From a virus: 11,164 nucleotides of DNA. Positions within the stretch are counted from its first letter, which is position 1; every line of letters starts with the position of its first letter. Below are positions 1 through 11,164 of the stretch, one piece after another. The DNA lies in the UHGV virus genome UHGV-0778032. One strand, 5' to 3'. Both the position numbers and the translations under genes were made by a program. The notes beneath the pieces were generated by a model. The model was not told the DNA's origin, did not search any database, and worked only from the letters and a program-made list of their open reading frames with translations.

Positions 1-127
1 CTTCTGAGGCATAATCGAAGGTATGGATAATCTCAAAATCACCAGTATCTGCTGGTGCATTCTTCCATCTGGAGAAGCGGGATTTTAATTGCTGGTGTGT
101 GAAGAGTTCAGCATTACGAGTTAAATC
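1..127. repeat. Left copy of perfect 127-bp terminal inverted repeat (reverse complement of 11038..11164)
   Basis: Reverse complement of 1..127 compared block by block with 11038..11164 and found identical; identity breaks at 128 versus 11037. Lies inside codons 26-68 of the outward-reading minus-strand ORF. Confidence 0.95.
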
Positions 128-205
128 TTTCCATGTTCCGTTATTCTCACGGACAAGATGACCTCTATGGCGATAAAACGCATGATAATCAAATGTGCAT
201 AGCAT
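1..205 (-). CDS. Hypothetical protein, 5' portion only (68 codons, continues past left edge)
   Basis: ATG at 205-203 overlaps the TAA stop of the upstream 96-aa ORF (TAATG, translational coupling). Open frame to position 1 (MLCTFDYHAFYRHRGHLVRENNGTWKDLTRNAELFTHQQLKSRFSRWKNAPADTGDFEIIHTFDYASE...). No family recognised. Confidence 0.5.
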   Translation of the reverse strand, partial: MLCTFDYHAFYRHRGHLVRENNGTWKDLTRNAELFTHQQLKSRFSRWKNAPADTGDFEIIHTFDYASE

Positions 206-495
206 TAAACCTCCAATTTATCAGCAAGCTTGCAAACCTTATCGCTCAAGACCTGAATCATTGAGCAGCCTGTACCTTTAGTTTGTGTTCTCAGTTCATC
301 CAATTGCTCTACTGTGATACGGATAGCCTTAGAACCCTCTGCAACGTCCTTGATAGCGTCAAACGGTGTAAGGGCTGTGTGTTCCTTCAGAATCTCACCA
401 ACAAGTGCTGTGTGGCTCATGGCTGGGTATTTGTCTTTGATTGCTGCCAGTCTGGAATATGCCTCTGGCAAAAGGCGCGTAACTGTGTGTCTCAT
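205..495 (-). CDS. Putative small DNA-binding protein with two ribbon-helix-helix-like units (96 aa)
   Basis: ATG at 495-493 with AAGGA 7 nt upstream and a consensus-like promoter. Strand-helix-helix pattern appears twice (TVTRLLPEAYSRLAAI...ALVGEIL and IRITVEQLDELRTQ...MIQVLSDKV). Assignment is by pattern only, not by search. Confidence 0.5.
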   Translation of the reverse strand: MRHTVTRLLPEAYSRLAAIKDKYPAMSHTALVGEILKEHTALTPFDAIKDVAEGSKAIRITVEQLDELRTQTKGTGCSMIQVLSDKVCKLADKLEV

Positions 496-531
496 TAAAT
501 TTTCCTTCTTAAAATCTTTGACTTATAACTA

Positions 532-560
532 ACTTTAACATATTTATAACATATTGTCAA
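532..560 (-). promoter_or_regulatory. Candidate sigma70-type promoter for the 96-aa gene operon
   Basis: On the minus strand: TTGACA (rc of 555-560), 17-nt spacer ATATGTTATAAATATGT ending in TGn, then TAAAGT (rc of 532-537). The spacer holds a direct repeat ATATGTT x2, a possible operator. Confidence 0.5.
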
Positions 561-582
561 CAACTCATTTACATGTTAATAT
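554..582 (+). promoter_or_regulatory. Candidate sigma70-type promoter reading rightward into the 61-aa ORF
   Basis: TTGTCA at 554-559, 17-nt spacer, TAATAT at 577-582. Its -35 hexamer overlaps the -35 of the divergent leftward promoter by 5 bp (back-to-back arrangement). Confidence 0.5.
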
Positions 583-632
583 GGTTATAGGGGCTGATAC
601 AGGTCATTCCCTTTGATAAATAAGGGGAGTTA

Positions 633-818
633 ATGGGCTTTCTTGAAACAATTGCTGAATCTCACAGATTCGCAAGCTTAGGTTGCTTTGTGTTTCTGGT
701 GCTTCTGGTGTATCAGCTTTTAAAAATGATTATCGCCAAAAGTACACGATTCAATTTCAGCATTAAGCTTTTCAAATATGAAATCACAATTACGATTGAT
801 GATGGTAAAACAAACTAA
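633..818 (+). CDS. Small hydrophobic protein (61 aa), putative membrane peptide
   Basis: ATG at 633 with strong SD AAGGGGAG just upstream and the promoter above. Predicted N-terminal transmembrane stretch (FASLGCFVFLVLLVYQLL) followed by a basic/polar tail. Its stop overlaps the stop of the convergent rep gene. No homology claimed. Confidence 0.45.
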   Translation: MGFLETIAESHRFASLGCFVFLVLLVYQLLKMIIAKSTRFNFSIKLFKYEITITIDDGKTN

Positions 819-1951
819 CGTTTTGTGATGATATTGGTGGCCCTCAGATTACCGGGGTCACCGTCTTTTAATCGTAGCTGGTGGACTGAATCCCAGATAT
901 CAAAATGAAACATCGTAGCAAACTTTAAAGCATCAATTTTTAAACCTGTTACGCCATCATAGAAGAAATAATCCCTCCCTTCCTTCTTTGGTCTAATCCG
1001 GTAAACTTTCCCTTTTCCTTTCTTCGGTTCAGTGTGGGTTTTCTTTCTTGGTGTGAAAGAAAAGTCATCATCGTCACCATCATCAAAGTCATCAAGTTCA
1101 TCAATTCTGTTCTTTAGCTTAGCCTTTCTGAATCTTTCTTTAATTTCTGCTTTACGCTGTTCACGTTTCAATTCCTCTTCAGGGTCTTCTTCATCATCAA
1201 GGTAATCATCGAAGGGGTCCATCTCATCATCAGTGGCGGGGCACTGTGTGTTTTTATGGTCACTATCAACATTCACATCAGAGATTTCTTTGTCTTGTTT
1301 AGAAGTCCTTTTAGAGCTTACTTCAAGGTCATCTAAGTCAGATGTTTTAGAAGCCTCTTTAGTAACTTCACTATCAAGGTCAGATTCATTCACAGAAAGA
1401 AAATCATTTAATTCATCCAAAGAAAGAAAATCATCTTCATTAATGCCATCATTAAGTCCAGTCTCTTTACTCTTATCTATAATATTATTATCTAATGTTT
1501 TATCTAATAACTTATCTAACACGGGTGACATTTTGTCACTACCCCCATGACATTTTGTCACTGGTAGTGGTGTCATTTTGTCACTGGTAGTGGTGTCATT
1601 TTGTCTTACTGATGCTGCAACTTCCTGTGATGTAGGTCTTACAAGTAATTCCGGCTTATCATCCAGTGTGAATACACGATAAGTGCTTTGACGCCCCTGA
1701 TTCTTTTGCACCTGAATTAAACCGTGTTTCTCAAGTGTCTCAATGGCTCTGATTGCTGTTCTCTTTGATACGCCAGCCATATAAGCGAGATGGTCAATAC
1801 TTGGTGAATATGATTTGTATTTCTCTTCATAGAAGTTACAGCTATGAACCATGACCATATAAATTAATCTTGCTGCTGCGTTAATTTCTTCTGAAAGTTG
1901 AGAGATTCGCACATCAAATTTATAAAACTGATTTGGGTTATATTTAGACAT
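815..1951 (-). CDS. Replication initiator protein, phage lambda O-like architecture (378 aa)
   Basis: ATG at 1951-1949 with GAGGT 9 nt upstream. N-terminal ~90 aa has a winged-helix/HTH-like pattern (...SKRTAIRAIETLEKHGLIQV...) resembling the replication protein O N-terminal domain, by eye. The iterons and AT-rich tract lie inside the coding sequence, followed by a highly acidic Asp/Glu-rich region. Confidence 0.6.
   Translation of the reverse strand: MSKYNPNQFYKFDVRISQLSEEINAAARLIYMVMVHSCNFYEEKYKSYSPSIDHLAYMAGVSKRTAIRAIETLEKHGLIQVQKNQGRQSTYRVFTLDDKPELLVRPTSQEVAASVRQNDTTTSDKMTPLPVTKCHGGSDKMSPVLDKLLDKTLDNNIIDKSKETGLNDGINEDDFLSLDELNDFLSVNESDLDSEVTKEASKTSDLDDLEVSSKRTSKQDKEISDVNVDSDHKNTQCPATDDEMDPFDDYLDDEEDPEEELKREQRKAEIKERFRKAKLKNRIDELDDFDDGDDDDFSFTPRKKTHTEPKKGKGKVYRIRPKKEGRDYFFYDGVTGLKIDALKFATMFHFDIWDSVHQLRLKDGDPGNLRATNIITKR
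1440..1520. other. AT-rich tract adjacent to the iterons (candidate DNA unwinding element)
   Basis: Run of A/T-rich sequence (ctataatattattatctaatgttttatctaataacttatc) immediately beside the iteron array, matching iteron-plus-AT-rich origin organisation. Functional role is inferred. Confidence 0.4.
1526..1610. repeat. Four tandem ~23-bp iterons (TGACATTTTGTCACT-like), candidate replication origin repeats
   Basis: Copies start at 1526, 1548, 1571 and 1594 (spacing 22/23/23 bp, about two helical turns). The first two contain the palindrome TGACA-TTT-TGTCA; copies 3 and 4 are preceded by identical GGTAGTGG. They are translated in frame as peptide repeats within rep. Confidence 0.7.
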
Positions 1952-2313
1952 TCATAAATTACCTCATACGTGAAAAGGCCAACCGGATAAAACCGATTAG
2001 CCTGTGTGATTAAAATATCTGGGGATTGATGGACTGATAAAGAAGCCCATGCCTGAAACAGTACGATGATTAAAACGCTGAGGTATACCCTGAATGAGAG
2101 GTTAATATACGCCAACCATCTGACACCTCCCCAAGTGTTACCACTTCAAGACATGAACTTTTTTATCAGCCCATATAGAAACTATAACAGATGTAATTAT
2201 AAATTGCAACAATTATTTCACAGAATAATTACTGATTGGTCATTTATTGTTCACAGGGATACTTCTTAATATCTAAATCACCTGTCTTGTAAATGACCAT
2301 ATTTATGAGAATT

Positions 2314-2976
2314 TTAGCTCAACCTTTGAGCAATCCTGTATGACGTGCTCAGAGGCATTCTGAGAACATCTGCAATGTACTTAATGGGTTTTCCTTGCCT
2401 GTATAGTTTTATGAAGCCGTCGAGCGTCTCAGGTGGGTAAATGGTGGGTCTTCCTCTTAAGCCTCCTCTGTTAATGATGGTTAACGGTAGCAATGTATCA
2501 GCACAGCAAATCATCTGTGTAATTTCATGCCTGCGTGGTTCTTTTTTAAAAACAACGACTGCACTAGGAAACGGTGAACGAATAGTAAGCCCGTTATGCC
2601 CTGCTGGTGGAAGGTATTTAACTGCACGATGAAGAATACGGATTTCATGGCAAAGCGGGTTTGTGAAGATGTGCTTAAGCCAGTATATGGTTTGGGGTCG
2701 GTACGGTATCAGGAATACCGCTAAATCTGCTTCAGACGCTTTTACGAGGAATGTTTTAGTGTCGCTGTATGGTGGGTTACAGAATACCCGCTCACCATCC
2801 CATGACTGATTGCGAATATCATCGGTGAACCGTGGTAGCAATGCGTCGTGCTTAGTTGCAGCACCATCTAGCGTAAGACCAAATTCACGGTGTAAGTTCT
2901 TAAATAACAAAAATGGAGTTCTCCAGCAATCAGAACCCCCATGATGTTTCCCGATTAAAATATGCTCAATTGACAT
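2314..2976 (-). CDS. Phage-type Dam-family DNA N6-adenine methyltransferase with C-terminal resolvase-like HTH (220 aa)
   Basis: Motifs WRTP, CNPPYS (NPPY catalytic motif of amino-methyltransferases) and FPSAVVVF in the order expected for phage Dam methyltransferases. C-terminal ~50 aa (GRPTIYPPETLDGFIKLYRQGKPIKYIADVLRMPLSTSYRIAQRL) resembles the HTH of small serine recombinases. ATG at 2976-2974; no obvious SD. Confidence 0.7.
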   Translation of the reverse strand: MSIEHILIGKHHGGSDCWRTPFLLFKNLHREFGLTLDGAATKHDALLPRFTDDIRNQSWDGERVFCNPPYSDTKTFLVKASEADLAVFLIPYRPQTIYWLKHIFTNPLCHEIRILHRAVKYLPPAGHNGLTIRSPFPSAVVVFKKEPRRHEITQMICCADTLLPLTIINRGGLRGRPTIYPPETLDGFIKLYRQGKPIKYIADVLRMPLSTSYRIAQRLS

Positions 2977-3223
2977 AAGAAATAAAAATTTTTATTGCAA
3001 TCACTCTTGACAAGGTTTACTCTCTTTTAAGAGATACTTAACAGGTTTTCTAAACGGATATCCTTTCTGGGATATCTATCTTTTATCTTAAAAGTTTTTA
3101 CAGATACTTTAAAGATATCTGTATTAAATCTGTACAGTAACTTTTCAGAGTCTGAAAATTTTTATAAAAAATGACTAGCCCTCTTTGAATCTCATCTTCC
3201 CCGAATCTTCGAAAATATCTGAC

Positions 3224-3259
3224 TAGTTGATTCGGTTAGTTGGGCTTGTACCAACCCCT
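3224..3259. repeat. Composite site: X (3224-3241, TAGTTGATTCGGTTAGTT) overlapping Y (3238-3259, AGTTGGGCTTGTACCAACCCCT) by AGTT
   Basis: X has a perfect 18-bp inverted partner at 3730-3747; Y has a 21/22 inverted partner at 4031-4052. Both found by direct reverse-complement comparison. Confidence 0.85.
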
Positions 3260-3716
3260 AATCTACCTCATGATGTCTGTAGCTGCTAAGTACCCGTCAC
3301 ACCAGCTATGTGACCCCCTTTGCAGAATTTTAAAATATCTATTGACTTTCTTCATAGTATCTGTTAACTCCACCTCAAGAAACCTTCATCACACTTCAAA
3401 GCATCTATCAAGAAGATTTAACCTATCAATAGCTGTAACATTTTATAGCTCTGTGAAGTCCTGCCCAGTTTTCTCTGTAACAGCTACAAACTTCTGTGAC
3501 CTTATATGTCAATGACTTACAAGACATGCTCTCAAGGTGCTGTATAGCCACTTATCTTCAAATACACAAAACCCTTATAAATCAGTACTGATACATATAC
3601 AGTGTGTTTTTAACATAATAGCTGTTTTACGCACTAATCGTGTTCTACATGAAATCTGTATAGATATTAAGGTGTCTGTAAGTGATTTTTTAAGAGGAAC
3701 TACGAAGGAACTATGA

Positions 3717-3747
3717 GGTTGATTCCTAGAACTAACCGAATCAACTA
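3717..3747. repeat. Inverted copy of X (3730-3747) inside a palindromic site GGTTGATTC-N12-GAATCAACT
   Basis: AACTAACCGAATCAACTA is the exact reverse complement of 3224-3241. The flanking sequence makes an imperfect palindrome, with a direct repeat GGAACTA x2 just upstream (3696-3714). Confidence 0.85.
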
Positions 3748-4030
3748 TAACCATCACCTCCTAACTTTCACATAGCTGATTGTTATCTCTTGCAACTGTA
3801 ACGTATGGTGACCAACTGCATGAATAGCGTTATATACTCCTGTATATAGCACTTTTCTAGGAGTCGAGAGAGGGACGACTAACACCCTGCATAGTTCCCT
3901 GAAAAGAGACTTTACAGATTCTTTATATATTTCAATAAGTTAGGATAAAAAGGGGCTATGTCGATACTGCGTAGAATCTGTGTAAAACTGCTTAGATATT
4001 TGAAGAAATACCGTTAAATTGCATAGTCAT

Positions 4031-4052
4031 AGGGGTTGGAACAAGCCCAACT
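4031..4052. repeat. Inverted copy of Y (21/22 identity)
   Basis: AGGGGTTGGAACAAGCCCAACT equals the reverse complement of 3238-3259 with one mismatch; 158 bp upstream of the recombinase start. Confidence 0.85.
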
Positions 4053-4209
4053 ACACCTGTTTATGTCCTGTTATTAACAGGTTTCTTAGAAAACCGAATA
4101 GACTTCATTCAAGGGTCATTGTATTGTAGCTATTCGGCATTGTAGCATTAGCCATAACGTTTATAAGTTCATCTTTAAATGATAATCAATTGCATGGGAG
4201 TTTATCACC

Positions 4210-5730
4210 GTGAGAACCGTAATAACATACTTGAGATTCTCATCAGCCACACAAGGTGCTGAAGGTGCTGATTCAACCAGACGACAAAATGAGCTATTCA
4301 AACAGTGGTTAAGGAAGAATAGCGATGCTCAAGTAGTAGCGTCTTTCAGTGATGAAGGTCTATCCGGTTACAAAGGTAAGCACTTGTCAGGGCAATTTGG
4401 GGATATGCTTTCCCGTATTGAAAGTGGGGAGTTTTCAAAAGGTACAATTCTGTTAGTCGAAGCTATCGACCGTATAGGCCGCCTTGAACATCTTGAAACA
4501 GAAGCCTTGATGAATCGCATTATTGCTCATGGTATCGAGATTCACACTCTACAGGATGGGCTAATCTACACAAGGGATGCTCTATCCGATGATTTAGGAA
4601 TCTCAATCATTCAGCGGGTTAAAAGCTACCTAGCGCATCAGGAGAGTAAGCAGAAGTCTTTCCGTGTTAGCGAGAAGTGGAAACAACGTGCAAAACTTGC
4701 CCTTGCTGGTGAACAGCGTTTAACAAAGATGGTTCCCGGATGGATTGACCCTGAGACTTTTAAACTCAATGAACACGCTGAAACTGTAAGACTGATTTTC
4801 AAGCTGCTGCTAGATGGTGAAAGTCTGCATAACATTGCACGTCACCTACAGGCTAATAACATTAGTTCATTCTCACGACGTAAAGATGCTAACGGGTTTA
4901 GTGTTCATTCTGTGCGCACTATCTTAAGGTCAGAAACAACGATAGGTACACTACCAGCATCACAGCGCAATGACCGCCCCGCTATACCGAACTACTACGA
5001 AGCCGCTATAGATGTATCAACGTTCAATAAAGCTCAAGAGATTCTTGGTAAGAACCGTATAGGCCGTACACCTGCAAGTGATAATCCATTAACGATTAAC
5101 ATCTTCAAAGGTCTGTTTAGGTGTCAGTGCGGGGCTAGTGTTCACCCTACAGGGACTAAGAATAAGTATCAGGGCGTTTATCGGTGCAATAACCATCTTG
5201 ATGGTCGCTGTGATGTTCCTCCGTTGAAGCGTAAACCGTTTGATAAGTGGATGATTGATAATTTTCTGGGGATGATTGACGTGGGGAATGATGGAGAAGC
5301 AGAGGGGAAGATTTCATCTCTACAGCATGAGGTTGAAATTGTCACAACCAGAATCAAGAAAGCTACCGCCCTACTTCTTGAGATGGATGATATTGATGAA
5401 CTAAAAATTCAGCTTAAGGAACTGAACCAGAAGCGCACAGAACTACAGACCACGATTGATAACATGAGGCGTAAGGCTTCACTCACTGATAAGGAACTAC
5501 CCCAGCTTAAAGATATTGACCTGACAACTAAAGCGGGTCGTGTCGAGTGTCAATTAATTTTGTCCAAACATCTAAAAGGGCTTACATTGGGTAAGGGTTC
5601 AGTAACTATAACGCTACAGAACGACACTGAAATCACCATACCTACAAACCCGTTACCGCTAAATGATGGGTCACCAATCTTTGAAATTGCTGATAAAGAG
5701 CTACTGGATATTGACGCTTATCAACTGTAA
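4210..5730 (+). CDS. Large serine recombinase (506 aa)
   Basis: N-terminal YLRFSSATQ fits the catalytic-serine motif of the resolvase/invertase catalytic domain. Followed by a long recombinase-type middle region, a Cys-rich zinc-ribbon-like segment (CQCG...YRCNNHLDGRC) and a C-terminal coiled-coil-like region. GTG start at 4210 with GGGAG 9 nt upstream. Confidence 0.8.
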   Translation: MRTVITYLRFSSATQGAEGADSTRRQNELFKQWLRKNSDAQVVASFSDEGLSGYKGKHLSGQFGDMLSRIESGEFSKGTILLVEAIDRIGRLEHLETEALMNRIIAHGIEIHTLQDGLIYTRDALSDDLGISIIQRVKSYLAHQESKQKSFRVSEKWKQRAKLALAGEQRLTKMVPGWIDPETFKLNEHAETVRLIFKLLLDGESLHNIARHLQANNISSFSRRKDANGFSVHSVRTILRSETTIGTLPASQRNDRPAIPNYYEAAIDVSTFNKAQEILGKNRIGRTPASDNPLTINIFKGLFRCQCGASVHPTGTKNKYQGVYRCNNHLDGRCDVPPLKRKPFDKWMIDNFLGMIDVGNDGEAEGKISSLQHEVEIVTTRIKKATALLLEMDDIDELKIQLKELNQKRTELQTTIDNMRRKASLTDKELPQLKDIDLTTKAGRVECQLILSKHLKGLTLGKGSVTITLQNDTEITIPTNPLPLNDGSPIFEIADKELLDIDAYQL

Positions 5731-5735
5731 TTTTC

Positions 5736-5757
5736 AGGGGCTATGAAGCCCCTTTTT
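5736..5757 (+). terminator. Rho-independent terminator after the recombinase gene
   Basis: AGGGGCT-ATGA-AGCCCCT hairpin (7-bp stem, 4-nt loop) followed by TTTT, starting 6 nt after the TAA stop at 5728-5730. Confidence 0.6.
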
Positions 5758-5762
5758 ATGTC

Positions 5763-6554
5763 TCAATAAGTGCCCTTCTTATTCGGATTCACAGAGTACT
5801 TTCGTAAAGCATTACCCGACTTAAGCACTTTTGAAGCCTGCTCATTAGCTGAGGCTGTGAAGGTGCTCTCACCATTTTTAACGCTAACGCTCTTAGAGCA
5901 CGTTACACGGGCTTTTAATGCTTCATCTGATAACTCACTTGCCGAATAGCTAAAAAGCTCTTTACAGGTCAGCATAGGGCTTCCAAGACTCGTTGTAGTG
6001 TTGCCAGTGTTCTTTTTACTGGTAGCACCACCGTCATTCGTGGTAGAAGTCCTTCCGGTCGCAGCCGAGATATCAGTCTGACCCACAATAGCTTTAAAGT
6101 TAATTTCCTGAAAAGTTAATTGGATTCTAAGACCATTGGCAATACCAACATCTTTAGAGGCTTTAAAGTTTGTAATAATTGAGTCGTCAATCTTAATACC
6201 ATCTTTACAGACAACTGAGATAATTTGCTTCTGGTCACGCCAGTTTTCAAGAGTGTCTATGAAGTTTTCCACCAGCTTATTATCTCTTGAGATGAGGATA
6301 CTACCGGATTCACCAACCACAACCACACCACTGATTGAAATAGTTCTGGGTGAACGCATTACATTATCTGTTACAGCCTGCCCTGATTGCATATTTTGAG
6401 TGGTCACCATCATAGGGCTGTCAAATTCCATGTTCTCAGTTGCTGATAGTGACAAGAAATTATCTGGTTGGCCTTGTAGATGGAAGTAAACACCATCTTT
6501 GCCAGTGTAACGAAGCTGATTAGTGTAAATCATTAAATTATCCTTTGATTTCAA
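5763..6554 (-). CDS. Hypothetical protein downstream of the tape-measure gene (possible tail structural protein)
   Basis: The ORF-track start at 6554 is TTG. The in-frame ATG at 6533-6531 has AAAGGA 7 nt upstream and is the more plausible start (256 aa). Contains a Thr/Gly/Asn-rich linker. The structural role is guessed from position only. Confidence 0.55.
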
Positions 6555-6609
6555 AGGCTTAGTGTATTTTAATCATTTTTAACCAAGCTTTTGATATTTA
6601 AGTGTTTTA

Positions 6610-6682
6610 TCTGTTAAGCGTGAGCTACGTGAAAAATAATTTTTGGTGGGTATATCTGTTCAGGAGATTTCACGTAGCACAC
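6610..6682 (-). repeat. Copy A of conserved 73-bp dyad element (GCTACGTGAAA ... TTTCACGTAGC arms)
   Basis: 71/73 identical to 8845-8917 in the same orientation. Lies 14 nt after the tape-measure stop and about 75 nt upstream of the next gene start. Confidence 0.9.
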
Positions 6683-6696
6683 GGATATATAAGAAA

Positions 6697-8829
6697 TCAT
6701 TCTTCCTCTGGATAGCTTGAACTTAAGAGCATATCCTGCGTGAACTGGTCATTAGCCGATTGATTGAAAGTAAAGAAAGCTGGTTCATCCGGTCTAACAG
6801 TTGCTTCACCAGTGATATTAACTGATAAAGGCTTCTTAGTTTCTGCTGTTAAAGCGTCTACCTTGCGTGATAGTTCACTAATAGTCATTGCAAGTTGAGC
6901 ATTGCTATTAACCATGTCACCTGTGATAGCTGGTGGAGTTGATTGTGTGTTATTAACAAGGTTACTCATTGGCTCTTGGAAGTTAGCAATTTTATTAGCC
7001 GCACCATTAAACCAGTCAGCGATAGAACTACCAATCTTAGCCCATCCATCATTAATTTGATTTGGCTTAGATGAATCGCCTTTGTATTCAGGGTTGAAGT
7101 TTGTCTCTGTGCCAATACCTGATTGGTGTAAGTTCGGATTCTTAGCCGCTTCAGGGTTTAAATTATCAAGAGCAAAGTTCACCAACTCAGCATAAAGAAC
7201 AACTCTACCAACTTTATTTAGCGCACCACCTGAAGAACCAGCCTTGCCAGCTTTAGCTTTATTAACAGCATCACCGAATGAAGTAACAGCATTTGCAAGG
7301 TTTAACAAGCCTCCAGCTACATTTGCAGCCTTTTGAGCAGTAACAGCTACGGCAAGCATCTTCAAACCATCAATTAACCCATCAGATAAACCATCAACAA
7401 TTTTTTTCTGAGTGTCATTTAGTGAACGGTAAGCTAATGTCACCTCATCGAAGAATGCTCTTACCCTGTAGCTGATATCAGTCAATGAATCGACACCATG
7501 TGACATAGAAGTCATGAGACTACCAAGAGATTCACCAAGACTTTTACCACTTCCACCAAGAGCGTTTAAAAGCGTTGTTAAGCTTCTTGTAAAATCTTGC
7601 AGACCATCTTCAGAACCTCTGAAGATACTATCAAGCGTGGTATTCCAAGAGTTTTTCAGGTTCCCTAGTTGTGCCTGTGTACTTTCTGAAATAGCTTTCC
7701 AGCCACCTTTAGCGGTGATTTGTTTATTCAGTTCCTGAGTGACCTTCTGAAGAGTATCGGCAGATTTTAAAGCCCCCTTCTTCATGGCATCAAATAGCTC
7801 TTGTTCATTCCTTCCGGTTGCTTTAGCGAATACCTGAACCATACCAGGAACAGCTTCAGCTAATTGCCCCTTAAGCTCTTCAGCCATAACCTGACCCTTA
7901 CCAGCCATCTGTGATAATGCTGTCAGTGCTCGCTTAATCTCTTCTTCACTTCTCCCCATCAGACGAGCATAGCCAATCATATTTTTAAAAAGTTCTTCAG
8001 AACCTTGAATACCCATAGACTCTTTAGCTGAAGCACCAAAACCAGCAAACTGTGATTGCAGTTCAGCGATATCTAAACCCGTTGTTTGAGCTAATGACTT
8101 TGTGAACTCTTTTACCTGACCTGCATCTTTATCAAATACGAAATCAATTGAACGCTCAGCACTTGCACGCTGTAAACCAATTTCCATAATCTTCTGATAA
8201 CTGGCTAATACAGCCTGCATTGAGATAAATGCACCTGCTGTTTTAACTGCTGCTGAAGACAGGTTATCAAGACTATTAGCTGTTCTGTCACCATTAATGC
8301 TGGTGGATGTATGACCTCTGGCTTTAGCAATTGCTTCTCTGACTGAAGCGTTTAACTGAGCTAACTTCTCATTGAATTTTGAAGAATCCATTGACCCGGC
8401 TTTAGCAGATAGCCCGTAAAACTGAGATTTGATGTATTTCTGCAAAATAGGGTCAAAGCCTTTTAGCTTAGACATATTAGCTGAATAAGCTGCTGTGATT
8501 GCTCTGTTGCCGCTAATTCGTGGCTGTCTCGGTTGTTTTGGAGGATTAACAGCATCGTTAACCTGACTTGTGAAACGGAAAACTTTTGTGTTTCTTGCTC
8601 TAGCTTCCAGACGGTCAAAGGTCTTATTAATTTTTCCTTCCATTGACTTCAAAGAACTTGTCAGATTGCTATCAAGTTGCCTTGTATTAATCTTGAAACC
8701 TTTGTTAAGGTTCTTTTCAATTCTTTGTGCTGACTGCAAAGCTGCCTTTTCAACTCTTTGCAAGCCCTTAATAACGTTTTCATTGAAGCCTAGCTCAACG
8801 ATAAAACTATCAACTTTAAATTGTGCCAT
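6697..8829 (-). CDS. Phage tail tape-measure-domain protein (710 aa)
   Basis: Long Ala/Gln/Leu/Ser-rich helical protein. The segment ...GRSEEEIKRALTALSQMAGKGQVMAEELKGQLAEAVPGMVQVFAKATGRNEQELFDAMKKGALKSADTL... matches my memory of the conserved tape-measure domain. ATG at 8829-8827 with GAGGTGA 9 nt upstream. Confidence 0.7.
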   Translation of the reverse strand: MAQFKVDSFIVELGFNENVIKGLQRVEKAALQSAQRIEKNLNKGFKINTRQLDSNLTSSLKSMEGKINKTFDRLEARARNTKVFRFTSQVNDAVNPPKQPRQPRISGNRAITAAYSANMSKLKGFDPILQKYIKSQFYGLSAKAGSMDSSKFNEKLAQLNASVREAIAKARGHTSTSINGDRTANSLDNLSSAAVKTAGAFISMQAVLASYQKIMEIGLQRASAERSIDFVFDKDAGQVKEFTKSLAQTTGLDIAELQSQFAGFGASAKESMGIQGSEELFKNMIGYARLMGRSEEEIKRALTALSQMAGKGQVMAEELKGQLAEAVPGMVQVFAKATGRNEQELFDAMKKGALKSADTLQKVTQELNKQITAKGGWKAISESTQAQLGNLKNSWNTTLDSIFRGSEDGLQDFTRSLTTLLNALGGSGKSLGESLGSLMTSMSHGVDSLTDISYRVRAFFDEVTLAYRSLNDTQKKIVDGLSDGLIDGLKMLAVAVTAQKAANVAGGLLNLANAVTSFGDAVNKAKAGKAGSSGGALNKVGRVVLYAELVNFALDNLNPEAAKNPNLHQSGIGTETNFNPEYKGDSSKPNQINDGWAKIGSSIADWFNGAANKIANFQEPMSNLVNNTQSTPPAITGDMVNSNAQLAMTISELSRKVDALTAETKKPLSVNITGEATVRPDEPAFFTFNQSANDQFTQDMLLSSSYPEEE

Positions 8830-8844
8830 TGTTCATATTTCACC

Positions 8845-8917
8845 TCTGTTAAGCGTGAGCTACGTAAAAAATAATTTTTGGTGGGTATATCTGTTCAGAA
8901 GATTTCACGTAGCACAC
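8845..8917 (-). repeat. Copy B of conserved 73-bp dyad element, immediately upstream of the tape-measure gene
   Basis: 71/73 identical to 6610-6682. Its gene-proximal end runs directly into the SD of the tape-measure gene. Confidence 0.9.
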
Positions 8918-8927
8918 ATACAAAAAA

Positions 8928-8964
8928 GGGAGAAACTACCGAATAATATCGATAATCTCTCCCC
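8928..8964 (-). terminator. Candidate terminator (minus strand) between the 71-aa gene and copy B
   Basis: GGGAGA (8928-8933) pairs with TCTCCC (8958-8963) and is followed on the minus strand by TTTTTTG. The loop is long (24 nt), so this is weak. Confidence 0.3.
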
Positions 8965-9012
8965 GTGTTATAGATTCGATAGAACCTATCTCATACACCC
9001 AACCAATCTTTT

Positions 9013-9228
9013 TTAATGCCTGACAAGATAATGTAGTTCCGTTTCACCTATAATTTGAGCATCGGAAGGGATACGGTCGATACACCACTTTGGAATCTTG
9101 CGTGTTTTTGGTTTGCGTGAGGTGATAATTTGATGTTTGGTTTTAATTCTTAAGGCTGGCTTAGTTTGTAACTTTAAGTTTTCACAAACAGACTTAATAG
9201 TTTCATAGCGTTCTGTTAAATCAATCAT
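9013..9228 (-). CDS. Hypothetical small basic protein (71 aa)
   Basis: ATG at 9228-9226 with GAGGTGA 4 nt upstream; Lys/Arg-rich middle; 22-nt gap from the upstream 234-aa gene suggests an operon. No family recognised. Confidence 0.5.
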   Translation of the reverse strand: MIDLTERYETIKSVCENLKLQTKPALRIKTKHQIITSRKPKTRKIPKWCIDRIPSDAQIIGETELHYLVRH

Positions 9229-9250
9229 TCATCACCTCACATATGCATAA

Positions 9251-9955
9251 TTAAACAGCCTTGCTAAATTCTCGTGGAACACTCAGAAAATCATTGAAGC
9301 TGATAATCTGTGCCAACTCTTGACGGTACTCCTTAGCCAGCGCTTGATGGTCACTAATCAGCTTAGCCAGTCTTGATTTCAGCAAATTAATCTCATTTTC
9401 TCTTGCTTTCATCAGTTTCTCTTTGGCAATTTCTTCAAGCTCAGCTTGTGATTTATCAGCAACAATTAGAGACAGTCGATGTGGTGCTCTGACAGCTCTT
9501 TCTGTACGAACAACTCTTTGACCTTCTGGTAAATCTGCAATCACTTTACCAATCTCTACAGGGTCATACCCCCAACCATCACGGTCTAGTCGAGAGAAAT
9601 AAGCATAAGAATTGGTTTGAAGCTCCATCAAAATAGCCATTTCGTCGATTTCGTCTTCAAGCTTGGACTGAATTTTCTCGTAAACACTTCTCATTGCTTC
9701 TTGAGAGTCTCGAAGGTCTTTGAAATATTTGCGTTGCAGCTTCAGTTTCAAATCAAGCTCACATTCCTCATTCATCGAAAAATCAATTTCAACTCTTGGA
9801 ATCTCGATTGGTTCTGGTGGAATATATGGACCTTTATTTACTTCGTGCGATTCCCGCCAAGCTCTATCAAAAGATTCACGCAAAGTTAATTCGTGAATAT
9901 CAAGTGCACTTGGTCTGTTCTCAACAATCATTTCGTGTTCATTACGAATGGACAT
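9251..9955 (-). CDS. Hypothetical protein (234 aa), charged and predicted helical
   Basis: ATG at 9955-9953 with AGAGGA 8 nt upstream. Long uninterrupted frame, Glu/Lys/Arg-rich with coiled-coil-like C-terminus. No family recognised. Confidence 0.6.
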   Translation of the reverse strand: MSIRNEHEMIVENRPSALDIHELTLRESFDRAWRESHEVNKGPYIPPEPIEIPRVEIDFSMNEECELDLKLKLQRKYFKDLRDSQEAMRSVYEKIQSKLEDEIDEMAILMELQTNSYAYFSRLDRDGWGYDPVEIGKVIADLPEGQRVVRTERAVRAPHRLSLIVADKSQAELEEIAKEKLMKARENEINLLKSRLAKLISDHQALAKEYRQELAQIISFNDFLSVPREFSKAV

Positions 9956-10093
9956 TAATATTTTCCTCTTCTAAGATAATTTATGTTTCAGTTTTTAAAA
10001 AGCACACCTGACATCCTACAAACTTAGAAGAGACTTAAAAGGCGGTTTGCCAAGTATGCTTTTTAAAAGCTGAAAAAAGCCCTAAACATAGGT

Positions 10094-10117
10094 GATTCGG
10101 ATATTCTAGGAATCATC
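10094..10117. repeat. Diverged inverted copy of the 3717-3747 site (GATTCGG-N4-TCTAGGAATCA)
   Basis: Shares GATTCGG plus an exact 11-mer TTCTAGGAATC (10104-10114) with the reverse complement of 3721-3747. Sits in the long intergenic region upstream of the 234-aa gene. Confidence 0.5.
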
Positions 10118-10214
10118 CTCATCTGTGAAGGGCTTTGAAGGTTTGCTTTAACGTTAACGAAGTTTCAGGAAAAACTTTCTTTAAAAGCTCTGTTTAAAAA
10201 CTCTTAAAGAAAAC

Positions 10215-10235
10215 GCCCTAATCATGAGTTAGGGC
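10215..10235 (-). terminator. Candidate rho-independent terminator (minus strand)
   Basis: GCCCTAA-TCATGAG-TTAGGGC hairpin followed on the minus strand by GTTTTCTTT. Located about 300 nt downstream of the 143-aa ORF stop. Confidence 0.4.
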
Positions 10236-10539
10236 AAAGCTGTAAGGGTTCAATAATGAATGATTAAGCACTTTTTGAGATGACCTCTCAGACTAAACTG
10301 AAAGGCCATGACGAAAAGCATTGCACCTTTCCAATCAGAATATAGTTATCATCGATGTAGAGACGATTAATATTTTAATTCAAGGAGAATTGCTCTCCCT
10401 ATATATACAATTATGTCATGCTCAAGGTTATTTGTCAACAGCTTTTTAACAGATTGGTAACATCAATTCTTATTTACTGTGTTACCCATCCAGCAACCAA
10501 CAAATAACCCTAAAGCCGTCCAGAGAATAACGAGCGTCA

Positions 10540-10971
10540 TTACATAACCTCGCTGTAAGGGTTTAATTCCTGTTGAAAGGTCAGGAATACATTCAACTTC
10601 AATAGTTGCTCTGGGCTTAAATCAAGTCGATTGCACTCTTCAATGATAAAGCGCTTACTGTATGGGTCTGTTACTTCCAACTTGTGAACATAGTCACCAA
10701 GTTTAATTTCGTTGATGGTGCGTTTGTCGATATAACTTGAAGCTTCAAAGCAATGCAGGAAACAGATATTAAAGCCCGACCTGTTCAGGTCAATCAACCA
10801 ATTCATAGTTTCTTGGTCAACCATAATTTGCATTGGGTAATTGTTCATTTTTAGATTTCCCATAAAACACATCTCAGACCTCTTAAAATAGCCATTCTGA
10901 GGCCAGTAACCATGCGGGTTACAGAGGGAGTTGCACTGGCTGGTAAGGTAATTTATCAAATTAAGGTGCAA
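10540..10971 (-). CDS. Hypothetical protein (ORF-track 143 aa; likely 110 aa from internal ATG)
   Basis: The ORF-track start at 10971 is TTG with no SD. The in-frame ATG at 10872-10870 has AAGAGG 6 nt upstream and is the more plausible start. No family recognised. Confidence 0.5.
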   Translation of the reverse strand: MHLNLINYLTSQCNSLCNPHGYWPQNGYFKRSEMCFMGNLKMNNYPMQIMVDQETMNWLIDLNRSGFNICFLHCFEASSYIDKRTINEIKLGDYVHKLEVTDPYSKRFIIEECNRLDLSPEQLLKLNVFLTFQQELNPYSEVM

Positions 10972-10983
10972 CTCTGCCTGTAA

Positions 10984-11164
10984 AGTGCATTCTACCGTTA
11001 CTTAGATGGTTATTTTGAATTGTCTTTATTAATCAATGATTTAACTCGTAATGCTGAACTCTTCACACACCAGCAATTAAAATCCCGCTTCTCCAGATGG
11101 AAGAATGCACCAGCAGATACTGGTGATTTTGAGATTATCCATACCTTCGATTATGCCTCAGAAG
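10984..11164 (+). pseudogene. Start-less, promoter-less inverted partial copy of the left-edge gene
   Basis: Open + frame from the TAA at 10981-10983 to the window end. The last 42 codons are identical to codons 26-68 of the left-edge gene, but the 18 codons upstream differ and hold no ATG/GTG or SD. May be silent, or expressed only after rearrangement. Confidence 0.4.
11038..11164. repeat. Right copy of perfect 127-bp terminal inverted repeat (reverse complement of 1..127)
   Basis: Same comparison as the left copy; in frame within an open + strand frame that runs off the right edge. Confidence 0.95.

What the first reader, a model, noticed from the sequence alone, without database searches (positions are those of the whole stretch)
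3036..3125. Cluster of GATATC-containing palindromes upstream of the methyltransferase gene
GGATATCC (3055-3062), GGGATATCTATC (3070-3081) and AGATATCT (3111-3118) lie within about 90 bp in an AT-rich region. The related motif AAAATATCT recurs at 2009-2017, 3212-3220 and 3332-3340. These could be operator sites or target sites of a DNA-modifying enzyme. Weak signal, since the motifs are short and the region is AT-rich.
Basis: seen in the sequence. Interest (0 to 1): 0.2.

Follow-up and report, generated by a model that had tools for sequence, protein, structure and literature searches.

The report
Phage-derived promoter-leader hairpin in satellite-like island
The clustered GATATC sites are real, and they form a short stem-loop element copied from the control region of Felix O1-type phages, sitting in an 11-kb E. 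coli mobile island that looks like an undescribed parasite (satellite) of those phages.

Summary
The true positions are GGATATCC 3056-3063, GGGATATCTATC 3069-3080 and AGATATCT 3113-3120. Three GATATC within 63 nt occurs in only 2 of 5000 dinucleotide shuffles.

The sites are not independent. The first two are the arms of a 9-pair stem-loop (3056-3077, -11.4 kcal/mol, z -4.5) followed by a U-rich tail. This lies downstream of TTGCAA/TTGACA -35-type boxes.

The block 2990-3094 is homologous (80-86%) to a single-copy element in 253 Felix O1-like phages. There it is the promoter (P41) and leader of the gene-41 operon, and its core is identical in every sampled phage of three genera. The third GATATC lies in a diverged copy of the phage's Shine-Dalgarno (SD) repeat, next to a mosaic boundary at 3120.

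The window is the excised form of an ~11.25-kb serine-integrase island:
- It matches 565 of 5426 complete E. coli genomes.
- It carries Felix-like tail genes.
- It has no GATC at all, like the phages.
- Next to the cluster it holds a homologue of the phage's terminal-repeat boundary.

The methyltransferase-target and methyltransferase-operator readings are not supported. Most likely this is a helper-type promoter and leader hairpin in a candidate satellite. Function is inferred, not shown.

The parts
2995..3023 (+). P41-like promoter boxes: TTGCAA (2995-3000), a second -35 box TTGACA (3007-3012), and candidate -10 hexamers TTTACT (3016-3021, N15) or TACTCT (3018-3023, N17). They face rightward, away from the methyltransferase gene.
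   Evidence: Alignments A1 and A4: CTTGACAA is invariant between the islands and the Felix, Moogle and Susp phages. The Felix O1 paper defines P41 as TTGACA(N15)TATAGG in the 40-41 divergent intergenic region. The strict consensus scan did not call it.
3024..3055 (+). 5' leader segment CTTTTAAGAGATACTTAACAGGTTTTCTAAAC. It includes a TTAACAG motif (3038-3044).
   Evidence: It aligns to the phage leader CTTAAAAG..CTAAAAAGGCTATTTAAAC. It is close to Pectobacterium phage Wc4-1 CTTAACAGATTTTCTATTCAGATATC. TTAACAG occurs 11 times against 2.3 expected.
3056..3077 (+). Stem-loop made by the first two GATATC copies: arm GGATATCCT (3056-3064), loop TTCT (3065-3068), arm GGGATATCT (3069-3077).
   Evidence: RNA fold gives -11.4 kcal/mol, z -4.46, 0 of 200 shuffles as stable. 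It is called terminator-like. The phage version AGATATCT/TTCT/GGATATCT gives -8.4 kcal/mol. All 8 pairs are kept in all sequences, with AU to GU and UG to CG changes.
3078..3094 (+). Conserved U-rich tail ATCTTTTATCTTAAAAG.
   Evidence: It is nearly invariant between island and phages. It counted as the T-run in the terminator scan.
3095..3123 (+). Tandem TTTACAGATAC / TTTAAAGATATC forming a second, imperfect hairpin or palindrome TACAGATACTTTAAAGATATCTGTA. It holds the third GATATC (3114-3119).
   Evidence: It aligns to the phage SD-bearing repeat TTTTAAGAGGTC / TTAAAAGAGGT. The fold gives -8.0 kcal/mol and z -1.5, which is not significant. It is present only in the islands.
3120..3121 (.). 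Mosaic boundary between the methyltransferase/promoter/GATATC module and the island's conserved noncoding arm.
   Evidence: Of the 507 E. coli genomes matching 2960-3345, 107 cover at least 80% of the query. Many of the partial matches start at query 161, which is window 3120. The L056 and L057 variants carry other DNA to the left of this point.
3130..3339 (+). Homologue of the Felix-like phage region that spans the inner boundary of the 613-bp direct terminal repeat. The boundary equivalent is about 3287/3288. It contains the AAAATATCT copies at 3212 and 3332.
   Evidence: 67-80% identity to noncoding DNA of Felix-like phages. In vB_EcoM-Ro111lw, record positions 1-613 equal the last 613 nt. 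Window 3318-3339 matches positions 584-563 and window 3130-3177 matches 726-678. The 613-bp DTR was reported from PhageTerm analysis in PMC6454146.
2314..2976 (-). Dam-family (PF05869) methyltransferase with a C-terminal HTH_7-like tail. It is the leftward neighbour of the cluster.
   Evidence: Pfam E 4e-14; PHROG DNA methyltransferase; PADLOC orphan MTase.
4109..4121 (.). attP crossover region of the island. It is joined in this window, so the element is in its excised or tandem form.
   Evidence: Window 4088-4121 matches the attR side and 4109 onward matches the attL side of integrated copies lying between tonB and yciI.
4210..5730 (+). Large serine recombinase (integrase).
   Evidence: Pfam Resolvase + Recombinase + Zn_ribbon_recom. 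Relatives at 84-92% identity occur in E. coli, Shigella and Citrobacter chromosomes.

Best explanation
The GATATC cluster is part of a roughly 100-nt promoter-plus-leader module (2990-3094, with a diverged extension to 3123). The island shares this module with Felix O1-like (Ounavirinae) phages. In the phages it is the P41 promoter and 5' leader of the gene-41 transcription unit, which holds a DUF5681 gene, a vWFA/Ro-like gene and the tRNA array and, according to the Felix O1 paper, runs on through the morphogenesis genes to gene 79.

The first two GATATC copies are the two arms of one stem-loop in the rightward transcript, followed by a U-rich tract. The third copy is a by-product of a diverged copy of the phage's SD repeat, and it abuts a recombination boundary.

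Shown: the homology, its strong conservation, the hairpin's stability, its position after -35-type boxes, and the island context. The context comprises excised serine-integrase element, Felix-like tail genes, no GATC, and a homologue of the phage terminal-repeat boundary immediately downstream.

Inferred: the module is transcribed rightward by host RNA polymerase. The hairpin acts at the RNA level as a leader attenuator/terminator or a stabilising 5' stem-loop. As a result, transcription into the island's noncoding arm (and, in the circular form, on toward attP and the integrase gene) follows the same control as the helper phage's middle operon. This would let a satellite-like island respond to infection.
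For: Homology and conservation
- Window 3037-3094 (to 3115 in Mooglevirus) is 80-86% identical to a single-copy unannotated element in 253 Ounavirinae records.
- In the phages it lies in the divergent intergenic region, 25-35 nt upstream of the gp41 homologue, which is followed by the vWFA gene and the tRNAs.
- The core is identical across all sampled phages of Felixounavirus, Mooglevirus and Suspvirus, while the flanks vary.
- The Felix O1 paper places P41 (TTGACA-N15-TATAGG) in the 40-41 intergenic region and reports ORFs 41 and 42 as maximal at 25 min.

Structure
- Island hairpin: -11.4 kcal/mol, z -4.5. The phage leader folds into a longer structure of -24 kcal/mol, z -4.3 to -4.6.
- On alignment A2, 93% of cells pair, against at most 60% when partners are slid.
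- Differences are AU/GU, UG/CG and GC/GU changes plus one compensatory UA/CG pair. G-U pairs work only for the plus-strand RNA.
- The plus strand scores as terminator-like.

Independence from the methyltransferase.

Island context: excised form, attP; 565 genomes; Felix-like tail genes; no GATC; DTR-boundary homologue.
Against: - There are no transcript data.
- The -10 hexamers are weak, and the strict sigma-70 scan called no plus-strand promoter here or in the phage.
- Covariation is minimal because the sequences barely vary: 1 compensatory pair, and shuffles are not exceeded (253 of 500).
- The hairpin is not kept in the Citrobacter island (AGAGTTTTC...GGGGTTCT, fold z 0.2) or in Erwinia phiEa21-4 and Pectobacterium Wc4-1, although neighbouring motifs are. 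It is therefore dispensable in some lineages.
- The stem has only 3 G-C pairs and an interrupted U-tract, so it is a weak terminator.
- GGATATCC and AGATATCT are each perfect 8-bp palindromes in the island and the phage respectively, which a DNA-binding protein model explains equally well.
- The island has no ORF downstream of the leader.
Confidence: 0.5

Rival explanations
1. DNA operator. The palindromes GGATATCC, GATATC and AGATATCT are binding sites for a dimeric regulator, either phage-encoded or island-encoded. The regulator would sit just downstream of the divergent promoters and switch them, as a roadblock or an activator. The island would then sense or titrate a helper protein at the DNA level.
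For: - The first site is a perfect 8-bp palindrome in both lineages despite two substitutions (phage AGATATCT, island GGATATCC).
- A third perfect 8-bp palindrome, AGATATCT, is present at 3113-3120.
- RATATCT, TTAACAG and ATCTGTA-type short motifs are enriched in the noncoding arm and in phage noncoding DNA.
- The core is identical in all sampled phages, beyond what pairing alone needs: the loop and tail are also invariant.
Against: - Centre-to-centre spacing of the two sites differs between phage (12 bp) and island (14 bp).
- The differences preserve RNA pairing, including G-U pairs.
- No candidate regulator was identified.
- The methyltransferase HTH is conserved where GATATC is absent.
- The Citrobacter island and the distant phages lack the sites.
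Confidence: 0.25
2. Part of a replication-origin or packaging nucleoprotein site. The short ATATCT, TTAACAG and ACAGAT repeats from 3030 to 3340 would be binding sites for the island's O-like initiator or for helper packaging proteins. They lie next to the homologue of the terminal-repeat boundary.
For: - The island encodes an O-like/DnaD-like initiator.
- Region 3130-3339 is homologous to the phage DTR boundary.
- In the phages, CTTAACA repeats form phased arrays (11, 20 or 31 nt spacing) in that region.
- AT-rich palindromes flank the cluster.
Against: - In the phages the GATATC element is 7-9 kb away from the terminal region and sits in a promoter-leader position.
- It is absent from many island variants that keep the arm.
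- There is no array-like repetition of GATATC itself.
Confidence: 0.1
3. Target sites of the adjacent methyltransferase, or an operator for its C-terminal HTH.
For: The cluster lies upstream of a Dam-family methyltransferase gene that carries a weak HTH_7 match (E 0.004, below the Pfam cut-off). GATATC is a known methylation site type (EcoRV; from general knowledge).
Against: - The element occurs in phages and in a Citrobacter island without that gene.
- The L057 allele has a nearly identical recognition helix but no GATATC in 3.2 kb.
- PF05869 enzymes are GATC methylases by family annotation, and the window has no GATC.
- The other four GATATC sites in the window are scattered inside genes.
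Confidence: 0.03
4. Chance clustering in AT-rich DNA.
For: GATATC is compositionally common in this kind of DNA: observed counts roughly equal the maximal-order Markov expectation.
Against: The clustering is reached in 2 of 5000 shuffles. The same arrangement is conserved in 253 phages and in more than 100 E. coli genomes.
Confidence: 0.02

Closest known systems
Felix O1 P41 promoter / gene 40-41 divergent intergenic region (Whichard et al. 2010, PMC3185647)
   Same: Homologous sequence: the -35 boxes and the hairpin core TAAAC-RGATATC..GGATATCTATCTYTTATCTTAAAAG. The order is also the same: promoter, then leader hairpin, then U-rich tail.
   Different: In the island there is no gp41 (DUF5681) gene or SD after it. 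Nineteen nt of leader are missing. The stem is one C-G pair stronger and the loop region 2 nt longer. It faces a noncoding arm instead of an operon. The hairpin itself was not described in that paper.
Satellite P4 late promoters (Psid, PLL) that mimic helper P2 late promoters and respond to Ogr/Delta (general knowledge, not tested here)
   Same: Works like it: a parasite element carries a helper-type promoter region with a conserved dyad, so it is expressed on the helper's schedule.
   Different: The helper family is different. There is no sequence relation, no known activator here, and the dyad lies downstream of the promoter rather than at -55.
PLE of Vibrio cholerae and PICMI (satellites of virulent phages; PMC7145576, PMC10803314)
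   Same: The island resembles PLE in being a 10-20 kb chromosomal island with a large serine recombinase, its own replication initiator and a large noncoding region, and in being tied to a lytic myovirus. Units longer than one genome were seen in an assembly, which recalls concatemer packaging in PICMI.
   Different: No protein homology was tested or expected. This island carries tail genes (tape measure, baseplate/Dit-like). No induction or transduction data exist.
Rho-independent terminators / leader attenuators
   Same: A stem-loop of 9 pairs, a 4-nt loop and a T-rich tail, placed between a promoter and downstream sequence.
   Different: The stem is AT-rich (3 G-C pairs) and the U-tract is interrupted. 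In the phages the tail is partly paired in a larger structure. Termination was not measured.
Autoregulatory operators of HTH-bearing methyltransferases and C-protein boxes of restriction-modification systems (general knowledge)
   Same: Palindromes upstream of a methyltransferase gene that has an HTH-like tail.
   Different: Co-occurrence fails: the element exists without the gene, and the gene exists without the element.

Membership tests
Ounavirinae P41 promoter-leader element | Sequence homology to the conserved core downstream of TTGACA boxes | tested here: met
   80-86% identity over 58-79 nt to 253 phage records. Alignments A1, A2 and A4.
Ounavirinae P41 promoter-leader element | Followed by the gp41 (DUF5681) gene, the vWFA gene and the tRNA array | tested here: not met
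   In the window the element is followed by about 1 kb of noncoding DNA. The phage context is shown.
Ounavirinae P41 promoter-leader element | Hairpin formed by two GATATC-containing arms | tested here: met
   All 8 pairs are kept in phage and E. coli island sequences.
Intrinsic (rho-independent) terminator | Stem of at least 5 pairs with G-C pairs, loop of 3-8, T-run directly after | tested here: met
   The pattern scan calls 3056-3077 plus ATCTTTTATC: 9 pairs, 3 G-C, loop of 4.
Intrinsic (rho-independent) terminator | Actual transcript 3' ends at the T-run | not testable with these tools
   Needs Term-seq or in vitro transcription.
Sigma-70 promoter | -35 and -10 hexamers with 16-18 nt spacing, at least 9 of 12 matches | tested here: not met
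   The strict scan found no plus-strand site at 2990-3040, nor in the phage. Only TTGCAA/TTGACA boxes with weak -10 hexamers are present. The published P41 has a 15-nt spacer.
Operator of the adjacent HTH-methyltransferase | Operator co-occurs and co-varies with the HTH | tested here: not met
   The L057 allele has a nearly identical recognition helix but no GATATC upstream. The element is present without the methyltransferase gene in L197 and in the phages.
Target of a Dam-family (GATC) methyltransferase | Sites contain the family's recognition sequence | tested here: not met
   GATATC does not contain GATC, and the window has 0 GATC against 48 expected. The enzyme's true specificity is not testable here.
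Known RNA families (Rfam 15) and tRNA-like elements | Covariance-model or ARAGORN match | tested here: not met
   No match in the window region or in the phage leader.
Phage satellite (PLE/PICI-like island) | Integrase and att sites; excised form detectable | tested here: met
   Serine recombinase and attP core at 4109-4121. Integrated copies lie between tonB and yciI or between yecE and yecN. The window and L049 carry the joined junction, and L049 is longer than one unit.
Phage satellite (PLE/PICI-like island) | Own replication initiator but no capsid or terminase genes | tested here: met
   An O-like initiator is present. Only tape-measure and baseplate-like structural genes are found, and the other ORFs have no family match.
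Phage satellite (PLE/PICI-like island) | Sequence ties to a specific helper (regulatory or packaging mimicry) | tested here: met
   P41 leader homology. DTR-boundary homology. Baseplate gene about 80% identical at the nucleotide level to Felix-like phages. Shared total lack of GATC and 39% GC.
Phage satellite (PLE/PICI-like island) | Induction, packaging and transfer by the helper | not testable with these tools
   Needs infection and transduction experiments.

The most novel reading that the evidence does not exclude
The window is the excised genome of an undescribed family of satellites of virulent Felix O1-like phages, with matches in about 10% of complete E. coli genomes (most of them partial or mosaic copies). 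Its noncoding right arm would be a patchwork of helper cis-elements. The GATATC hairpin module would be a copy of the helper's P41 promoter-leader that senses infection, or titrates a helper regulator. The adjacent block would mimic the helper's terminal-repeat cleavage site so that the island is packaged. Total loss of GATC would let the island share the phage's immunity to whatever acts on GATC in infected cells.
Probability: 0.4. Interest if true: 0.8.

Novelty: new variant of a known kind. Interest (0 to 1): 0.55.

Why it matters
How Felix O1-type phages time their transcription is still unknown, as the 2010 genome paper states. A roughly 75-nt leader whose core is identical in the sampled phages of three genera, and that has been captured by a chromosomal island, is a concrete handle on that question.

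If the island is a satellite, it would extend the PLE/PICMI type of parasitism of virulent phages to E. coli, Shigella and Citrobacter, and to a phage group used for typing, biocontrol and therapy. Island carriage, seen in about 1 in 10 E. coli genomes, could then affect susceptibility to those phages.

The two adjacent helper-derived cis-elements (promoter-leader and terminal-repeat boundary) and the shared GATC-free composition make this directly testable.

Tried and rejected
- **attP at 3120.** Many E. coli matches break at 3120, in the middle of AGATATCT, so I suspected the attachment site was there. Alignment to integrated copies put the crossover at 4109-4121 instead. Position 3120 is a mosaic boundary.
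- **tRNA or known RNA.** The roughly 78-nt phage matches suggested a tRNA-like gene. ARAGORN and Rfam found nothing.
- **Large structured RNA from the long-range inverted repeats.** The pairs 3237-3260/4030-4053 and 3224-3241/3730-3747 cross each other, so they cannot nest. They co-occur or are co-absent among variants. They remain unexplained.
- **Genome-wide pattern scan.** GATATC-N(4-10)-GATATCTATCT was too loose.
- **Plasmid collection.** No match.
- **Viral contigs with the recombinase.** No relatives. With the methyltransferase, only distant ones.
- **Terminal repeat in BPS15Q2.** That record has no terminal duplication. Ro111lw does.
- **Covariation test.** It is compatible with the structure but not significant, because the sequences are nearly invariant.
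- **73-nt tail-gene repeat in phage loci.** No convincing match in the partial phage loci held.
- **Literature.** Searches for a Felix O1 or Ounavirinae satellite found nothing in the held library.

Full report
**1. The observation**

Reading the sequence confirms all the motifs, though most reported coordinates are 1-3 nt off.
- GGATATCC is at 3056-3063.
- GGGATATCTATC is at 3069-3080.
- AGATATCT is at 3113-3120.
- AAAATATCT is at 2012-2020, 3212-3220 and 3332-3340.

The cluster lies in a 1.2-kb stretch with no convincing ORF (2977-4209). On one side is a minus-strand Dam-family methyltransferase gene (2314-2976; Pfam PF05869, E 4e-14, with a weak C-terminal HTH_7 match). On the other is a plus-strand large serine recombinase gene (4210-5730).

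The statistics are as follows.
- GATATC occurs 7 times against 2.4 expected; 4 of 200 shuffles reach 7.
- Three copies within 63 nt are reached in only 2 of 5000 dinucleotide-preserving shuffles of the window, and in 1 of 5000 shuffles of the noncoding region alone.
- Against a maximal-order Markov model the total count is ordinary (7 against 5.2).
- GATATC is generally over-represented relative to dinucleotide shuffles in several related phage loci.

The meaningful signal is therefore the clustering, not the count.

**2. What the cluster is part of**

A BLAST of the noncoding region against phage genomes gave an unexpected result. Window 3037-3094 (to 3115 in Mooglevirus) is 80-86% identical to a single-copy, unannotated stretch in 253 Ounavirinae records. 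These cover Felixounavirus, Mooglevirus and Suspvirus, with Escherichia, Salmonella, Shigella and Citrobacter hosts.

In those phages the stretch lies in a divergent intergenic region, 25-35 nt upstream of a small conserved gene. That gene is Felix O1 gp41, a DUF5681 protein. It is followed by a vWFA/"RNA-binding" gene and the tRNA array.

The Felix O1 genome paper (PMC3185647) describes this 40-41 region as one of two divergent transcription start regions. It places promoter P41 there (TTGACA-N15-TATAGG) and reports ORFs 41 and 42 as maximally expressed at 25 min. It also states that temporal control in this phage is not understood.

Alignment of island and phage sequences (A1, A2, A4) shows three things.
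- The -35 boxes are shared. The island has TTGCAA at 2995-3000 and TTGACA at 3007-3012, and CTTGACAA is invariant.
- The island leader is 19 nt shorter.
- The core TAAAC-RGATATC(C)TTTCT(G)GGATATCTATCTYTTATCTTAAAAG is almost invariant.

Among 31 phage copies from three genera the core is identical while the flanks differ.

**3. Anatomy of the three sites**

The first two GATATC copies are the two arms of one stem-loop: GGATATCCT / TTCT / GGGATATCT at 3056-3077.
- As RNA it folds at -11.4 kcal/mol, z -4.5, with 0 of 200 shuffles as stable.
- The pattern scan flags it as terminator-like because of the following ATCTTTTATC.
- The phage version, AGATATCT / TTCT / GGATATCT, folds at -8.4 kcal/mol. 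It is embedded in a longer leader structure of -24 kcal/mol, z -4.3 to -4.6.

On the alignment, 93% of cells of that structure pair, against at most 60% when partners are slid by one to three columns. All 8 hairpin pairs hold in every sequence. The differences are AU/GU, UG/CG and GC/GU changes plus one compensatory UA/CG pair. G-U pairs only work for the plus-strand RNA, which gives modest support for a transcribed, rightward element. Covariation is too sparse to be statistically decisive (253 of 500 shuffles reach the observed score).

The third GATATC (3114-3119) is in TTTACAGATAC/TTTAAAGATATC. This aligns to the phage's SD-bearing tandem TTTTAAGAGGTC/TTAAAAGAGGT. It forms only a weak second hairpin (-8.0 kcal/mol, z -1.5). 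It ends exactly at a mosaic boundary at 3120, where many of the partial matches among the 507 E. coli genomes begin.

**4. What the window is**

The recombinase protein is encoded on a 12,790-bp contig (GCA_001292545.1) whose two ends overlap by 1.49 kb. This gives an 11,255-bp unit, and the window is one such unit.
- Parts of the same element match 565 of 5426 complete E. coli chromosomes. Only 3 of those matches cover at least 80% of the window.
- Integration sites include tonB/yciI and yecE/yecN.
- Alignment to integrated copies puts the attP crossover at 4109-4121, just upstream of the recombinase gene. The window therefore carries the joined junction, meaning the excised or tandem form.

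The gene content is as follows.
- A lambda-O-like/DnaD-like initiator.
- The methyltransferase.
- The integrase.
- A tape-measure protein about 30% identical to that of Felix-like phages.
- A baseplate/Dit-like gene about 80% identical to theirs at the nucleotide level.
- Several ORFs with no family match.
- No capsid or terminase gene.

GC is about 39%, like Felix O1.

Most strikingly, the window has no GATC at all (48 expected). The same is true of five of the six Felix-like phage loci of 5-14 kb that were checked; the sixth, L008, has 6 against 41 expected. Integrated islands have 0-1 GATC in about 11.5 kb, while their E. coli or Citrobacter flanks have 24-51 in 7-10 kb.

**5. The neighbour of the cluster**

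Window 3130-3339 is homologous to a second noncoding region of the phages. In vB_EcoM-Ro111lw a 613-bp direct terminal repeat was determined with PhageTerm (PMC6454146). In that record, positions 1-613 equal the last 613 nt.
- Window 3318-3339 matches positions 584-563, inside the repeat.
- Window 3130-3177 matches positions 726-678, just outside it.

The island therefore carries a homologue of the inner boundary of the phage terminal repeat. The boundary equivalent is about window 3287/3288, roughly 170 nt downstream of the GATATC module. The two AAAATATCT copies at 3212 and 3332 lie in this block, and both sites are largely conserved in the phages.

In the phages the two blocks are 7-9 kb apart and in opposite relative orientation. 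The island arrangement is therefore a mosaic, not a simple deletion. The rest of the arm (3340-4108) is conserved among island variants but has no phage match.

**6.

The link to the methyltransferase fails on co-occurrence.
- The element exists in phages with no such gene nearby.
- A Citrobacter amalonaticus island (integrase 89% identical) has no methyltransferase, yet it has the twin-TTGACA block directly before the arm.
- The E. coli variants L056 and L057 have a methyltransferase 61% identical overall, with an almost identical HTH recognition helix (LSTSYRIAQRL against LSTTYRIVQRL). Their upstream DNA is different, and L057 has no GATATC in 3.2 kb.
- GATATC does not contain GATC, the family's usual target, and GATC is absent from the element entirely.

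A generic operator function for some other protein remains possible. The first site is a perfect 8-bp palindrome in both lineages despite two substitutions, and the loop and tail are as invariant as the stem.

**7. Limits of conservation**

The double-GATATC hairpin is not universal.
- The Citrobacter island has AGAGTTTTC...GGGGTTCT there, with no significant fold (z 0.2).
- Erwinia phiEa21-4 keeps only TATCTATCT...TTATCTCTTAAAAGCCTTT.
- Pectobacterium Wc4-1 keeps CTTAACAGATTTTCTATTCAGATATC.

The promoter boxes and the short TTAACAG and TTATCT motifs are more widely kept than the hairpin.

**8. Mechanism**

Shown:
- The cluster belongs to a phage-homologous promoter-leader block.
- Two of the sites form a stable hairpin followed by a U-rich tail.
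- The block sits in an excised integrative island with several specific ties to Felix O1-like phages.

Inferred (about 0.5):
- Host RNA polymerase starts near 3025-3035 from the P41-like boxes.
- The hairpin acts in the transcript as an attenuator/terminator or a 5' stabiliser.
- The island uses this helper-type module so that transcription into its arm follows the helper's middle-gene control. The arm contains the terminal-repeat-boundary mimic. In the circular form, transcription would continue toward attP and the integrase gene.

Precedents recalled from general knowledge and not tested here are the P4 late promoters that mimic P2, and the role of transcription at the T7 concatemer junction.

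The main rival (about 0.25) is that the palindromes are DNA operators for a phage or island regulator. The mutant design given under next steps separates the two models.

**9. Comparison with what is known, and novelty**

The element is a member by homology of the Ounavirinae P41 leader region. That region is published as a promoter region, but as far as I could find its hairpin has not been described. The island copy lacks the downstream genes that define the phage context.

The island resembles PLE and PICMI in lifestyle features. No paper in the held library describes a satellite of Felix O1-like phages. This is absence of evidence within a limited library.

I rate the finding as a new variant of a known kind. 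Overall interest is 0.55. Most of that comes from the context (candidate satellite, helper cis-element mimicry, GATC-free composition) rather than from the GATATC motif itself.

Noticed in passing
whole window; also L005, L006, L020-L022, L001, L051, L197: GATC is completely absent from the 11,164-nt window (48 expected by Markov model; 37.9 +/- 6.2 by shuffles). It is also absent from five of six Felix-like phage loci of 5-14 kb; L008 has 6 against 41 expected. Integrated islands have 0-1 GATC, while their chromosomal flanks have 24-51. The island nevertheless encodes a Dam-family methyltransferase.
   Followed up: partly
window 3130-3339 (boundary equivalent about 3287/3288); L199 563-726: This block is homologous to the inner boundary of the 613-bp direct terminal repeat of Felix-like phage vB_EcoM-Ro111lw. 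It is a candidate packaging or cleavage-site mimic.
   Followed up: partly
window 4088-4121 and 4210-5730: The attP crossover is at 4109-4121, upstream of a large serine integrase. The window is the excised or tandem form of an ~11.25-kb island with matches in 565 of 5426 complete E. coli genomes. Integration sites include tonB/yciI and yecE/yecN.
   Followed up: yes
window 3120-4108: About 1 kb of ORF-free DNA is conserved among the island variants examined. Beyond 3340 it has no phage match, and its function is unknown. It is bounded on the plus strand by terminator-like hairpins at 3056-3077 and 4067-4081. The exact 11-mer TTAACAGGTTT occurs at 3038 and again at 4074.
   Followed up: partly
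window 3237-3260 / 4030-4053 and 3224-3241 / 3730-3747: There are long-range inverted repeats of 24 nt (96% complementary) and 18 nt (100%). The 24-nt pair is present at both places (window, L056) or at neither (L057, L053). Variant L052, and the Citrobacter island, carry a small resolvase-type recombinase gene in place of 3328-3742. This may be an invertible or exchangeable cassette.
   Followed up: no
window 6610-6682 and 8845-8917 (minus strand is the gene sense): A 73-nt direct repeat (97% identical) lies upstream of both tail genes (Dit-like and tape measure). It contains GTGTGCTAC...CTGAACAGATATAC...CTTAACAG. A similar GTGTGCTAC...TCTGAACAG lies upstream of the gp41 homologue in Erwinia phage phiEa21-4. 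It is a candidate phage-type promoter.
   Followed up: partly
window-wide; L005 11588-11712, L006 2338-2506, L199 432-600: TTAACAG occurs 11 times in the window against 2.3 expected (0 of 200 shuffles reach 11). In Felix-like phages, CTTAACA(G) forms same-strand arrays spaced 11, 20 or 31 nt inside and next to the terminal repeat.
   Followed up: partly
L056 643-1500, L057 822-1500 (E. coli island variants): In these variants the GATATC module is replaced by 680-860 nt of other noncoding DNA. It contains a GGTA-rich piece homologous to a different Felix-like intergenic region (phage tootiki 10145-10226, annotated repeat_region). In L056 it ends in a canonical terminator right before the boundary equivalent to 3120.
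   Followed up: partly
window 11038-11164: The last 127 nt are an inverted copy of sequence near the window start (100% identical to the reverse strand of L049 10989-11115). This is most likely an assembly artefact at the contig end.
   Followed up: partly
L003 2984-3072 and homologues in Moogle/Susp phages: The phage P41 leader folds into a roughly 75-nt extended stem-loop (-24 kcal/mol, z about -4.4). Its outer stem changes CCUCU/AGAGG to CUUCU/AGAAG between genera. It has no Rfam family and lies about 0.5 kb upstream of a Ro-like/vWFA 'RNA-binding' gene.
   Followed up: partly

What the first reader, a model, noticed from the sequence alone, without database searches (positions are those of the whole stretch)
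5763..9955. Tape-measure-domain gene with none of the usual morphogenesis neighbours
A 710-aa tape-measure-like protein is present, but the window has no recognisable terminase, portal, capsid, major tail protein or G/GT frameshift chaperone pair. The upstream genes (234 aa, then 71 aa) do not fit the chaperone pattern, and the tape-measure gene appears separately transcribed (terminator-like hairpin plus 73-bp element upstream). Together with the rep/ori, methyltransferase and recombinase this suggests a satellite-like or degraded/mosaic element, or a non-canonical use of a tape-measure-domain protein.
Basis: partly seen in the sequence, partly recalled or inferred. Interest (0 to 1): 0.45.

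Follow-up and report, generated by a model that had tools for sequence, protein, structure and literature searches.

The report
E. coli satellite stealing Felix-O1 tails
The lone tape-measure gene sits on a small (~11.2 kb) integrating, self-replicating E. coli element that carries only two tail parts and a genome-end signal copied from virulent Felix-O1-like phages, so it is most likely an undescribed phage satellite, which matters because these phages are common phage-therapy candidates.

Summary
A 710-aa tape measure protein (TMP) gene lies at 6697-8829(-), preceded by a strong terminator and a repeated element. There is no terminase, portal, capsid, tube, sheath or chaperone gene. One correction: the 256/263-aa downstream gene is the TMP's normal neighbour in Felixounavirus, the tube initiator (PDB 9ndy_A, E=1e-110).

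The window is the excised circular form (attP at 4094-4137) of an ~11.2-kb island with a large serine integrase, an iteron-bearing Rep and a Dam-like methylase. It inserts precisely at the tonB start codon. Relatives with the same gene order sit at wrbA and yecE, and in Citrobacter and E. albertii. The TMP-initiator cassette occurs in 499 of 5426 complete E. coli genomes.

Both tail genes are under purifying selection (dN/dS 0.06-0.27). The island TMP is only ~30% identical to the phage TMP, but keeps its N-terminus, a central block and the hub-docking C-terminus. A noncoding block conserved in all eight island variants compared aligns across the inner boundary of a Felixounavirus 581-bp terminal repeat.

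Best reading: a satellite of virulent Felix-O1-like phages that builds chimeric tails, as shown in 2026 for Vibrio cholerae PLEs. I found no published description. All functional steps are inferred.

The parts
1..204 (-). 5' part (codons 1-68) of a 141-aa gene with a C-terminal HTH-like stretch; the gene is cut by the window ends
   Evidence: The full ORF is seen in L006 1598-2023. blastn of window against L006 shows the gene spans the window junction. No family hit.
205..495 (-). 96-aa island-specific protein of unknown function
   Evidence: ORF; no Pfam, PHROG, NCBIfam or PADLOC hit; conserved in related islands.
815..1951 (-). Replication initiator (378 aa, N-terminal winged HTH, acidic repeat-rich centre)
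   Evidence: PF13730 HTH_36 at 2e-6; PHROG replication-initiation/O-like/DnaD-like families at 1e-10 to 1e-5.
1524..1593 (.). Iterons (GGTGACATTTTGTCACT x3, spaced 22-23 nt) inside the rep gene; candidate origin of replication
   Evidence: the repeat finder families D4/D7. The ori assignment is inferred by analogy with lambda O/ori.
2314..2976 (-). Dam-type N6-adenine DNA methyltransferase with a C-terminal HTH
   Evidence: PF05869 at 4e-14, phrog_111 at 1e-27, PADLOC orphan MTase at 9e-14.
3037..3094 (.). Noncoding block 86% identical to the Felixounavirus divergent-promoter intergenic region; includes an exact 25-nt match, GGATATCTATCTTTTATCTTAAAAG
   Evidence: blastn against VpaE1 23361-23416, alignment A2, unique in the phage genome. 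Shigella Sf13-like phages match the same stretch.
3120..3340 (.). Noncoding block homologous to both sides of the inner boundary of the Felixounavirus 581-bp direct terminal repeat (the boundary maps to about window 3288/3289); candidate packaging signal
   Evidence: 253 Ounavirinae records match. Phage I14.1 has an exact 581-bp terminal repeat and the island block spans its end. The sub-block 3120-3226 is conserved in all island variants compared.
4094..4137 (.). attP: imperfect inverted arms CCGAATAG / CTATTCGG around the core TCAAGGGTCATTG (4109-4121)
   Evidence: Window 4090-4140 equals the left half of attR joined to the right half of attL of the integrated copy in strain MIN10. The reconstructed attB is intact in 5194 of 5426 genomes.
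4210..5730 (+). Large serine recombinase (integrase), 506 aa
   Evidence: PF00239 + PF07508 + PF13408; phrog_95 integrase at 4e-78.
5736..5753 (.). Terminator-like hairpin between the convergent int and tube-initiator genes
   Evidence: scan_promoters_terminators.
5763..6533 (-). Tube initiator (Dit-like baseplate protein), 256 aa from the ATG that aligns with the phage start; a TTG at 6554 would give 263 aa
   Evidence: PF21821 at 4e-19, phrog_3721 at 5e-125, PDB 9ndy_A 'Tube initiator protein (gp018)' at 1e-110, 67.5% identity to VpaE1_066, ~82% nt identity to 134 phage records. dN/dS 0.06-0.14.
6610..6693 (-). Copy 1 of the repeated element (half-sites CTACGTGA ... TYACGTAG in an invariant 73-nt frame, ending GCTTAACAG) upstream of the tube-initiator gene
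   Evidence: the repeat finder D1/I18. RNA fold z=-5.5. Detected before the tube-initiator gene in 7 of 8 island variants by the half-site pattern, with a blastn remnant in the eighth, L014. Absent from the phage genome.
6697..8829 (-). Tape measure protein, 710 aa
   Evidence: PF20155, TIGR02675, phrog_4036, PDB 9ndy_F. About 31% identity to phage TMP overall, but N-terminal ~50 aa 60-72%, a central block 48-74% and the last ~11 aa 72% (LLSSSYPEEE identical). dN/dS 0.13-0.27.
8845..8928 (-). Copy 2 of the repeated element, upstream of the TMP gene
   Evidence: present before the TMP gene in 4 of 8 variants.
8927..8964 (-). Intrinsic terminator (16-pair stem plus T-run) ending the upstream 234/71-aa transcription unit
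   Evidence: RNA fold -24.4 kcal/mol, z=-5.5; conserved in other variants.
9013..9228 (-). 71-aa basic island-specific protein of unknown function
   Evidence: 89 clusters, all from Escherichia, Shigella or Citrobacter, all annotated 'hypothetical'. AF2 model pLDDT 75 with no fold match. Not similar to the phage chaperone.
9251..9955 (-). 234-aa helical island-specific protein of unknown function; marker of the island family
   Evidence: Only 12 representatives among 1.84 billion proteins. AF2 model all-helical, pLDDT 56. No tail-chaperone similarity.
10540..10872 (-). ~107-110-aa island-specific protein (the ORF extends to a TTG at 10971, giving 143 aa)
   Evidence: conserved in related islands; no family hit.
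11035..11164 (.). Inverted duplicate of window 1-130: a contig-end artefact, not part of the element. About 185 nt of the circle are missing here.
   Evidence: the repeat finder I1, 99% complementary; comparison with L006.

Best explanation
The window is the excised, circular form of an ~11.2-kb integrative, self-replicating island. The island is a satellite of virulent Felix-O1-like myoviruses (Felixounavirus/Ounavirinae). It has a large serine integrase and attP for integration, here into the tonB start-codon region. It has a Rep protein with iterons inside its own gene for replication, and a Dam-like methylase.

It encodes no capsid, terminase, tube, sheath or fibres. It carries only its own versions of the two proteins that nucleate tail-tube growth on the baseplate hub: the tape measure protein (TMP) and the tube initiator.

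Proposed mechanism (inferred):
1. On infection by a Felixounavirus the island excises and replicates.
2. Its TMP and tube initiator are expressed from their own regulated units. Each gene follows a terminator and/or a conserved 73-nt element.
3. Both proteins dock onto helper baseplate hubs through the conserved TMP C-terminus (LLSSSYPEEE), the TMP N-terminus, and the tube-like domain of the initiator.
4. The resulting chimeric tails are helper-built but carry satellite TMP and initiator. They should be one to two tube discs shorter than helper tails (island TMPs are 688-724 aa against 742 aa).
5. The island DNA is packaged by the helper terminase, which recognises the island's copy of the helper's terminal-repeat boundary.

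The same substitution probably interferes with helper tail assembly or sidesteps tail-targeting interference. This parallels what was shown experimentally for Vibrio cholerae PLE and phage ICP1.

Shown here: homology, anatomy, att sites, circular form, family conservation and purifying selection. Inferred: induction by the phage, incorporation into tails, packaging and any interference.
For: (1) A discrete mobile element. Window 4090-4140 is an attP-type junction relative to attL/attR of the tonB-yciI copy. The reconstructed attB is intact in 5194 of 5426 E. coli genomes. An independent assembly contig, L006, has overlapping ends consistent with an ~11.2-kb circle.

(2) Replication and integration modules are present.

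(3) The only phage-homologous coding genes, in the window and in seven other variants, are the TMP and the tube initiator. Both match Felixounavirus. Their identity is anchored by the Bas63 baseplate structure 9ndy and its paper, PMC12609058.

(4) The conservation pattern fits docking onto helper parts. The TMP termini and one central block are conserved while the rest is 10-30% identical. The tube-like domain of the initiator is 67-90% identical. In Bas63, the C-terminal 25 residues of the TMP contact the hub and puncture apparatus.

(5) The genes are functional, not decaying. dN/dS is 0.13-0.27 for the TMP and 0.06-0.14 for the initiator, and the ORFs are intact in all 8 variants.

(6) It is a family. 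The cassette is in 499 of 5426 genomes, always chromosomal, with up to 5 places per genome. The same gene order is found at tonB, wrbA and yecE, in Citrobacter and in E. albertii.

(7) Mimicry of helper cis-elements. The island block 3120-3340 aligns across the inner boundary of the exact 581-bp terminal repeat of phage I14.1, whose paper reports PhageTerm-supported terminal repeats (PMC11737134). Part of the block is conserved in all island variants compared. The same 31-nt indel is polymorphic in both phages and islands. Further helper intergenic copies sit at 3037-3094 and, in another variant, at phage 59.3 kb.

(8) Experimental precedent. PLE satellites of the virulent myophage ICP1 encode their own TMP, chaperone and hub protein and build chimeric tails about 10 nm shorter than the helper's (PMC12987554).
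Against: No experiment links the island to any phage. Induction, packaging and transfer are all inferred.

No small terminase, capsid-size redirector or recombination directionality factor could be identified. Five island proteins have no detectable homologues of known function.

No tail assembly chaperone was found, unlike in PLE.

The attP junction was absent from IMG/VR, and the IMG/VR contigs carrying the island are long provirus-like regions rather than virome circles. There is therefore no evidence of encapsidated island DNA.

The circular contig could also arise from a tandem duplication.

The terminal-repeat boundary rests on one phage record. Other records begin at differing positions within the same noncoding region.

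The marker proteins were not found in Salmonella, the classical Felix O1 host.
Confidence: 0.62

Rival explanations
1. Defence-only island. The island TMP and tube initiator act as dominant-negative decoys. They keep the docking termini, occupy helper baseplate hubs or chaperones, and yield defective or tailless phage. This protects the population, but the island itself is not packaged.
For: Docking regions are conserved while the TMP core diverges fast: island types are only 42-50% identical to each other, consistent with an arms race. Tail-assembly interference is an established defence strategy (Tai, PMC11364771; Rta, PMC12987554). No packaging or capsid gene was recognised, and no virome evidence was found.
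Against: The element has its own Rep, iterons, integrase and a circular form, which a static defence locus does not need. TMP length is kept within 2.5-7% of the helper's in all variants, as expected for a working ruler. A conserved copy of the helper terminal-repeat boundary is hard to explain without packaging. In PLE, interference and piracy coexist, so this reading is partly compatible with the main explanation rather than exclusive of it.
Confidence: 0.2
2. Integrative plasmid-like element or cryptic prophage fragment that picked up a TMP-initiator cassette by chance recombination with a Felix-O1-like phage. The tail genes would have no current function related to phage exploitation.
For: The element replicates and integrates on its own. 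Regions are mosaic between variants. IS elements and cargo genes sit between int and the cassette in some copies.
Against: The cassette is present in every variant examined, at three or more att sites and in three genera, always in the same position. It is under purifying selection and has dedicated regulatory elements. There are no pseudogenised head or tail remnants. PLSDB has no match.
Confidence: 0.06
3. The TMP and initiator are expressed in uninfected cells and block incoming Felixounavirus genome delivery. This would be superinfection exclusion by competing for the envelope partners of the ejected phage TMP.
For: Phage TMPs take part in genome injection through inner-membrane and periplasmic partners (HK97 work cited in PMC11364771). 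The island inserts at tonB and replaces its promoter, which hints at an envelope link.
Against: The tube initiator has no known role outside the baseplate. The TMP carries no signal peptide or family hit suggesting export. The terminator plus element upstream suggests tight, conditional expression. None of this explains the terminal-repeat mimic.
Confidence: 0.05

Closest known systems
[quoted passage not shown]
   Same: A small chromosomal island with a large serine recombinase and its own replication initiator with iterons. The (putative) helper is a strictly virulent myovirus. The island encodes its own TMP, far diverged from the helper's (~30% here, 20% in PLE), plus a better-conserved baseplate-proximal protein (initiator 64-77% here, BhuB 41% in PLE). 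The satellite TMP is shorter than the helper's. Most other genes are orphans.
   Different: Different host (Escherichia/Citrobacter) and helper lineage (Ounavirinae). The second tail protein is the tube initiator, not the hub protein BhuB. No tail assembly chaperone is detectable. No Rta, TcaP or other PLE protein homology was tested or found. The island is ~11 kb rather than ~18 kb. It integrates into tonB, wrbA or yecE rather than Vibrio cholerae repeats. It carries copies of helper noncoding cis-elements, including the terminal-repeat boundary. None of its biology has been shown experimentally.
Felixounavirus tail module: Bas63 gp17 TMP and gp18 tube initiator (PDB 9ndy; PMC12609058)
   Same: Same two proteins in the same order (TMP then initiator). 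The initiator is ~70-80% identical over its tube-like domain. The TMP termini and the TMP_3 domain are conserved.
   Different: In the phage the two genes overlap and lie within a full tail/baseplate operon, preceded by a PF21822 chaperone pair. In the island they stand alone, separated by a 163-nt spacer that holds a regulatory element, and are preceded by unrelated orphan genes. The TMP core is 10-30% identical and 18-54 aa shorter.
P4-like satellites, PICIs and capsid-forming PICIs of Enterobacteria (SatelliteFinder families, PMC10085698)
   Same: Size (~11 kb, like P4). Integrated, with their own replication functions. They depend on helper structural genes. cos-type satellites carry a copy of the helper packaging site.
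   Different: No tyrosine integrase, AlpA, primase-replicase, Sid/Psu/Delta, small terminase or capsid genes. The likely helper is a virulent phage, not a temperate one. The island carries tail genes.
EPIPs of Mycolicibacterium (bioRxiv 2025, PMC12822802)
   Same: Satellites with a serine integrase that encode a TMP; altered tail length is reported.
   Different: EPIPs also encode a small terminase, capsid, scaffold and head-tail connectors. They induce a prophage helper with a siphovirus-type tail, and the host phylum is unrelated.

Membership tests
Tape measure protein (PF20155 TMP_3 / Felixounavirus gp17) | Match to the TMP_3 / tape_meas_nterm domain above the curated cut-off | tested here: met
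   PF20155 71 bits (cut-off 41); TIGR02675 46.6 bits (cut-off 21.35); PDB 9ndy_F at 9e-69.
Tape measure protein (PF20155 TMP_3 / Felixounavirus gp17) | Hub/puncture-apparatus-docking C-terminus, and length comparable to the helper's | tested here: met
   The last 10 aa, LLSSSYPEEE, are identical to VpaE1/Bas63. Length is 710 aa against 742 aa; the island range is 688-724 aa.
Tube initiator (Bas63 gp18, PF21821 Dit_like) | Full-length homology to a structurally defined tube initiator | tested here: met
   9ndy_A at E=1e-110 over residues 5-256; PF21821 69 bits (cut-off 24.2).
PLE-type satellite (chimeric-tail satellites of virulent myophages) | Large serine recombinase integrase and precise att sites | tested here: met
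   PF00239 + PF07508 + PF13408. attP, attL, attR and an empty attB were all identified.
PLE-type satellite (chimeric-tail satellites of virulent myophages) | Own replication initiator and iteron origin | tested here: met
   Rep-like wHTH protein with three 17-nt iterons inside its gene. Origin activity was not tested.
PLE-type satellite (chimeric-tail satellites of virulent myophages) | Satellite-encoded TMP plus a baseplate-proximal protein homologous to, but diverged from, those of a virulent myophage | tested here: met
   TMP ~31% and initiator ~71% identical to Felixounavirus VpaE1. These are the only phage-like coding genes.
PLE-type satellite (chimeric-tail satellites of virulent myophages) | Satellite-encoded tail assembly chaperone | tested here: not met
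   PF21822 hits phage VpaE1_063 (1.7e-19) but no island protein. hhalign probability is <1% for the 71-aa and 234-aa families.
PLE-type satellite (chimeric-tail satellites of virulent myophages) | Sequence homology to PLE proteins (RepA, TcaP, NixI, Rta and others) | not tested
Homologues of the 71-aa and 234-aa proteins are confined to Escherichia, Shigella and Citrobacter, so family membership is unlikely. The resemblance is functional.
PLE-type satellite (chimeric-tail satellites of virulent myophages) | Helper-triggered excision, replication, packaging and transduction; satellite TMP present in virions | not testable with these tools
   Requires infection experiments. The only indirect support is the circular form in one assembly and the mimic of the helper terminal-repeat boundary.
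P4-like / PICI / cf-PICI satellites | Tyrosine integrase, AlpA, primase-replicase; Sid/Psu/Delta (P4); small terminase or capsid genes (PICI, cf-PICI) | tested here: not met
   No such Pfam, PHROG or NCBIfam hits in any of the 10 ORFs; the integrase is a serine recombinase.
Cryptic / degraded prophage | Decaying gene content: pseudogenes, relaxed selection, variable remnants of head/tail modules, no precise mobile unit | tested here: not met
   dN/dS 0.06-0.27. ORFs are intact in 8 of 8 variants. Gene order is conserved. No other phage-homologous coding sequence is present. Insertion is precise and a circular form exists.
Known anti-phage defence systems (PADLOC-DB) | Match to any defence-system protein model | tested here: not met
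   Only an orphan methyltransferase model matches the Dam-like gene; nothing matches the other ORFs or the cargo genes of related islands.

The most novel reading that the evidence does not exclude
E. coli and its relatives carry a widespread satellite family (the cassette is in ~9% of complete E. coli genomes) that I could not find described. It would parasitise strictly virulent Felix-O1-like phages in two ways: by replacing the tape measure and tube initiator in helper tails, and by carrying a mimic of the helper's terminal-repeat boundary for packaging. That would extend PLE-type 'chimeric tail' piracy from Vibrio cholerae to the main model bacterium and to a phage genus widely used in therapy and biocontrol.
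Probability: 0.55. Interest if true: 0.8.

Novelty: new variant of a known kind. Interest (0 to 1): 0.72.

Why it matters
Satellites of virulent phages are known in detail only from Vibrio cholerae PLE and ICP1. Chimeric tail assembly was first shown there in 2026. An analogous but unrelated family in E. coli would show that tail-nucleation piracy is a general strategy. It would also offer a tractable model, since E. coli K-12 genetics, the BASEL phage Bas63 and its solved baseplate structure are all available.

There are practical consequences too. Felixounavirus phages are common therapy and biocontrol candidates, and about one in ten E. coli genomes carries such an island. The islands could lower phage yield, spread by transduction in treated populations, or explain strain-specific failures of these phages.

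The island's compact TMP-initiator pair, with conserved docking ends and a free-evolving core, is also a natural experiment on how tape measures are selected and loaded onto baseplates.

Tried and rejected
- **Prophage tail region with missing flanks:** rejected. The window is the whole element, and integrated copies are flanked by housekeeping genes.
- **Plasmid:** no PLSDB match.
- **G/GT chaperone pair or frameshift at the 234/71/TMP junctions:** no usable slippery heptamer. The 71-aa frame is closed just upstream. No similarity to the phage chaperones.
- **Structure-based annotation:** the 234-aa model was too poor to search (pLDDT 56). The 71-aa model (pLDDT 75) had no Foldseek match at E<=0.001 in PDB or BFVD.
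- **Remote homology for the 234-aa protein:** a profile search of 1.84 billion representatives gave only 12 hits, all the same small family.
- **Rfam:** nothing above gathering scores.
- **The 73/84-nt element as a copy of a phage sequence:** no match in the VpaE1 genome.
- **The 73/84-nt element as a covarying RNA:** the arms are conserved without compensatory changes.
- **attP junction in IMG/VR:** none found. IMG/VR hits are provirus-like regions.
- **~11-kb Shigella sonnei contigs as episomes:** they are chromosomal fragments.
- **Terminal repeat in phage BPS15Q2:** the record ends do not repeat. The repeat was found instead in phage I14.1.
- **Host-matched tail genes:** the Citrobacter island's tube initiator is about equally similar to Escherichia, Salmonella and Citrobacter ounaviruses, so there is no clear host-specific match.
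- **Literature:** six full-text searches found no description of an E. coli or Felixounavirus satellite.

Full report
**1. What is in the window**

The window has ten substantial ORFs:

| Coordinates | Product |
|---|---|
| 1-204(-) | 5' part of a 141-aa HTH gene cut by the window ends |
| 205-495(-) | 96-aa orphan |
| 815-1951(-) | 378-aa replication initiator (winged HTH), with three 17-nt iterons inside its own gene at 1524-1593 |
| 2314-2976(-) | Dam-type methyltransferase with a C-terminal HTH |
| 2977-4209 | 1.2-kb noncoding stretch |
| 4210-5730(+) | 506-aa large serine recombinase |
| 5763-6533/6554(-) | 256/263-aa Dit-like protein |
| 6697-8829(-) | 710-aa tape measure protein (TMP) |
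| 9013-9228(-) | 71-aa orphan |
| 9251-9955(-) | 234-aa orphan |
| 10540-10872/10971(-) | ~107-aa orphan |

Family assignments come from Pfam, PHROGs, NCBIfam and PADLOC. No ORF matches a terminase, portal, capsid, tube, sheath, fibre or tail-chaperone family.

The last 130 bases of the window are an inverted copy of the first 130 (I1). Comparison with an independent assembly contig carrying the identical TMP shows this is a contig-end artefact. That contig is NCBI GCA_001292545.1, CYGL01000620.1, 12,790 bp (locus L006). About 185 nt of the real sequence are missing, and the real molecule closes into a circle of roughly 11.2 kb.

**2. The observation**

- The TMP is real: PF20155 71 bits, and PDB 9ndy_F 'Tape measure protein gp017' at 9e-69.
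- A 16-pair intrinsic terminator at 8964-8927(-) (z=-5.5) ends the upstream unit.
- An 84-nt element, whose 73-nt core is 97% identical between copies, lies between the terminator and the TMP start. It is repeated between the TMP stop and the next gene.
- The 234-aa and 71-aa genes are not a G/GT chaperone pair. They have no chaperone family hits. The phage's own chaperone VpaE1_063 hits PF21822 at 1.7e-19, but no island protein does. hhalign probabilities are below 1%. No slippery heptamer sits where it could fuse frames.

One point is wrong. The downstream 256/263-aa gene is a standard tail gene and the TMP's canonical neighbour. It is the tube initiator, matching 9ndy_A 'Tube initiator protein (gp018)' at E=1e-110 and phrog_3721 at 5e-125.

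**3. Where the tail genes come from**

megablast of the whole window against 50,697 phage records hits only the tube-initiator gene. It matches 134 Ounavirinae genomes (Felix-O1-like virulent myoviruses) at ~80-83% nucleotide identity.

In phage VpaE1 the TMP (742 aa) is immediately followed, with overlapping stop and start, by the 266-aa homologue. I assembled the full VpaE1 genome and searched it with every island ORF and with the island in six frames.
- Only the TMP and the initiator have phage counterparts. The same holds for seven other island variants.
- The initiator is 67.5% identical over its full length, and about 80% over the first 194 residues.
- The TMP is only ~31% identical overall. 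Its first ~50 residues are 60-72% identical, one central block in the TMP_3 domain is 48-74% identical, and the last ten residues (LLSSSYPEEE) are identical.

The Bas63 cryo-EM paper identifies gp17 as the TMP and gp18 as the tube initiator. It describes gp18 as a tube-like fold with a ~100-aa C-terminal extension running through the baseplate. It also shows that the C-terminal 25 residues of the TMP contact the hub and the puncture apparatus (PMC12609058). The island proteins therefore keep the parts that dock onto helper components and diverge elsewhere.

**4. The element is a discrete, mobile island, and the window is its excised form**

The window matches 565 of 5426 complete E. coli genomes, always on chromosomes. 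In strain MIN10 the island lies between tonB and yciI, in the order int, initiator, TMP, 71 aa, 234 aa, small ORFs, rep, dam. This is circularly permuted relative to the window.
- The left junction (attL) overlaps the tonB start codon, with core TCAAGGGTCATTG.
- The right junction (attR) repeats that core.
- Window 4090-4140 equals the left half of attR joined to the right half of attL. This is an attP, with inverted arms CCGAATAG/CTATTCGG as expected for a serine integrase.
- An attB rebuilt from the two chromosomal flanks is found intact at 100% identity in 5194 of 5426 genomes. The insertion is therefore precise.

**5. It is a family with a conserved core**

The TMP-initiator cassette alone matches 499 of 5426 genomes, with up to five places per genome. 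Islands with the same gene order occur at several sites and in several taxa:
- wrbA;
- yecE (DUF72), including in Shigella sonnei;
- Citrobacter freundii;
- Escherichia albertii.

The shared order is int, occasional cargo or IS, initiator, TMP, ~71 aa, an optional 93-102 aa gene, ~234 aa, ~107 aa, small ORFs, and a replication module that varies.

The 234-aa and 71-aa proteins are confined to this family. The 234-aa profile finds only 12 representatives among 1.84 billion proteins. The 71-aa search returns 89 clusters, and every one that carries an organism name is from Escherichia, Shigella or Citrobacter.

Island TMPs fall into at least three types that are only 42-50% identical to each other and ~30% identical to the phage. 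All are intact, and all are 688-724 aa long. The initiators are 58-97% identical to each other and 64-77% identical to the phage. Nei-Gojobori dN/dS between close pairs is 0.13-0.27 for the TMP and 0.06-0.14 for the initiator. These are working genes, not remnants.

**6. Helper cis-elements in the island's noncoding DNA**

The 1.2-kb noncoding region shares two stretches with Ounavirinae genomes, and 253 phage records match it.

The first stretch is window 3037-3094. It is 86% identical to the divergent-promoter intergenic region between VpaE1_043 and VpaE1_044, and includes an exact 25-mer.

The second stretch is window ~3120-3340. It matches a 1.75-kb noncoding region of the phage (VpaE1 13.5-15.3 kb).
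- Phage vB_EcoM_I14.1 comes from a paper that reports PhageTerm-supported direct terminal repeats (PMC11737134). Its record carries an exact 581-bp repeat at both ends.
- The island block aligns across the inner end of that repeat. CTTTGCAGAATTTTAAAATATC lies 26-50 nt inside the repeat. AAAAATATCTG and TTCAGA..AAAATTTTTATAAAA lie ~35 nt and ~65-105 nt outside it. The boundary maps to about window 3288/3289.
- The outer part of the block (3120-3226) is conserved in every island variant examined, even where neighbouring sequence is not.
- A 31-nt insertion/deletion at the same position is polymorphic in both phages and islands. This suggests continuing exchange between them.
- The heptamer CTTAACA is concentrated in the phage terminal region: 16 of its 49 copies lie within 1.2 kb. 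CTTAACAG occurs three times in the window (0.4 expected), including at the 3' end of both 73-nt elements.
- Another island variant, PK8241, lacks Rep378. It carries GGT-rich iteron-like repeats homologous to a different phage intergenic region.

I read the terminal-repeat boundary copy as a candidate packaging signal, and the other copies as regulatory or replication mimicry. None of this has been tested.

**7. The repeated element**

Across eight variants the element precedes the initiator gene in all eight. The half-site pattern finds it in seven, and the eighth (L014) has a blastn-detectable copy with a diverged left arm. It precedes the TMP gene in four of eight.

The half-sites CTACGTGA and TYACGTAG sit in an invariant 73-nt frame. 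The spacer between them varies, and the arms change without compensation. This looks more like a pair of protein-binding sites, or a short conserved hairpin, than a covarying RNA. The element has no counterpart in the phage genome. Its role, whether conditional promoter, operator or antiterminator, is unknown.

**8. How it most likely works**

The closest worked-out system is the PLE satellites of Vibrio cholerae. In 2026 PLEs were shown to encode their own TMP, tail chaperone and hub protein BhuB, at 20%, 20% and 41% identity to helper ICP1. They build chimeric tails about 10 nm shorter that exclude the helper's TMP. In PLE11 this allows a small protein, Rta, to block the helper's TMP (PMC12987554).

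The element here has the same logic:
- a virulent myophage as the putative helper;
- a large serine integrase;
- its own Rep with iterons;
- a far-diverged but docking-competent TMP;
- a better-conserved baseplate-proximal partner.

I therefore propose that it is a satellite of Felixounavirus phages, and that it replaces the TMP and the tube initiator during tail nucleation.

The model makes a quantitative prediction. Bas63 has 26 tube discs with a rise of 38.1 Å for a 742-aa TMP. Island TMPs of 688-724 aa would then give tails about one to two discs (~2-7 nm) shorter.

It differs from PLE in several ways. The second protein is the tube initiator rather than the hub protein. No chaperone is present, so the helper's chaperone would be used, which fits the conserved N-terminal and central TMP blocks. 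The orphan genes are unrelated as far as could be tested. The island also carries helper cis-elements.

**9. Rivals**

- **Defence-only decoy:** this is the main alternative and is partly compatible with the satellite model. It does not explain Rep, the integrase, the circular form or the terminal-repeat mimic.
- **Chance acquisition or remnant:** contradicted by family-wide conservation and purifying selection.
- **Superinfection exclusion by the TMP:** does not explain the tube initiator or the cis-elements.

**10. Limits**

- Nothing functional has been shown.
- No packaging, capsid-remodelling or excision-directionality gene was identified.
- The circular form rests on the window and one other assembly, and could reflect a tandem copy.
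- The terminal-repeat boundary rests on one phage record.
- No encapsidated island DNA was found in IMG/VR.
- The literature check covered only the held library. Six searches found no description. The EPIP preprint states that TMPs are otherwise unreported in satellites apart from PLE11 (PMC12822802).

**11. Verdict**

It is neither an odd TMP nor a decayed prophage. It is a compact, widespread, apparently undescribed E. coli island family whose anatomy points to PLE-like piracy of Felix-O1-type tails. I rate it a new variant of a known kind, with interest 0.72.

Noticed in passing
window 1-130 and 11035-11164: The two window ends are 99% reverse-complementary copies of each other. Comparison with contig L006 shows this is a contig-end artefact. 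About 185 nt of the circle are missing, and a 141-aa HTH gene is split across the ends.
   Followed up: yes
window 4109-4209; L002 7950-8110: Integration occurs at the tonB start codon. The native tonB upstream region (from my own recollection it holds the Fur-regulated tonB promoter; not checked here) ends up ~12 kb away at attR, and the ~90 bp of island sequence next to int now lies upstream of tonB. TonB expression, and with it sensitivity to TonB-dependent phages and colicins, may be altered in carriers. About 230 of 5426 genomes have this site occupied.
   Followed up: partly
window 3224-3275, 3713-3747, 10104-10122, and 3237-3260 / 4030-4053: A ~35-nt motif also found next to the phage terminal repeat (TAGTTGATTCGGT(T)AG..CTACCTCAT) occurs as inverted copies 490 nt apart, with a partial third copy in the other noncoding region. 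A separate 24-nt inverted repeat pair brackets 770 nt. The MIN10 island lacks these. This could be an invertible segment, a mini-insertion or a set of protein-binding sites.
   Followed up: partly
window 10214-10438 (- strand): The best sigma-70-like promoter in the window (TTGACA-17-CATAAT with an upstream TG, 10438-10410) is followed ~175 nt later by a terminator-like hairpin (10236-10214), in a region with no ORF. This is a candidate small RNA upstream of the 234-aa/71-aa unit. The stretch 10113-10522 is ~90% identical to the wrbA-site islands, although the flanking genes are only ~70% identical.
   Followed up: partly
L009 17913-18001 (E. coli PK8241 island at wrbA): This variant lacks the 378-aa Rep. 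It carries GGT-rich iteron-like repeats homologous to the phage VpaE1 intergenic region 59285-59373, possibly a copy of a helper replication or regulatory site.
   Followed up: partly
L002 19127-19792; L019 9201-9842; L022 4677-5504; L008 6921-9715; L009 8120-9981: Variable cargo sits at two hotspots: next to attR, and between int and the tube-initiator gene. It includes orphan proteins of 213-275 aa, IS21 and IS3 elements, and a sigma-factor fragment. None matches Pfam or PADLOC models. These may be accessory or defence genes, as in other satellites.
   Followed up: partly
window 8829-8850 (- strand): The Shine-Dalgarno-like GAGGTG upstream of the TMP is followed first by an out-of-frame ATG that opens a 6-codon mini-ORF (ATGAACAATGGCACAATTTAA) overlapping the TMP start. 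Related islands also have an ATGA just before the TMP start. This may be a relic or a functional analogue of the translational coupling seen in the phage, where the chaperone stop overlaps the TMP start.
   Followed up: no
PP892526.1 (L033/L034): Phage vB_EcoM_I14.1 is filed in its GenBank taxonomy line as Tequintavirus (Demerecviridae). Its sequence is ~87-91% identical to Felixounavirus VpaE1 across the regions compared, so the taxonomy line appears to be wrong.
   Followed up: partly
L024 328-720: One island variant encodes a 130-aa protein with 36% identity over 63 aa to phage VpaE1_085. This is a third phage-related coding gene, seen only in this variant.
   Followed up: no

What the first reader, a model, noticed from the sequence alone, without database searches (positions are those of the whole stretch)
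6610..8917. Conserved 73-bp dyad element duplicated upstream of the tape-measure gene and the next gene
Copies at 6610-6682 and 8845-8917 are 71/73 identical and in the same orientation. Each has 10-11-bp inverted arms (GCTACGTGAAA / TTTCACGTAGC) about 37 bp apart and precedes consecutive minus-strand genes. Copy B follows a terminator-like hairpin and abuts the SD of the tape-measure gene. This looks like a dedicated late or activator-dependent promoter, an RNA processing or anti-termination structure, or a tiny MITE-like repeat. A 10-mer from one arm (TACGTGAAAA, 1967-1976) also sits just upstream of the rep gene SD, hinting at a shared regulator motif.
Basis: seen in the sequence. Interest (0 to 1): 0.6.

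Follow-up and report, generated by a model that had tools for sequence, protein, structure and literature searches.

The report
Portable 55-bp dyad flanking tape-measure gene
The two repeats are real copies of a previously unannotated, fixed-size 55-bp dyad element that sits in gene leaders of an E. coli phage-related island and, unexpectedly, next to the lox site and cre gene of phage P1 and its distant relatives; its function is still unknown.

Summary
Window 6610-6693 and 8845-8928 are direct repeats (71/73 identical over the first 73 nt), each a dyad with 11-bp arms.

The window is the excised, circularly permuted form of an ~11-kb E. coli island. It carries a serine integrase, Rep, Dam, and tape-measure and Dit genes related to Felixounavirus.

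Copy A (tape-measure stop to Dit start) was in every island examined, including Citrobacter. Copy B is optional, present in about half.

The element belongs to a wider family, CTACGTRAA-N35-TTYACGTAG, always 55 bp from arm to arm. Other members lie in:
- phage P1 at nt 119-173, between loxP and cra-cre, overlapping promoter P3cre;
- distant Cre-like modules (39-45% identity to Cre), beside their own lox-like sites;
- rV5-like phages;
- a bacterial chromosome.

The arms are invariant, the spacing is fixed, and the centre is conserved but flipped in some lineages. I found no covariation, no Rfam match, no sigma-70 consensus, and no copies in the putative helper phage.

Best guess (0.4): a DNA-level operator or architectural site for a conserved, probably host-encoded factor in gene leaders. 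Rivals are an mRNA hairpin, a selfish palindrome, and a recombination boundary. No known family fits.

The parts
6610..6693 (-). Copy A of the repeat unit. It lies in the intergenic region between the tape-measure stop and the Dit-like gene start, and this copy is the universal one in the island family.
   Evidence: the repeat finder D1. CM R1 hit at 6604-6690 minus strand, 93.6 bits. Present at this position in all islands inspected, including Citrobacter.
6624..6678 (.). 55-bp dyad core of copy A. Arms are 6624-6634 and 6668-6678; the centre is 33 nt and contains ATACCCAC and AAAAAT when read on the minus strand.
   Evidence: Sequence. RNA fold of the minus strand gives a 4+11-bp stem, z = -4.85.
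6610..6623 (-). Conserved tail 3' of the dyad in gene sense (TCACGCTTAACAGA). CGCTT is invariant across the family members in alignment A1.
   Evidence: Alignment A1 invariant columns; 73 distinct 75-mers.
8845..8928 (-). Copy B of the repeat unit. This is the optional copy, lying between the terminator and the tape-measure gene SD.
   Evidence: the repeat finder D1. CM hit at 8839-8925 minus strand, 86 bits. Present in 51 of 95 sites of this type collected. Its 61-nt core is identical to the commonest allele at this site.
8859..8913 (.). 55-bp dyad core of copy B. Arms are 8859-8869 (GCTACGTAAAA) and 8903-8913.
   Evidence: Sequence. RNA fold z = -3.73, with a G.U at arm position 8 on the minus strand.
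8927..8964 (-). Intrinsic-terminator-like hairpin (16-pair stem plus T6) immediately 5' of copy B. It is conserved in all islands.
   Evidence: scan_promoters_terminators; comparison of this intergenic region across islands.
6697..8829 (-). Tape-measure gene (710 aa), flanked by the two copies.
   Evidence: PF20155 1.5e-19, phrog_4036 3e-82.
5763..6533 (-). Dit-like 'baseplate' gene downstream of copy A. The likely start is the ATG at 6533.
   Evidence: PF21821 4.3e-19. About 82% nucleotide identity to the Felixounavirus gene that directly follows the tape-measure gene.
3643..3776 (+). Possible degenerate, expanded third copy. Arm-like TCTACATGAAATCTG and TTTCACATAGC lie about 105 nt apart, upstream of the integrase gene. 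Weak.
   Evidence: Sequence; 1-mismatch arm matches. The CM scores only 12.6 bits here, but 22.8 bits (E = 0.004) at the equivalent place in L001.
1967..1976 (+). Single half-arm (TACGTGAAAA) 16 nt upstream of the rep start codon. Probably a relic or a coincidence.

Best explanation
The two repeats are copies of a portable 55-bp dyad module. It has two inverted 9-15-bp half-sites (CTACGTRAA(WTCTG) ... (CAGAW)TTYACGTAG) held exactly 35 bp apart, a partly conserved centre, and usually a (G/T)CACGCTT tail.

I think it most likely works on double-stranded DNA. It would be an operator or architectural site bound by a conserved factor that none of its carriers encodes in common, so the factor is probably host-encoded. 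The module sits in the leader 0-35 nt upstream of a ribosome-binding site (about 55 nt upstream in the long form of copy A's site).

In this island it would gate transcription that enters the tape-measure gene (copy B, just after a leaky terminator) and the Dit-like gene (copy A).

- Shown: the anatomy, the family, the conservation pattern, and the positions.
- Inferred: that a protein binds it, and that binding regulates expression.
- The factor is unidentified.
For: 1. Arm sequence, not just pairing, is conserved over deep divergence.
- Arms are identical in a Citrobacter island whose flanking coding DNA is only 51-72% identical.
- The arms are nearly the same beside Cre homologues that are 39-45% identical to P1 Cre and whose own lox-like sites have diverged completely.

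2. Geometry is fixed.
- All 13 viral hits to CTACGTGAAN{33,37}TTCACGTAG have N = 35.
- 178 of 182 instances have the 61-nt span.

3. Arm variation follows half-site position rather than pairing.
- Position 8 is G or A in either arm, and all four combinations occur, including A.C in P1 and in phage inoa.
- Covariation does not exceed shuffles.

4. The centre is homologous but occurs in both orientations relative to the flanking gene.
- L167 matches the JK004 centre at 18/25 as reverse complement versus 1/25 forward; P1 at 12 versus 7; rV5-like at 13 versus 5.
- This is expected for recognition of duplex DNA.

5. In P1 the dyad (nt 119-173) starts 10 bp after the -35 of the annotated promoter P3cre, and its arm contains the -10. 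That is a classical operator position.

6. The hairpin is not unusually stable in some members: z is about 0 for the rV5-like and L119 versions.

7. No protein is shared among the carriers by blastp.
Against: - No binding protein is identified, and the half-site matches no regulator consensus I could recall.
- A dimer spanning 44 bp centre to centre is unusual.
- The element is always in a transcribed leader or intercistronic position, and in the islands always in one orientation (166 of 166). An RNA role would explain that equally well.
- G.U at arm position 8 is common on the gene-sense strand.
- Most versions fold much better than shuffles (z = -2.7 to -5.4).
- In one bacterial contig (L100) the element lies between convergent genes, where an operator has no obvious target.
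Confidence: 0.4

Rival explanations
1. The element acts in the mRNA. Transcribed from the minus strand, it forms an 11-18-bp hairpin with a large loop just upstream of the SD. It would serve as a processing or stability determinant (an RNase III or RNase E site, or a protective 5' or 3' hairpin) or as a translational insulator. That would uncouple tape-measure and Dit expression, which are abutting genes in the related phage.
For: - Minus-strand RNA folds have z = -4.85 and -3.73, and other members give -2.7 to -5.4.
- Orientation is constant in all island copies, and the CM scores are strongly strand-asymmetric.
- The element is always in a leader or intercistronic position, 0-35 nt from an SD in at least 7 independent contexts.
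- The C-to-T change at arm position 8 gives G.U on this strand in 11 of 21 aligned sequences.
- In Felixounavirus the tape-measure gene and the following gene abut with no spacer.
- The tail GC|UUA resembles the RNase E preference RN|WUU (from my own knowledge).
Against: - No covariation above shuffles.
- A.C mismatches occur in P1, inoa and L001 copy B.
- The stem sequence itself is conserved, which A-form RNA recognition rarely requires.
- Loop length is fixed, which a hairpin does not need.
- The centre motif is flipped in some lineages.
- z is about 0 in two members.
- No Rfam family matches.
- If the annotated P3cre start in P1 is right, that transcript would lack the 5' arm.
Confidence: 0.27
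2. The element is a selfish or neutral small palindromic module, of the MITE, REP or Correia kind. It is gained and lost in intergenic DNA by hairpin-mediated slippage or trans-mobilisation and has at most incidental effects on neighbouring genes.
For: - Copy B is a clean presence/absence polymorphism. The site upstream of the tape-measure gene is a mosaic of optional hairpin modules, with partial deletions (L097) and another small hairpin inserted inside an arm (L021, L101, L121).
- The module occurs in unrelated replicons: the island, P1-like phages, rV5-like phages and a chromosome.
- A homologue of the P1-like downstream gene lacks the element.
- Loop inversion is typical of hairpins.
Against: - No target-site duplication in filled versus empty sites.
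- 1-5 copies per E. coli genome (median 1), all chromosomal and, in every row shown, under or beside the island's tape-measure gene.
- One copy per phage genome.
- Copy A is never missing in the islands inspected.
- Arm invariance and exact length conservation across very divergent hosts indicate purifying selection.
Confidence: 0.15
3. The element is a recombination-related site. It would be either an accessory site that works with nearby site-specific recombinases (it lies 37-100 bp from lox-like sites) or a conserved boundary sequence that promotes exchange of the tape-measure cassette between islands.
For: - The order lox-like site, then dyad, then recombinase gene is conserved in P1, JK004, L167 and L170, and possibly L119.
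- The loops of island copies are mosaics of discrete 5' and 3' half-alleles. A and B alleles assort independently: L001 has v1 at A and v2 at B, while L026 has the reverse.
- Cre is reported to be more selective in vivo than in vitro, with no accessory site known (PMC2409434).
Against: - In the island the copies are not near attP (about 4088-4121).
- The island's recombinase is a serine integrase unrelated to Cre.
- A 25-35-bp centre is incompatible with a tyrosine-recombinase core site.
- A 601-bp loxP fragment extending 236 bp toward cre (so containing the dyad) gave ordinary Cre products in vitro. That experiment tested only PepA and ArgR.
Confidence: 0.1

Closest known systems
Regulatory region of phage P1 cre (promoter P3cre = pR1 of Sternberg et al. 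1986, between loxP and cra)
   Same: This is a homologous sequence, not only an analogy. P1 nt 119-173 is a 55-bp dyad with arms GCTACGTAAAATCTGT / ACAGATTTCGCGTAGC (CM 35 bits, E = 4e-7, although P1 was not in the training set). Like copy B, it lies in a leader about 30 nt before an SD.
   Different: In P1 an annotated sigma-70 -10 (TAAAAT) lies inside the arm, and Dam sites lie in the -35. The island copies read TGAAAT at that place and have no usable -35 upstream. The P1 record annotates no dyad, operator or binding protein there.
PeSL (promoter-early stem-loop) cassettes of T4-type phages (Arbiol et al. 2010; from my own knowledge)
   Same: A repeated stem-loop-containing module directly upstream of ORFs. 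It is associated with modular gain, loss and shuffling of genes. The rV5-like and L119 members have a -10-like hexamer 6 nt before the dyad.
   Different: The island copies carry no early promoter. There are only 1-2 copies per genome, and the arm sequence is conserved across unrelated replicons.
Palindromic intergenic elements that act when co-transcribed (Neisseria Correia/CREE, enterobacterial ERIC, REP/BIME; from my own knowledge)
   Same: Short inverted-repeat modules in intergenic DNA, with presence/absence polymorphism and a predicted mRNA hairpin.
   Different: No sequence similarity, no target duplication, very low copy number, and a strictly fixed length.
Two-arm sites bound across a bent centre (for example P1 parS with IHF; from my own knowledge)
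   Same: Inverted protein-binding arms at a fixed distance around an A/T-rich centre. The island arms even contain ATTTCAC/GTGAAAT, which is the P1 box A heptamer.
   Different: Most other family members read AATTCAC. There is no box B, no par genes nearby, and no IHF consensus in the centre. This is a works-like comparison only.
Intercistronic RNase III sites of T7-like phages (from my own knowledge)
   Same: A hairpin unit of about 55-60 nt between cistrons, repeated within a genome with conserved sequence.
   Different: The stem here is 11-18 bp with an open loop of up to about 33 nt, rather than two stacked helices. No cleavage data exist.

Membership tests
Sigma-70 promoter (including activator-dependent or late promoter) | -35 and -10 hexamers 16-18 bp apart, or at least a -10 with A2/T6 at a fixed place with an activator site upstream | tested here: not met
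   No promoter-like site inside either copy at 9/12 or better. The apparent TAnnnT hexamer before the 3' arm is simply the extended arm. The P1 homologue does overlap the annotated P3cre, so promoter activity in some members is not excluded.
Mimic of a helper-phage (Felixounavirus) promoter | The same motif recurs upstream of helper-phage genes | tested here: not met
   No arm, centre or tail motif above chance in the 88-kb VpaE1 genome. No CM hit better than 17.7 bits.
Intrinsic terminator | G+C-rich stem followed directly by a U run | tested here: not met
   No T run after the dyad on either strand. The scan reports only the separate hairpin at 8964-8927.
Structured RNA family (Rfam) or tRNA | A match to a curated covariance model or a tRNA model | tested here: not met
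   cmscan at E <= 1 gives nothing at either copy. ARAGORN finds 0 genes.
Conserved RNA secondary structure | Compensatory changes that keep the pairs | tested here: inconclusive
   85% of cells are paired but covariation is 0.068 versus 0.080 in shuffles. Five pairs are invariant and two have double changes. Invariant pairs say nothing either way.
MITE | Terminal inverted repeats | tested here: met
   11-18-bp inverted arms.
MITE | Target-site duplication at insertions | tested here: not met
   Filled and empty sites upstream of the tape-measure gene differ by the hairpin plus or minus 2 nt, with no duplication.
MITE, REP or ERIC-type repeat | Many dispersed copies per genome | tested here: not met
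   455 of 5426 E. coli genomes have it, with a median of 1 place and a maximum of 5. All are chromosomal and, in every row shown, lie under or beside the island's tape-measure gene. No plasmid match.
lox/rox-type tyrosine-recombinase core site | 13-14-bp inverted arms around a 4-8-bp spacer | tested here: not met
   The spacer here is 25-35 bp. Genuine lox-like 13-8-13 sites lie separately, 37-100 nt upstream, in P1, JK004 and L167.
Serine-integrase att site of this island | Coincides with the excision junction | tested here: not met
   The junction between the right and left ends of the integrated island maps to about 4027-4121, not to the repeats.
nut/boxA-type antitermination site | boxA CGCTCTT(T)A next to a short boxB hairpin, upstream of terminators | tested here: not met
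   The tail is CACGCTTAA, which lacks the CTCTT core (consensus from my own knowledge). Copy B lies downstream of the terminator, not upstream.
P1 late (Lpa-dependent) promoter | A 9-bp inverted repeat serving as the Lpa site, together with a -10 (PMC10695390) | not tested
The 33-35-bp separation of the arms and the location in the cre (non-late) region argue against it.
Dyad family defined here (CTACGTRAA-N35-TTYACGTAG) | Both half-sites, a 55-bp span, and usually a (G/T)CACGCTT tail | tested here: met
   Both window copies meet all three features.

The most novel reading that the evidence does not exclude
The dyad is the binding site of an unrecognised, conserved enterobacterial DNA-binding (or hairpin-binding) factor that controls lox-cre modules of P1-type phage-plasmids. 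It could set cre expression, or it could impose the in vivo bias of Cre toward resolution, for which no accessory site is known. A Felixounavirus-associated satellite-like island would then have co-opted the same host-factor switch to time or dose its own tape-measure and baseplate-hub genes.
Probability: 0.25. Interest if true: 0.75.

Novelty: new variant of a known kind. Interest (0 to 1): 0.5.

Why it matters
- If a factor binds this dyad, it would add a missing cis element to the lox-cre region, one of the most used recombination systems. The element lies about 100 bp from loxP in P1 and beside the target sites of distant Cre homologues.
- It would give a handle on how a probable satellite of strictly lytic Felixounavirus phages controls the two tail genes it carries.
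- Practically, the dyad is a compact signature (arms plus exact spacing). In this work it located lox-like sites and Cre-like genes in unannotated contigs (L167, L170).
- If instead it is only a tolerated palindrome, the finding is of local interest.

Tried and rejected
- tRNA and Rfam searches found nothing at the copies.
- BLAST of copy A plus flanks against the phage collection gave no match. The plasmid collection gave no match to the window.
- A search for the arm, centre and tail motifs, and for T4-type TATAAATA late promoters, in Felixounavirus VpaE1 found none above chance.
- A search for loop complementarity or identity of 13 nt or more to VpaE1 or to the rest of the window found no specific match; the only 13-nt runs were an A/T-only string and one overlapping the conserved arm. 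This rejects a guide or antisense reading.
- An apparent -10 (TAGAAT, TATTTT or TAGATT) before the 3' arm was rejected once longer-armed members showed it is part of the arm.
- A 13-nt identity between loop allele v2 and the cspA 5' UTR (AAATCTGTAAAGC), and an 11-nt identity between v1 and the cspG UTR, were noted. No arms or other similarity are shared, so I treat these as probable coincidence.
- The attC-like reading (GCTTAAC = RYYYAAC) was rejected because there is no partner GTTRRRY box.
- The ParB box A, ARG-box, CRP, DnaA-box, ops and sigma-32 resemblances were each partial and not conserved across the family (recall only).
- A regulator gene travelling with the element was rejected: blastp finds no protein shared among the contexts.
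- My first metagenome pattern had one N too many and found nothing. The corrected pattern was used.
- Literature searches for this island as a satellite found nothing. Full-text searches for the arm sequence returned only coincidental matches, such as primers.
Full report
**1. The observation**

The repeat finder reports one long direct repeat in the window, 6610-6693 and 8845-8928. It is 84 nt at 92% identity, and the first 73 nt differ at two positions.

Each copy holds inverted arms: GCTACGTGAAA (GCTACGTAAAA in copy B) and TTTCACGTAGC. They are 33 nt apart.

Both copies lie on the coding (minus) strand side of two consecutive genes:
- Copy B sits between an intrinsic-terminator-like hairpin (8964-8927: 16-pair stem plus T6) and the SD of the 710-aa tape-measure gene (6697-8829; PF20155, phrog_4036).
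- Copy A sits between that gene's stop and the Dit-like gene (5763-6533; PF21821).

A covariance model built later finds exactly two strong hits in the window, both on the minus strand (93.6 and 86 bits). The palindromic echoes on the plus strand score 36 and 26 bits.

**2. What the window is**

The gene set is:
- a Rep-like HTH protein, with four 22-23-bp iterons inside its own gene (1524-1605);
- a Dam-type methyltransferase;
- a large serine recombinase;
- the tape-measure and Dit-like genes;
- several small ORFs.

Megablast finds the same ~11-kb unit in 565 of 5426 complete E. coli genomes, always chromosomal. It lies between tonB and yciI in the examples inspected, and next to wrbA in one case.

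Relative to the integrated form, the window is circularly permuted:
- window 1018-4026 corresponds to the right end of the island;
- window 4109-8920 corresponds to the left end;
- the junction is near 4027-4121.

So the window represents an excised or concatemeric form.

The Dit-like gene is about 82% identical in DNA to the Felixounavirus gene that directly follows the tape-measure gene. In the phage these two genes abut.

The island therefore looks like a satellite or defence island tied to FelixO1-like phages. I found no paper describing it. This is context, not proof of satellite behaviour.

**3. The element within the island family**

I collected 177 instances (53 distinct 61-nt cores) from E. 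coli genomes, viral contigs and metagenomes.

*Copy A.* It was present in every island examined. These include islands retrieved independently of the element, through a neighbouring protein 65-68% identical to its window counterpart, one of them from Citrobacter freundii. In the Citrobacter island the flanking coding DNA is only 51-72% identical to the window, yet the arms are unchanged.

*Copy B.* It is optional: 51 of 95 sites upstream of the tape-measure gene carry it. That region is a patchwork of optional modules:
- the terminator tail;
- a small hairpin, GGATAGTCTTCTATCC;
- the dyad element.

The region also shows one half-deleted copy of the element (L097) and three cases with another small hairpin inserted inside an arm (L021, L101, L121). 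Filled and empty sites differ by the hairpin plus or minus 2 nt, with no target duplication.

*Alleles.* The loops fall into discrete 5' and 3' half-alleles that occur in all combinations. A and B alleles assort independently: L001 has v1 at A and v2 at B, and L026 has the reverse.

The window's copy B core is identical to the commonest allele at that site. The 71/73 identity between the two copies therefore reflects a shared allele type, not a private duplication.

*Distribution in E. coli.* E. coli genomes carry the element in 1-5 places (median 1). All are chromosomal, and every listed hit lies under or beside the island's tape-measure gene. It is not a generic intergenic repeat.

**4. The element outside the island**

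Pattern scans gave hits with exactly the same span in unrelated replicons.

*P1-like phages.* The decisive case is phage P1 itself. Nt 119-173 read GCTACGTAAAATCTGT-GAAAAATTGGCGGTGTTAGTCCT-ACAGATTTCGCGTAGC.
- This lies between loxP (nt 1-17), the LexA box and the Dam sites on one side, and cra-cre on the other.
- The annotated sigma-70 promoter P3cre (pR1) has its -35 at 104-109 and its -10 (TAAAAT, 124-129) inside the arm.
- The Cronobacter P1-like phage JK004 has the dyad at the same place.
- All 20 P1/P7-type records hit by BLAST keep the region.

*Distant Cre-like modules.*

| Contig | Cre-like identity to P1 Cre | Distance from dyad to start codon | lox-like site |
|---|---|---|---|
| L167 | 39% | 20 nt | perfect 13-8-13 site, ATAACTCCATATA-ACACCCAT-TATATGGAGTTAT, 37 nt upstream of the dyad |
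| L170 | 45% | 30 nt | rox-like site, 37 nt upstream of the dyad |

*Other members.*
- One precedes a Xer-like recombinase gene (L119).
- One precedes a 152-aa ORF (L172).
- One lies in a 2.5-kb non-coding stretch of rV5-like phages (121 records).
- One lies between convergent genes in a 701-kb bacterial contig (L100).

The model, trained without them, detects P1, L167, L170, L100 and L119 at E = 4e-7 to 8e-5.

The P1 GenBank record annotates no dyad or protein-binding site at these coordinates. I could not read the primary P1 papers.

**5. Properties that bear on mechanism**

a. *Arm sequence.* The arms are almost invariant: CTACGTRAA, often extended to GCTACGTGAAWTCTG.

b. *Spacing.* The spacing is fixed. 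N = 35 in 13 of 13 viral hits although 33-37 was allowed, and the span is 61 nt in 178 of 182 instances.

c. *How the arms vary.* Variation follows half-site position, not pairing. Position 8 is G or A in either arm, and all four combinations occur, including A.C in P1 and inoa. Pair counting shows 85% paired cells but no covariation above shuffles.

d. *The centre.* The centre is not free. Islands, JK004, L167, P1 and rV5-like members share an A(C/T)ACC(C/G)RC...AAAA motif. In L167, P1 and rV5-like phages this motif is the reverse complement with respect to the flanking gene and tail: 18/25 versus 1/25, 12 versus 7, and 13 versus 5. So the centre has inverted between the arms during evolution and is kept in either orientation.

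e. *The tail.* A tail, (G/T)CACGCTT, follows the dyad on the gene side in most members.

f. *RNA folding.* As RNA, the gene-sense strand folds into the arm helix in every member. The stability is unremarkable in two of them (z about 0).

g. *What is absent.*
- No sigma-70 consensus lies inside the island copies.
- Nothing resembling the element occurs in Felixounavirus VpaE1.
- No protein is shared among the carriers.

**6. Interpretation**

Points (a) to (d), together with the P1 promoter overlap, fit best with recognition of duplex DNA: two half-sites at a fixed distance, with an orientation-free centre. The factor would be one the carriers do not encode in common, hence probably a host factor. 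I give this 0.4.

In the island such a site, 8-35 nt before the SD (about 55 nt in the long form of copy A's site), would gate transcription entering the tape-measure gene after a leaky terminator. In islands without copy B there is no room for a promoter between terminator and SD, so read-through must feed the gene. The site would similarly gate transcription entering the Dit gene.

The mRNA-hairpin reading gets 0.27. It explains the constant leader position, the constant orientation in 166 island copies, and the frequent G.U. It does not explain the fixed loop length, the conserved stem sequence, or the flipped centre.

A selfish palindrome (0.15) explains the optional copy B and the modular mosaic, but not the selection on the arms or the low copy number.

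A recombination accessory or boundary role (0.1) is suggested by the lox adjacency and the allele mosaics. It does not fit the island positions.

All four readings are inferences. No binding, transcript or phenotype data exist.

**7. Comparison with known systems**

The only homologous known feature is the P1 cre regulatory region.

By analogy the element resembles T4 PeSL cassettes, Correia/ERIC-type palindromes, two-arm sites such as parS, and T7 RNase III sites. It fails a defining feature of each family I could test (see the membership table).

I classify it as a new variant of a known kind (a cis-regulatory dyad or leader hairpin), belonging to a family that appears to be undescribed.

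**8. Verdict**

- The repeat is real, non-random and under selection.
The RNA and MITE ideas are each partly compatible.
- The main new fact is membership in a deeply conserved, fixed-geometry dyad family that accompanies lox-cre modules.
- Interest is 0.5. Function is unresolved but directly testable, and there is a possible link to the unexplained in vivo selectivity of Cre (background in PMC2409434).

Noticed in passing
window 1-11164 (whole): The window is the excised, circularly permuted form of an ~11-kb E. coli chromosomal island, integrated beside tonB (or beside wrbA in one case). It carries a large serine recombinase, an iteron-bearing Rep, a Dam methyltransferase, and tape-measure plus Dit-like genes related to Felixounavirus. 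It occurs in 565 of 5426 E. coli genomes. It looks like an undescribed satellite or defence island of FelixO1-like lytic phages; I found no paper on it.
   Followed up: partly
window 1-130 and 11035-11164: The last 130 nt are a 99% reverse-complement copy of the first 130 nt. In the integrated island this sequence occurs once. The duplication is most likely an assembly fold-back artefact at the contig end, and about 190 bp of the island appear to be missing there.
   Followed up: partly
window 2977-4209: A 1.2-kb stretch with no convincing ORF lies between the Dam and integrase genes. It holds the attP junction (about 4027-4121) and several long inverted repeats: 3237-3260 with 4030-4053 (24 nt, 96%), and 3224-3241 with 3730-3747 (18 nt, 100%). 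It also holds a possible degenerate, expanded copy of the dyad (3643-3776, plus strand).
   Followed up: partly
window 1524-1605: Four iterons (GGTGWCATTTTGTCACT, spaced 22-23 bp) lie inside the rep-like gene. This is the arrangement of lambda-O-type origins.
   Followed up: no
window 9986-10075: Another large dyad (28-nt arms, 86% complementary, 34 nt apart) lies just upstream of the 234-aa gene. Its arm motif CAGCTTTTAAAAA recurs in a related form at 713-740, and overlapping TTTTTAAAAA-containing repeats lie at 2543-2561 and 3159-3177. It may be an operator set for an island regulator. It gave a spurious miRNA-like Rfam hit.
   Followed up: no
window 6540-6565 (minus strand): In the long form of the intergenic region that holds copy A, the SD of the Dit-like gene (AAGGA) is part of a small hairpin, CCTTTGA-AA-TCAAAGG. 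This could mask the ribosome-binding site. A shorter form of this region in other islands lacks it.
   Followed up: no
L167 6593-6626; L170 1243-1274: These are candidate target sites of two uncharacterised Cre-like recombinases. L167 has a perfect 13-8-13 site, ATAACTCCATATA-ACACCCAT-TATATGGAGTTAT (Cre-like protein 39% identical to P1 Cre). L170 has a rox-like site, TTACTATAGATAAT-AGGC-ATTATCTATAGCTA (45% identical).
   Followed up: partly
L021, L101, L121 and many other loci, between the terminator and the tape-measure start: Small optional hairpin modules (GGATAGTCTTCTATCC and GGATAAGAATTATCC) are inserted in or deleted from the region upstream of the tape-measure gene. One is inserted inside an arm of the dyad.
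   Followed up: partly
L158 (E. coli cspA 5' UTR), nt 289-301 of the locus: Loop allele v2 of the element shares a 13-nt identity (AAATCTGTAAAGC) with the cspA 5' UTR. Allele v1 shares 11 nt (TCTCCTGAACA) with the cspG UTR at a similar distance from the start codon. This is unexplained and possibly coincidence.
   Followed up: partly
L040 3629-4699 (JK004 gene_62) versus L043, L044: The P1-like phage JK004 carries an extra 353-aa gene (phrog_7674, function unknown) inserted between the dyad and cra-cre. It reuses the same CCAATCAATCA...GAGGTG leader that precedes cra in P1.
   Followed up: partly

What the first reader, a model, noticed from the sequence alone, without database searches (positions are those of the whole stretch)
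9013..10971. Unknown gene trio and a 580-bp structured intergenic region
Three ORFs (234, 71 and 143/110 aa) match nothing I recognise. The 9956-10539 intergenic region is unusually long and contains a terminator-like hairpin (10215-10235), the AGCTTTTTAAAAGCT palindrome (10050-10064), a long-range pairing AAAGCCCT/AGGGCTTT (10076-10136) and the site-like repeat at 10094-10117. It could encode a small RNA or carry regulatory or recombination sites. Such clusters of small unknown genes are typical of accessory (defence, anti-defence or moron) cargo.
Basis: inference. Interest (0 to 1): 0.4.

Follow-up and report, generated by a model that had tools for sequence, protein, structure and literature searches.

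The report
RNA control region of phage satellite
The apparently empty 580 bases are a strongly conserved RNA control region (a promoter, a small structured RNA, terminators, and a hairpin that hides a ribosome-binding site) that gates two unknown genes beside tail genes in a common E. coli mobile element that looks like a parasite of Felix O1-type phages.

Summary

**What the region contains.** Every feature is on the minus strand:
- a 102-aa tandem ribbon-helix-helix (RHH) protein, not 143/110 aa
- an overlooked, conserved 25-aa membrane-peptide ORF
- a near-invariant sigma-70 promoter flanked by phased TGTTA repeats
- a ~200-nt structured RNA holding a 20-mer invariant in the relatives found without using it as a probe
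- one or two intrinsic terminators
- a 90-nt 5'-UTR hairpin whose loop pairs with the Shine-Dalgarno (SD) sequence of the 234-aa gene

**Evidence for RNA structure.** The hairpins show compensatory changes across about 110 distinct relatives. Many G·U pairs work only in minus-strand RNA. There is no Rfam match.

**The genes.** The trio is not cargo. It sits with the tape-measure and Dit-like genes in 57–59 of 59 loci of an ~11-kb integrative element. That element occurs in about 10% of complete E. coli genomes and borrows tail genes from lytic Felixounavirus.
- The 234-aa protein is a lineage-restricted coiled-coil hairpin of unknown function.
- The 71-aa protein stays unknown.

**Most likely mechanism.** Termination and SD occlusion keep the 234/71 operon silent until an unidentified signal arrives, presumably from a helper phage. 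That trigger, and any trans role for the RNA, remain untested.

The parts
10540..10848 (-). 102-aa protein, a single-chain tandem ribbon-helix-helix (RHH) DNA binder.
10463..10540 (-). 25-aa hydrophobic small ORF (MTLVILWTALGLFVGCWMGNTVNKN). It overlaps the stop codon of the 102-aa gene (TAATG), which suggests translational coupling.
   Evidence: The ORF was found in 92 of 111 distinct relatives as a 25-aa or 21-aa hydrophobic peptide. Identical peptides are encoded by up to 7 different nucleotide sequences. The TAATG context occurs in 86 of them. It is also present in the distant relatives L130 and L132.
10435..10462 (-). Three TGTTR repeats at 11-bp phasing (TGTTAccaatcTGTTAaaaagcTGTTGA). 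The last repeat overlaps the -35 hexamer. Candidate operator.
   Evidence: In the window the motif occurs only here and at a second promoter, 536-562: 4 pair matches against 0.23 expected, with 0 of 200 shuffles reaching that. It is conserved at this position in most loci. The same phased motif is clustered in Felixounavirus VpaE1.
10410..10438 (-). Sigma-70 promoter TTGACA-17-(TG)CATAAT
   Evidence: It matches 11 of 12 consensus positions and has an extended -10. It is invariant in the 17-locus alignment. It is among the most conserved stretches of the whole element in 58 long loci.
10382..10400 (-). 5' stem-loop SL1, immediately after the predicted transcription start
   Evidence: A hairpin is kept in variants whose stem sequences differ (GGGAGAG/CUCUCC, AGAGAG/CUCUCU, GGAAGAG/UUUUUCC).
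10312..10331 (-). 20-mer GAAAGGTGCAATGCTTTTCG, invariant in the relatives found without it
   Evidence: It is invariant in 17 loci that were found without using it as a probe. It is flanked by variable sequence. It can form its own 7-bp mini-hairpin, or its 3' half can form the base of HP2. A more distant relative keeps only the core GTGCAATGCTT.
10270..10319 (-). Hairpin HP2: lower stem GCUUUU/AAAAGU plus a 10-13-bp upper stem
   Evidence: All 32 distinct sequence variants fold into the same architecture, with z of -2.8 to -7.5. RNAalifold predicts 16 pairs, 6 of them with changes on both sides.
10206..10235 (-). Intrinsic terminator T1 (GCCCUAA-loop-UUAGGGC plus a U-run)
   Evidence: The terminator scan finds it. 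It is present in 77 of 112 distinct relatives and cleanly deleted in the others.
10073..10136 (-). Second terminator-like hairpin T2 (AAAGCCCU...AGGGCUUU plus a U-run).
   Evidence: The arms are exact. The hairpin occurs in about 100 of 112 relatives. The base pair varies in a compensating way between AAAGCCCT/AGGGCTTT and ATAGCCCT/AGGGCTAT. The insertion is a copy of the unit at 3712-3748.
9986..10075 (-). Long 5'-UTR hairpin of the 234-aa gene
   Evidence: Arms are 28 nt. RNAalifold predicts 20 pairs. 96.4% of cells are paired, 13 pairs change on both sides, and 0 of 500 shuffles reach this; slid controls give 39-50%. 69 of 500 cells are G·U, which is valid only on the minus strand. Five sequence types A-E all fold, with deltaG of -25 to -44 kcal/mol.
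10023..10032 (-). Anti-SD sequence CUCUUCUAAG in the apical loop of the UTR hairpin
   Evidence: It pairs with the SD region over 9-12 continuous bp in all five types. Cognate duplexes are -14 to -19 kcal/mol. Pairings across the two SD classes are weaker, -6 to -13 kcal/mol.
9964..9975 (-). Shine-Dalgarno region CUUAGAAGAGGA of the 234-aa gene (ATG at 9955)
   Evidence: It is complementary to the loop anti-SD. In types C and E both sides change together: UUCACCUC pairs with GAGGUGAA.
9251..9955 (-). 234-aa protein. Residues 1-58 are disordered. The rest is an antiparallel coiled-coil hairpin with a small alpha/beta tip domain. Function unknown.
9013..9228 (-). 71-aa basic protein with its own SD. 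Function unknown.
   Evidence: It is conserved at 48-84% identity, with invariant R, W-C, D and P positions. No family or PDB sequence match.
8921..8964 (-). Strong intrinsic terminator that closes the 234/71 cassette
   Evidence: 16-pair stem followed by a T-run.

Best explanation
The finding is the regulatory core of a conserved module in an ~11-kb integrative element that looks like a phage satellite. The element carries tape-measure (TMP) and Dit-like tail genes of the Felixounavirus type.

**Layout, reading the minus strand**
1. A tandem-RHH DNA-binding protein (102 aa) and a translationally coupled 25-aa membrane peptide come first.
2. Next is a near-invariant, near-consensus sigma-70 promoter overlapped by phased TGTTA repeats.
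3. The promoter transcribes a structured leader: a 5' stem-loop, a variable stretch, a 20-mer invariant in the relatives found without using it as a probe, and hairpin HP2.
4. The leader mostly ends at one or two intrinsic terminators (T1, T2). The default product is therefore a ~200-330-nt small RNA.
5. Transcripts that read through enter a 90-nt hairpin. Its apical loop base-pairs with the Shine-Dalgarno (SD) region of the 234-aa gene in a pseudoknot-type occlusion.

**Consequence.** The 234-aa/71-aa cassette, itself closed by a strong terminator, is held off at both transcription and translation.

**Shown**
- the sequence elements themselves
- their conservation
- covariation in the helices
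- strand-specific G·U pairs
- co-variation between anti-SD and SD
- the RHH fold of the 102-aa protein
- synteny of the trio with the tail genes

**Inferred**
- that the promoter is active and the terminators work
- that relief needs a signal delivered on helper infection, such as antitermination, cleavage or melting of the hairpin, or a TGTTA-binding protein
- that the 234/71 proteins act with the adjacent tape-measure and Dit proteins in helper tail assembly
For: **Promoter and conservation**
- The promoter matches 11 of 12 consensus positions with an extended -10, and T1 is found on the same strand.
- The promoter and the 20-mer are invariant in 17 independently retrieved loci.
- The promoter is among the most conserved 14-mers of the whole element across 58 long loci.
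- The non-coding stretch is alignable at 75-96% nucleotide identity in loci whose 234-aa gene gives no blastn match. Across types, protein identity is only 25-29% for the 234-aa protein and 25-36% for the 102-aa protein.

**RNA structure**
- Folding z-scores are -4.8 and -4.6.
- HP2: 32 variants fold into one architecture, with 6 compensatory pairs.
- UTR hairpin: 20 pairs, 13 of them changed on both sides, 96.4% of cells paired, 0 of 500 shuffles as good, slid controls 39-50%. 69 of 500 cells are G·U.
- Anti-SD and SD pair in all five UTR types, and the two SD classes change together.

**Terminators.** At least one terminator-like hairpin lies between the promoter and the UTR in 103 of 111 relatives by a strict pattern. 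At least some of the other 8 (for example L030) carry a variant GCCCT...AGGGC plus U-run hairpin.

**Synteny**
- The trio, TMP and Dit co-occur in 57-59 of 59 loci.
- The same order holds in distant relatives, with a ~460-530-nt gap in the same place.

**Proteins and repeats**
- The 102-aa protein has an RHH fold.
- TGTTR repeats occur only at two promoters in the window and are clustered in a Felixounavirus genome.
Against: - No transcription data exist, so the start site, termination efficiency and RNA abundance are all unverified.
- T1 is absent from about a third of relatives.
- In this window T2 has a 45-nt loop, which is unusual for a terminator.
- No activating factor has been identified.
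- The UTR hairpin and the anti-SD/SD helix form a pseudoknot that folding programs cannot score.
- The invariance of the 20-mer is unexplained by this model. In loci L017 onward it is also circular, because the 20-mer was the search probe.
- The RHH proteins vary while the putative operator does not. Only the beta-strand residues are conserved.
- The helper relationship rests on homology of two tail genes. No mobilisation has been observed.
Confidence: 0.7

Rival explanations
1. The ~200-nt terminated transcript is mainly an autonomous trans-acting small RNA. Its invariant single-stranded core would be a seed that targets host or helper-phage mRNAs. This would resemble prophage sRNAs or the sRNA reported for Vibrio PLE satellites. 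On this view the UTR hairpin is a separate, unrelated element. This explanation does not exclude the best one.
For: - A strong conserved promoter is paired with an intrinsic terminator.
- An invariant 20-mer sits between variable, structured flanks.
- An A/U-rich stretch lies next to the terminator.
- The 5' part is mosaic, with indels, around a fixed core.
Against: - Complementarity to the Felixounavirus VpaE1 genome is no better than for shuffled sequences. The longest exact match is 11 nt, against 11-16 nt in the shuffles.
- No significant pairing was found with any translation-initiation region of the element.
- The host genome could not be scanned.
- No Rfam family matches.
Confidence: 0.35
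2. The palindromes and repeats are DNA sites: operators, recombination sites, packaging sites or origin sites, not RNA structures.
For: - The phased TGTTR repeats look like protein-binding sites. They recur at a second promoter and in a helper-like phage.
- The element encodes RHH proteins.
- The insertion in the T2 loop is a repeated ~35-nt palindromic unit.
Against: - In the long inverted repeat, 13.8% of paired cells are G·U. These would be A·C mismatches in DNA or on the other strand.
- Five unrelated arm sequences keep the pairing.
- The loop sequence co-varies with the SD of the downstream gene, which makes sense only in RNA.
- The replication iterons lie elsewhere, at 1524-1593.
Confidence: 0.15
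3. This is RNA-based immunity of the P4 CI / P1 c4 type. A small RNA processed from the leader would pair with complementary sequences further along the same transcript. That pairing would force termination or block a ribosome-binding site.
For: - The layout fits: a constitutive promoter, a leader RNA, terminators, and then the genes.
- The element appears to lack a classical cI-type repressor.
Against: - Rfam's C4 family does not match, even at E<=1.
- The anti-SD is supplied in cis by the hairpin loop.
Confidence: 0.08
4. The trio is accessory cargo (defence, anti-defence or moron genes), or a type I toxin-antitoxin pair formed by the hydrophobic peptide and the sRNA.
For: - The genes are small and unknown.
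- A hydrophobic 25-aa peptide lies next to an sRNA-like gene.
Against: - The genes are core and syntenic in 57-59 of 59 loci and in distant relatives.
- No PADLOC match.
- The sRNA shows no complementarity to the peptide's initiation region: -7.0 kcal/mol, z +1.8.
- The peptide has no 5' UTR of its own, because it is coupled to the RHH gene.
Confidence: 0.07

Closest known systems
SD-sequestering 5'-UTR hairpins and terminator-gated leaders of phage and plasmid operons. One example is the lambda N leader, where RNase III cleavage relieves occlusion of the ribosome-binding site (own knowledge).
   Same: - A long leader follows a constitutive promoter.
- Intrinsic terminators precede the gene.
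- A stable helix makes the ribosome-binding site inaccessible.
- The >20-bp stem is the kind of substrate RNase III cuts (inference).
   Different: - The anti-SD lies in the apical loop of a 20-39-bp hairpin and pairs with an SD about 50 nt downstream. That is a pseudoknot, not a simple stem.
- Two terminators and an sRNA-like module lie upstream.
- There is no sequence or Rfam relationship.
- No processing has been shown.
P4 CI RNA and P1/P7 c4 antisense RNA (Rfam C4 family; own knowledge of how they work)
   Same: A satellite or phage element in which a leader-derived small RNA and premature termination keep downstream genes off.
   Different: - The covariance model does not match.
- No trans-pairing boxes were found.
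- Occlusion is built in cis.
Vibrio cholerae PLE satellites and their sRNA (own knowledge; PLE papers are listed but were not read for this point)
   Same: - An integrative element of about 11-18 kb with a large serine recombinase and its own replication initiator.
- It parasitises, or appears to parasitise, a strictly lytic myovirus.
- It carries a conserved non-coding RNA locus.
   Different: - No homology to PLE genes was tested.
- This element carries helper-type tape-measure and Dit genes.
- Its host is Escherichia.
- Helper dependence has not been shown.
TraY (F plasmid) and other single-chain tandem RHH proteins such as AvtR and DndE
   Different: - Sequence identity is 9-11%.
- No Pfam RHH model matches.
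- There is no relaxosome context.
- The DNA target is unknown; the TGTTR repeats are only a candidate.
Tail assembly chaperone pair (G/GT type) upstream of tape-measure genes, for example VpaE1 gp115/gp114
   Same: The 234-aa and 71-aa genes occupy exactly the two-gene slot upstream of the tape-measure gene. In the helper-like phage that slot holds the two chaperone genes.
   Different: - No profile similarity.
- No overlapping frameshift arrangement; the 71-aa gene has its own SD.
- The 234-aa protein is much larger than the helper's 132-aa first chaperone (gp115) and is a coiled-coil hairpin.

Membership tests
Rfam C4 antisense RNA / P4 CI RNA | Match to the family covariance model | tested here: not met
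   cmscan of the whole window at E<=1 returned only three sub-threshold chance hits (two miRNA families and one CRISPR direct repeat). None was C4.
Rfam C4 antisense RNA / P4 CI RNA | Loops of the small RNA complementary to boxes downstream in the same transcript | tested here: not met
   Duplex scan of the invariant core against the downstream leader and UTR in 8 diverse relatives gave z from -1.1 to +0.2, with no conserved target position.
Intrinsic (Rho-independent) terminator | G+C-rich stem-loop followed by a U-run on the transcribed strand | tested here: met
   T1 at 10236..10214 has 8 pairs, 4 of them G-C, followed by TTTTCTTT. The terminator after the 71-aa gene has 16 pairs. T2's arms and U-run were read from the sequence, but its loop is long in this window.
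SD-sequestering (anti-SD) translational control element | Upstream sequence complementary to the SD region, with the pairing kept by co-variation | tested here: met
   The pairing spans 9-12 bp in all five UTR types. Two SD classes (CUUAGA(A)GAGGA and GAGGUGAA) each have a matching anti-SD class. Cognate duplexes are stronger than cross-class ones. 0-9 of 500 shuffled loops did as well.
SD-sequestering (anti-SD) translational control element | Demonstrated repression of translation | not testable with these tools
   Needs reporter fusions carrying anti-SD mutations and compensatory SD mutations.
Ribbon-helix-helix superfamily (tandem, TraY-like) - 102-aa protein | Beta-alpha-alpha fold repeated twice, with the two strands paired | tested here: met
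Ribbon-helix-helix superfamily (tandem, TraY-like) - 102-aa protein | Sequence-profile match to an RHH family | tested here: not met
   No Pfam, NCBIfam or PHROG hit of note. No RHH protein among the PDB sequence matches.
Tail assembly chaperones (G/GT) - 234-aa and 71-aa proteins | Position immediately upstream of the tape-measure gene | tested here: met
   The order 234 aa, 71 aa, TMP, Dit-like mirrors VpaE1's gp115, gp114, TMP, gp112.
Tail assembly chaperones (G/GT) - 234-aa and 71-aa proteins | Homology to known chaperones, or an overlapping -1 frameshift pair | tested here: not met
   hhalign probability is 0.1% against each helper chaperone. tblastn against 50,697 phage records found nothing. 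The two ORFs are separated by 22 nt and the second has its own SD.
Phage satellite (generic) | Own integrase and replication module, with no capsid or terminase genes | tested here: met
   The element encodes a large serine recombinase, an HTH/DnaD-like initiator with iterons, and a Dam methylase. Its only structural genes are TMP and Dit-like. It is integrated between tonB and yciI.
Phage satellite (generic) | Helper-dependent induction and packaging | not testable with these tools
   Only indirect signs exist. The Dit-like gene is ~82% nucleotide-identical to Felixounavirus. TMP falls in the same PHROG. The window and L134 are circularly permuted contigs.
Anti-phage defence systems (PADLOC) | Match to a defence-protein model | tested here: not met
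   No hits for the trio, the 96-aa protein, or divergent alleles at E<=0.1.
Type I toxin-antitoxin | sRNA complementary to the mRNA of the small hydrophobic toxin | tested here: not met
   The duplex with the peptide's initiation region is -7.0 kcal/mol, z +1.8.
Transposase (PGAP's name for the 236-aa alleles) | A transposase domain or fold | tested here: not met
   No Pfam or NCBIfam transposase hit. The model is a coiled-coil hairpin. The name appears only as a source label.

The most novel reading that the evidence does not exclude
The locus may be the helper-sensing switch of a previously undescribed family of E. coli satellites that parasitise strictly lytic Felix O1-type phages.

On this reading, the near-invariant promoter carries helper-type phased TGTTA repeats. 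Together with the terminator-gated leader RNA and the pseudoknotted SD-occluding hairpin, it would detect a helper factor: a TGTTA-binding protein, an antiterminator, or an RNase activity.

Only then would the switch release the 234/71 proteins. These would redirect helper tail assembly through the satellite's own tape-measure and Dit proteins.
Probability: 0.2. Interest if true: 0.8.

Novelty: new variant of a known kind. Interest (0 to 1): 0.55.

Why it matters
- **Satellites of lytic phages.** Outside the Vibrio PLE/ICP1 pair, little is known about satellites of strictly lytic phages. This element occurs in about 10% of complete E. coli genomes and carries tail genes of the Felix O1 type. 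These phages are widely used for Salmonella and E. coli typing and biocontrol.
- **A testable control region.** The region defined here gives concrete handles on how such an element stays silent and switches on: a promoter, terminators, an anti-SD/SD pair with natural compensatory variants, and candidate operator repeats shared with the phage.
- **New features for annotation.** The work adds an RNA motif family absent from Rfam, a missed 25-aa gene, a corrected gene start, and a likely wrong "transposase" label.
- **The ordinary outcome.** If the proteins turn out to be ordinary tail chaperones and the RNA a simple attenuator, the result is a tidy annotation, not a new principle.

Tried and rejected
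**RNA family and literature searches**
- Rfam at E<=1 gave only chance hits to miRNA and CRISPR families. No tRNA or tmRNA was found.
- Literature searches for the element and for its exact sequences found nothing.
- The Felix O1 genome paper states that temporal regulation of this phage is unknown, and it does not mention TGTTA repeats.

**The 234-aa protein**
- Pfam gave only a sub-threshold DUF7384 hit. Sub-threshold NCBIfam hits to release-factor models are noise.
- tblastn against phages found nothing.
- PDB sequence search gave nothing meaningful.
- The viral fold library gave no match at E<=0.001.
- Comparison with the helper's tail chaperones was negative.

**The RHH proteins and defence**
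- Neither the 102-aa protein nor the 96-aa protein (itself only provisionally called tandem RHH, from its sequence pattern) has a tblastn homologue in phages.
- PADLOC was negative.

**RNA targets**
- No complementarity above shuffles to the VpaE1 genome, to the element's translation-initiation regions, or to the downstream leader.
- Reading the 20-mer as an SD plus start codon of a leader peptide was rejected. The ORF length is not conserved (23, 12 and 5 codons in different relatives), and the SD-ATG spacing is only 2 nt.

**Technical limits**
- MAFFT and RNAalifold on the whole sRNA core misaligned HP2. A trimmed alignment worked.
- One formal structure string could not cover the anti-SD/SD pairs, because the register differs between UTR types. 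Duplex energies were used instead.
- One 20-mer hit (L103) lies in an unrelated context and was excluded.
Full report
**Context**

The 11,164-base window is one compact mobile element. Its genes are:
- a 96-aa ORF on the minus strand
- an HTH/DnaD-like replication initiator that contains iterons
- a Dam methylase
- about 1.2 kb of non-coding DNA
- a large serine recombinase on the plus strand
- then, on the minus strand, a Dit-like baseplate gene, a 710-aa tape-measure (TMP) gene, and the three ORFs of the finding

Megablast against phages matches only the Dit-like gene, at about 82% identity to Felixounavirus. The TMP falls in the PHROG of Felix O1-type tape measures. No plasmid matches.

Related sequence is chromosomal in 565 of 5,426 complete E. 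coli genomes. In the loci examined it is typically integrated between tonB and yciI. The window is a circular permutation of the integrated form, so it represents an excised or circularly assembled copy. Its last 130 bases are an inverted duplicate of its first 130, which is probably an assembly artefact. Many metagenome contigs carrying the element are 10.6-12.2 kb long. The element therefore looks like a phage satellite of lytic Felix O1-type phages. This is an inference; no mobilisation data exist, and I found no description of it in the library.

**Checking the observation**

- The 234-aa and 71-aa ORFs are as stated.
- The third ORF is over-extended. Homologues start at MNNYPMQ, giving 102 aa at 10540-10848.
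- The terminator-like hairpin and the AAAGCCCT/AGGGCTTT pair are exact.
- The quoted 15-mer palindrome is not present as written. GCTTTTTAAAAGC lies at 10058-10070, inside a 28-nt arm of a larger inverted repeat.
- The "site-like repeat" lies in a ~30-nt insertion that many relatives lack. It duplicates a ~35-nt unit at 3712-3748.
- The gap also hides a 25-aa hydrophobic ORF (10540..10463) that overlaps the stop codon of the 102-aa gene. It was found in 92 of 111 distinct relatives, with synonymous variation.

**Collecting relatives**

I retrieved 15 diverse E. coli loci by blastn with the whole gap and one E. albertii locus. After seeing an invariant 20-mer, I retrieved 13 viral and 99 metagenome contigs by exact match to it. 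This gave 112 distinct 711-nt sequences. The invariance of the 20-mer is independent evidence only in the first 17 loci. One hit, L103, is unrelated and was excluded.

**The non-coding stretch is under stronger constraint than its flanking genes**

In several loci the gap aligns at 75-96% identity while the adjacent 234-aa gene gives no blastn match. Across types, protein identity is 25-29% for the 234-aa protein and 25-36% for the 102-aa protein. Among 58 long loci, the most widely shared 14-mers of the whole element are the promoter, the 20-mer (circular here), a 21-mer repeated upstream of TMP and Dit, and a piece of TMP.

**Anatomy on the minus strand** (coordinates verified)

| Feature | Coordinates | Key evidence |
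|---|---|---|
| Three TGTTR repeats at 11-bp phasing | 10462..10435 | Run into the -35 hexamer |
| Promoter TTGACA-17-TGnCATAAT | 10438..10410 | 11 of 12 consensus positions |
| 5' stem-loop SL1 | 10400..10382 | Kept with different stem sequences |
| Variable stretch | between SL1 and the 20-mer | Indel-rich |
| Invariant 20-mer | 10331..10312 | Invariant in 17 independent loci |
| Hairpin HP2 | 10319..10270 | 32 variants, one architecture, z -2.8 to -7.5; 16 RNAalifold pairs, 6 compensatory |
| A/U-rich stretch | between HP2 and T1 | Read from the fold |
| Terminator T1 | 10235..10206 | In 77 of 112 relatives |
| Terminator-like T2 | 10136..10073 | In about 100 of 112 relatives |
| UTR hairpin | 10075..9986 | See below |

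At least one terminator-like hairpin lies between the promoter and the UTR in 103 of 111 relatives by a strict pattern. At least some of the other 8 carry variants of it.

**The UTR hairpin**

RNAalifold independently predicts 20 pairs. 96.4% of cells are paired, 13 pairs change on both sides, no shuffle in 500 does as well, and slid controls give 39-50%. 69 of 500 cells are G·U. These would be A·C mismatches on the other strand or in DNA, so selection acts on the minus-strand RNA.

Five sequence types (A-E) all form 30-39-bp hairpins. In every type the apical loop carries 9-12 nt complementary to the SD region of the 234-aa gene. There are two SD classes, CUUAGA(A)GAGGA and GAGGUGAA, and each has a matching loop sequence. 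Cognate duplexes are -14 to -19 kcal/mol, and cross-class ones are weaker. In this window the anti-SD is at 10032..10023 and the SD at 9975..9964.

**Proteins**

*234-aa protein.* It has a disordered N-terminus and an antiparallel coiled-coil hairpin with a small alpha/beta tip. Fold searches return only generic coiled coils and prefoldin. The family has only 24 representatives among 1.84 billion clustered proteins. Its distant members sit in the same synteny, with a ~460-530-nt gap in the same place. PGAP's "transposase" label for some alleles has no support.

*71-aa protein.* It matches nothing.

*Position.* In Felixounavirus VpaE1 the two genes immediately upstream of TMP are the tail assembly chaperones. 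The 234/71 pair occupies that slot but shows no similarity to them. In 59 loci with enough flanking sequence, the 234-aa gene is present in 59, the 102-aa, 71-aa and TMP genes in 58 each, and Dit in 57.

**A lead linking the promoter to the helper**

TGTTR-N6-TGTTR occurs in the window only at the leader promoter and at 536-562. At 536-562 it overlaps a second strong promoter-like site upstream of the 96-aa gene. That is 4 matches against 0.23 expected. The triple repeat is at the leader promoter in most loci, and a second copy lies about 1.3 kb upstream in about 40 loci.

VpaE1 has 13 such phased pairs within 14011-14830, in a 1.7-kb non-coding region (15 matches against 0.78 expected). It also has a TGTTGAC...TGTTA...TGTTA arrangement between tail-fibre gene gp103 and gp102. 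What binds these repeats is unknown, and phages have no tblastn homologues of the satellite RHH proteins. The Felix O1 genome paper states that temporal control of this phage's transcription is not understood (PMC3185647).

**Mechanism**

The best-supported reading is a cis-acting control region. A constitutive promoter makes a structured RNA that mostly stops at T1 or T2. Transcripts that read through are translationally blocked, because the hairpin loop occludes the SD. The 234/71 cassette is further insulated by a strong terminator downstream. Relief presumably requires helper infection.

- *Shown:* the elements, their conservation, covariation, strand specificity, and synteny.
- *Inferred:* promoter activity, termination, and the trigger.

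The main rival is compatible with this reading: the terminated RNA may also act in trans. I found no target in VpaE1, in the element's initiation regions, or in its own downstream leader, and I could not scan the host genome. P4-CI-like immunity, DNA-site readings of the hairpins, defence cargo, and a type I toxin-antitoxin pair are each weakened by specific tests.

**Novelty and verdict**

The parts are of known kinds: promoter, terminators, anti-SD, RHH regulator. The RNA has no Rfam family, two of the three trio proteins have no recognisable relatives, and the element family appears undescribed in the sources I could search. I rate it a new variant of a known kind, with moderate to good interest. 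The interest would rise sharply if the locus proves to be the helper-sensing switch of a satellite of lytic Felix O1-type phages.

Noticed in passing
window 1-130 and 11035-11164: The two ends of the window are 99% reverse-complementary copies of each other. E. coli matches stop near 11045. This is probably an assembly fold-back artefact and not a real terminal inverted repeat.
   Followed up: partly
window 6610-6693 and 8845-8928: An 84-nt direct repeat (92% identical) sits just upstream of both the Dit-like gene and the tape-measure gene. It contains an 11-bp-stem hairpin with a 33-nt loop. Its 21-mer ACGTAGCTCACGCTTAACAGA (gene strand) is among the most conserved sequences of the whole element. 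It is absent from phage VpaE1. It may be a shared leader or a helper-responsive promoter.
   Followed up: partly
window 536-562 (minus strand): A second copy of the phased TGTTR triple repeat (TGTTGACAataTGTTAtaaataTGTTA) overlaps a strong promoter-like site (TTGACA-17-TAAAGT) upstream of the 96-aa gene. About 40 related loci share it.
   Followed up: partly
L135 (phage VpaE1, NC_027337) 14011-14830, and L136 8622-8648: The Felixounavirus genome has a 1.7-kb non-coding region between convergent genes gp025 and gp026 that is packed with (T)TGTTA(A/G) repeats at 11-bp spacing. It also has a TGTTGAC/TGTTA/TGTTA arrangement downstream of the tail-fibre gene. These repeats are not mentioned in the Felix O1 genome paper. 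They could mark an origin, a packaging site, or a regulator-binding array.
   Followed up: partly
window 3712-3748 and 10091-10122: A ~35-nt imperfectly palindromic unit (ATGAGGtTGATTCCTAGAAcTAaCCGAATCAaC) occurs in the long non-coding region upstream of the recombinase. An inverted copy sits inside the loop of terminator T2. Related pieces occur at 3216-3262 and 4022-4060. It behaves like a small insertion or a repeated protein-binding site.
   Followed up: partly
window 2977-4209: A 1.2-kb stretch with no credible ORF lies between the Dam methylase and the serine recombinase. It has long inverted repeats (3237-3260/4030-4053 and 3224-3241/3730-3747). Because the window is a circular permutation of the integrated form, this stretch should contain attP.
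   Followed up: no
window 1524-1593: Three 22-23-bp direct repeats (GGTGACATTTTGTCACT...) lie inside the replication-initiator gene. These are probably the origin iterons.
   Followed up: no
window 205-495 (minus strand): From its sequence pattern alone, the 96-aa ORF also looks like a tandem RHH protein, with two strand-helix-helix segments. It has no database match, and no structure was predicted for it.
   Followed up: no
L002, L005, L006 and others; P0042-P0160: NCBI's pipeline names many 235-236-aa alleles of the 234-aa protein 'transposase'. Nothing in sequence profiles or in the predicted fold supports this, so it looks like a propagated misnomer.
   Followed up: yes
L007, L008, L009, L016 (between the 102-aa-type gene and the replication genes): The segment upstream of the RHH gene is a variable slot. 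Different relatives carry an HNH endonuclease, a 141-aa ORF, or small unknown ORFs there, and they have different replication modules. This slot, not the trio, looks like the cargo region.
   Followed up: no
window 2314-2976: The Dam-type methylase has a weak C-terminal resolvase-type HTH match (HTH_7, E=0.004). This is an unusual combination.
   Followed up: no
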